Program-made: the position numbers and the translations under genes
Notes under the pieces: model-generated
Database searches by the model: none
What the model was told of the DNA's origin: nothing
Seen by the model: only the letters and a program-made list of their open reading frames with translations
From: Octopus sinensis
Lineage: Eukaryota
DNA: 64,000 bases
Direction of reading: 5' to 3'
NCBI RefSeq assembly: GCF_006345805.1
Contig: NC_042999.1
Span: 135,966,001 to 136,030,000 of the forward strand
Part shown: one piece after another, positions 1-64,000 of the stretch
How the letters are laid out: the number at the start of each line of letters is the position of its first letter
Numbering within the stretch: position 1 is the stretch's first letter

Positions 1-844
1 GTATTATCTTTACTTGGAAATGAGTTGGGGTTGGTGACGGGAAGAGCATCCAACATCTGGTCATAGAAAATCTACTTCAATAAACTCTGTTAAAATGATA
101 ATGATGATGATGATGACACACACACACACGCACACACTCACACTCATACATACAGGCATATATTTGTCTGAAGCTGATGATTCACCCCATCACTACTCTG
201 AGTTTCTTGCTTTTGCACATGAAAGCACAAACACAGACTTCTCTCTCTTGTGCACCTCATTTGATTCCTTTTATACCCAGTTTTCCTCTCAGTTCATTTG
301 TGCTTCAGCATTCATGCACACTAACATTACACATCCAGTGAAGCATGCTTGCTTCACATCGCTCCTGCCTCTGCATTCAATACCTATGATTCACTACCAC
401 GCAGTATCGCTCTATGTATAATGGAACATACAATCTCCTCTTGACTGAGAAAGAGAGAAAGAAAAGACTGGTAGGTAAATAGATAAATAGATAGATAGAT
501 AGATAGATAGATAGAGAGAAAGACACACAGAGAGTCCTATAGCTGTAAGTTCTTATATTCATTTTCATTTTATTTTGTGAAATATTATGCTATTTTATTC
601 TTTCACATGTTTCAGTCATTTGACTGTAACCATGCTGGAGCACTGCCTTAATGTTATAAAATCTTCAAAAATATTGTTGCAGATCCCCGATCTAGGCACT
701 GACTAAATTTCATTGTATATATTTTGACACTCTATAACAGTTGTGGTGGTCTCCATTGTTTAGCGACAAGGATTCAATTGCTCAATCAACTGAATTATTA
801 GCTCCTGAATTAACATGCAAGTGGCTGAGTATTCCACAAAGCAC

Positions 845-1062
845 CAATCGATCGTGGCCGATGCCAGACTCCCCTGGCACCTGTGCAGGTGGCACGTAAA
901 AAAGCACCCACTATACCTGCAGAGTGGTTGGCGTTAGGAAGGGCATCCAGCTGTAGAAACACTGCCAGATCAGACTGGAACCTTGTGCAGCCCCTGGCTT
1001 CCCAGACCCCGGTCGAACCGTCCAACCCATGCTAGCGTGGAAAACGGACGATGATGATGATG
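845..1062 (+). mobile_element. RTE LINE 3'-end fragment
   Basis: Near-identical to 60670-60897. Other fragments at about 6790-7080 (-), 14250-14642, 37340-37457 (-), 39237-39332 (-), 48838-49055, 53428-53570 (-), 53919-54058 and 63917-64000 (-). Confidence 0.8.
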
Positions 1063-4000
1063 AATCAGCATGTCAGTCTGCACTTTTTAAATTAGAAGTG
1101 CAATTCATTCAACGGATTCCTGTACAGTTTCCGTCTACTTAAATTCACACACAAGGTGCAGAATGACCAAAGGCTCAAAATTCACAGCCTTATAGTGGGA
1201 CCAAACTTCTTAGCCATTTGGTTATAATTGTACTTTCAGTTTGTAGTATATGCTGGTCATCTCCAAAGTTTGAGAAAGATGATTTCACAATTTCTTGCTG
1301 TACAACCGGCACTGATAATTCGTTTATAGTGGTCAAATGTTTTTGCTGTACATCATCTCACTCTTTCCATCAAATCAACAGTGCCTGTACAGGTACATAG
1401 TGTGCCATACATCAGACGTTGCAGGGATTGCAGAGCAATGTGAAATGAAGTGTAACATCTTAACCATTTGGTCATCTAACCTCACATATCCTTTATCTTT
1501 TACTCGCTTCAATCATTAGTCTGTGGCCATGCTGGGGCACCACCTTAAAGAATTTTAGTCAAGCAAATTGATCCTAGTACTTATATTTTTTTCAAGCCAG
1601 GTACCGATTCTGTCAGTCTCTTTTGCCAAATCACTAGGTTATGGGGATGTAAACACACCAACACCAGTTGTCAAGAGGATGTGTGGGACAAACAGAAACA
1701 CACATGCACACATACATGTATTCAATGGGCTTCTTTTGGATTCTGTCTACCAAATCCACTCACAAGGTTTTGGTCAGCCTGAGGTTATAGTAGAAGATAG
1801 TTGTCTAAGGTGCCATGTAGTAGGGCAGAACCTAAAAGAGAGGCAATCTTCTTACCACACAGCCACACCTAAAAAAAACCCAAACTAAATATAATGGCCT
1901 TTGTGTATTTCAAACAGTTACTGTGTAGCCTTGATGACATAATATTTCAGTTTTAACATGCAATGAATTTGAAGCCATTTATCAAACACACAACTTTCAA
2001 ATTCTTTTCTTTTTTTCTTTTTTTTACTGGTTTCAGTCATTGGAATGCAGCAATGATGGGGAATCACCTTTAAGAGTTGTACCTGATTATACACACTCTG
2101 ATATCTATTTGAACCTGATCCTTCTTTCATTCATATTAATCTGTCAAACTACTAGGTTATGGAACATAAAGGAGCACCACATGCACATGCTGACTGTTGT
2201 GCTTTTGTGTATGTTGTTCTTTATTATACACAAACATGTATGCATATGTACACGTGCATACGTGCACACACACACTCACAAATTCACACAAACAAACATG
2301 TTAAAAGATAACCATTGGTAGAAGAAGAACGCCATCAGCAACTCCAGAGGTGTTGTAAAGTTCAGAGAAGCAGATGTCCAAGTAATAACAGTAGAAGAAA
2401 GTACATTATCTACAGAATTTTCTTTGGATTTTTCAAGGAGAGAATATTGTGCCTACTTTCAGTGTCATAATATCTGTATAATAATCTGCTTGTTCATTCA
2501 CCTGTTATACTGTAGTAGTTAGAGAGGGGGAGGAGGAGTGAGTGAGAGGTGGAGTAAAAATATGAGAGAAAGGGGAAGGAATGTGAGTAGAGAAGAAAGA
2601 AGTCAGAAGTATAATAATACACTAAGGTCAAATACATCATGTGGTTAGTTGAGGAGAGGCAAAGAAAGAGAGAAAAAGATGGTGAGAGAAAAGAGGGAAA
2701 GAGAAGTGTTAACGATGAGCTATATGGTGGGGAGGGAAAGGTAAAGAGAAAGAGATATGTTTAAGATACAATATTAAGCAGAGGGTGATGTTCTAGTGAG
2801 GTTAAAGAAAGGTAGATAGAGAGAGGTGGACAGGGTAGGTTGAGTGAGAGAGAGAGAGAGAGACAGAGAGAGCATTTGTATTGTCATAGTAGAGATACTT
2901 GACAGCATGGTGCAATGGCCCAGTGATTAGGGCAGTGGATCGCAGTCGGAGGATGCGGTTTCGATTCCCAGTGGGTGTTGTGTGTTATAGAAAAACCTAA
3001 AGCTCCACGAGCTCTAGAGTGGTGGTGAACTGAGACTTTTGAAATCTTTCTTTGTTTATGTCCCGAATTCCTATGAGCCTTGACATGATATCCGTCAATG
3101 CTCTCGTGTGGTTGACTGCTTTGTGGGTACGAATAGAAAGGAACGTTGATTCTTACAGAGGCATGATCTTGCGAGCTCTGGACGAGATGCTCACTAACAT
3201 TGACAGCAATTAAAACTTCAGTTGAACTGAACTGAAAGAGTTTTGTACTTAAACTATAGTGATGATGGTGTGTGATAGTGAAAGGAGTTTTTTTTTATTG
3301 ACTAAATCTATATTTTATTTCTACCTGTTTATTCACACTTTATGTTTTAGTTTGTTAGAGAGGAGGAGGTGGAGAGAGAGAGAGGAAGAGGGAATGTGAG
3401 AGTGAGTGAGAGGAAGAGGGAATGTGAGATAGCCAGCCGATGCATTATGCTGTCACTCATGTGGTTAGAGGAAGTGAGAAGTGAAGAGAAAGAGAGAAAT
3501 GTTAAAGACATGATGAAGGGAATTACATGGTTAAAAAGTTTGTTGAAGCGGTAGAGAGAAATAGAGAAATATAAAGTGCTTAGCAGAGGGAAATTTAAAG
3601 TTATATAATATATCATTGCGACTGGAAGTGAAATAACTTAGCAAAATAAAAATTAAAATGCAAATCATCCTTTCCTTCTTAAATAGCTTCTCTTAATCAT
3701 TTTCATTATGTGGAATATCCATGGGTCCCACTAGTAGAATTATATTGCCAACCTGGATATATGTTATGTATAGGCTGAAAATTATATCTCATGTATGAGA
3801 TAAGCTTCTGCATAGTTTCTGTTTATCACAAGCTATTGGTCAACCCAATGTGATGGTGGGAAACATTTACCCAAGATTTTGTGCAGTGGGATCAAGTGTG
3901 AAACCATGTAGTTAGAAAGTAATCTTCTTAAACCTACAAACATATTCATTATATAATTATTTCTACCCTGCGCTCTCTGTTATGCAACTTTTCTTGTATG

Positions 4001-5276
4001 TATGTACATATGCATAAAGTATACTGAGGATTATTATTAAATAGGCAAATCAATATTTTTATATTTTATGGCAAATCCTAAATAATTTAAGCCTCATATT
4101 TCACTAATATCTTTTGCTTTATCGCCAAGGATTGTTTAATTAACTCTTGAAATGTTAAATAATGAAATTTAGATATGGCTATTTCAGCACAAATTTAAGA
4201 GAAATGGAGACAGTTGTTATTTAAGACATAATAAAAGGATATTTTGGAGGAAACGAGAAAAGAAGGGAAGTTTGAAGGACTGATAGGCTTAAAATGAGGA
4301 AAATAAGATAAAGCAAGTATTGAAATGAAGCAGGTAGATGATTACATCTCTATTCATGATAGGAACATATTTCTAAACCAAATGGATAAACAAATAAGTA
4401 AATAATATAGATTGCTTCTAAAAATAAAGAAAAAAGGTCCATGCTTGAAAGGATAATGATAAATGGTTGAGTTGACTTTCATTTATTTCTGGTTCTTGGA
4501 TTATCAATTCTAGAAGAATAAAGGGAATAAGTGACAGTGGGATTTGAAATGAGGAAAAGGAGATATCAAATTAGCTGCAGTAATACAACAGGTTTGGTAT
4601 GTATGTGATTCTTTTATCTTTTATTTGTCTCAGTCATTTAACTGTGGCTATACTGAAGAACTACCTCAAGGGTTTTTAGTCAAATGAATTGACCCCAGTA
4701 CTTATTTTTTAAGCTTAGTACTTATTTTATTGGTTTCTTTTACCAAACTGCTGAGTTACAAGGACATAAACACACCAACACCGGTTGCCAGGCAGTGATG
4801 GAGAGACAAACACATACACTAAGAGAGACACACACACACACACACAGATATACATATGAGTTTCTTTCAGTTTCTATCTACCAATTCCACTCACAAGGCT
4901 TTGGTTGGCCTGAGGCTATAGTAGAAGACACTTGTCCAAGGTGCCACGCAGTAGGACTGAACCCAGAACCACGTGGTTCTCAAAGACAGGAACAGACTAT
5001 CTGAACTAGAAAGTTTTTTGCATGGTAGAGCTTTCTTTTTACTAATTTAGATCACTAGACTAATAAAAACACATACAGACAATAGTAAGAACTAGAATAA
5101 AGCAAAACTACTAATATTGAAAAAGTCTGCATACAACTAAACTAAAGGAATACTATAGATGACTATAGTGTATGTGTATGTATGTATGTATGTATGTATG
5201 TATGTATGTATGTATGTGTGTATGTATGTGTGTGTGTGTGTATATGCATGCATATGTGTGTATGTATGTGTGTGTA

Positions 5277-5320
<44 letters not shown>

Positions 5321-8300
5321 GGTGTGTGAATGTATGTGTATATATTTACAATTATGTACATAGCTGTATTGTAGCAAGTAGACTTTAAGACTCAATTTTC
5401 TTGTCTTCATTAAAACAGCATAGAAACAACCAGTTCCAGTATAACCGTTTGCCAACAACTTGACCCTATGTTTCTCGTTATCCTTCAAATGCCAAATAAT
5501 TTTATGAAAATCCCATTTTTCACCTGCCTTCTCTAAACAACAAAATCATTATCAATATGATAGACAATGGTAGCTGGTCTAACATAGTCACTTCATAGCG
5601 CTTTCTTGCCAAGATGCTATGATATTCAGAATAATCAAATTGATCCATCAAAATTTATTTGCAATAAAGATGTCAGTAAAAGAAAGGCATTAGCAATCCA
5701 AATGATTTGCTGCAAAGCAAATCATAATAATATAGAGATAAAATTTCATTTGCTATTGGAGTCTTTTCTTTGAGGTTCACTTGTAATGATGTGAATGGAC
5801 TGAGGTTTACATAACAGGACAACAACTGACAGCTATTGTATATAAGCTAATATAAATAAACCTCATTTATATAAGACAAAACAACCAGAAATAAAACAGA
5901 TACTGAAAACTAAATTAATGCATAGAAGTACATTATAATACACCTGCGTGTGCATATCTGGACTGTTTCCCAGTAATGTGAGTGTGTGTGTGTGTGTGCG
6001 TGCACATACACAAAGATATATATTTATATATATATATCTATCATGGAAAATGGATGATAAAAGATGATGATGATATATGCATACATATATTATGCACAAC
6101 ACAACACACCTCACTGTGGGTTAAATAAAAAGTAAACAGGTTCTATTGATATACAGGAAAAAGATGGAATAAGTTTCCTTATGAATTGTTAACCACTCTG
6201 CAGTAAAGACATACTTGGCTTCCATCCTCAATCAATAGTGTAATACATTAGCTGCAATTTAAGGCAGTCATAAATTAGACTAGCACCTTGGTGAATAGCT
6301 GAATTTGCATATTTGTGCTTTTGGTGTTTCTTTATGAATTAAAGCAATACTTTTTTCATACAAAGCAGTGTATATCACAGGAAATGAAATAAATTTAAGC
6401 ATTACAAAGCCTTGGTGTGTGAGACAGCCTGACACCAAGCCAGAAAGGATATCTCTACATAATGGAGACAAACTTTTTGTTAGGTTACTGTATGCACTGT
6501 ATAATTAGTGAGACAGTATAATTGGTGAGTTACTGTATAATCAGCCCATACATGGATGGCAAAGTCTTGTAAGACAAGTACAAAGAAAGGGAGCTCATAT
6601 GTTCTATGAGTAATATATTATTTCTTTAAGCTGTCTCAACCAGTTTGCCATAGATGGAGGGTAAACTCAAACCTCTGTTGGATCAAATAATATAATTTGT
6701 TTTTACCTATACTCCTTAATATATTGTTCTTTTATTTCTCTTCCAATCTTTCACCATATTATTTTCTCTCCTCTTCGAGCCTACTCCACAATGCATAAAC
6801 TTAGCCTCTCAGGCCCCACATCAAGTTCCATAGCCTGTTTTGGCATGGTATCTACAGCTTGATGCCCTTCCTAATGCCAACCACTTTACAGAGCATACTG
6901 GGTGCCATCATCAGTGCTTTTTATGTGGCACCATCACCAGTGCTTTTTATGTGGCACCATCACTAGTGTTTTTTATGTAGCACCAGAACCCACATCAATA
7001 CTTTTTTATGTGGAACCTTGATTTTAGGATATCAAATTTGTAATGGTGAGTGTGTCTTCTTGAGTACAGAGTCCTCTGTTATCTCTCTTGGTCCTCTGTC
7101 ATCTCATTTATCATCAACTTAAATTAAATAGTTGTCTATTCTATATCTTATCTCTCTTCTTTAAGAAATGTCTGCTCATATTTAATCTTCAGTAACGTTA
7201 ACACATCTAAGAGAATAAACTACTGAAACACAAAACTCAGACATAGATTTACATAATTTATTTTAGTTTCTATGTGTTGATATAACAAACCAGCTACCCC
7301 TACCAATTTGAATGTGATTACTCACGAAAGTTCCTGAGAGAACTTCTCAATATGCTATTCAACGCTGTGGAGACAGTCAGCTAGAATATCTCTACATAAC
7401 AAAAACAAACTTTTTTCCAAGTCACATCAGATCACCTTGTCCTCAAACCATTTAGTAACTAAAGCCTGCCTGCATCCTTATGTTGAGGAAATTTATGAGC
7501 AAGACATGAACTCTGCAAGCCAAATCACAGGTTACCAGCCTCAGAGGGCAGCAAATCTGTGTAAGAACTGACAGAAAGTATAGAGGATTTATTAGACTTC
7601 CATGCATGGGATAGCCTCGAGATACATAACTGACCAGGCTATCAGATATCATTACACATCGCTGGTCACAGTGCATATTTGCATTGTTTTAGCCGTCAAA
7701 TGACACCATCCTGCTGGCTAGGTAAGCAGGCCAACATTCCCCACTGACTGAAATGGGGACTGGAGCAACGTGAAATGAAGTGGTTTGCTCAAGAACACAA
7801 CGTGTTGCCACTCTGGGAATCGAGCCTATGATCTAGTGATTGTGAGTGTAACAGCCTAACTACTTACCATGTGCTTTCATGGTGCATTTAGTGTACTCTA
7901 TAAAGTGGTTGGTGACATGAAAGGCATCTAGTCATAAAAACTAAGCTAAAATATGGGAAGCACATAAGAGAGGTAGACTCTGCAAACCACATTACAAACT
8001 GCCTGCCTAGGAAGATAGTGGCAGGGAATAAGAAATGATTTAGTGCAGAGGGGATTCTTTACTACTCTTTTCTTTGTATCTTTACTGTTCCAAAATAGAA
8101 CAATCTCTCTAGTGTTAATGGTATGATAAAAAATGCCTTTTCACTGCTGCTGAGTGTATGCAAGACGATATGGACTGTAACAACTGATGTAACCTGTCCA
8201 GACCATGCCAGTATGGAAAAATAGACATAAAATAGTGATGATGATGTTGTTGTTGTTGTTGTCGATGATAATGATAATAATATATGCTTATTTGGAGTTG

Positions 8301-8393
8301 ATGAGTCACCATTTGTACACATAAATGTCCACACTCATATAATCCTATAAGATCATAAACAGTGATTCCAGATGAAAATTAAATATGTGTGTG

Positions 8394-8429
<36 letters not shown>

Positions 8430-9516
8430 GACATACAGATAGACAAACAGACCAAGATGAAACCATTAGCTATGCAACTAATATGATGATAATAGTTATT
8501 ATATATAGTACTACTGATGATTATCAAATGAACTGTTGCTACATATACAGTTATTTTTTTGTTTTTAATGTATAACAGTAAGAAGTATTTGACCATTATT
8601 GCACAATAGGATACTATTAAAGCTCTAACTATGCAGTTTCTTATGGAAAAACTAGTCTCATTCTCTTCCATTTCTTAGTTTTTTTCTTTCTATTGATTAT
8701 CAAAGGAAATTATTTAGTCATGATTCAAGTTATCTTTATACTGATTGTAATATTTTTCTAATGGACAATTTCTACCTCTCTTTTAGTATTTACCAATACC
8801 TATAAGAGAATCAATCAATTCTGTACATGAAGATGATTCAATGCATAGAATATCTTTATATATATTGATATCAAAGTTAATCTGTTCTTAAAAACCAACA
8901 AGAAAAGATTACTCTAAACCATAAATCAATAGCAAAAGAAAATTTTAAAAGCACTTTTGTTGCTTCATGTCAGCAATGTTTTAGAGAGAATTATCTATCT
9001 TTATATATTATCACGATAAGCAAGTAGTCTGAGGAATTACCATACATAATTCAACAGTTAGGACAGAGAATTAACATAAAAATAACTGTTTTGCAGTTCA
9101 TTTCTTATTTATATAATTCAACTTTATGTATTTGTATTAGAAAAGGATTTGTTTCTAAGTCTTGGTCAAAATGCCAGCAAGCCAGTTTGATTCAACAAAT
9201 GTCGAATTCAATAAAAGAAAACGGGACATTACAAATATAATAAAAAACAGAAATAAAAACAAAAGCAAGCAAACAGTAAACAAACAAGATTCAATAATTT
9301 CAATGAAGAACCATAACAAAAACTGGTTGCAGAGTTATCTAATTATCTGAAACAATTAAAATTGTGAATGTGTATAAATTTAAAGTAATGGTTAAAAGGT
9401 GACATCTTTATGAAGCCATTTTATTTTGTTTTTATTCTTCAGAGGCCAATAGGTGTACTCAACTCTATTACTGTCCCTACAATAAATAAGTACTAAAAAA
9501 ATAAATGGCCAATATG

Positions 9517-9575
<59 letters not shown>

Positions 9576-11517
9576 TGATGATGATGATTATGGCAATGAC
9601 AATGATAATGATGGGTGTGATAGTGGTGATGATGATGACGTTGATGATGATGCTGATAATGACAACAATGCTGAAGATGGTAATACTTATACTATTGCTA
9701 ACAATAATACTAATCCTTTCTACTACAAGTGCAAGGCCTTGGTGGGAGGGGACTAGTCTACAGCAACCTCAGTGTTTCACTGGTGCCTAATTTATTGATC
9801 GCAAAAGGATGCTAATGATTCTGCCAGCTCACCACCTTCTTAATAATAATAATAATAATAATAATAATTTCAATTTTTTTCCACAAGGGCAGCTTGAGGG
9901 AGGTGGGGAAGAGTTGGTTATATCGATCTTGGTGTTCAACTGGTACTTATTTTATCAACCCTGAAAGGATGAAAGGCAAAGTTGACCATGACTGAGTTTG
10001 AACTCAGAACGTAGCAACAGGTGAAATACCACTAAGAATTTCATCCAGTATGTTAACAGTTCTGCCAGCACACCACCTTAATATTAATAAGAATAATAAT
10101 GATTATAATCGTAGTGATAGCAGGGAGAGGAGGAGAAAAAGAAGAAGAAGGATGGTAGTGGTAGTGATAGTTGGGATGAGGAGGAAGTGAACAACAACAA
10201 CGACAACAGCAACACCTGATGCATAATTAACAACTCTAGTTTTGAGTGATGCTGAAAAGAAAATGTAGTAGTAGTGGTGGTGGTGGCACTGATGGTGGCA
10301 AGGGGTCAGCAAATAGGTTAGAATGATTAGAATAATCTGCCTTCACAAAAGAGAAGGAAAAACAAGGCCAGTAATTCTAAAGCTTTAACTGATTGAGAAG
10401 TTCAAGATAATTTCTCTGAGGGTCTACTTAAGGAACTTATAACATTACAAAAGCAAAACCCCAGATGTTTCTCTCAACTCAATATGTACTTGAATTAAAA
10501 TGAATATATTGGCAATAGTAAATGAGAAAGCCAATGACCTCCACTATTTTGATAACACTGAATATGTCAGATCCTACAGTTTATTTCAATCGAGTCACAC
10601 ACACTAAACAAGCTTGTGTTTCTCATATTTTCTGGTGCCAAATTTATTAGACACTGATGTCTTTTTATATGTTGGATTTTACCGTGCTAATGTATCATGA
10701 ATTGAATTGATATGAAAATTTGAAAATGGCCATTTATATGAGATTCTGTTTCATGAGATTGATAAAAATGGAAGTGACTTGCTCCTATTTATCATCGTTT
10801 ATCCAAGTCAGCTTATAAACTGTATGTGTGTGTGTGTGTGTGTGTGCGTGTGTTTATGTGTGTGAATATATCATTGTTAATTCATATATATTTGTGTAGA
10901 AAAAGATATGTGTGCATGTATGGATATGAATTGATATATATATATATATAGTTCAAATTTATAGAAAAATAAAAGATGACAGGTGTAGGCACAACAAGCA
11001 AGTATATTAGTTTGACACTCAGTAAAAATGAAAAAAACTTTTACGTTTCGAACCTATGCTCTTTGACTGAAAGGAATAAGAGGAAATAAATAGAGAGAGA
11101 ATGAAAAAAAAAATGTGTAGAGTTCAGCAGTCTAGCATGGAGAATGATTGGGAAAAAAAGAGGTTGAATGAAAGTGAGATAATAATGTTGATCCCAACAA
11201 GCTAAGGTGTGCAAATGTGTGTGTGTATGTGAGAATGGTGAGTGTAAGTATGTATGTGTGAATAGGGGCGAGTGAGTTGGATGTGTATATTTGTGTGCAT
11301 GTGTAATGTGCACATGTTTGTATGTAGCAGTTGATAGGTGCTTTTTCATGTGATGTATGCACATGTGTATGTGTGTGTCCATGTGACCAAATAGTATGCA
11401 TGTGTATATATAGTCTGCATTCAGGTATCATATGCTTGAGTGGGTGTGGGAGTATATGTTGTCTGTGTTCAGGTATTATGTGCTTGCATGGGTATGGGAG
11501 TGAATATATACAAAGTG

Positions 11518-11703
11518 CAGGCATAGCTGTGTGGTAAGAAGCTTGCTTCCCAACCACATGGTTCTGAGTTCAGTCCCACTGCATGGCACCTTGGGCAAGT
11601 ATCTTCTACTATAACCTCAGGCCAACCAAAGCATTGTGAATGGATTTGGTAGATGGAAACTGAAAGAAGCTCATGTATATATATATGCATGTATGTATGT
11701 ACA

Positions 11704-11763
<60 letters not shown>

Positions 11764-12010
11764 CATGTATGTATTTATGTGTGTATATATATATATGTTT
11801 GTGCACATATCTTTTTGTCTGGTCCTCCCTCCACAGCTTGACATCTGGTATTGGTGTGTTTACATCCCCTTAGCTTAGTGGTTTAGAGAAAGAGACCAAT
11901 AGAATAAGTACTAAGCTAGAAAAAAAATCTTTTAAGTACTGGGGTTGATTCATTTGACTAAAGATTTTTCAAGGTGGTGCCCCAGTATGGCCACAGTCTA
12001 ATGACTGAAA
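11518..12010 (+). mobile_element. tRNA-derived CORE-type SINE with an internal microsatellite
   Basis: gctgtgtggtaagaagcttgcttcccaaccacatggttctgagttcagtcccact...ccttgggcaagt. Homologous copies at about 1490-1870, 4615-4980, 31395-31840, 36450-36815 and 58690-58955 (minus) and 38590-38740 (plus). Confidence 0.8.
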
Positions 12011-12180
12011 AAAAATATAAATATATATATATATAAATGGATAGGTTTAAGAGACAGAATCACCCTCAAACAATCATCATTGAATGACATTATCCACAAT
12101 AGGTACAAATAGGACTAAATATTAAAATTATCAAAATTAATACCTATAATTCTTATTCCAAATTATCAAAATTAATACCT

Positions 12181-12413
12181 ATTTCTTTATTACCCACAAG
12201 GGACTAAACATAGAGGGGACAAACAAGGACAGACATAGGTATTAAGTCGATTACATCGACTCCAGTGCGTAACAGGTACTTAATTTATCGACCCCGAAAG
12301 GATGAAAGGTAAAGTCGACCTTGGCGGAATTTGAACTCACAACGTAACGGCAGACGAAATACCGTTAAGCATTTCGCCCGATGTGCTAACGATTCTGCCA
12401 GCTCTCCGCCTTT
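12181..12413 (-). mobile_element. tRNA-derived Meta/MESC-type SINE, well preserved
   Basis: Head aaggcggagagctggcagaatcgttagc...gagttcaaattcc (A/B boxes). Central cctttcatcctttcggggtcgataaattaagtacc. TSD ATTATCAAAATTAATACCT on both sides. Older copies near 9715-10080, 17920-18050, 27095-27240, 34693-34910, 44210-44420 and 44950-45150. Confidence 0.85.
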
Positions 12414-15400
12414 ATTATCAAAATTAATACCTTCAATTCTTATTTAAAATCATATACTTTACTACACTCGTTTCATGACAACATATTCCTCAGTATTGCT
12501 GAAATAGAATGTCTCTAAATACAATACCATATTAAAACGATTTATATTACCAATCTTCAGGTCTAGCATATATGAACTTATTTTGCTATTTGCATCCTAT
12601 ATAAAGACATGACAAACTAAAATTATATAACTAGAAGTTGTTGGAATAATTTTACTTTAGTAATTAATGAACAGAAATGTGGAATAAAAGTAGGAAAATG
12701 AATGTTAGTAAAAAGAAATGTTAACTTATCTGCATGGTAATTTTCTCTCCATGAATTAAACATGGCTACCAGCAATAATATAATCCAACATTGAGAGCTA
12801 CTTTTTGGGGGAGATAATTCTTATTAACATTTAAAAGTCCTTAAAAGGTATTTTCTATTATTTAAAATAATAAATCAGGAGAAGCCAGAAGTGAGTGTAT
12901 GATGGGAATAGTCTTCTTTTTTTTCTTGTTTAATTCATTTTATTTATATGTTAACTTTGATAAAAAATAAATTTCTAGGTTGGTAAATAGGTAAACTAAA
13001 TTACTCAACTTATAATTTTAAAATATTTAAAATATTTTGAAATAAGTAAAAGTCAGTAAAAATTAGTAAAAAACTAATTTTTTATCATTTTTATAATTAT
13101 AATACAATTAATATATATTGATTATAGTATTTTTATTAAAATTGAGTTTCTAAATCAAGATTAAAAATTCCCTCACATGACACCCTACTGCTTCAAATGC
13201 ATTGGGCAACGTAGTTCCTGATAAACACACACACACATGCATGCATGTATACACACACACACATGATGATTGCTTTATATTGTCAGATGATAGCTGTCTC
13301 ATATTCAGCCTGATTGTCCTGATCTGCTTTCATCCTTGCATGTAAGCAGATATGACTTTACATGTTGCCATGCATTCAATCCATCACCAAGAAATGAAAT
13401 AGTGAGTCATCAGTACATCATTACATATAAGTGACAAAAGCTTGTACAACACCTTTATCACTCTCTTGGCCACCATAGTAGGCTCTAGTGTCAAGCATTG
13501 CAAGAAAACTAATACTACTATTTTGAGTGCAAGTTTTAAGTCAGAGTATCTTTTTCCTAGAAGAGCTGCCTTCCTCACAGCTTTATCAAAAATAATAGGA
13601 GTTTCCTCTACCCCTGGGAAATTTATTTAACCCTTAAATGGAACTTTGACTACTGTTCCAGATCAGAACAGACATAGGAGTAATGATAAATTAAAGTGTG
13701 ACTACATGCTCCCCACAACTCTAGAACTTCTGAACTGAAGCCTCTCCATCAGATGCAGTTTAATGTCATACCCAGGACATACATACATACATACATACAT
13801 ACATACATACATACATACATACATACATACACACACACATGCATACATACATACATACATACATACACATACGTACATACATACAAACATACATACATAC
13901 ATACATACATACATACATACATACATACATACATACACATACATACATACATACATACATACATACATACATACATACATACACACATACACACACATAC
14001 ATACATACATATTTAGAAAGGAAACATTATGGTTGGAACATGCTGAGCTAGGCCTAAACAGTAGAAACAAGTGCTTGAGGATTTGCCCTTTATTGTTTCT
14101 AAGACAGTATTTCTCATGGTAGTGCTAATTGTTGAGGACAGGATGTTGGTTTCTAAGGACTGCAAAAAGGGAAAAACTGCCCTGTTCAGATGGTTTCCAA
14201 TTTTGCAAACTTGTCTAACACCATGGTGAAGAAAAAAAAAAAGGATTAACATCTTCAGGCATTGAGCCTCACAAATGTCTGGCAGTTTGCTGGCTTGAAA
14301 GGACATGTCAAGCTAAGTAAAATCATGGTTGTCCTTGCATATAGGCATGCCCCCTACATCCCTCTTTAGCTGAGCAGTCCTTATCTTGCAAGCTTGTGTG
14401 AGCTGGTGTCACATCAAAAGTACCCATGCCAATGCTGTGTAAAGGCACTCATGCTAGTGCTGTGTAAAAACACCCAGGACATGCTATAAAGTAGTTGGCA
14501 TTAGGAAGGGTATCTAGTTGTAGAAACCATGCCAAAACAAACATGGAACCTGGGTAGCTCTTCAACTAACCTGCTCCTGTCAAACTGTTCAACCCATGAC
14601 AGCATGGAAAACATGTTAAATGATAATGATGATGATGATGATATCTCTTTTGCTTTTGCATTATTAAAGAAAGAATGGTGTCATCAAAAAAATTTCACTA
14701 ATATTTGCCAGTTGTAGAGAGATGCAACAAGAAAAAAGAAACCACAGACCATGATCCCAGTCTACTTTGACATTTCATCTTTTCTCACAACACTTGGCAA
14801 AATATGGACATGATTAACCAGATATGTTAGAGATGGTGTTCTGGAAATCTCTACACTGAATTTGTAAGCCAACTGGACTGAGAAAGGTGTGAAAAATGTG
14901 GTAAGGAATCTGAAGCTAAGATTGGAAATGTAATATATCTTATGGGGGGTAAACAAGGATGAGACAAACCATATTTTGATTGAAGGTAAAGGGGACAAAA
15001 ATATGGGGAGAGAGAGGGGAAAAGAGGGAGTGAGAGAGGGAGAGAAGGAGAGAGAGAGAGGGAAAGAGGGAGAGAATGGAGAAAGAATGAGAGTGAAAAG
15101 ATATACAAAAAAAAAACAACGGAAAATAAAAAGAGATGGAACAGAGAAGATGAAGCAGAGCAATCACTAATAACTGACCTCATCTATATTAAATGAGTAT
15201 TTATACATTTAGTAGAAAATAATCTAATGATAGGTTAACTATGGAACCAATAAACAGAAAAATATAAAACAACAAAAAAAGCATATCATAATGGACAGAA
15301 GTTTCTAGAAATAATTATGGAATGATACAAGAGAAATAGATCAAAGTAAATTATATTTAATTAGATAAAGCAAACAAATACAGCATCAACAATAATTATC

Positions 15401-16025
15401 ATGAAGGGAATAAGATATTGATTTAGTGTGGCTTATATCTTTAATAATAATAATAACAATAATGTTGATAATAATCTGGATAATAATAACAGTAACATCA
15501 ATCATAACGGTGAGAATATATAGATTTTCATACATTCTATATTATCACCACTCCAGTTACTATGAGGACTACTATAGCAGCAATGATGATGGTGATGGTG
15601 ATGATTCTTTTATTGGCTACAAGGACCTGAAACTGTGGGGACAGTACAAAGGTAAAAAAACAAACAAAAACAAATAGCAAACAAGAGATGATAGAGGATT
15701 TACATAGAGTAAATGGTGAGATGAATAATAAACAATAGTGACACATTTGTTCATAAACATAACCATATTCATTGTTTCATAGTTCCTTACATAGATACAA
15801 GGTTTCAAATTTGGAGGGAGGGAACAGTTGATAAGATCATTACCCAGAATACTGGTATTCAAGTTGTTCACCATGGAAGGATGAAGAGAAAGGCTGACTC
15901 TGGCAAGATTTGAACTCATGATATAATGGGACATGAAATATCACAAGGATGCTACACTGATTCTGCCATCAATTGCTCTCATTTACTACTACTACTACTA
16001 CCACCACCACCACCACCACCACCAC

Positions 16026-17148
16026 TGCCTGAAATCCCAATTTTTGAGGATAAAATGGATTTGTACTGACATGGCGGATTACTGGAAACATGCAAATGCT
16101 TTTGTACACCATTATGTCAAACACAGTTACAGTGAATCACGGTTAAAAGAAATAGCAAATGGGATAGCTAAGATTAGCAAAGAAAGTTTAACCTTTACGC
16201 ATAATTTTAGCAAACACAATACAATATGTGACAAAATTCCTTTAGTGATTAACTGGCACCAAACTTTCGCTGGCATTTCAAAAAGTATTGCATGAAAGTT
16301 ACCAGCATGTTGCAGAAAAATATCCTCATTTCAAACAGATATTTCCTCTGCCACCTATTGTAGCCTTTAGACGGAATAAAAATATATGGGAACTACTGAT
16401 CTCTATTCCTGACTCTAAGAAAACTAACATTGGAGTACCTGCATGCTATACCTTGAAGAAAAGCCGCAAGAGAGGCAAGCCCTATTCATTGTGCAACAAC
16501 ATGAGTCAAGTGAATTCCATCAGGAATCATAACAGAAATGTTTTGATTTATACAGAAGGTGGGATATGTAGAGATTCCCATTTGGTGTATGTGGTAGAAT
16601 GCACTAACTACGACTTGATTTATGTTGGTTGTACAACAGAACAATTAAACAAAAGATTTAATGGGCACAGATATGACATCAGGCACAATAACAGTAGTTC
16701 AAGAGAACTTGCCGAACTTCTTGCTTCAAACGGCTGAAATTTTGAAAAAGACTTGAAAGTGCATATTCTTAGAAAATATTCTGAATCTGTTTCACTTTCA
16801 TTACTCAAAATGCATGAGGAGAAATATGTTTGCAGGTTACTAACAACATACTCTGGAAGAATGAATAAAATGACAGGAGAATAACATCAAATTTATACAA
16901 AACTTTTTTCTCTCTATTTTTTCTGTCTTTTTCTTTTTGCCAGTTATAAAATTGAAACTTAAAGACTGATGATGTCATTCCATCGACATGTGGACACTGG
17001 TTGCTCTTGTAAATACTTTTGATTTGAAGTTCTATAATTTTGAACTTTTATCATTTTGTATTTTGAATTCAACAGACAAGCTTGCTGTCAAAATATCATT
17101 CAACCAATAAAATATTTATTGCAGTTGCATTGCACTTTTCGTCTTGTC

Positions 17149-17150
<2 letters not shown>
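16026..17150 (+). mobile_element. Penelope-like retroelement remnant: RT thumb/linker plus GIY-YIG endonuclease, 5'-truncated and disrupted
   Basis: Motifs SQFLRIKWIC, KIPLVINWH, IFPLPPIVAFRRNKNIWELL, CRDSHLVYVVECTNYDLIYVGCTTEQLNKRFNGHRYDI and HEEKYVCRL..YSGRMN are typical of Penelope-like element C-termini. Frameshift near 16290, stop at 16735. Bounded by (CAC)n and (TAA)n. Confidence 0.85.
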
Positions 17151-17180
<30 letters not shown>

Positions 17181-18231
17181 TAATAATAATAATAATGATA
17201 ATATCAATGAGGATGATGGAGAAACAATGATCTATAATATGCTCTGGTCTATGTATGGTAACATGGTAATACTTTTGACTATGGAATGAAACTGAAGACA
17301 ATTATACATGCAGCACCAATAATATTATTCTGCTATAGTCTACATATATAACCTTTAACTATGGAATGAAATCAAAGATATAATGTATTATATATACAAC
17401 ATACATGTTTGTAAGATAATTGAGTAATAAATTATGGAATGAAATTCAACACATTTCTATGCATATTAAAGTTATTGTCAGTTTTGACTTTTGTCAATTT
17501 TTATACTGTCTAAATCCAATCTACTTCAAATTACTTTAGTGCCTATTATTGTGTTATGCTTGTCCTAGATACTAAATCTGAAGGAGGTAATTTTAAATGT
17601 CTTCCTTAAGGCCATATAGTAGCAATTTAGATGTATTTAAAACTGACATTGATAGAGATGAATACAGTATGTTAAGATTAGTTTTACTGTAATCTAGAGC
17701 CATTAGATCAGTTTTACTGTGATTTCAACTGGTGGTAACTATGTACAAAATATTAGACATAGGTCCTTTGATGGAAGACCTGTGTTCAAAATGTGAGACT
17801 TTTCCCCTCATAACAATTGAACATATTGAAACCTATAAACTCTCTTGGGCTGTTGCCAATGCAGGCCCTCACCTATTCCTGCAAATTCTATAATTTATTG
17901 TAGTTGTCTATAGTCATACTGCAAATTGGCAGAGTAATTAGATTTTCGGATTAAATGGCTCATGGTATTTGTTGTGATTCTCTGGACTATGAGTTCAAAT
18001 CTCACTGAAGTTAACTTTGTCTTTTATCCTTTCAGGGTTGATATAAAAATATCATCTCAGGAAAGTGGATTGGTAGAACTGTAACAATACATGTCTGGAT
18101 ACCTTGTGGTATTTAATCTGGCTCTTTACATTCTGAGTCAAGCCCCACTTAGATGCTTAAAAGCTACCCTTGCCAACTGCAAGTCTAACATGTGAGTAAA
18201 TCCTCAAAACATAGGCTAGCATCATACAGAT

Positions 18232-18562
18232 CAGTGCTACTCAAAGTGGTGGTCCAAGTACTGGTGCCGGTCTGTGAACCATTAGTTGTCAGTACACGGC
18301 GAGTTTCCAGAAAAGAAAGAATAGCATAATTTCAGTAATTTTGCATTATGCACTGCAGTAAACAACTTATCAGCTTATGTAATATTGTATTATTTGTTTA
18401 CAAAATAAATATAAAATTTAAAAAATTGTCAACTTTTATCATATTCTTTATATATATTGTTTCTGGTATAAATTTATATTACTGAGAAATATTACCAGTC
18501 CCTGGCACATTGGAAAAGAAAGAACTGCTGCTACGCCACATCAGATAGTTTGAGAAGCACTT
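18232..18562. mobile_element. hAT-type MITE
   Basis: TIR cagtgctactcaaa / tttgagaagcactt. 8-bp TSD ATACAGAT (18224-18231) and ATATAGAT (18563-18570). Confidence 0.8.
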
Positions 18563-19064
18563 ATATAGATACTGTAGGGCAAGGGTTGAGAAAAAGGTTC
18601 TTTCAAGTAGAGAAACATGTTCCTTAGTGAATGAAGGAGTAAATGAATGAGTCTATAGTTAGGTCAGTTTTTACTATGACTTTACCAATTGGTAACTATT
18701 ATAATAAGGATCAGTTTGACTGTGAGTTCACCTAATGGTATCAAGTCAGTTTTACAAGGATTTCATCAACTGGTAACTTTCTATTTTAAGATCAGATTTG
18801 TTGTGGCATCACCAGGTGATATCTACTTATTATCAGGTCAGTATTATTATGACTTTATCTATTAGTTAGCTTTTTCACGACATCAATTATTTGTAGCAAT
18901 GCAGCTAGAAAAGTTTCGCCATGACATCAATTATTCAGCAATTATTACTAAAGAAATGTTGCCTTTACACTACTTAATTGTAACTCTTTATTTCCAGAAT
19001 AATTTCACCATTGCTCTAGTTACAGGTTAATTTTATCATCATGTCATCTATTTTTATCTATAGT

Positions 19065-19620
19065 AGGAACAGTTTTACTATGATCTCGCATTGAGAGAAC
19101 AGATTTACAATGATGTTACCTATTTGCAACAATCTTATTGCCAGAACAGTTTTACTTTGATGTAATCTATTATAACAATCTATTGTCGGAACAGTCTTGC
19201 TATGATGTTACCTATTTGTAACAATCTTATTGCCAGAACAGTTTTACTATGATGTAATCTATTATAACAGTCAATTGCCAGAACAGTTTTACTATGATGT
19301 AATCTATTATAACAGTCTATTGCCAGAACAGTTTTACTATGATTTAATCTATTATAACAGTCTATTGCCAGAACAGTTTTACTATGATGTAATCTATTAT
19401 AACAGTCTATTGCCAGAACAGTTTTACTTTGATGTAATCTATTATAACAGTCTATTGCCAGAACAGTTTTACTATGATCTAATCTATTATAACAGTCTAT
19501 TGCCAGAACAGTTTTACTATGATGTAATCTATTATAACGGTCTATTGTCGGAACAGTCTTACTATGATGTCACCTATTTGTAACAATCTATTGTCAGAAC
19601 ATTTTTTACAATTCTGTTAT
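19065..19620. repeat. 45-bp minisatellite with a homogeneous core at about 19230-19580
   Basis: Unit tgccagaacagttttactatgatgtaatctattataacagtctat. Degenerate units extend to about 18650-19800 and 17670-17745. Confidence 0.95.
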
Positions 19621-20627
19621 CTATTTGTAGCAATTTATTTCCTAAACTGTTTTACCATGACATCACCTTTTGGTAACTGCCTGTTTCCATGATTTCCACC
19701 TACATGTTTCTAAAGTAGTTTTACCATACTATCACCTATTTGTAGCTACTTGTTGTCAGAACAGTTTTAACATGACTTCATCCAGCAGTAATTATCTATT
19801 ATCAGAGGCCTATACTAGAGATCTGGACCAGTCACGCATTTGTTACCATAACAAAGTCAACTGCCTCCTTGCTGTCAAGTAGATTATTACTAATAACCCT
19901 ACAGCATTATTCCTGTGAGAACTGTTATGCTCACAAGCTTGCTGATACAGCTCCCTTCTCTCTTGAACAATATAATGCAGCATACAAATTACAAGCAATA
20001 AAATCATTTTAAGTTATCTTCAGAGTTGAGCATTGCACTTATTACAATTTATAGCCTTCATATGACATAACAGTTGTGGTGAGTTACAGCAATGTGTGTG
20101 TGTGCATGCAAGTGTGTGTGTGTGTGTGTGGTGTGTGTGTGTGTGTGTGTGCGTGCGTGCGTGTGTGAGTGCGTGCATGCCTGTGTGCAAGTGTGTGACT
20201 GAGTAAGCGTGTGTGCTCTTGGTTATTTCAAACAGCTTACATGGAGGTAATCGCATGACATATAAAAAATTAAAGCTAGAATTCCTAATAGAGTATATTG
20301 ATAATCAAAGTAGTTGCGTAGAGTTCAGCTGGCTGCTACTGAATCAATGGTGTTGAATGATGAAGGGAATATTTCAGGATTTATGATTGTTTAAGAACAT
20401 CTGCTGGAAAAAATTCACATACAAATAGCTAAATTCTAATGTTGATTGACTAGGAAAAAAAAAAAAATAACCCCAAAGACTTGCCTTATGTTATGTAGTA
20501 AATAGTATGTAGCTCTTTGTTGATTTAATATATCAGTTTATGCAAGGCAAGTGCGTATATGAGAGTATATGAGTTCGTGCTTTATAAGTTTGAATGTTGG
20601 CAAGATAACTACAGTATATTATGTATG

Positions 20628-20700
<73 letters not shown>

Positions 20701-21551
20701 CTTTATCATCTGTCCATGAAAATAGTCGTATCTGTATGTATGTGTGTGTATTTATAGAGAGAAACAAGAAAGTTCCAGTACTTTGTCTGCTTTTGCAAAA
20801 TTCTAGTAAATTGATATTGATTGTCTGATTTTAAAAAGAGAGAGAGACCTGAGTCATGTAAGTGATGTGGGGGCATCAATAGTTGCAATAACAACAAAAT
20901 AAATAGCAAATAAGAACAACAACATCAGAACTATGAGATAAATCAGCCATTTAGACAGCCATAGCAATAAAGGAATAAAACAAAATCCCCATTCAATCAT
21001 CCATGGACATCCAGAAAAACCTAACTAGATAATATATCTTGATAAATGTTTATGGCTATCTCTTTAAACCAGCCTGCTGGTTTGGTTTGAGATTAAATAA
21101 TTATCTTCCTAAATTAACGAAATTCTAAGACACCATAAAGTAATCTACCATACATTTATATATTTCTAAGGAAGCAAATACGAAGAAGGATTGTGGCACA
21201 GTGGTCAGGTACTGGAATTAAAACTCTTCAGAAGTAAGTTTAAGTTCTGCTTATAAATCAATATTTTTTTTAAATATTCAAAGTTAGAGAAAAAGTGTGC
21301 AATTATTATGTAATCTGTTTTGTTGTATTATGATTTATCTCTGCTGACTGGGTTTCTTTTGATTAATCAGAAATAGATTGAAATGGTTGAGAGACATGTG
21401 TGGATATTATGTATGCCAGTTTCTCAATTTCCAGGATTTTGTTTTGTATATTCAGTGAATGCTAATGAAAATGATGATGATATAATCATTATCATCATCA
21501 TTATTATTATAATTATTATTATTATTATTTTTTTATTATTATTATTATTAT

Positions 21552-22103
21552 TGAGTGAGAGAGCAGTTCATGCCATCAAAGTGACACTGGGGTCAAATAT
21601 ACGAAGCCCAATATACCCATCATGACTACCCATCTGATAAAGGTACACCAGGCACATGCATCACAACCATATGTGCGCGACATGGTGATCTCATATCAAG
21701 ATAAAAAGCACATGACCTTGCAGGTGGAGCCCAGTTAGAATTTTCTTCAGGTTGAGTAGCCCATCCTGCTCAAAAGGTCCCTGAATAAGGGTTGCTTTAG
21801 GATGTTGAACGAAACACCTATGTTTCCAGAGGTGAATTATTCAAACCCCAAAGAATCCCTCTCAACACATGGCCATGATGCTCCCCCACTACTTCTGCTT
21901 GTGATCAGAGATGCACATATCGTCAGCCACTAAGGGACATGCTCAACTGGTTAAGGCCAAACAACTGACAAGCAAATCTGTGGTATTGAGCAGAATATTT
22001 GCTGTAGCCCATCTTTTATACCAAGACAAAACAATGTACATGATAACACTTCCAATCAGTTAAGATCAGAAGCCATGAGAGCCACTGCCTGGTACTGCAT
22101 CAG
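21552..22103 (-). mobile_element. Retroposed interspersed repeat ending in a (TAA)n tail
   Basis: GC-richer block of about 550 bp abutting the (ATT)n tract at 21480-21552. No ORF. Family not assigned. Confidence 0.5.
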
Positions 22104-22104
22104 C

Positions 22105-22322
22105 AAGCTGGCTCCAAGTCTCTCCCAGAGACCTCAAGAGACAACAAGTTGGAAGTTCATGTTGGTGTTATGCCTAGGGTGCCATATATTTGGTTTTGTA
22201 CTTAGTGTTGTACTAGTGAATGCCTAAAAAACCATATGAAAATTATGTTTTAAAACTTGAGATTACAAAGATTATTATTATTATTATTATTAATTATCTT
22301 TTGTCAAGTTTCTATCACTAAA

Positions 22323-22373
<51 letters not shown>

Positions 22374-22387
22374 CATTATTATTATTA

Positions 22388-22421
<34 letters not shown>

Positions 22422-22613
22422 TATTATTCTATGTTTGACTTTTGCTTTACATTTGCACAAGCTGGCTCCAAGTCTCACCCAGAGACCTCAAGAGACAACA
22501 AGTTGGAAGTTCATGTTGGTGTTATGCCTAGGGTGCCATATATTTGGTTTTGTACTTAGTGTTGTACTAAAAAACCATACGAAAATTATGTTTTAAAACT
22601 TGAGATTACAAAG

Positions 22614-22652
<39 letters not shown>

Positions 22653-22681
22653 CTTTTGTCAAGTTTCTATCACTAAACATT
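22105..22681. repeat. Tandem duplication (period about 355 bp) of a LINE-like 3' end within (TTA)n
   Basis: 22105-22326 is nearly identical to 22459-22681. The minus strand ends gaggtctctgggtgagacttggagcc...aaaagtcaaacatagaa(taa)n. Confidence 0.8.
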
Positions 22682-23759
22682 TACTTGTTTATTTATTATT
22701 ATTATCATTACTATTATGTATATATATTTCATTCAGTTCTCATAATAAAATACATTATATAGCTTAAGTCATAATGTACAATTAGAGTAGCTCAGTATTT
22801 GGTTAGACCAGTGGAAATGAAGGATGGGAGTGACCATGAGTGACTGTTGAATAATGATGTAAGGTAATGAATGTTTTGGTCAGGTTGGGTGTGGCCACGT
22901 ACATACCTATGCATTATGGAGGAGAGAGAGTGAAGTTGCAAGTTATATTTAATTATTTATTGTTATCATAAAATCATATTGCTTTATTAGTATTTTGAAT
23001 AAGTTAATATGTGAAATATTTAAATAGAAAATTTTGGCATGAAGTTAATTGTAGGGTAATGTAGGAGAAGCCTATAATAAAGATGTAATTATAGGCACAT
23101 GAACCATGACCTCTTACCATGCTGTAACTTTGCCAAAACAAGACCTTTTGCATCAATATTGACAAGTTTATAGGTTTACAGCAACATAATGAAACAGGCA
23201 CTTTTCTAGTGTTTTACATATTCTTCAATTATCATACATTAACTCTAATGGTTATCGTCTTGTAATTTTACCTAATCATTGTAGGGAAACCCTTGAACTA
23301 AGCCTCTGCCCAATAATGAAATAATTTTCATCTTAGTAAAACTACCTCATATTATTATTGTATAGGCTGGGCTGAGATGAACCTGGCTTGCAATGGCTCA
23401 CATGAACTAGTTGTTCATATTTTCATAAATATGATTTTTTTTGTCAAGTTATAAAAGAGAAAACAAAATAAAACAATAATGTGGGTTAACTAATACCTTG
23501 TTTTAATTCATTAGTAAATTTACAGTTTTCTACATAATATCAATGCTTCGTTTTTCTTAATTTTAAAACAAGTTACTTCACTTCTAGCAAGCAGGCTATG
23601 AACCAGACTATATTCAAATGATGTCTTGTTTTTAGTGTTACTTAATATATTCTGCTAGCTCACTGACAATTCAGTTGGTCCTTTATTGTTTTGAGGTGAA
23701 AGTGTGAAGAAATGTACATGAATATTTGTATGTAACTGTATGTATGAGTGAATGTATGG

Positions 23760-23791
<32 letters not shown>

Positions 23792-26700
23792 GTGTGTGTG
23801 TGTGTGTTTGTAATTATGAGGGCATACATATGTTCCATCTTATCTTCAGCTTCTTTGCATCTGATCCATAATGCTTTAATCTCTTATAACTGTATCTTTA
23901 TATGTGATTCTTTGAGGTATTGTTCTTATCAGCTTTACCACAGACATCAATCTATTATTGTAACTGTATATGTGTGATTCTTTAAGGAATTATTTCCATC
24001 CAACTTCTTCTTAACTTCCATGCACTCCATTTCTTTAATCTATCATTGTAACTGTATCTCTATATTTAGTTATTTGAAGTATTGCATCTATCTACCTTTT
24101 TGACACTTTTCTTTTTCCACCATGGATTCTTAGATTCTCAACTTCTCATAGAACTCATTTTGCTAAGCCAAGCATCTTACTAAACTACCAGTTTTTGTCC
24201 CCATTTCCTCACGCTCATATGAAGAACAAGAATGGTGGAACATTATGAACTTATCCATTACGCAGAGCTTTTTATTGACTGGTCTTTTTTTCTGACTTTG
24301 GCCATCAACAGTTTTTAAAAAATTCAAGAACCATTTAGAAATAAATAAGGTATGTAAAAATGTTTATATTCTTTAAGAATTAAAAAGAAAAAAAGAAGCA
24401 CTGATACAAATGTTAGCTAATACTTCTTTATTACTAGAGTTGAATTTGAAAAAAAATCGATTTGCCTACCTTAAATATAAACATATACAGCTATTATCAC
24501 ATGCATTTGAACACTATATTAATATAATATGGTGAACCTCAGAAGAAATTTTATAAACTTTGCTAATCCTCATGCACACACACAAGGTATTGAGACCTTT
24601 GCTTTCATGCCAATAAAAAATTGATGTGGATAAATAGTACATCAGAAGAATTATGTGGGTGTAAGGATCTGTGAGGAGATTGTACAATGAAACACATGAG
24701 CATGGTGATGGTTGAGCATTTGAAAAAAGAACTCCTGTTGCTATACATGAATAATATGTTCTTTAATTGTTTGTTTATATCCTTGATTGGTTAAAAATAA
24801 TATTCTTCATTTCTTTTTATAGCATAAAACTATTGTTTTTAATATCCATTGATTTACAGTGCTTTATATAGATTATTTAAAAATTTAATTTCAAACATTT
24901 TTGAAGTTAGAAAGCTAAAAAAAACAAACAATCAAGACTTCAGAATATATGTTTTATATTGAAGTGTATTCAATAAAGAAATAATTCAACAAACAAAAAT
25001 ATTTGAGAATGAAAGTATTTTGTAATTTACTTGGCATGCTAATATTTATTATTACTAATATTTTTAAAGGTTTTCTGATACTGTAATGTCAAATTTGAAT
25101 TTTTCCTTTACAGAGAACTGGTGTTTGTAGCTCAGGGAAATGGTTGTGAAAATTATAGCGTCTTACCACAAAGTACAGATATTCATAGATCCTTGTGATT
25201 ATAAGTAGTGAACATGTAGGGTTACTTATTATGTAGGGAAACCTCATGCTTGGATCTTCAAAAGCAAGAGATGTTATGGATATCAGATAGATAAACTGAC
25301 CTGATACCCAAGCACTTTTTAAGATCTTGAGTATGAACATGTATATTACAGTCATTTGGGGAATTAATGTAAATAATTCAGGTTAAATGAAGAGATCAAA
25401 TCATTGTCAAAAGAACACTCTGTCACCTCTTACAGATTGTCTGTGATCTCTGAGCATAAATCCCATTTTCGGTACTAGTGAGTGATAGACAGCAGAATCA
25501 GTAGAGTGTCAGACAAAATGCGTGAAATGTTGAGAATCTAAGGAGGTGAGGGGCAGAAAGGTAAACGAGTACAATACTTCAATTAACTAGATACAGAGAT
25601 AAAGCTACAATGGCAGATTAGAGTATTGGAGTAAAATGAAGGTGGATAAGTTAGATGGAAGCAATACATCAAAAAAGCCACATATAGGCTGTTACAATAA
25701 TGGATTAATGTATTATGATAAGGTTGATGACAATATTACCTCAAAAATTGACATATATAGACACAGTTGTAACAGATTAAAGTATTATGGATGAGATGCA
25801 AAGTACCAAAGAGTGAAATGGTAACATACATATGCCCATATGATTATATAGTTATGTTCTAAGTTTAAATTCCACTTTTTATTAAATTCTGTATTCAAAT
25901 CTTATTTCATATATGACCGGCGAAGTTGACTTTGCACTAATCAAATATCAGAGTTTATTTAATCAACTGTAACTCTTCCTCAAAATTTGAAGTTTTGTAC
26001 CTGTGCAAGAAATCGTTAATTCATCAGATGAAGAAGTAGCTCCTACAGCCTTGGCTGGACTTCTAAAACATCACACTAATATTTATGAATGAAAAAAAAA
26101 AACTATCATTGTAAAAAATGTGTAGAATAAAGCTTAGAACAATTATATCTTCCTGGTATGATCATTCTCATTTGTAAGTTGATATACATCTATTTTTGTC
26201 AAGAAATCTATGAAATGACCTGTCTCATATCAAAAGTTATCGATCAGTTTGTCACTTTTATTAGAACTAATTTACCAAGCTTTAGATTTACAATGGTATT
26301 GGAGAGTTTCAATTCACTTTTTGTCCAATAAAGTTTGCTGTAGTTTCAAGGAGTTAAAAGCCATTTTTCAAGAGATATTCTCTATCAATATGATTTTATT
26401 TTCACCCTACTACCAAATTTCTCTTCTTATTGGCATTACAATTGATTCAGACAGATGATGTTTAGTGCCATCAGAGAAATAAACAAATTTGGAATACAGT
26501 CTGTGTATTTTGATGGTTTGATACAAATGACTATAGTCAGCACTATTAACTAGTTGCCTGCCAGGTATTATGTCTCAAATAGTTGCTGTTGCTCTAGTCT
26601 TTTAACTATCAAGAGATAAATGAGCTAGAATGATCAGCCTGTGAATCAGTAAATCAGTATGAGATTTATATGGATATGTCTGATAATAGCAAAACTGAGA

Positions 26701-29700
26701 ATCTAAGCAGTTTAGCTAAGTCAGCAAACATCTAGTTATTTTCAACTTTTTACAAATCATGTGGTGTTAAGGTTGCATAAGTTGTAAAGTTTATATGATT
26801 AAAAATCAATGTTTTAGATCAAAATATCTCAGTTTGACTTCTGTAGAGACAAAAGCTGGCCAAATACAGATATTCTTAAACTTGCCTTGCTTTGGGCCCT
26901 CACTTCTTTGATTGAGACATAGGGGTACTGTTGTGATATATGGTATGTCTTAAGAATCTGGGGGAGCCTACCCTTTTTCCAGTTTGGACACAGCCAATTT
27001 CTACTAAAAAGGCAGACAGACAGACAGAGAAATAGAGACAGAAGGAAAGAAAGAAAGACAGATAGATAGAAAGAAAAAGCGGGAGAAAAAGAAAATCAAC
27101 TCCAGTGCCGGAGTAGTTGTTTATTTATCAAATTGAAAGATGAAAGGCAAAACTGATCTTGACAGGATTTGAACTCACAGCACAAAGAGCACAAACGATT
27201 ACTGCAAATCAATCTTTCTGATACTCTATTTGCTGCCTTCATTACTAATGACTCAGCAATTTAGGGTTCAAGGGTTTAGACCAATGGAAAGTGTTTTGTA
27301 ATGCTGTTGTTTAGGAAATTTTATTTTACACTTTAGTTAACATAGGTGTGAGAAGCATGTAACAAACTTTTATAAGGAATGTCACCAGTGAGAGACTAGT
27401 GTAGTATTCCAATGGAAATTTATCTCACATTTTCATGTTACAGAAACTGAAGTGAATCACTGGCCTTTAGGTTGATCCTTGTGATTCATAGAAATATTAA
27501 CTAAATATTTTTATCCTGAAATGATACAAGTATTTAAATCTTAAGGAAAGTTGATGAGTTACAGTGTAAGTGGGGAATGTTTGCTAATGTATGTTCTGAT
27601 TTGCATGAGATCAGCACATTTATCACTCAGCCATGAGGTCTCTGTGTCAAATATAGATGAAGGCTAGTTTACTCACTCACTCTCATGTATTTGAACAAAC
27701 CCACACAATAATACATATATAAGCTCCACATAACCAAACCTACATACAGACTTTTATGCTCACATATTATACACACACACAGAATTATACACACACACAT
27801 ACATACATACATATATGTGGCTCACACATTAACATACAAGCACACTCACACATCACACATATGTACATATATGTGTGTATACATACACAAGTACGTGTAT
27901 GTAATACTTATATATACACACACAGGGTCTCACACACAAGTGGGGAACTGTCACATGTATATACTGAATGATTTAATGTGATCATTACATAAATGAGAAA
28001 GAACTTCCAAATTAAAAATTCATACTTGAAGAGAAGCATTACTTTTGTTCTTTCAGCTCACTTTTAGTAATGTCCACATATTAAATATTCAACTTGACAG
28101 TAATTCACAACTTAGAAGCATTTATTGATTCTTGAAATTGTCTGCTACAACACATCTGCCGGATGTCACAAAGATATTTTATGAAATAGGAATGACAGTA
28201 GAATGTTTACAATCAGCTGTTTGCACAAGAATGAGAGACGAAGCTGGCGAATGATTCAAAATATAAATTGATGCTACATCTTCTCACACAACTCCCCCAA
28301 CTGTAATACAACATATACATACTTATATTACATGTGCAAACACAATTTAGATTGCATAGATGTAGGATTTATTTCAAAGAAAGTTAAGTTTCAGGATTTC
28401 TGAGGCAGGAAGTGCAGAGAGTGCTGGTGAGGGGGGAGGGTTAATGAAGAAATGACATTTCAGTGATAAAGTAAGGAGAAGTAATTTAGTTGAAATAGAT
28501 TAAGTTAGCACTCTTCTTTATCTGGTTTCTGTTTCAATAATGCCTCTTTTATATCAGCATATATGTGTGTATTATAATTATATATAATATGTATTATATA
28601 TGTGTGTGTATTATAAGCTAATATATGTCAAATCACTTGTGAGTGCTACTGGTAACATGTAATCCAGTACAACCTGTTACATGGTCAGGACACTGGTAAC
28701 TAAGCTAGCAACTCTACTATGTTAGCTTAGTAAGGAGGGTCACTCTGCAGGATGAAAAACAAAAGCTGTCAAAGGATGGATTAACTCACTGAAGTGAACA
28801 GCCATCCAATACTGTGTGCACAAGCTCGGTCCAGCTATTTCCCATGAACAGTGTTAGTTCCTGCAGCAATCATCAAGAAACTAGTAACTTTGTTGCAGAG
28901 GATTGATACATTTTCAACAATAGATAGGCACAAGTTCATTCAGCAGAGTACCATGAGTATGAGAATGTAGGCATGATGTATACCACAGTACTACTGGAAG
29001 TTTGTGACACCAAGTCCTTATTAGGACATTGCCCTAGACGGTTGACTCTGATGTAAAACCTGTAACTCAATGACAGTGGATGATGTTGACAAGTTTTTCT
29101 TTTTGGAGCATCTGTCATTGTTGCTCAGAAGAGGGAATTGGTTGCGTGCAAGGTTTCTCTTTACTTTAAAAAGCATCACGCATAGGCATTGCTTGACATA
29201 CCACCATTGTCAACCAATACTTGAGAATGAGAAAGTTGCCATTATATATATATTATGATGATTGTGTGAAGGCACCATCCATCCACCCATCTATCCATCC
29301 ATCCATCCATCTACCCATCCATCCATTCATCCATTTATCCATCCATCCAATTATCCATCTATCTATCTACATATATATATATATATTTACACACACATGT
29401 GTATTATGTATGTGTGTGTGTGTGTGTGTGTGTGAATGGATCTCCATTAGTCTTGAGGATGAAGATTTAGTTGTCCAATCAACTATATTATCTGCTCATT
29501 GAATTAATAAGTAAGTGGCTGAATATGGTACAGACCTATGTAACCTTAACATAATTCTCAGCATGACACCAGCATGTGACAAGGCTGGACTGTTTGAAAT
29601 ACTGGTAAAACTCAACTAATGGATAGCTATACAATTTCGAAATACCTAATTTTACTCATAAGGAATGAATCACCCAAGGCAAAAGAAAATGACATTTGCC

Positions 29701-29717
29701 CAAGATGCCATGCAGTA

Positions 29718-31155
29718 CAAAGGTTGGCTGAAAAGTTCATAGGCTTACTATGAAGGAATGATGCTAGAGCTGTGAAATCTTGCATGCATTCATCTCAACT
29801 CTGCTTATTAATAACTGCATTGTTTCTTCCCAAGCAAACTGATATCTGACTGTTCAAAGAAGAGTTCAAAAGTAACTAGTAGCAACTTCTCTTGAAAATG
29901 GACAAAATTTGGTATCATGGTGTTATCAAGTACTTGCAGGAAAAGGGTTTGGCCTCTAAGGACAGTCATACTGAGATAGTTGTTACATTAGTAGATGACG
30001 CTCCAATTTTATAACAGTGCAAAAGTGGACAGTTGAATTTAGTCCTGAAACTGCCACCACAGAGGAAAAAAATTGATTGTGTCCACCACATGGTGACAGA
30101 TGACTATAAATCAAATACTTTTCTACTCTAGGCACAAGGTCCGAAACTTTTTGGGAGGGGCCCAGTTGATTAGATCGATCCCAGTATGCAACTGGTACTT
30201 AATTTATCGATTCTGAAAGGATGAAAGGCAAAGTCGACCTCAGTAGAATTTAAACTCAGAATATAAAGACAGACGAAATACTGCTAAGCATTTTGCCCTG
30301 CATGCTAATGTTTCTGCCAGCTTATCGCCTTGACTATAAATCAAATTGCCAATGCTATTAGCATATCTTGTGAGAGAATTGAAAATATTCTGCAGAATAA
30401 GCTTGCCATGACAAAGGTTTCTGCTTGGTGGGTGCCACATCTTCTGACACCTGATCAAAAGCATATCAGGCTGATCACATCACAAGAAACTCTGACTTTG
30501 TTAGAGGCAGATTCAGCTGGTTTCCTTGAAAGTTTCCTAACCCAGGATGAGTGTTGACTTTATCAGTTTGAGCCAGAGCAAAAGAGACAATCTATGAATG
30601 GAAACACTTCTCACTTACTCCAAAGAAGGCCAAGGTTGTTTCATCTGCTGTGGGAAGGTGATGGTTTCAGTTTCTTGGGATATGAAAGACATTGTGTTTA
30701 TTAACTATCTTCAAAAGGACCATGCTAGCAATGGAGAGTACTATGCCAGTTTTCTGAGGCACTTACAAAAGGCTATGAAGACTAAATGCTCAGGAAAACT
30801 GGTGAAAGGCGTCTTATTTCATCAGGACAATGCTCCAGTAGACAAGCCATTGGTTTCAATGGCTGTTGTGCATGACTGATTTTTCAACTGGTTGATCACT
30901 ATCCTTATTCCCCTGATTTGGCTCCATCTGATTATGATCTGTTACCCAATGTGAAAAGACACTTGACTAGAAACTAGTACCGAGTCATATCTGCTGTTTA
31001 TGACTGTTTTGACCAACAGGATGAAAGCTTCTTCACCAATAGAATCCAAGCACTACAGCTCCACTGGAAGAAGTGTGTGGACTGCAAAGGGGACTACATT
31101 GAAAAATAAACCCCATTTAGTCACATTCCATGAGAGTGTCTTGGTTGGCCTATTA
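29718..31155 (+). mobile_element. Mariner DNA transposon with pseudogenised transposase (about 29898-31109)
   Basis: TA followed by a left TIR-like end. Translation MDKIWYHGVIKYLQEKG, WVPHLLT, FHQDNAP, YSPDLAPSDY, ending GDYIEK*. Several stops and frameshifts. Right TIR is truncated. Confidence 0.9.
30117..30330 (-). mobile_element. tRNA-derived Meta/MESC-type SINE nested in the mariner
   Basis: 16-bp target-site duplication TGACTATAAATCAAAT at 30101-30116 and 30331-30346. Contains gcctttcatcctttc..atcgataaattaagtacc on the minus strand. Confidence 0.85.
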
Positions 31156-31196
31156 GACCTGAACTGCATGGTGATATAACAAACTTATTAACCACT

Positions 31197-31262
<66 letters not shown>

Positions 31263-31842
31263 CCTTTTGGTTTTAATTGCTATAGCCATCTATATTATAA
31301 TGTATTTAATATATCTTAATATATTAATATATTATTATATCTTATTGTATGTTATATATATATGTTGAGAAAAAGGAATATATATTCTTTTTTTGTTCTT
31401 TTATTTGATTCAATCACTGGACTGTGGCCTTGCTGGGGCATTCCCTTTAAGGGCTTAGTTGAACAAATCAACTTCAGTGCTTCATTTTTTAAAATCCGGT
31501 ACTTATTCTATTGGCTTCTTTTGCTGAACTACTAAGTTATGGGGACATAAACAAGCAAATACAAGTTGTCTAGCAGGACTTATTCTTTTGGAAGCCTAGT
31601 ACTTATTTTATTGGTCTGTTTTGCTGAACCACTAAGTTATTGGGTCATAAACACACCACCATCGGTTGTCAAGCGATGTTGGGGTGACAAACACAGACAC
31701 ACAAACATATACACACACATACACACACACATATATAGGCTATAGTAGAAGACACTTGCCCAAGGTGCCATACAGTGGGAATGAACCCTGAACTATGTGG
31801 TTGGTAAGAAAGTTACTTACCACACAGCCACTCCTGTGCCTA

Positions 31843-31886
<44 letters not shown>

Positions 31887-32503
31887 TACACACATACACA
31901 TATACATGTACATATATGCTCTCTTACACCTTATGCATCCAGCTTGCCTTTTCCCATCACTTTTGTGTTTCAACCTCCCCCCAAACACCAAACACTTCAC
32001 TCCTTATCAGAACTTCTATTCTGAAGATCACTCTCTTTTGCTCATGTTTTCCTTATTGAAAGCAGGCTGACCATGAACCATTGGAGCCTGTATGTAGTTG
32101 GTCTCTTGTTTAGAAATAGCAGTTCAATCTATTTCATGCTCTCAAATCTTACACTACTGTCTTAAAAAAGAAAAAAAAGAAAAAAGGAAAAAGCGGAGGA
32201 GGAACACATTGAATAATGTGACCCTAGATATACTATGTCTACTAAAAATGCCTCAGAATGGTCAAAGCTAGAATGCCTTTGATTATAGGTTTCTAGCATC
32301 AATTATGACCCTGGGCTAAAAAGGAAAATAACTTTGTCAATTTAGGAACACCTGCAAATGTTAAGGATACTGTGCCTTCTTGGATTACATTAAAAAGAAC
32401 TATTTATAGTGCTTCATCTCAACTCCTATCATGCGCTGTTATATCTGATTTTGTGTGTGTGTATGTGTGTGTGTGTTGTGTTGTGTGTGTGTTGTTGTTG
32501 TGT

Positions 32504-32534
<31 letters not shown>

Positions 32535-32697
32535 TGTGTTGTTGTGTTGTGTGTGTGTGTGTTGTGTTGTGTGTGTGTGTGTGTGTGTTTGTGAGTGTGT
32601 GTGTGTGTAGCATTTATTGAGTCTTGTGTAATGGAAAGTGAAAGTCCCTTGAGCTGAAAGTCTTACACAAACACAAATAGACACACGTCCACACATG

Positions 32698-32732
<35 letters not shown>

Positions 32733-33744
32733 GCATATGCGTTCGTGAGCATATAGAGAAAGTGGAGAAAGAGGAACGTTGGGTGGGGTGAGTAGGAGAG
32801 GAAGAGGAGTTGAGGAGGGACATGGGGGAAGCTGATGAAGAGTGTGAAACATTGAAACACTGTAGGAGGATACCACATTGATAGATATAACACACTTGTT
32901 ATAGCATAAATCAATAAATATTAGCAAAGCATAAAAAGCATGAAAGCATAAACCATAACTGCATTTAATTACATTAAATGCAGTTACTATGGTGATGATG
33001 ATGATGATGATGATGAGAATGGTGATTATAATGTTAAAAATGGTAGTGTTGCTGCTACTGCTGATAATGATGATGATGATGATGATGATGTTGGTGGTGG
33101 TGGTGGTGACGATGGTGACAAATGATTATGATGATGATGATTGAGATGAAAGTCATCATGGTAATTTTTATACTGTAAGTTGTTTGCGATCACAGTGATA
33201 GTAATGGCAATGGTGACGATAATAATGATAATGATAACGGGGTTGATCACAATCATGATTTTATATGTGTGTGTGTGTGTGTGTGTGTGAGCAAGCCCAT
33301 GCACAATTCCAAACCACAACTCTTATTGAATAGGCAAGGAAAGAGCAGTGTGCAGAGGGGTGCATAAGAGGAATTGCTTAATCCTTTACTGGTTTTTGTT
33401 ACACTAGTAACGCAATTAGCATGCATGCATGCACACATACATACACACACCTGTACACTCACAGAGGCACAGGTGTGGCAGCGTGGTAAGAAATTTGCCT
33501 CCCAATCACATAAATTAAACAAAAATGAGGCAAGAAAAATAACTCAGAGTTGCCAGTAGCATGTATTTGAATAACATAAACAAATACAAATATGTCAAAT
33601 AGGATACAACATAAATTCTAGTTTTATAAAAAAATCCCAGTGATTAAGAAACCTCCAAAACTGACATGACATTATGGAAAAGGACAAGCATATTTCCTTC
33701 ATGCTGGTAAAGCTTAAATTATGAACCTCATAATACTTATTTAC

Positions 33745-34158
33745 TAAATGCCCCACATGTTTCATGTCCTCTAAAATGCCCTACATGTTCCATGTACTTT
33801 AAAATATCCCACATGTTTCATGTCCTCTAAAATGCTCCACATGTTTCATGTCCTCTAAAATACCCCACATGTTTCATGTCCTTTAAAATGCCCCCACATG
33901 TTTCATGTCCTCTAAAATGCCCCACATGTTTCATGTACTTTAAAATGTCCCACATATTTCATGTCCTCTAAAATGCCCCACATGTTCCATGCCCTTTAAA
34001 ATGCCCATGTTTCATGTCCTCTCAAATGCCCCACATGTTTCATGTCCTTTAAAATGCCCCACATGTTTCATGTCCTTTAAAATGCCCCACATGTTTCATG
34101 TCCTCTAAAATGCCCCACATGTTTCATGTCCTCTAAAATGCCCCACATGTTTCATGTC
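33745..34158. repeat. 28-bp minisatellite, about 15 copies
   Basis: Unit aatgccccacatgtttcatgtcctctaa. Confidence 0.95.
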
Positions 34159-34561
34159 TGTCAAGAAAAGGCAACAGGACATCACTCTAATTTGCCACCT
34201 GTGAGTCCCTCTATTAATATCATGAGGTGTGTTTAAGAGATTAGTGAAGTACAGACACAGTGAATGTGAAGCATAATTTCCAACAAGATTTAAATAAACT
34301 CAATACACAGGCTTTATGTCATCAGTTGGGAACAATTCAACATTCTATATTCTTCCAATTAAATAGTACATAACAACAAAAAGAACAGCAGCAGCAGCTG
34401 CTGCCACTGCCACTGCTGCCACCACCACCACCACCACCATCAATGAAGAATTTACTGTTCAACATCTACATCAATATTTATTTTAATCTTTTGTCATCCT
34501 CTTTATCTGAATACAGTTATCTCTTTTGCTATATAATCTTGATATCACACAATTGTGTGTA

Positions 34562-34603
<42 letters not shown>

Positions 34604-34657
34604 CATGTAACTCCCAATAAATGTGTTGTGTGCCCTTCTTTCGTTTGTCCACTTACT

Positions 34658-34693
<36 letters not shown>

Positions 34694-36368
34694 AGGTGGT
34701 GAGCTGGTAGAATTGTTAGCATTCTGGGCAAAATGCTGAGTGGTAGTATGTCTGTTTTTACATTGATTTCAAAATGTCATGGTCAATCATACCTTCTATC
34801 CTTTCAGGGATAATAAAATAAGTACCAGCTGAGCACTGGGGTCAATATAACTGACTTACCCTCACCGCTCCCAACAAATTGCTGGCCTTGTGTCAAAGTT
34901 TGAAACCAATGCGTACATACGCATTCATATATACACATCTAATTTAAAACAGATAACAGTGTTAGATTACCACATGCATCTTGATTTAGAAAAGGCACAC
35001 TACATCTCTGAGTTGTAAAAGAAGAAAACAATACAAAAAAAAAAGAAAACTAAAAGGGCTGGTAACAAAAAAGGCATTTGGCCATAAAAATATTGCCTCA
35101 GAAAATCCATCCAGTCCATGGCAACATGGAAAAATGGGTGTAAAACAATGATGGTGATGATGATATCAATTATGATGATGATGATATCAATTATGGTGAT
35201 GATGATGATGATGATTATTGACAACAGTGTTCAAGATTGATGTTTTATATTAAATAATTTTTTTTTCCATATTACTTTATTAGTCCTTCATGCTTTAATT
35301 TATAACAATAACTTTGTCCTAAGTCCATTAACATCTCAAGATCTGCTTGACCTTTTCATCTGAAATCTGAATGTGAAGGATAACAGTGGCATGTTGTTAC
35401 TATATGTTTTTTTAGTGGGCTGCAAACAATTATGGGATGATGTTGTAAGTGATAGCTTCATAACTGTCAGATTTAAAATTACTCCTGGTTACTTTTCATA
35501 GTTTATTTTATGTGGACTGCTTCTGTATGTTGATTTTTTTGGCTTGTATTTTACTATTAATAAAGTTTAAAACTGTTACATCTAACACCATCTAACACAC
35601 AAGTATGATACTTTATTGTCAGCTTGCCATGTATTTAAAATGAGAAGCTATTTCAGCACATTATAATACAGTACACGAAGCAAATTTAGTCCGAAAAAGA
35701 AAAATTGAATTAAAACCCTCCCAAAAATTTACTGATAACATTACCATTCCATATAGAATTTTACACACACACGAACACACACACACACACACATATATAC
35801 ACACACACAAACACACACTCCCCCCTCTCTCACACACACACACACACACTCTCTCTCTCTCTTTCACACACATACACACACACTTACACAAACACACACA
35901 ATTGATTAAGTATGGCAGGTTTATTAATAGTGAAAAGCAAACTACTGGGCACGTAATGCTACCGTGCACAAATGGTGAAGCACAAATGAACTGACAGAAA
36001 AACTGGGTGTAAGAGAGAAATCAGCTGTAGTGTGAAAATGAAGAAACTGTGTTGGTCATGGATATAATTAGGTAAAGAGGTGCCAAGCAATTCATGTAGA
36101 AAGAGCCGCTGAAAGAGGAAGACTTTAGGAAGACATAGGAAGAAAATGGTGAAGGTTGATCTTATGATGCTGAACCTCATGAAAGAGGTGACAAAGGATT
36201 GTGATAAGTGGCAATACGCCATGTTGAAGAAGTATCTGCCAAGAGAAGCAAGTATGCAGGACTGGACATATGCTGATGATAATGATGTATGCACACGCAC
36301 GTGAATATGAATATATATATAAATACATAAATATGTATGCACTTGTGTGCATATATATATATATTCAC

Positions 36369-36445
<77 letters not shown>

Positions 36446-36449
36446 TGTA

Positions 36450-36815
36450 CTCTTTTACTCATGTCAGCCATTTGACTGTGGCCATGCTGAAGCAGTGACT
36501 TTAGTCGAACAAATTGACCCCAGGACTTATTCTTTGTAAGCCTAGGACTTATTCTATCAGTCTCTCTTGCCAAACTGCTAGATTACGGGGTCAAAAACAT
36601 ACCAACATTGGTTGTCAAGCGATGGTGGAGGGACAAACACAGACACACAAATACATACATATATATACATATATATATGATGGCCTTCTTTCAGTTTCTA
36701 TCTACCAAATCCACTCATAAGGCTTAGGTCAGCCTGAGGCTATAGCAGAAGACACTCGCCCAAGATGCCACGCAGTAGTACTGAGCTCAGAACAATGTGG
36801 TTGGGAACTAAGCAT
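36450..36815 (-). mobile_element. CORE-type SINE copy
   Basis: Reverse-complement homology to 11518-12010. Confidence 0.75.
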
Positions 36816-36829
36816 ATATAATTATTTAC

Positions 36830-37070
36830 GCAGATATTACAAAAGTAAATAGACATCTTTCTTTTTGCTTTTGCTTTCTTATTTTGAAAGATTTATTTTT
36901 TTTAGAAACAAAATAATGTCATTTGGTACATTTAAATATTTAATCTTGTATTTAGCAGACATGCAGTTTTTTATGATTTAACCTATCTGGGCCTTATAAT
37001 AACAAAGAATGTCCGTACACATATAATTTCATAATGAGGGCGTGGGGTCTATTTACTTTTGAGATGTGTA
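36830..37070. mobile_element. Small MITE-like element
   Basis: Inverted ends caaaagtaaatagac / gtctatttacttttg. Confidence 0.5.
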
Positions 37071-38178
37071 TGTGTATATATAAATGTATATATCTATAGG
37101 CACAGATATGCCATGACAGTTGTCCAGAATCTCATCCACAAGGGACCTAAACAAGATGGGTCAAAACAATTGTTATGATTAATAAAGTATCTCGTGAATT
37201 CCATTTTCTCTTTCATTTGTTACATACTTGACAGACATGGAATAATTTATGCATATCCATACTGTTGATGACATAAAGTAACCACAAACTGTCCATGTGC
37301 TTTAATCGACATACTACCAGGTGTATACCCAAATTTAAAATCATCATCATCATCATCATTTAACGTCTGCTGTCCATGCTAGCATGGGTTGGACGATTTG
37401 ACTGAGGTCTGGCGAACCAGACTCCAATCTGATCTGGCAGAGTTTCTACAGCTGGATGATGCACTTGCATTAAATTTACTGCAATTTTGGACTTTGTTAA
37501 TTCTATCAAAGTGTTCATTTAAGTTCAATACTGCATTGCTATTTTTGACTATACGTAGCTTATAGCTATATAGGAAAAGCACAATACTCAATTCAAGGGT
37601 GTGTTAATTTGCATACCGGCATTAATTTGACTGCTGTGAAGAAATTATTAATCCACCAATATAGCAAGAAAACTAAAAATATACACAATTTGTGTTTGAA
37701 GCATATAAATAGACTTTATCATAAAGTTTTCAAATTACCGTATCGGTACTAGTAATGTAATATGTAGACATAGACACATACACACACATACCTGCACAAA
37801 TACATATATATATACACACACAGACAATATAGTATTTAAGTAGGAACAAAAACTTAAAGCACTCAAAAGATACCATTTAACTGTATTTAGACATTTAAAG
37901 TTAAATTGTACATATCTTTTCTTATAAATACACATACATTCATGTCAACATACTTGAATTTATGTATGTATGTGCATGTGTATGTATGTATGTATGTATG
38001 TATGTATGTATGTATGTATGTATGTATGTATGTACGTATGTACGTATGTATGTATGTATGTATGTATGTGTATGTATGTATGTATATATTTATGTATGTG
38101 TGTACGTATGTAAGTTTATATATATATGAAATAATATGAAAATATGAAATAAAAGCAGCAGTAGTGTAATAAACATTA

Positions 38179-38577
38179 TCAACCACATATACTTCATGTA
38201 TATGCTTTGTATATTTGCTGGTAACTTACTGTTGGTATGGTGGAGAATACTCACCCAAAGCAGCTTCATATGTGAAATTTAGTCATATATTTGCTTTGTT
38301 GGGGCATGCCTGCACATGTTTTGCATACCATAAGTCATGGACTGGCAAGGTAGTTCATCTCTGATCTTGTCAGGTACGTGATACTGACAAGCCACAAAAA
38401 GGGTGAAATATAAATGTCCATGACTCCTAGATGGATTGAAGGTGAGTTATCTTGTTTGTCTATGACTTGAAGGCATTTTTACACCCGGCACTTTGAGTGA
38501 GTATTCTCTATCATGCCTATAGCAGCTTACTGGCAAAGACAAGACACAAAGCATATTCCTTAAGTATATGTGGTTGA
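38179..38577. mobile_element. MITE with imperfect TIRs of about 85-90 bp and TTA on both sides (possibly PIF/Harbinger-type)
   Basis: tcaaccacatatactt...atatgctttgt...gagaatactcacccaaag pairs with ctttgagtgagtattctc...acaaagcatat...aagtatatgtggttga. Confidence 0.7.
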
Positions 38578-39360
38578 TTATTTATATAGGTATGGCAGTG
38601 TGGTGAGAAGTTTGCTTCCTAACCACATGGCTCTGGGTTCAGTCTCACTGTGTGGCACTTAGGGCAAGTGTTTACTACTATAGCCGATTAAAGCCTTGTG
38701 AGTAGATTTGGTAGACAGAAACTGAAAGAAGCCTGCCGTACACATGTATATATATGCATCTTGCTGAGTAATAAGAAACTCGTAAATAAGCATGTGGAGA
38801 AAATTCCAAGATGTTCCCACTGCACCAAATATGCATTTTCAAAAGTAGACACTGTGAAATAATAATAATAATAATAATTCAGGGAGTTTCCGCCATCTTT
38901 CCCACCCAACTAAGTGTCTGTTCATAGTAGTGCATCTCTCTCACTTTATATACATATGGTTGTCCAGCTATACCCCTCTCTCTCTATATAAATATGTATC
39001 TTTATGTAATCTCATGATCCAGCACTGTCAAATAATATTATTATGAGCAATTTCACCCGCCCCTTCTCATTCTTCCCCCCCAAACATGTGTAAGTGTGTC
39101 AGATTGTGCTATCTCCATATTTATACCTATGGCTGCCCACCCATGTGTCTACAGTCCATGAAAGTATATACTTGTCTGTGTGTGTGTGTATATATATATA
39201 ATTTCTTTTGCCCTTGTTTATAATATATATATATCTCATCATCATCATCATTTAACGTCCATTTTTTCATGCTAGCATGGGTTGGACGGTTCAACCGGGG
39301 TCTGGGAAGCCAGGAGGGTGTGCCAGGCTCCAATATATATATGTATATATATATATATAT

Positions 39361-39518
39361 ATATAATATTAATTCGAGACAAAACCACTATTTTCCTTGT
39401 TTGTTTTGCAAAATAGTGGTTTTGTCTCGAATTAATATTATATAATATTTTACTATAAAATTGGATTTAATCCTAAATCTGATTTTTTCCCTGTAAATTT
39501 GGATTTATTCCCTAATGT

Positions 39519-39533
<15 letters not shown>
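39361..39533 (+). mobile_element. 5'-truncated member of the 42630 family with a short inversion and no ribozyme
   Basis: 39391-39530 is nearly the reverse complement of 42630-42765. 39361-39394 is an inverted copy of 39411-39444. Flanked by (TA)n. Confidence 0.75.
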
Positions 39534-39568
<35 letters not shown>

Positions 39569-39641
39569 GAGTTTGTGTAGGTGTGGATATGTATGAGCGT
39601 ACATGGGTGTGCGTGTATGTATGTGGTAGAGAAATGTGATA

Positions 39642-39886
39642 CAGTTGTGGTCATAAGTTTGGAACATAGGCCTGAAAATTAAAAATTCTTTTATTAAATG
39701 CCCAAAGTTATATTTAATTTGCAATATTTATCATTACTTGGCTAAGAATTTGGAACAAATGTCTGAAAATTAGAATTTTTATATTAAATGCCCAATTATA
39801 TACATTATATATATTTGAATCAAATTGTATTTGGGTATTACAATTTTAATTTTTAAAAAAATGTTCCAAACTTTTGGCTATGACTA
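39642..39886. mobile_element. Tc1-like MITE
   Basis: TA-CAGTtgtggtcataagtttggaaca pairs imperfectly with tgttccaaacttttggctatgact. A partial internal duplicate lies at about 39737-39800. Confidence 0.55.
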
Positions 39887-41995
39887 ACTTTCTTGTACCA
39901 CTTCTGGAGTTTTGGCACTGCCATTCCTAATTTCTCTAAGATATATGAGAAACAAAATCTGGGAAGTGGCCATATTCAAAATTATTTGGAAAAAGGGTAA
40001 ACAGGAATTTTACACTACTGTGTACTCAAAATAAACTATAGCTTCACGTGAGATCACAATTAAACTAACTGAGAGCAAAGCCTTCATATTCAGTTGATGC
40101 ACAGGAATAGTTTGCAGAAAAGCACTATGAAATTAATTCCATCAAATTCCCAGAAAACTTGTAAAAATAGTTGCCTGCTTTATTTACCAGGGGGACCTAA
40201 TCACTAATTGAAGTGAGTGCTGTGAAAGAAAAGTAGCCAGACTAAGTGTTGGGGTGAGAACAGTTTGGAAAGTTATCACATCTGCTGGTGATAAAAGAAT
40301 TCTCTCCCATGTGAAGGCCATATTGTATTGAACATTTGCATGGTAGTAAAACTTGGGCAATGAATGCAAAGGATGTGTCAAGGCTGGAGAGATATGAAGT
40401 GAAAATGCTATGCTGCTTGTGTAATGTTAATGTAGAGGAATGACAGAACAGAGATGAGCGGAGACAGAAAAGGAGGTATGAAAGGTATCAGCTGTTATGA
40501 GAAAATTGTGGGAAATATGGGTATTGAATAAAATGTCGCATATATGATTACACTCTATAAACTTCCATTATATGTCTATATTGAGTACTTTTATCCTCTT
40601 TATTAACACCTACGTACACACATAACATATATATACATATACATGTATATGCATACACGTTAAATATAAAGAGCTAAGATGTTAATGTAAATGATATATA
40701 TTATGCTTATAATATCTAATCTATCTATCTATCTATCTACCTGTCTGCCTGTCTGTCTGTCAGCCTATCTATCTATCTAAATATATAAATATATTTATTT
40801 ACTCATTTATTTAGAGCTGAAGTTTCACTTTGCCACCACTCAGTTTACTGTCCCCTTCACTCCCCACCCTATATGCACATACACACACACACACACACAC
40901 ACAGAAGCATGTACATATACACATCTGTATAAAATAAATGCACAATAAATGCACAAACATAGTGTGTGTGTGTGTGTAAATGTGTATATTTGTTTGTAAA
41001 TTTGAAGTTATTGAATTTTAAAGAATTATCTGGCACAATCCTGAAAACCAGAAAAATTGAGAACCATATTCCAAAAATGTGTAAATATTAATACATGTTG
41101 GTATATTATTATCTTATATGTTTATTCTGAAATCAATATCAGTAGAATTTATCTTGTCCTTCTCTCTATATATGTCACACTGCATCCTTTTTTCCAATAT
41201 CTTTCTCTCATTCTCTCAACATTTCTCTAAATCTTCCCCTTCATCATTATCTTTATTCTCATCACCCCCCACTTTTTCTGTTTCTTATTCTCTTGCTTTT
41301 CTCAATTCTCTCACCCCTTCTCTTACTTCTTTTCCTTTATTTCAAAACCCCTTCAGCATCTCAACTTTCTTTCTGTTACTCATATTTCTATAATTTAGTT
41401 ACTAAACCATCTCTCTTGCAGAATATAAATGATGTAATATTAGGGAGTAGATGTAATTTTGTTTAGAGATTTATGCTATAAGATGAAATTTTGTAATTCT
41501 AGTGTATAAAATATAGAAATACATAGGAGGCAAAAAGATAACAGCTATAAATATAACACTGACAATTTATTAACCAGAAATATTTCATAAATTTATTTAT
41601 GAAAAGAAAGACCATTATTAAAATCACGCTGTTCCACATTCTGTGAATAAAATTCCAAATTTGCAACTTGCCTTATAGCATTAGAAACTAAGAACTTAAT
41701 GCAATTTATTTTCACTTTCTTAATCTTCTAATTGTCTCCACAGATCCTGACAGTCATCACAAAAGAAAAAAAATAAAACTTTAATTCTATATTATTATCT
41801 CAAATGCTAAATTTTAAACATGACACTTGCTGTATGTTGACCAAAAAACACTACTGGAATATCTGTCAGAAAGGGAAGTGCTTTTCTCTCTGGGAAAACT
41901 GGCTGCATAATATTTTCAAGAAGAAAACTTGGTTAGTGCCAAGTGCATGTCGTGACAATGAGCTGAAGAGATTTTATGGAAACGAGCAGGAATTT

Positions 41996-42051
<56 letters not shown>

Positions 42052-42812
42052 TGATACATGCATGCATACATAGTAATAATAATCCATGGATGGAATTTAT
42101 AGACATTTTAATGCATTGCTATGCGCATTTCGACAAATTACATGTTTCTTATGATCATAACCCGTATTCCTGGGATGATTAGAGTACAATCCATAGTATT
42201 CATGAACATTGGGTGGATCATAGTTCATGCCTTCATTTCATCAGGTGATATAGCATTAAAGAGGGAATTATATGGATTGTACTGTAATCATCTCAGGAAT
42301 ACAGACTATGGTTGTAAGAAACATGATTTGTGGAAATGCATGTAGTGATGCATTAAAATATTTAAAAATTCCATCCATAGATTATTATCATTATTACTAT
42401 AGTTATCCTACATTATATTGGCACTGTTTGGTACAACCCCATAAAACTGCTACTGCAAGTTGGTATCATTAGGCTGTAGGTAACATAATAAAATAGAGGC
42501 TTTTGTATGCATACGCAAAAATGCCTCCCGTAAACGAACTTAAAGGATCTCTCTCTCTCTCTGTATATATATGTATGTATGTATGTGTGTGTGTGTGTGT
42601 ATATATATACATATATACATATATATACATAATAATAAATATTAGGGAATAAATCCAAATTTAAAGGGAAAAAATCAGATTTAGGATTAAATCCAATTTA
42701 ATAGTAAAATATTATATAATATTAATTAGAGACAAAACCACTATTTTGCAAAACAAACAAGGAAAGACTTAATCAATACATAAAATTTTAATAAAAAGTA
42801 AAAAAAAAAACG

Positions 42813-42856
42813 CCACTACAATTGTTTCATGTCTTCTAATGACAATCTTCAGGTGG
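42813..42856 (-). ncRNA. Minimal type I hammerhead ribozyme, exact inverted copy of 42917-42960
   Basis: The 44 nt are the reverse complement of 42917-42960. Confidence 0.85.
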
Positions 42857-42916
42857 ATTTCCGATCTAAGTTTCATGATAAAAAAAAGAAAGATATTGAT
42901 ATTTTAGATCGGAAAT

Positions 42917-42960
42917 CCACCTGAAGATTGTCATTAGAAGACATGAAACAATTGTAGTGG
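42917..42960 (+). ncRNA. Minimal type I hammerhead ribozyme (Penelope-like element type)
   Basis: CCAC-CTGAAGA-T-TGTC-attagaa-GACA-T-GAAA-C-AATT-G-TA-GTGG. Stem I CCAC/GTGG, core CUGANGA and GAAA, stem II TGTC/GACA, palindromic stem III ACAATTGT, GUA cleavage triplet (cut after 42956). Confidence 0.85.
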
Positions 42961-43085
42961 CGGTTCTTTTAACTTTTTATTAAAATTTTATGTATTGATT
43001 AAGTCTTTCCTTGTTTGTTTTGCAAAATAGTGGTTTTGTCTCTAATTAATATTATACATATATATATACATATATATATATATAT

Positions 43086-43136
<51 letters not shown>

Positions 43137-43866
43137 CAAATATTCACAAATACAATTCAAATAACATGAAGATAATGTTGGCTTGGGTATTCCAGGATGA
43201 AGTTAGCTAGCACCGTTGCTTCAAAATAACTAAACTATTGATATTTTCACAAATATGTAACAAGTGGTTGCTTAGTAACCACCTATTCTTCAATTGCTCT
43301 TTAAAATGCTCACACCATGCTGAAGAATTGCCATAAAAATAATATAACACCTTAATAGTTTGCATCCAATCCAAAAATTGATTAATTGTTGTATGAAATT
43401 AATTCTTAATTATGAATTATAATTTGTAAATTGCAGTTGTAACCAAAGGTCCCTATTTCTAGTGCTGTTGAATTTATTTTTTACAATTACAACGGATAAT
43501 TAAAAGAGCGGCTATAATTATTGGGTGCCTGTTTTGATCACTAACGTTAAGGGAGGTAAAATTTTGAAACAATAAGACAAAAACAAACCCAGCTATATTT
43601 AAAATTAAGTTTTAGCTATGACAAAGCAATTTAAAAGATAACTTGTACAAACAAAATGATGAGGTAATGAAAACTGAAGTTTGTAAGCATACATTTTGAA
43701 TGTGAAGCATAATTTGAGTTAATCCATCATATATGACACTAGATATTACGCAAATATTCTGTTTCTGTTGTTTCGCATATCAGCAGTTTTGTCAGTGGCT
43801 TCAAGGCAAAAATAATGCAGCTGAATAAAGAAGATGAATCAAATGGAGATAACAGAATTAGAGTTG

Positions 43867-43900
<34 letters not shown>

Positions 43901-43958
43901 TGTATGTATGTATGTATGTATGCATGTGTGTGTTTGTGTGCATATGTGTTTGTATGTG

Positions 43959-44019
<61 letters not shown>

Positions 44020-44559
44020 ATGTATACATATATATATAAAGCATCACAAAGTTTGCTCAGAGTTTGGAGAAAGATAGATTCAAAATGTTTTTTCAAAAAT
44101 GATGGGGAAATTCAGTCAGATTTTTTCAAATGGTAGTAGTTTAGCAAATCTGCTGTATGAACAGAATAAATCTTTCAGATTTACTAAGTCCAGGTAAACT
44201 AAACATTAATTCCCACACAGACACAAGCCTAGAAATTCTGAGGAGGAAAATAGTCAATTATACCAACCATTGTACTTGACTGGTACTTATTTTACTGATC
44301 CTAGAAGGATGAACAGCAAAACTGACCTTGGTAGGATTTGAACTCAGAATATAATGAGCCATAATAAACACCACAAGTAATTTTGTACAATGTTCCAGTG
44401 ACTCTGCCAAGCTACTCTCCTCATGGTAAGCTAAATGTTGAGTGCTATTTGTATGTTATAAGATTCAGAAGGTATGGAGAGAGCTTCAGGAAAAATATGT
44501 GAAGAAAACAAAATAAAGAGGCATTATCTGATTATTTGATAGCCAGTTATTAATGAAAA

Positions 44560-44835
44560 AAAGTTTAAGTAATATACCATGGGAAATACAAGATTAAGAC
44601 TTATCTCTTGGAATTAAAAGCTAAGACTAATTCAATGAAGTAAATATTAAGAAAAGGACCATGAAATTAAGATTAAGACTAATCCATGGAAAGTAAAATT
44701 AAGACAAACTTTTACAGAAGTAATGACTAAGATTGATATCTTGAAAGTAAATATTAATTATGATCCTGTAAATGTACAAATTAAGACTAACTTTCATAGA
44801 AGTAGAAATTAAAACTGACTCCTTAGAAGTAAAGC
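44560..44835. repeat. Degenerate tandem repeat of about 30 bp
   Basis: Recurring attaagact...catggaaagtaaa motif. Confidence 0.55.
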
Positions 44836-45771
44836 TTACCAGAGCCCAGAAGCAAACAAAAGTGACAGTTAAGTAGACATTATGTTATAGATTCCTCAAA
44901 TGTACATCACAATACAACTGATGTTACTGCTATTGTTCCTTTTGAGTGGCAAAATCAATCAATAGAGCATCAAGCAAAATGCCTTGTGGTATTTATTGGT
45001 GTCTGTTTATATTCTGAGTTTGACTCACACCAGGGTCAACTTTGCCTATCATCTTCTTGAAATCAATAAAATAAGTACCTGTCAAGTACTGGGTTTGATA
45101 CAATCAACTGTTTCTTTTACCCCAAATGTATAGGATTTAAAACCTTAGTAAGAAATCAATATGAAGTTCAGATGAGAACAACCTAGATATATCATATAAA
45201 TAGCAGTAACATATTTCACCAATAATGATATTATACTGTACATGGAAACAAATAGAGTATTATGACAAAATTTAAAGAAATCTTCAAGCCTAGATTTTGT
45301 TAGTTTTCTTTTTTATTCTGTGTTCTTCACATTTGAAAATAGCAAATCTATACTTTTCAGATATAGTTTTGTAAGATTTTTATTTCTACAAACAGAGAAT
45401 ATATTTCACAGAACTAAAGCAAAATATCTAAAGTTAAAGCTTACGCCTTTCTAATTTGGCCAACTTAAAAAAAAATTGGCATACTTTGATTCAAGATTCA
45501 CAGATGTTGAAGTAAATTTATTTATTTTAGTTGATACTGTAGTGCTATTTATTTAATTATATATTTTTATAATACATTTGGTGAACAAAAATAGAGTTGT
45601 TGGTTATAGATTTGAAACAAACCAATCATTGGTTTACTGATATTTCTGACAGTGAAAGTGATGAAACAGTTACTGTGCAACTGGAACAGAAGAAATACTA
45701 CCTAAGTATTTTTAATTAAAAAACACCAGTTTTTCATTTTCCCAGTTCCTTGCCGATATTCAAAGATGAAT

Positions 45772-45810
<39 letters not shown>

Positions 45811-46758
45811 GGGCTTCCACAGTTTCTATCAATTAAATTTCACTCACAAGGAAGGCATCAGTCATCCTGAGGCTATAGTAGAAAACAGTTGCCCAAAGTG
45901 GGGTTGAACCCATCACCATGGAGGTGCAAAGCAAACTTTCTAATCACTTTACTTGAATGATCAGCTGACACTGCAACTGACTCTTTCTTGAAGTTATACA
46001 GTTCTCATGCACAAGAGAGTTAAAATGCTATGTGCTGCTTCAATGAAAGAAATAAGTTGAATTTTAAAGCACAGGTTTCAGCATAGTTCTGATATCTCCA
46101 TAGTTAAGTGAGTTTCTTTCTTTTTATCCACTTTATCCACAATAACTTGCAGGCATAAGAAAGAAATAATACAGGAATTGGGAAATAATTCTATTAAAAG
46201 CAATGTGATCAGGTACAGGTCATATGTTTAAGCACAGATATTCAAACACTCATGTTGCAATATGCATGTATTCAAGCAGATATGTTCAAATATACACGTG
46301 TTCAAATGTGTTCAAGCACATATTCAAAGAGATGTGTACAGATATGCGCTTAAGATTATATGTGTCTTCAAACAGACACCTGTTGTAGTGAACAAGTTGA
46401 CCTGTTTAAACACATACATTCAAGCCGAAAAAATACTATCGTAATAACTGCAGATTTCTATTACCATACAAAACTTAAAAAAACCAAAGAAAAAAAAGTA
46501 ATTCCATCAAATTGTCATTTATTTTAATAGATATTCAATTCAATATCAAATTATTCAAGCAGACATTCGATTGCGCTTTGTTATCAGATTTAATGAATTA
46601 AACAAAAGGTGATCTCATTATAGTAAGAGATGGGATTGTCTTATATAACATTATGAAATAATGGTTTTCTTCTTTGTGATCACACAGGATCACTTATAAA
46701 TGTATAAACACACACACATACACAGAGTCAAGATACATACATTTAAAGACACACTCAC

Positions 46759-46806
46759 ATTGTCTCCCATGGGAACATTTCTTATGAAAGGATCAATGAG
46801 AAATAA
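46759..46806 (-). other. Candidate 48-nt spliced exon of unknown affiliation
   Basis: Acceptor attatcttttcctttcAG and donor GTGAGT both fit consensus. Phase-0 frame LFLIDPFIRNVPMGDN is open. No homology recognised. Confidence 0.35.
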
Positions 46807-47867
46807 CTGAAAGGAAAAGATAATCAACAGGTTTAAACTGTCTAAATCTTCTCCCTGAACAAGGATAACGAAGCTAAGAATCAATCTCATGAATTAAAAC
46901 TTGATAATATTGATGATATTGATAAAAATATTGATTATTCATGATGTAGATATTTTCTCAGTGTTGGCAATGATAGAAGCTTTCCTTTCAGAAGCAACCA
47001 TTAAGGCTGGAATACACAATATATTCAACCATTTTCAATACTGAAGTTAGATATTTTCCTGACTACAATGCCTTGTAATAAAAATGGTATATGGTTATTG
47101 TGTGAAATGTTAGAGTAATTCAAAGTCAGAAAGAGAATTCATTAGTTCTCTCTTGAAAGAAACAAACATTTGACTGTGAAAAAAATAAATCAAAATTGAG
47201 ATGCAAAATATGGAAAATAATTTTAATTATCCAATAATCATTTACAATTAAAACAATTTGTGTTTTGACATTCGTAAAAATATTACAGAAATTTGTGCTG
47301 AGTTGTTAAAAACTTAAAGAAAAAAAAACATCATCAGAACAATAAATTTAAAAATCAGCTTGATCAAATTATGAACACAACATCATCAAAACAACAACAA
47401 TTATAACTATAGAGAAAGGTGCAGAAATGAAGAGGACAAAAAAGTTAAGAATTGAATGAACTGAAGGTAAAATAATTAAATTACAGGTGAAGGAATTGAG
47501 AGAAGTGTAAAGGAAGAATACTGGTTAGAAACATAATAGCTATTTGCCATATAGAATACACATGCATATCTGCTAACACATGTACTTTGTTTTACATAAA
47601 TATTAGATGTATGTGAATACATGCTACTCATATATCCACATGTATAAAACATAACATACCCACATAAGTGTTTGTGTGTATGTGCATGTATGTGTATGTG
47701 CATATGTGTGTGTGTGCGTGTGTATGTGTATAGAGTGTACATAAATTAACTGTGCATTTTGATGAAATCCAAAACTTTTATGTAATTTTTTTTATCAAAT
47801 TATGTTGATCGTGTTTGTATTGTACTCTGCACAAAATTTCTATGTTCTATGTACACTGTACATTGTA

Positions 47868-48706
47868 CAGGGTATTTCAAACTTTATATTTGCTTTTTTA
47901 ATCTTTTTCAGAGCCCTTTAATAATGAATTAAGAAAAGTGAATCTTTGTTGTGATAGCCCATATCATACGAGAAAAATGCAATGACATCTGTGAAAAGTT
48001 TGAGAGGGAATTTAGAAAACCTGGACCTCATTGAAATGTGATCCGTTCACTGGTGAACAAATTTAAAAGAACTCGATCCATTCATAATGAGAAAGGAAAA
48101 GGACAAAAAAAGATAGCCACCCATATGATTAAACAAATTCAACATTTGTTTGAAGATGAACCAAGAACTTCAACAAGAAAAGCCAGTCAACAACTTAATA
48201 TCCCTCAGTCAATTTTGGTAACTTATTTTCTTTATTCATAAAGTTACATCAAAAGCAGCCAAACTCGGAACTGTTAGAGGAGATGTATGCCATTGTGTAG
48301 AAAAAATACCAGATATTGGTTGACAGAAAGTGAGTTCTTCTGCAGCAAGACAATGCAAGACCACAAATTGCTTGAACAACTCAGAATAAACTCAAGGAAC
48401 TTGAGGGAATTGAGCTGATGCCACATCCAGCATATAATCCAGACCTAACTCCCTCAGATTATTACTTGTTCTGATCCTGTGCTCATGATGTTTCATCAGC
48501 CAAAAGGAGGTGGAAGCTTCAGTGAAGGAGTTCTTCACTTTCAAGGACAAGAACTGTTATCAGTATGGAATCAAAGAACTGGTAGACAGGTGGTTTCAGA
48601 CGATGCAACATGATGAACTCTAATTTGAATGCTTGGCTGCTTTTATTGTAACAATGAATAAAGGAAATAAGTTACCAAAATTTTGCAAAACTTTTGACTC
48701 AACCCA
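47868..48706 (+). mobile_element. Two fused Tc1/mariner remnants: an N-terminal HTH fragment and a mariner C-terminal fragment
   Basis: IQHLFEDEPRTSTRKASQQLNIPQS (about 48130-48210) is followed by LQQDNARP, LMPHPAYNPDLTPSDYYLF and GIKELVDRW, then a TIR-like end caaaacttttgactcaaccca. Confidence 0.8.
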
Positions 48707-48776
48707 CACACACACACACACACACATACTCATAAGCACATGCAAACAAACGTTTTCCTCAATATATAGGAGTTTA

Positions 48777-48839
<63 letters not shown>

Positions 48840-50854
48840 CCAGCCTCACCTGGCACCTGTGCAGGTGGCACGTAAAAAGCACCCACTACACTCTCGGAGT
48901 GGTTGGCGTTAGGAAGGGCATCCAGCTGTAGAAACATTGCCAGATAAGACTGGAGCCTGGTGCAGCCTTCTGGCTTCCCAGATCCCCAGTCGAACCGTCC
49001 AACCCATGCTAGCATGGAGAACGGACGTTAAACGACGATGATGATGATGATGATGAAAACAAAGGATGTGTGTGTGTATGTGTATGTCTGTGTGTGTAGT
49101 ACATATGCATTTCCACAGTTTTCAACAGATTTTCACCAAACTTTACACATACATTACTTATGTGCCAATGATGGTCATGCACTATAACATTTTGTCCGGA
49201 GCTCTGCATAAAATGAGAGACTGGGAAAAGCAGTGTTTTATATGGGTTTTTCTCTAAAAACTTCTGCAGTTTTCAACCGATTCTCTCCCTTTTCTCTCTG
49301 TTTATTTCTCTCTTCTCTCTTCTTCTCATTCTCTGCTTCTCTTACTTACACATCTTCTCTCTCACCCTCTGTAATAGTTCCTCTCTTTTAGTCTATGTCT
49401 GTTTCTTTCATTCTCTCTCTCTCTCTTTAACTCACTCACACACTAACTTCTGTCTAATTGTGTTACAGCTTTTGTACATTCTCCCTGAAAATTAATTTAG
49501 TTATTTAAAATTTTTGTTCACCAACATTACTTATTTAAAAATTTTTGCACTCTGTCTATTTAAATACACTATTTACAATTCTCCCTCTATCGAAAAACAT
49601 TGTGGGTGCAGTTGTGCATGTGTACGTATGACTGCTATGGGCGACATTCAGTCAATAAGCCATTATTACAAACCAATGAGATTTCAACCATGCCACTGAG
49701 TGCTCATGCATTAGAAAAAGCTATCCTAAAGCAACTCAAGTTTTTTCACATAAGCTATTTTCTTTTAGAGCTTTATATGCTCAAACAGAGTTTGTAACTT
49801 CTGCCTACAAATTGACTTCCTTGTATTTAAATTAGTCGTGCATAAAAATCTCTGTTATTACAGTTTTTGTATGTTTACCCTGAAAAAAAATTTAGTTATT
49901 TTTCATTTTTGTTCACCCAGTGTGTTTAAATTCAGTTTTGCCACATATGCCTAAAAATTGACTTCAATGCATTTCAATTTTATCATGCATAAATATCTTT
50001 GTCTTTACAGTATTTGTACATTCTCCAAACAAAAGTTAACTGTGTGTCTAGTACGTATACATTTCTACAATTTTCAACTGATTTTCACCAAACTTTACAC
50101 ACACATTACTTATGTGCCAAGGATGGTCATGCACTATAACATTTTGCCTAGAAGTCCTGCTTAAAGCAAGAAATTGAGGAATATGGTGTTTTACATAGGT
50201 TTTTCTCTAAAAACTTCTGCACTTTTCAACCAGTTTCTTCTGTTTTCTCTCTCTAAATTTTTCACACTCCATGTATTTAAATTTACTTTTACTACATTTG
50301 CATTTTGCAACTGAAGCTTCTAAACTCTGAGATAATGCCACTTAAGAAAAGAGCCCATATTGGTTGCAAAATCAGAGACATCAAAGAGAAGGAAAGCAAA
50401 TGAGTCCTAAAACGAGACTGCACAAAGACATTCACAAAATGCTGCTTGCACAACCACTGCAAGAGCCATGGAAAGTGAGGAGCAGCATAGCAGTCGCCAG
50501 ATCAGAAATGTTTCAATAACAACTTCAGTACATACTAATAAGTCACAGTGTATTATTTGTTGTACAAGGGATGCTACAACAACTGCTTCTGTGCAAGTTG
50601 CAGAGAACAAAAAGCAGCACACCATTCACCATGCCTGGAATGCTACAGCAACTGCTGCTGTGTGAGCTGCAAAGAATGAAGAATATCACGCCATTCACCA
50701 TGCCAAGAATGCTATAGCAACTGCTGCTGAATGCTGCAGAGAACAAAGAACAGTGCACCATTCACAATTCTTTTTTTTTCGTTAGACTAGAAAATAAATG
50801 TTCTTAGAATGATGAATAATTCACACCCCAAGCAACGCCGGGTACCTCTGCTAG
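48777..50854 (+). mobile_element. Non-autonomous Helitron with internal duplication and a decayed N-terminal ORF fragment
   Basis: 5' end A|TCTATATA. 3' end has hairpin cccaagcaacgccggg followed by CTAG|T. Duplicated block about 49090-49285 and 50040-50250. Decayed MPLKKRAHIG..RRKANES..ETAQR..ESEEQHSSR at 50335-50500 resembles Helitron RepHel N-termini. Confidence 0.7.
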
Positions 50855-52182
50855 TAAGCGATAAACCTGTTGTTTTCTTGAAACTAATGGAGGTTGAGAA
50901 ACGTGTCTTTTCTTGGAAAAGATGCTAGTTTATCACATAACATAAGCTTACTAATCAACACTAGTTTATTATGGAGTTGATCCAATTTGAATTTTTAGCA
51001 TCTCTAATATTCATAATCAAATGGCTGTTGTTTATTTCCTATCAACAAATCTTCAGATGTTTCTTTTCCGTCACCTGAAATTTGCGTAATCTTTTTGTTC
51101 TTTTTCTATAAATAATTTCAATTTTTAGAAAATGTAATATTTCCAATTATAATTTAATGACAAGATAAAAAGACTGTGAACTCTGGATGTTAAACTGCTA
51201 ATTTTATATAAATAAAAAAAATCTAATTTCATACTAGCAGAATAATTTACCAGGTGAATGAAATTGCATGTAATATCAAACGCCCTTTCTAGTATAGACA
51301 AATATCATTAATATTCTTTATGATAATGGAATATATTTTCAAAAAAGAAAAAGAAAAGAAAGAATTGTAAATTGTAGAGAAACATGTGTGAGTAATGATT
51401 TGCCAACCATGTAGTACTTAATGTGTCATAAATTATAGTCATCAGATAATGTGAGGAACATGTGTGAAATGTAGAATAACAAATGGGAGTCACATGCACG
51501 CTCCTTCCAATGAAAATCAGATACATATGCACACACATACACATATACTTATACTTAAATATACAATGCACAGATATGCTTATATAAGTTTTCTTGCATA
51601 AGTTTAGGCGTATATATTCTTATATCCACATTCACACATGGAGTATCATGAATAAAGGGAAAGGAAAGGAAACGATGTAGTAGAGGAAAGTGAGAGAATG
51701 ATAGATAAACGGGTTGTTAGGTTATCATCATCTACGCGTGTCGTGTATGTATGTTTGTGTGTGTGTCGCAAGAGTGTTTGTTTGTGCGTGTGTGCATGTG
51801 CATGTGTGTGTGAGTGTTTATATACATTGATAAATACACATAGGCTAATGCATGGCTGTGGTTAGAAGTTCATTTCTCAACCACATGGTTTTGGGTACAG
51901 AACCCTTGGGTAGTTTCTTGAGAGAGTGTCAGAAACTGTGTAGAAATCTGTTGTGTGCATGTGCGTTTATGACTGCCATTAAGTTAACACCTTTTCAAAA
52001 TCAATGTTTTAGGATCCATTATAACAACAGAATAAAATTCAAGATGGTGCCACAGTATGGGCTTAGTATAATGACTGAAACAAGTAAAAGAATGAAAGAG
52101 CAAAAAATGTAGATAACTAGAGAGATAAATAGATCGAGGCTTCTCAAATCTAACACTTTGTCTTTCTTTCTGCCTGACTGTT

Positions 52183-52217
<35 letters not shown>

Positions 52218-52232
52218 CTATCTTATCTAGAT

Positions 52233-52281
<49 letters not shown>

Positions 52282-52472
52282 GGATGGATAGACAGAGAAT
52301 TAGATAGGTAGAGAGATAGGGGGAAGGATATCCATCTCTTCAACTTGCTGGGTAACAGATAGAAGATGAATCTATCTAACAAGCTACCTTGCTAGATATA
52401 CAAACAGATTTACTTAGAGATAAGACTTTACCTTCTAACTAGAGAAAGAGAAATAGAGAAAGATAGATAGAT

Positions 52473-52508
<36 letters not shown>

Positions 52509-52716
52509 GGACAGAGAGAGAAGGAGAAAAAAGTTAGGAGAGGAGAAAAAGTATGATTTGACTAAAACCTCAGTCCTTTCAGCTCATGCAATTACAACAA
52601 TGCATGCAACATAAAAAAATGCACAAAGCAAAAAAACAAAAAAAGACAAAACAAAAACAAAACAAAAACAAAAAAAAATCAACAACAAAAAACTGAAACA
52701 CAAGCAATTAGAGCAG

Positions 52717-52950
<234 letters not shown>

Positions 52951-52989
52951 TTACGAATTTTTTATATACAATATATACAATATACATAA

Positions 52990-53296
52990 ATCACGTGATC
53001 ACGTGACCGACCAGACCATCAGATGTAGTTACACATCGCTGGTCACAATGCGTTCGCATTGTTTTAGCCTTCGAATGACGCCACCCCACTGGCTAAGCGA
53101 GCAGGCCGACAGAAGAAAGAGTGGGAGAAAGAGTGGTAAAAGAGTACAGCAGGGATCACCACCCCCTGTCGGAGCCTCGTGGAGCTTTTAGGTGTTTTCG
53201 CTCAATAAACACTCACAACGCCCGGTCTGGGAATCGAAACCACGATCCTGCGACCGCGAGTCCACTGCCCTAATCACTAGGCCATTGCGCCTCCAC
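52990..53296 (-). mobile_element. Young tRNA-derived SINE (third family) in the TMEM245 intron
   Basis: Minus-strand head gtggaggcgcaatggcctagtgattagggcagtggactcgcggtcgcaggatcgtggtttcgattccc with A/B boxes and retained CpGs. Related copies at about 2908-3170 and 7630-7880. Confidence 0.8.
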
Positions 53297-54062
53297 ATAT
53301 ACATAAATATATATTTGTATCTATATGTATTCAACCATCTATCATCATCAGGTAATTACAGGCAAGTGGGAGAAATGGAATTTTATACCTGGTTATTTGA
53401 ATTTCATGTTTCTAGCTGTATATGAAGTATCATCATCATCATTTAACGTCTGTTGTCCATGCTGGCATGAGCTGGACAGTTTGACTAGGGCTGGTAAGCT
53501 GAGGGCTGCACCAGATTCCAGTCTCATTTTGCATAGTTTCTATGGCTGGATGCCCTTCCTAATGCCAAGTACACACACACACGTGCACACACACACACAC
53601 ATATACACTTCAGCAATGTAACTACACATGTGCTATTGGCAATTTCTTTTCCTTCTTTGAACTTTTCCCTTTCTCCTTTCTGAGAAAAAAGCTATGCTTG
53701 AAGTGTCAAAAATCTCTCTTTTCACTGAGCAGCAAACTAATGCATTCCTTGTGCATGTCCCCTTGTTGTCTGTTAATTCTATTATTCATTTATTTGAATA
53801 GATTGTTTATTTGAATTGACTAATGTGTGTGTATATATATATATATATGCATGTGTGGGTGTATCTGCCCTGCTATCTATCTGTCTGTCTGTATGTATGT
53901 GCATATATATATATATAAGGCAGACAAATCACAAATCCCTTCAAGTAGATATAGCCCTGCTTGATCTGTAGAAAAGGCATAGGTAGAAACTCCATAAGAT
54001 GTACCCAGTGTAAGCTATGTACACATAAGAAGGTGCAGCAATATCAAAGGAAGACTATTATT

Positions 54063-54199
54063 TACATTTGACAGTTATTTGTCCTCATCTTGTTTGTTGT
54101 TTATATGTTTCAGTTGATAAACACTCCAGCCTTCATCAGGTGTCTTGGGGAAATTTCAAACCTGGGTTCTCATTCCTAAGGTATTTTTCGATGTTGTTA

Positions 54200-54230
<31 letters not shown>

Positions 54231-54314
54231 CATTATTATTATCATCATCATTATTATTATTCAGGTCACTGTCTGCAATCAAACTTGGAATCTTGGGGTT
54301 AGTAGCCTGTGCTC
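54063..54314 (-). mobile_element. Probable SINE-like element: truncated tRNA-like head, (TAA)n spacer and decayed hammerhead
   Basis: Minus strand gagcacaggCTACTAAccccaagattccaaGTTTGATTgc, then (aat)n, then acac-CTGATGA-a-ggctg-gagtgtttat-caact-GAAA-c. Confidence 0.45.
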
Positions 54315-54513
54315 AATATATCTACTTTAAGTCTGATACATAGATGGCTATTTTCATTTAATACTGTTTCTTTTGAATATAATAACCATATATACATACA
54401 TATATATATTGATAAGAATGGTAAGACAACAAAAGAAAGAAAGAGACCTCGATATTATGTAAATAGAGGAATTTATCTGTAAATGTAATATGTAACAATT
54501 ATTTGGTAGCCAT

Positions 54514-54574
54514 GATAAAACTCCAAGTTTCGGATTCAGAGGTGGAAATCCCCGCCACCATCTCTTCAGTTATC
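54514..54574 (-). ncRNA. Hammerhead ribozyme, inverted copy of 54603-54663 with a partly mutated stem II
   Basis: Minus strand reads gataa-ctgaaga-gatggtggcggggatttccacctctgaatc-c-gaaa-cttggag-tt-ttatc. Core and stems I and III are intact. Confidence 0.65.
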
Positions 54575-54602
54575 TGGCCATCGGAAAAGTGCCCGATGGC
54601 CG

Positions 54603-54663
54603 GATAACTGAAGAGATGGCGGTGTGGATTTCCACCTCCGCATCCGAAACTCGGAGTTTTATC
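54603..54663 (+). ncRNA. Type I hammerhead ribozyme with extended stem II
   Basis: GATAA-CTGAAGA-GATGgCGGtGTGG-attt-CCACctCCGCATC-C-GAAA-CT-cgg-AG-TT-TTATC. Stem I GATAA/TTATC, intact core, stem III ACT/AGT, GUU triplet. Confidence 0.75.
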
Positions 54664-54702
54664 ATGGCTACCGAATAATTGTCACATATTACATTTACAG
54701 AT

Positions 54703-54748
<46 letters not shown>

Positions 54749-55253
54749 CTGGCTCTCCATTGATTATAATAATTATTCCAGATGATTTGATCACTGGATC
54801 ATCATGACATACTGAAAGTGACAAGGCCGGCCTATTGAACAAGAGGTACAAGTCATTTGTGCCAGCTGAGTCAACTGGAGCAATCAGAAATAAAATGTCT
54901 TGTTCAAGGACACAACATGCAACCAGGTGTATGTATGTATGTATCTCTGTATATAAGCAAATAAAAGCCCAGATTGAGGTAGTGGAACAGATAAAATGCA
55001 CACTACATATGTACTACTCCCAGCTGTTAACTGTCTGCTATACAGAAACTATCACCTTACTGCATTTCTATTAAGAGTTACAACAAAATATGTACCTCTC
55101 AATCCCAATAAATTGTTATGTTCCTTATTGTACACTGTCCACTTTTTGTTCTCTATACCTGCTGCTCACTGTTTGAAGCTTACTAACTTCCTACAAACAG
55201 ATCCCTGGATCATATTTCTCTCTCTCTGTATATATATATATATATATATATAG

Positions 55254-57477
55254 GTTGCTAAATGAAGAGAATGGAAGAGAAAGAGAGTCTGCTGAATGTT
55301 GATCCAACAGAGGGACACGCTATCCGAATTGACAGTACCTAAATAGATAAAGCAATTAAGGATATGTAAACAGGGAAAGCCCCTGGCCCATCAGGAATCA
55401 CTGCAGAGAGGCTTAAAATATCTGGCAGTGTCAGCTACAGTCTAATCACCTGTATGGTCAAAAAGGTGACACATGGAGTCATACCCAATGAATGGTGTAG
55501 CAGCACCATAGTCAACTGCTATAAAGGTAAAGGTGATGCATTAGATACAAATAATTACAGAGGTATCAAGTTGTTGGATCAGGTAATGAAAGTCACAGAG
55601 AGTGTCATAGCACAACTAATTAGAGAGAGTCAGTTTAGACAAGATGCAGTTTGGGTTTGTGCCAGGGAAAAGCACCACTGATGCTATATTTCTGGTAAGA
55701 CAGCTGCAGGAGAAATAGCTAGCCAAAGATAAACTTCTGTACTTGGCTTTCGTTGACATGGAGAAAGCCTTTGACAGGGTCTGTCATTCTCTTATCTGGT
55801 GGTCAATTAGAAACTAGGGATAGATGAGTGGCTAGTGAGAGCTGTGCAAGCCATGTACAGGGATGCTGTCAGTAAGGTGAGGGTTGGCAATGAGTACAGT
55901 GAAGAATTCCGGGTAGGAGTCCACCAAAAATTAGTCCTCAGCCCTCTCTTATTCATCATAGTCCTCCAGGCAATAACAAAGGAATTCAAAACAAGATGTC
56001 CCTGGAAGCTTCTCTATGCAGATGAACTTGCTCTAATAGCTGTTTCTATATCAGAACTAGAGAAGTTTCAGGTATGGAAGCAAGGTCTTGAATCGAAGGG
56101 CCTCAGAGTTAATTTAGCAAAAACCAAAGTTTTAATAAGTAGGAAGGCAGACAAATCACAAATCCCTTCAGGTAGATGACCCTGCTTGATCTGTAGAAAA
56201 GACATAGGTAGAAACTCCATAAGATGTACCTGGTGTAAGCTATGGACACATAAGAGGTGCAGCAATATCAGAAGAAGGTTAACTGGGGAGATAGTTTTTG
56301 TGTGTAGCAAATGCTCAGGGGCAATAAACACTGAAAATGGGCAGAAAACAGCTTCTGTCACATGCCAGGGATAAAAACTAGAAGTAGTTGATAGCGTCCA
56401 TTACCTAGGTCACCAAGTCAGTAGTGGGGGTGCATGCTCTGAGAGTGTAGCTGCTAGAATAAGAATAGCCTTGGCAAAGTTCAGAGAGCTCCTACCACTG
56501 CTTGTGACAAAGGTCCTTTCACTCAGGGTAAAAGCTAAACTGTATGACGCATCTGTGTGAACAGCCATGCAACATGGCAGTGAAACATGGGCCGTGACTA
56601 CTGAGGACATGCATAAACTTGCAAAGAATGAAGCTAGTATGCTCCACTGGATGTCTAATTTCAGTGTGCATACGCGACAGTGTAAGCACCCTGAAAGAAC
56701 AGTTGGACATAAGAAGCATCAGATGTGGTGTGCAAGAGAGATGATTGCATTGGTATGGTCATGTGTTGCATATGGATGAGAAAAGCTGTGTGAAAAAGTG
56801 TCATATACTAGCAGTAGAGGGAACCTGTGAAAAAGGTAGACCCAGGAAGACCTGGGATGAGGTGGTGAAGCACAACCTCACGGAGGCGATGACAGGTGAC
56901 TGAGACCTTTGGAGATATGCTGTGCGTGAGAAGACCCGGCAAGCCAAGTGAGACTGTAACCATGGCCTATGCCAGTGCAGCATAACTGGCCTATTTAAGA
57001 GTACCCTTCAATCATTGGGCAATAAACAGTGCTAGCAAAGACCTGTTGAGTCAAGTGAAGTCATTGTCTTGTCAATGACAGTACTGCCTGATTGGCATCC
57101 ATGCTGGTGGTATGTAAAAAGCACAATTCGAGCTTGATCAATACCAGTGCTGCCTGACTGGTCCCCAGCCAGTAGCACATAAAAAGCACCATTCAAACAT
57201 GATCGTTGCTAGTGCTGCCTGACTGGCTCCCATGCTAGTGGTACATAAAAAGCACCAATCGAGTGTGTTTGATGCCAGTGCGAGCTGACTGGCCCTATGC
57301 TGGTGGCATGTAAAAAGTACTTAATACTCTCTCAGAGTGGTTGGCATTAGAAACGGTATCCAGCTGTAGAAACTTTGCCAGATCAGATTGGAGCCTGGTG
57401 CAGCCTTCTCAGTGAAATCATCCAACCCACGACAGCATGGAAAGTGGACGTTAAACAACGATGATGATGATGATGAT
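55254..57477 (+). mobile_element. RTE-clade LINE, 5'-truncated, pseudogenised reverse transcriptase plus 3' UTR and (GAT)n tail
   Basis: Motifs GKAPGPSGITAE, NYRGIKLL, QFGFVPGKSTTDAIF, AFVDMEKAFDRV, GVHQ..VLSPLLF, LLYADELAL, GSETWA and GRPRKTWDEVV. Multiple stops. Confidence 0.92.
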
Positions 57478-57733
57478 ATATAGGTAAAGTTACCTTCTGA
57501 AGTCATACTGACTCATAAGGGCCAGTTTCCTGGTTTCTTGTTGTATAAATATTCCCCACCTGGACGGGACGCTGATCCATTGCAGGATTTCTTATTTTTG
57601 GCAGCTGAGTGAACTGGAGCAAAGTGAAATGAAGTGTTTTGCTCAAGAACACAATGCATTGCCCAGTTCAGAAATTGAAACTACAATCTCATGATCATAA
57701 GTTCAATACCCTAATCACTAAGCCATGCATCTC

Positions 57734-57771
<38 letters not shown>

Positions 57772-58952
57772 TAGATAGATAGGTAGATTAGATATATATA
57801 TATGAAATAGTTAATCTAGATAAAGATAACAGTGCTCAATGCAAATAAGATTGCAAAATACGTTAAGAAAAAATACATACATACTAACTATTGATATGCA
57901 GACTGAGTTCTATTGTGTTTTACAATGTGATTCAAAGTGTGCCAATGAAAAGTTAGCCTGTGTATATTTTTTTCTAAATACATACATTGATATAATCCAC
58001 ATTGATTTTAATAATATTAATATTCATATTTCGTGCTGTGTGTTGAGAGCACTTGAAGATAATGTACACTTATAATCATAGACAATGAAATCCTAAAAAA
58101 ATATTTCTCCAATATAATATGCGTTAGCTTTTCTTTAACATTATGATACAGATATATATAAAAAAAACTTTGTTTAGTCAGATTTATTATAATTGATGCA
58201 TAAAATAAACTGAAAATGCTTGTGTATTCTAAATGAAACAAAAAGCAAATTTGAAAGTGATCTTTGAACTTCACTAATATAGGCTGTAAAGCTGCCCCTG
58301 ATGTAAATTCAATATTGTCAAAGTAACATGATTATGTCTTTTCACGAATAAAGTGAAATTATACGCAAATAATATAGTGTATATACATATATATATATAA
58401 ATATATATATATATACATGCATGCATTTATATATATATATATATATATATATGTGGAAAACAAACGTTAATTGATGATGACGACGATCATGACAATGACA
58501 TATATCATCATAATCATCATCATTTTGATGTACACTTCTCCATGCTTCTACAGAAGATTTTATATATATGGCCATATATATATATACATACATAAACATA
58601 TGTATATGTGTATGTGTGAATATATATATATATATACTAGTAGAGATACCCACTGCTGCTCAGGATTAAGATGGCATAGTTTTTTTATTCTTTTACTTGT
58701 TCCAGTCATGTGACTGAGGCCATGCTGGAGTATTGCCTTTAGTTGAACAAATTGACCCCAGGATTATTCTTTGTAATCCTAGTATTTATTCCATTGGTGT
58801 CTTTTGTGGAACCTCTAAGTTACAGGGATGTAAACACAGCAACATTGGCTGTCAAGTGATGGTGGGCGTACAAACACATATATAGAACAGTCTTCCTTTA
58901 GTTTCCGTGTACAAATTCCACTGACAAGGCTTTAGTTAGCCTGAGGCTATAG

Positions 58953-59930
<978 letters not shown>

Positions 59931-60897
59931 ATGGGCCGTGACTGCTGAGGACATGCGCAAGCTCGCGAGAAATGAAGCCAGTATGCTCCGATGGATGTGT
60001 AATGTCAGTGTGCATGCTCGACAGAGCGTTAGTACCCTGAGAGAAATGTTGGACTTAAGGAGCATCAGTTGTGGTGTGCAAGAGAGATGATTGCGCTGGT
60101 ATGGTCATGTGGCGAGAATGGATGAAGATAGGTGTGTGAAAAAGTGCCAATCCCTAGCAGTGGAGGGAACCCGTGGAAGAGGTAGACCCAGGAAAATTTG
60201 GGACGAGGTGGTGAAGCACGACCTTCGAACTTTAGGTCTCACTGAGGAAATGACTTGAGACTGAGACCTTTGGAAATATGCTGTGCGTGAAAAGACCAGG
60301 CAGGACAAGTGAGTCCAGCCCACTTATGCATGCCTTTCCTCCCTTGGACACACAAAGACCTGTTGAGGCAAGTGAAGTCGATATCGAACCTCATCCAACG
60401 ACAGGCACCTATGCCTACCCCACTTTGCTTGCGAAGACCTTTTGGGGCAAGTGAAATCGAAATCGGAATCGAAATTGAACCAATCCTATGACTGGCAGAT
60501 GCCAGGACCCCTGGACTGGAGATACATAAAAAGCACTATCCGAATTGTGGCCGATGCCAGCTCCGCCTTGACTGGCTTCCGTGTCGGTGGCACGTAAAAA
60601 GCACCATCCGAATCGTGGCTGAAGCCAGTGCCGCCTCAACTGGCTTCCGTGCAGGTGGCACGTAAAATGCACCAATCCGACCGTGGCCGATGCCAGCCTC
60701 GCCTGGCTCCAGTGCAGGTGGCACGTAAAAAGCACCCACTACACTCACGGAGTGGTTGGCGTTAGAAAAGGCATCAAGCTGTAGAAACATTGCCAGATAA
60801 GACCGGAGCCTGGGCAGCCTTCTGGCTTCCCAGAACCCTGGTCGAACCGTCCAACCCATGCTAGCATGGAGAACGGACGTTAAACGATGATGATGAT
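59931..60897 (+). mobile_element. Younger 5'-truncated copy of the same RTE LINE
   Basis: [25 protein letters not shown] aligns with 56588 onward. Same 3' UTR and (GAT)n tail. CpGs retained. Confidence 0.9.
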
Positions 60898-61081
60898 ATA
60901 CATATATATATATATATTATATATATATATATACACATACATATATATACACATATATACAAATATATATATATACACATGTATACATACATATACATAT
61001 ATACATATATGTATATATACATATACATATATATATATATACACATTTATGTAAATGTATGTATGTGTGTGTGTATATATC

Positions 61082-61450
61082 TCTATATATAAAACTGAAA
61101 TGCGTTTTTACCGCTTGGATCGCTTTCAATGCCACTACGACCCGTCCGATTCGCTCCAAAATTTACAGGGACATGTAGAATGAGGTGACGATGCGCGTGG
61201 GCTACCTTAGAAATCCCTATCTTAAAAGGTGTGGTTGCTAGGGGCCATCTTCTTCACTCACCCTATTTCCTCCTTTCCCTCTCTTACTCCTCTTCATAAC
61301 TTTCAGAAGTCCACTACGGTTATTTAAAGTATCTGTCACTATCGCTATTTCCTTTCTTTTTCACTGACTCTGTTTCCTACCTTCCTATCACTTCGGCGGC
61401 GTTCTTTTAAGTATATGTCTGTCACCAACAATCAACACACGAGCATGAGA
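61082..61450 (+). mobile_element. Probable 5' part of another Helitron-like non-autonomous element
   Basis: Begins TCTATATATAAAACTG like the element at 62918. CpG-rich. No 3' end found. Confidence 0.4.
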
Positions 61451-61901
61451 ACAAATATTATGAATCAGATATTCTTGCGTTCATTTATATGTGTGTGTGT
61501 GTGTTCTATATATAAATATGTATATATAATGTATGTGTGTGTGTGTGTGTGTTCTATATATAAATATGTATATATAATGTATGTGTGTGTGTTCTATATA
61601 TAAATATGTATATATAATGTATGTGTGTGTGTGTGTTCTATATATAAATATGTTCTATATATAAAGTGTATATATCTGTATTTATGTATATTAAACTTTT
61701 AATGTATATATAATGTATGTGTGTGTGTGTGTTCTATATATAAATATGTTCTATATATAAAGTGTATATATCTGTATTTATGTATATTAAACTTTTTCAT
61801 ACTTTTTCATAGTTATATATATTTTTAAACAAATTATAAATATAATTTCATAATTTTTATTTTCAATTTAAATAATTTAAAGTTTTCAATTTTATATTTT
61901 A

Positions 61902-62918
61902 CTAGCAGTATCGCCCGGCGTTGCTCGGATTTGTAAGGGAAATAACTATATAAGCATTTTTAGTGAGTTATAGCAAAAAAATAGCAAAAAATGCATTAAA
62001 GATGGAATAAAAAATGATAGTAATTTCTTTTTTAAATCGTTGACTCATCGTAGACATTTTTAGAGAGTTTCTTCCCTTATATAATAGCGAAAAATGCATT
62101 AAAATGGAATAAAAAAATGATGGTAATTTTTTTTTTAATCGTTGACTCATCGTAGACATTTTTAGAGAGTTACTTCCCTTATATAATAGCGAAAAATGCA
62201 TTAAAATGGAATAAAAAATAATGGTAAATTTTTTTTTAAATCGTAGACTCATCGTAGACGCACGCTAATACCCAGAAGGGCTCGATATGAATCACGACTA
62301 TAAGATACCCGGTTTTGGTTACACTGCACCGCAAAATGTGGGAGTAGTTAGGAATCTAAATCGTAGGAGACAGACACACAACCTTACTTTTATATATAAA
62401 GATTTGTGCAACAACTAAAACATTCGGTTGTGCAAATTGTTTGCACAGGAAACCTGCCCTGTGTGGCGGTTTTTGCCGTTTTTGTGGATCTGTTTCAGCT
62501 TTTTTAGCGATCTCTGTTTTGGCGACTTCAAGCCATGAAGTCGTTGTTCTAAAAGAACGCTGGACTCCTTCACAACGCATTACGACGTTGATTTCCTTAC
62601 ACTCCCTTCCCCACAGCTTCACGAGGGAGGGAAGAAGGGGGAGAAGCAACACAGGTGCAGGCGTGAGCGTGGACGCCAACTCCGCCGCCATCGACACACG
62701 AAAAAATATGCATTAAAATGGAATAAAAAATGATGTTAAATTATTTTTTAAATCGTAGACTCATCGTAGACGCGCGCTAATACCCAGACGGGCTCGATAT
62801 GAATCACGACTATAAGATACCCGAATTTGGTTAAACTGCACCGCAAAATTTGGGAGTAGTTAGGAATCTAAATCGAAGGGGACAGACACTCACACAACTA
62901 CAGTTTTATATATATAGA
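61902..62918 (-). mobile_element. Composite non-autonomous Helitron with two 5' ends and one 3' end
   Basis: Minus-strand 3' end ccgagcaacgccgggcgatactgCTAG|T at 61902. TC(T)TATATATAAAA starts at 62402 and 62918. Internal tandem units of about 104 bp at 61985-62260. Block 62195-62400 is repeated at 62700-62915. Confidence 0.8.
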
Positions 62919-63061
62919 TATATTTTCTATGTTATATTTTCTTTTTTTATGTTTTTGTTTTTGGTTTTTCACTGTTTGATTTGCCTATTAGTGGTTTTAT
63001 CTCTAATTTAATTTATACAGATATATATCTCATTTGTATACATTTGTATATATAATGCGTG

Positions 63062-63095
<34 letters not shown>

Positions 63096-64000
63096 CATAT
63101 ATATATGTGTGCATTACGTAGTCGGTCGATTCACCTGAAAATATGCACACCTATGTTAAAGGTGCTGACAAGTTTGCATCACAACTATTTTGTTCCTCAA
63201 ATGAAAGGCGTCACCTCTAGGACAAATTTCCTCATCTTATAAAATGTGGCCCCAGTACACCCGAATGAAATCGGGTTATATTAACCAAAATGTGAAAAGG
63301 GGTCTAAATGGGGCTGGAAGGGGATTAAAATTTCAAAGAGCGGGTGTTTAGGAATTCTCTGTTGCATCAAGCTAAAAAATTTGCGCCAGCCTTTTAATCA
63401 TCAATGTGTTGCCGTCCATGATAAAGAAGTTTTCAATGCTTGCCATGGTGAGTCTACTGTCGTGAGAAAGAATCACTTCAAAACTTGGTGTTTACGAATT
63501 TTCTTTTACATCAAGTTCAAAATTTTACGCCAGCCGTTAAACTGTCACTACGTTGCTGTCCGTCGTTAACAAATGCCAGCCATGGTGACTCTACTATCCT
63601 CAGATTCTATCCCTTCAAACTTTGGTTTCCAATATTTTATTATTTTTATTCAGCTCGCAAGTTCGTCTGTCCCTTTTGAATGTTAGCGTTTTGCTGTCTG
63701 CCTTGAAGCAGACCTTTCCATTGCCACTGCCTCATATTTCTGATTGATCTTTCTAAATATTTTATTTCTCAACTTACTCAAGATATTTTGTTGTTTATAA
63801 ATGGGAGAGAGATAGATAAAGATAGAGAGTAAGAGAAAGCGAGGGAGGGTCAGAGAGAAAAGAAAACAGAGTGGGAAAGTGAGAGAGAAAGGAGAGAGAA
63901 ACAAATACGGAGAATCATCATCATCGTTTAACGTCCGTTTTCCGTGCTAGCACGGGTTGGGCAGTGTGACCGGGGTCTCGGAAGCCAGGAGGCTGCACCA

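What the first reader, a model, noticed from the sequence alone, without database searches (positions are those of the whole stretch)
54410..54703. Second, unrelated hammerhead family with long stem II and GUU site in the same inverted architecture
Seen: hammerheads at 54603-54663 (+) and 54514-54574 (-) in arms of about 110 bp around an 8-nt loop. There is no sequence similarity to the 42.9 kb family outside the catalytic core. Stem II is unusually long for a minimal hammerhead and stem III has a 3-nt loop. Arm mismatches cluster in stem II while the core and stem I are unchanged in both copies.
Basis: partly seen in the sequence, partly recalled or inferred. Interest (0 to 1): 0.75.

Follow-up and report, generated by a model that had tools for sequence, protein, structure and literature searches.

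The report
Penelope-like retroelement insertion carrying hammerhead motifs
This 300-base palindrome is a dead, head-to-head double copy of the tail end of a very abundant Penelope-like jumping gene. Each arm carries that element's usual hammerhead ribozyme motif, and the palindrome likely arose when the element's enzyme copied its RNA from both cut strands of a TA-repeat target, so it is an ordinary example of a known kind.

Summary
Arms 54471-54584 and 54593-54706 are 114 nt long and 91% complementary, with 8 nt between them. Each arm has a complete type I hammerhead core. The + copy passes a strict three-helix descriptor that found nothing in 100 shuffles of the window.

The palindrome is not a designed device. 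The arm is the 3' untranslated end of a retroelement with at least 1,582 first-look matches in this 2.72 Gb animal genome. Longer copies run upstream into an ORF. A related intact 717-aa ORF folds as a reverse transcriptase (telomerase among the top fold matches) plus a C-terminal GIY-YIG nuclease (I-TevI, Z 9.2). It has the RWK, DKT and CxCx5C motifs, the (TA)n target and the sub-3 kb size published for the Hydra clade of Penelope-like elements (PLEs).

Of 29 loci, 17 have an inverted 5'-truncated partner, each with a different junction. In all 17, one arm has the ~65-nt tail and the other lacks it. Hammerheads on the ORF strand occur in 40 of 77 related PLE contigs from other sources, with strong covariation.

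Arm mismatches in stem II are mostly CpG decay. This is a new member of a known kind, of low interest. One side observation: the sister family with intact ORFs has U4-to-C in the core.

The parts
54386..54410 (.). left flank, TA-rich microsatellite (target sequence)
   Evidence: Sequence. Inverted and direct TA-rich repeats I2 and D2. The copies at other loci are likewise followed by TA repeats.
54411..54473 (-). 63-nt 'tail' of the left copy, the long form of the element's 3' end. Read on the - strand it continues from ACAGATA to ...CCATTCTTATCA.
   Evidence: Matches the long 3' end seen in L011, L013, L019, L021 and L023 and reference positions up to 2062. The tail signature was found in the inverted partner of L001, which is this window.
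54474..54592 (-). body of the left copy: a 5'-truncated 3' untranslated segment of the PLE. Its last 8 nt (54585-54592) are the so-called loop; the left copy simply reaches 8 nt further upstream than the right one.
   Evidence: Reference positions 1867-2062 on the - strand. The reverse complement of 54585-54592, gcactttt, matches the family's gcattttt just upstream of CCGATGG.
54511..54577 (-). hammerhead motif on the - strand (C3 at 54569, U17 at 54519). The core is intact; helix II is weakened by a C-to-A change.
   Evidence: core; covariance model of relatives, 19.4 bits, E 6.6e-5 in 361 nt; fails the strict descriptor; list of differences.
54593..54703 (+). right copy: a 5'-truncated 3' segment of the PLE in the short form, ending at ACAGATA with no tail
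   Evidence: Reference positions 1875-1987. 96-98% identical to the other 39 best-matching arms in the genome. 24 of 29 main copies share this short end.
54600..54666 (+). hammerhead motif on the + strand (C3 at 54608, U17 at 54658, predicted cut between 54658 and 54659)
   Evidence: the only strict-descriptor hit in the window, none in 100 shuffles; 18.1 bits, E 1.5e-4 in 361 nt; the fold of the single arm keeps helices I and II.
54704..54747 (.). right flank, (TA)n microsatellite (target sequence)
   Evidence: Sequence; repeats D2/D3 and I2.

Best explanation
The inverted repeat at 54411-54703 is one truncated insertion of an abundant Penelope-like retroelement (Hydra type: reverse transcriptase plus C-terminal GIY-YIG nuclease) into a (TA)n microsatellite. 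It consists of two 5'-truncated copies of the element's 3' end joined head to head, each carrying the element's type I hammerhead motif. The head-to-head form was likely made by reverse transcription primed from both cut strands of the target.

Shown here:
- The arm is the 3' untranslated end of the element.
- The element encodes an RT and a GIY-YIG nuclease.
- Copies are 5'-truncated, sit in TA repeats, and often have an inverted partner with a junction unique to each locus.
- One arm of every pair has the tail and the other lacks it.
- Related PLEs from other sources carry covarying hammerheads at the same place on the ORF strand.

Inferred from published work on PLEs:
- The nuclease cuts both strands of the AT-rich target.
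- cDNA synthesis starts at one of two internal sites, which gives the ends with and without the tail.
- Both cDNAs stop early and are joined.
- In a full element with flanking repeats, the hammerhead would process longer-than-unit transcripts, probably as a dimer or with help from the protein.

At this locus the motif is a passenger. There is no ORF in the window. Only one sense hammerhead lies on any transcript, so no dimer can form. A transcript through the whole repeat is predicted to fold into a 114-bp hairpin that would trap the ribozyme.
For: Repeat family:
- The 114-nt arm has 1,582 first-look candidates in the own genome. The 40 scored are 96-100% identical.
- Most copies are single arms that continue upstream into shared sequence and into an ORF (L062 6091-7161, 357 aa).
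- That protein has 56,692 first-look candidates in the genome, of which 114 were scored at 74-81% identity.

Protein:
- An intact 717-aa frame (L076 2796-4946) gave an AlphaFold model with pLDDT 89.1.
- Its best Foldseek matches are reverse transcriptases: retron RT at E 1.6e-9, and telomerase TERT 6zdq, 3du5, 9swn and 7lma at 1e-8 to 1e-7. Group II intron RT and LINE-1 ORF2p also match.
- The last 158 residues (pLDDT 91.8) match GIY-YIG nucleases. I-TevI gives Z 9.2, rmsd 2.4 A, 90 of 92 residues. T4 EndoII gives Z 7.5 and UvrC N-terminal domain Z 6.2. The first unrelated row is at 4.5.
- The RWK, DKT and CxCx5C motifs are present and conserved in 34 homologues, and there is no cysteine inside the GIY-YIG core. 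These match the published description of the Hydra clade, as do (TA)n insertion and a size under 3 kb (Craig 2021, section 11).

Insertion anatomy:
- L068 shows the textbook PLE layout. In order it reads (TA)n, an inverted short copy, a direct partial copy with hammerhead and tail, the 5'UTR and ORF, the 3'UTR with hammerhead and tail, and (AT)n. The two same-strand hammerhead segments lie about 2.9 kb apart.
- 17 of 29 distinct loci have an inverted partner abutting the main copy (gap -9 to +10 nt) at a different break point each.
- 17 of 17 pairs are one long arm plus one short arm.
[quoted passage not shown] They also match the cutting and extension of both strands and the two internal RT start sites in Frangieh 2024.

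Hammerhead in relatives:
- In 77 related contigs (36-47% aa identity) the strict descriptor hits 47 times on the ORF strand, 3 times on the other strand, and 0-1 times per shuffled set.
- The hits lie mostly 115-347 nt upstream or 91-525 nt downstream of the ORF match.
- There are 36 distinct sequences.
- On a MAFFT alignment of 34 of them, 87.7% of cells pair against 60.1% in shuffles, and 13 of 15 pairs change on both sides.
- L140 has the same helix III, ACUCGGAGU.

Earlier reports: Cervera and de la Pena 2014 already describe PLE hammerheads with a long helix II, and pairs on opposite strands 100-700 bp apart.
Against: - Rfam's hammerhead models do not reach their threshold, nor E of 10 or less, on this site. 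They also miss every ORF-strand PLE hammerhead in 20 related loci.
- The covariance model built from relatives finds the site only with filters off and at a modest score (18-19 bits). It treats helix II as a local insert.
- Local Pfam finds no family in the ORF or in 34 homologues. PDB sequence searches find nothing. The RT and GIY-YIG calls therefore rest on predicted structure and motifs.
- Hydra-clade placement rests on motifs from a published description, not on a tree with reference sequences.
- No full-length copy of the finding's own subfamily was seen. The longest copy seen was about 2.1 kb with a partial ORF.
- The two arms are only 91% alike, although a single event should give identical arms. 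CpG decay explains 6 of the 9 differences, but two template RNAs or an error-prone RT are not excluded.
- Nothing here shows cleavage or transcription.
- The sister family with intact ORFs has C instead of U4, so the motif's catalytic role in this lineage is open.
Confidence: 0.88

Rival explanations
1. A purpose-built bidirectional self-cleaving module. The palindrome places a hammerhead on both strands so that a transcript from either direction is cut.
For: Both strands carry an intact core, and a second family in the window shows the same layout.
Against: 12 of 29 loci have no such inverted partner, and the junction differs in each of the 17 pairs. The - strand copy has a damaged helix II. 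A transcript through the whole repeat is predicted to fold as a hairpin of -184 kcal/mol, against -27 for the hammerhead region alone. Copies decay neutrally. Single minimal PLE hammerheads showed no detectable cleavage in vitro (Cervera 2014).
Confidence: 0.03
2. An animal retrozyme: a short non-autonomous tandem repeat with a hammerhead in each unit that spreads through circular RNA.
For: It has a type I hammerhead with a short helix III, a high copy number and short copies. Retrozymes are reported to derive from PLE flanking repeats (abstract only, bioRxiv 10.64898/2026.07.22.740005; search-listing abstract of PMC7229834).
Against: None of 56 loci of this subfamily (3.1 kb each) holds a second arm on the same strand, apart from one 3,023-bp segmental duplication. 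Copies are 5'-truncated pieces contiguous with an ORF-bearing element. Only the best 40 candidates of each search were scored, so arrays elsewhere are not excluded.
Confidence: 0.04
3. A MITE or foldback DNA transposon with terminal inverted repeats and a TA target.
For: Palindromic, short, flanked by TA repeats and abundant.
Against: The outer ends are asymmetric, with the tail on one side only, in 17 of 17 pairs. The inner junctions vary. Single arms predominate among longer copies, and the arms continue into an RT/GIY-YIG ORF.
Confidence: 0.02
4. The insertion is a PLE scar, as in the best explanation, but inverted copies have a secondary role. Read-through transcripts form long hairpins that are diced into small RNAs against the element.
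For: The predicted hairpin is long and nearly perfect. Rfam scans return only sub-threshold microRNA-like hairpin matches. Many such pairs exist.
Against: There is no small-RNA or expression evidence. The miRNA hits reach less than two-thirds of each family's gathering score (at best 38.8 of 70 bits) and only reflect the hairpin shape.
Confidence: 0.06
5. A chance match to the hammerhead consensus inside an unrelated repeat.
For: The bare core pattern occurs 12 times in the window, and Rfam is silent.
Against: The full descriptor gives 0 hits in 100 shuffles. The same motif sits at the same place in related elements from other sources, with covariation. The model built from relatives ranks the two sites first locally.
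Confidence: 0.01

Closest known systems
Hammerhead motifs of Penelope-like elements (Cervera and de la Pena 2014, PMC4209133; parts 1-2 of the text read)
   Same: Type I hammerhead in the flanking repeat or untranslated region of a PLE. Helix II is longer than usual, helix I is short, and helix III is short and near-palindromic. The motif occurs massively as single truncated copies and as pairs on opposite strands 100-700 bp apart.
   Different: Helix II here is longer still: 11 bp with two mismatches, against the 7-8 bp described. The extra unpaired base lies on the 3' side of helix II (a C before G12) rather than between positions 9 and 10.1. The two motifs lie only about 90 nt apart, head to head.
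Hydra clade of C-terminal EN+ PLEs (Craig et al. 2021, PMC8557442; sections 6 and 11 and passages read)
   Same: RWK motif, DKT instead of DKG, a CxCx5C linker, no CCHH inside the GIY-YIG core, insertion into (TA)n, a unit under 3 kb, hammerheads present, inverted 5'-truncated copies, and a tail at one end.
   Different: The tail here is about 63-70 nt, against the 30-40 bp stated for PLEs in general. One subfamily has about 800 nt of extra TG-rich sequence in its 3' UTR. Placement is by motifs only, with no tree. The paper's supplementary lists of Hydra families and hammerheads were not opened.
Poseidon PLE of the green anole, studied in vitro (Frangieh et al. 2024, PMC11167929; main text read)
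   Same: It gives a mechanism that fits the anatomy. Both target strands are cut and extended, the targets are AT-rich, and reverse transcription starts at two internal sites that delimit the tail. The hammerhead is not needed for insertion and needs the protein to cleave.
   Different: It belongs to a different PLE clade, and its hammerhead overlaps the ORF start rather than lying in the 3' UTR. In vitro, the RT start sites did not differ between strands. Here every one of 17 pairs has one arm of each kind.
Animal non-LTR retrozymes (PMC7229834, search-listing abstract only; bioRxiv 10.64898/2026.07.22.740005, abstract only)
   Same: Type I hammerhead, non-coding short copies, and a link to PLE flanking repeats.
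   Different: Retrozymes are head-to-tail arrays that give circular RNA. No array was seen in the 56 loci examined.
Rfam Hammerhead_1 (RF00163)
   Same: The same catalytic core and the same open helix I.
   Different: It does not reach the gathering score, or E of 10 or less, on this site. The model also misses the ORF-strand hammerheads of 20 related PLE loci.

Membership tests
Hammerhead ribozyme, type I | Conserved core: C3 U4 G5 A6 N7 G8 A9, G12 A13 A14, the A15.1-U16.1 pair, and H17 not G | tested here: met
   CUGAAGA ... GAAA ... GUU is present on both strands.
Hammerhead ribozyme, type I | Three helices around the core, with helix I open and helices II and III closed by loops | tested here: met
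   The + copy passes the strict descriptor, which gave 0 hits in 100 shuffles. The - copy keeps helices I and III but has only 3 bp at the base of helix II.
Hammerhead ribozyme, type I | Match to the curated covariance model (Rfam RF00163) at its gathering score | tested here: not met
   No hit at gathering or at E of 10 or less locally. The same model finds none of the ORF-strand hammerheads in 20 related PLE loci, so this test has little power for this clade.
Hammerhead ribozyme, type I | Match to a covariance model built from hammerheads of related elements only (none from this genome) | tested here: met
   With filters off on 361 nt, the two sites are the top hits: 19.4 bits (E 6.6e-5) and 18.1 bits (E 1.5e-4), covering model positions 1-54 with helix II skipped. 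They were not found with default filters over the whole window. This is a weak pass.
Hammerhead ribozyme, type I | Self-cleavage 3' of H17 | not testable with these tools
   Only assembled contigs of runs whose RNA status is a guess were available.
Penelope-like element (PLE) | Reverse transcriptase akin to telomerase RT | tested here: met
   The predicted structure (pLDDT 89.1) matches RTs, with several TERT structures among the best 12 (E 1e-8 to 1e-7). Sequence-profile tools were silent. A YKDD motif and other conserved motifs are present.
Penelope-like element (PLE) | GIY-YIG endonuclease fused to the RT | tested here: met
   The C-terminal 158 residues match I-TevI at Z 9.2 (90 of 92 residues, rmsd 2.4 A), T4 EndoII at Z 7.5 and UvrC at Z 6.2. 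In the motif YVG...FK.R..NH, the Y, G, F, K and H are invariant in 34 sequences.
Penelope-like element (PLE) | Partial tandem (pseudo-LTR), inverted 5'-truncated copy, and a tail at one end only | tested here: met
   L068 shows the layout. 17 of 29 loci have an inverted partner. 17 of 17 pairs are one long arm plus one short arm.
Penelope-like element (PLE) | Hammerhead motif in the flanking repeat or untranslated region, on the ORF strand | tested here: met
   L062 has the ORF at 6091-7161 and the motif at 7980. In relatives there are 47 hits on the ORF strand against 3 on the other strand.
Hydra clade of PLEs | RWK motif, DKT in place of DKG, CxCx5C linker, and no CCHH inside the GIY-YIG core | tested here: met
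   All were read directly in the 717-aa frame and are conserved in 34 homologues. The criteria come from Craig 2021, section 11.
Hydra clade of PLEs | Insertion into (TA)n and a unit under 3 kb | tested here: met
   All 27 3' flanks printed for the 29 loci begin with TA/AT repeats, some after only a few units; for two long-end copies the script found no flank. The unit is about 2.9 kb in L068 and about 2.5 kb in L076.
Hydra clade of PLEs | Placement inside the clade on an RT tree with reference families | not tested
Animal non-LTR retrozyme | Head-to-tail arrays of a short unit, each unit with a hammerhead | tested here: not met
   None of 56 loci has a second same-strand arm, apart from a 3,023-bp segmental duplication. 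Only the best-scoring candidates were sampled.

The most novel reading that the evidence does not exclude
The sister subfamily that holds the intact RT/GIY-YIG frames, and whose protein has tens of thousands of matches in this genome, has lost the canonical hammerhead core. None of its 26 arms examined reads CUGA: 24 read CCGA, one CCAA, and one has a deletion. The finding's subfamily and 36 hammerheads of distant relatives all keep CUGA. If C4 cripples cleavage, this lineage is natural in vivo evidence that hammerhead catalysis is dispensable for massive PLE amplification. If C4 is active with the element's protein, it is a new natural core variant.
Probability: 0.4. Interest if true: 0.45.

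Novelty: new member of a known kind. Interest (0 to 1): 0.2.

Why it matters
For annotation, this palindrome and the one at 42.9 kb should be masked as truncated Penelope-like element insertions. They should not be listed as ribozyme genes or hairpin RNA genes. The element family probably accounts for a noticeable share of this 2.72 Gb genome.

For PLE biology, the locus is one of many clean genomic footprints of the proposed two-strand, two-start-site integration. Every pair examined has one arm with the tail and one without.

The side observation on the U4-to-C subfamily offers a simple bench test of whether the hammerhead matters for these elements.

Tried and rejected
- Rfam scans of the window at gathering and of 54350-54760 at E of 10 or less gave no hammerhead. 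The only hits were sub-threshold miRNA-like ones that reflect the hairpin shape.
- Local Pfam found nothing meaningful on the 357-aa and 717-aa frames, on three homologues, or on all 34 members of alignment A1.
- PDB sequence and profile searches found nothing.
- The ESM Atlas gave only leads: clusters with HTH_animal, DUF8422, GIY-YIG and RVT_1.
- I first took two arms 3,023 bp apart on C2 for the flanking repeats of a full element. They are a 100% identical segmental duplication.
- Sequencing runs: no RNA holder was listed. All runs are kept as contigs and their RNA status is a guess. Laying four of them showed the repeat family in many short contigs and almost no cover of the unique flanks. 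No starts or ends can be read from contigs, so there is no evidence on expression or cleavage.
- The covariance model with default filters missed the finding's sites.
- Earlier notes of this scan held nothing by place or by sequence.
- A paper on repeats in Octopus vulgaris (PMC13282606, passages only) was looked at because of the genome's size. I have no evidence tying this genome to that species, so I did not use it.
- The organism was not determined.
- Rejected readings: DNA transposon or MITE, retrozyme array, designed bidirectional ribozyme, and chance motif (see the rival explanations).

Full report
**1. The observation**

The window holds an inverted repeat with arms 54471-54584 and 54593-54706. 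The arms are 114 nt long and 91% complementary, with 8 nt between them.

Each arm contains CUGAAGA ... GAAA (54608-54649 on +, 54528-54569 on -). These are followed by ACU-CGG-AGU and GUU. On the + strand C3 is 54608 and U17 is 54658. On the - strand the corresponding positions are 54569 and 54519.

The bare core pattern is not rare: 12 matches in the window against 3.95 expected. I therefore wrote a full descriptor. It requires the core, helix II of at least 4 bp closed by G-C, GAAA, helix III, UH, and helix I of at least 4 bp. It finds one site in the window, 54608-54658 (+), and none in 100 dinucleotide shuffles.

The - strand copy keeps the core but has only 3 bp at the base of helix II, because of a C-to-A change. 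Rfam reports no hammerhead at its thresholds or at E of 10 or less.

**2. What the arm belongs to**

The right arm has 1,582 first-look candidates in the window's own genome (2.72 Gb, 13,516 contigs). The 40 scored are 96-100% identical.

Printing the copies in register changed the picture. Most are single arms. Many continue upstream into shared sequence. Some continue downstream past ACAGATA into a further ~65-70 nt that ends ...TTATCAATAT. Nearly all are followed by TA repeats.

Walking upstream showed copies of up to about 2.1 kb that run into an ORF (L062 6091-7161, 357 aa). This protein has 56,692 first-look candidates in the genome; 114 were scored, at 74-81% identity.

A related copy has an intact 717-aa frame (L076 2796-4946).

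**3. The protein**

Local Pfam and PDB sequence searches were silent. About 825 homologues of around 700 aa exist in public data, at up to 51% identity.

An AlphaFold model built with 34 sequences has pLDDT 89.1. Its best Foldseek matches are reverse transcriptases. They include retron RT, DRT2/9, several telomerase TERT structures, group II intron RT and LINE-1 ORF2p, at E 1.6e-9 to about 1e-6.

The last 158 residues, folded alone (pLDDT 91.8), match GIY-YIG nucleases. I-TevI gives Z 9.2, with 90 of 92 residues aligned at rmsd 2.4 A. T4 EndoII gives Z 7.5 and UvrC Z 6.2. These stand well above the unrelated rows.

An RT followed by a C-terminal GIY-YIG nuclease is the architecture of canonical Penelope-like elements (PLEs).

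The frame also shows the marks that Craig et al. 2021 list for their Hydra clade:
- an RWK motif;
- DKT instead of DKG;
- a CxCx5C linker;
- insertion into (TA)n;
- a unit under 3 kb.

All of these were read, and the motifs are conserved in the homologues. I did not build a tree with reference families.

**4. Insertion anatomy**

L068 shows the full textbook layout. In order, it reads:
- TA repeats;
- an inverted short copy;
- a direct partial copy with hammerhead and tail, running straight into the 5' UTR;
- the ORF;
- the 3' UTR with hammerhead and tail;
- AT repeats.

The two same-strand hammerhead segments lie about 2.9 kb apart.

Among 29 distinct loci found with the arm, 17 have an inverted 5'-truncated partner abutting the main copy (gap -9 to +10 nt). 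The break points differ from locus to locus. In all 17 pairs, one arm carries the tail and the other ends at ACAGATA. Of the 29 main copies, 24 are short and 5 are long. The query itself was a short arm, so this last ratio is biased.

In the window, the left copy covers reference positions 1867-2062 and the right copy covers 1875-1987. The 8-nt 'loop' is simply the left copy reaching 8 nt further upstream. There is no PLE ORF anywhere in the window.

These features are described for PLEs: an inverted 5'-truncated copy adjacent to the unit, and a tail often present at one end only (Craig 2021). Frangieh et al. 2024 showed in vitro that a PLE protein cuts and extends both strands of an AT-rich target. 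They also showed that it starts reverse transcription at two internal sites that delimit the tail.

The inference that this locus arose that way is mine and is not shown here.

**5. Is the hammerhead a real, selected feature?**

Among copies in this genome it decays like the rest. In the 28 arms that were not selected by arm similarity, the change rates were as follows:

| Site class | Changed cells | Rate |
|---|---|---|
| Non-CpG core | 10 of 336 | 3.0% |
| Non-CpG non-core | 109 of 2,324 | 4.7% |
| CpG sites | 65 of 448 | 14.5% |

The core against non-core difference gives p=0.20. CpG against non-CpG non-core gives p=2e-12.

Stem II is CpG-rich. This explains why 5 of the 9 differences between the window's arms lie there, and 6 of the 9 are at CpG sites.

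Selection shows between lineages instead. In 77 contigs from other sources that encode relatives of the protein (36-47% identity), the descriptor hits 47 times on the ORF strand. It hits 3 times on the other strand and 0-1 times per shuffled set, over 20 sets. Hits lie mostly 115-347 nt upstream or 91-525 nt downstream of the ORF match, and often at both ends of one contig.

The 36 distinct motifs have helix II of 4-11 bp and helix III of 3-4 bp with a 2-3 nt loop. One (L140) has the same helix III as the finding.

On a MAFFT alignment of 34 of them, 87.7% of cells pair against 60.1% in shuffles, and 13 of 15 pairs change on both sides. The sequences were chosen with a descriptor that demands pairing, so the percentage paired is partly built in.

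A covariance model built from these 34 finds the 42.9 kb pair in the window at 41.4 and 37.7 bits. With filters off, it ranks the finding's two sites first locally, at 19.4 and 18.1 bits, skipping helix II.

Rfam's type I model recognises none of the ORF-strand motifs in 20 of these loci, so its silence on the window says little.

**6. What the motif can do at this locus**

Only one sense hammerhead lies on any one transcript, so the dimer form proposed for PLE hammerheads cannot assemble. Single minimal PLE motifs showed no detectable cleavage in vitro (Cervera and de la Pena 2014).

The whole repeat is predicted to fold into a hairpin of -184 kcal/mol, against -27 for the hammerhead region alone. 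I therefore expect no efficient cleavage here. This is an inference.

No usable RNA data were available.

**7. Comparison and verdict**

Cervera and de la Pena 2014 already report PLE hammerheads with a long helix II. They found them mostly as single truncated copies and sometimes as pairs on opposite strands 100-700 bp apart.

The finding is a further member of that kind, in a Hydra-type PLE family of this genome. The 42.9 kb family is of the same kind: its arm lies 360 nt upstream of a decayed Hydra-like ORF with the DKT motif in L099.

**8. Side observation**

The subfamily with intact frames differs in the core. None of 26 arms reads CUGA: 24 read CCGA, one CCAA, and one has a 1-nt deletion. 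The relatives from other sources all have CUGA (by design of the descriptor), and so does the finding's subfamily. U-to-C is therefore probably the derived state.

That U4 belongs to the conserved core is from the review passages. How much C4 costs in activity is my recollection only and was not looked up.

Noticed in passing
L065-L077 and L100-L111 (own-genome copies with or next to intact ORFs), e.g. L076 5129-5322: The sister subfamily that holds intact 717-aa frames has C in place of U4 in the hammerhead core. None of 26 arms reads CUGA: 24 read CCGA, one CCAA, and one has a 1-nt deletion. Its helix II also has a UU/UU internal loop. The finding's subfamily and distant relatives keep CUGA.
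   Followed up: partly
17 own-genome loci, L001-L028 (listed): Every inverted pair has one arm with the ~65-nt tail and one arm without it (17 of 17). In vitro work on another PLE saw no strand difference in the start sites.
   Followed up: partly
window 42809-42860 (-) and 42913-42964 (+); L099 756-896 and 1258-3564: The other palindromic hammerhead family in the window is also PLE-derived. It scores 41.4 and 37.7 bits with the model built from relatives. In L099 its arm lies 360 nt upstream of a decayed Hydra-like ORF (DKT motif, 26-45% identity to the 717-aa frame). It has at least 1,093 first-look candidates in the genome.
   Followed up: partly
G000:C2:93074000-93083000 (L031): A 3,023-bp segment that includes a copy of the element is duplicated in tandem at 99-100% identity.
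   Followed up: yes
L062 7161-7980; L034, L047, L048: The finding's subfamily has about 800 nt of extra TG/CA-rich low-complexity sequence between the ORF stop and the hammerhead. The sister subfamily lacks it: the distance is about 820 nt against about 190 nt.
   Followed up: no
own-genome loci L005, L006, L011-L013, L016, L018, L022, L023: Many main copies start within about 10-20 nt upstream of CCGATGG (reference positions 1855-1875). This could be a preferred stop or template-switch point, or an effect of how the loci were chosen.
   Followed up: no
L174 2636-2682 and 2917-2963 (- strand): One related contig carries two copies of a canonical hammerhead on the strand opposite the ORF. They reach Rfam's RF00163 threshold at 35.9 bits, unlike all the ORF-strand motifs.
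   Followed up: no
window 54117-54147 (-): A weak partial match of the hammerhead model: 15.3 bits, E 0.16, covering helix I and CUGAUGA only. Probably chance.
   Followed up: no
window 54185-54262: A (TTA)n microsatellite lies about 130 nt upstream of the insertion.
   Followed up: no
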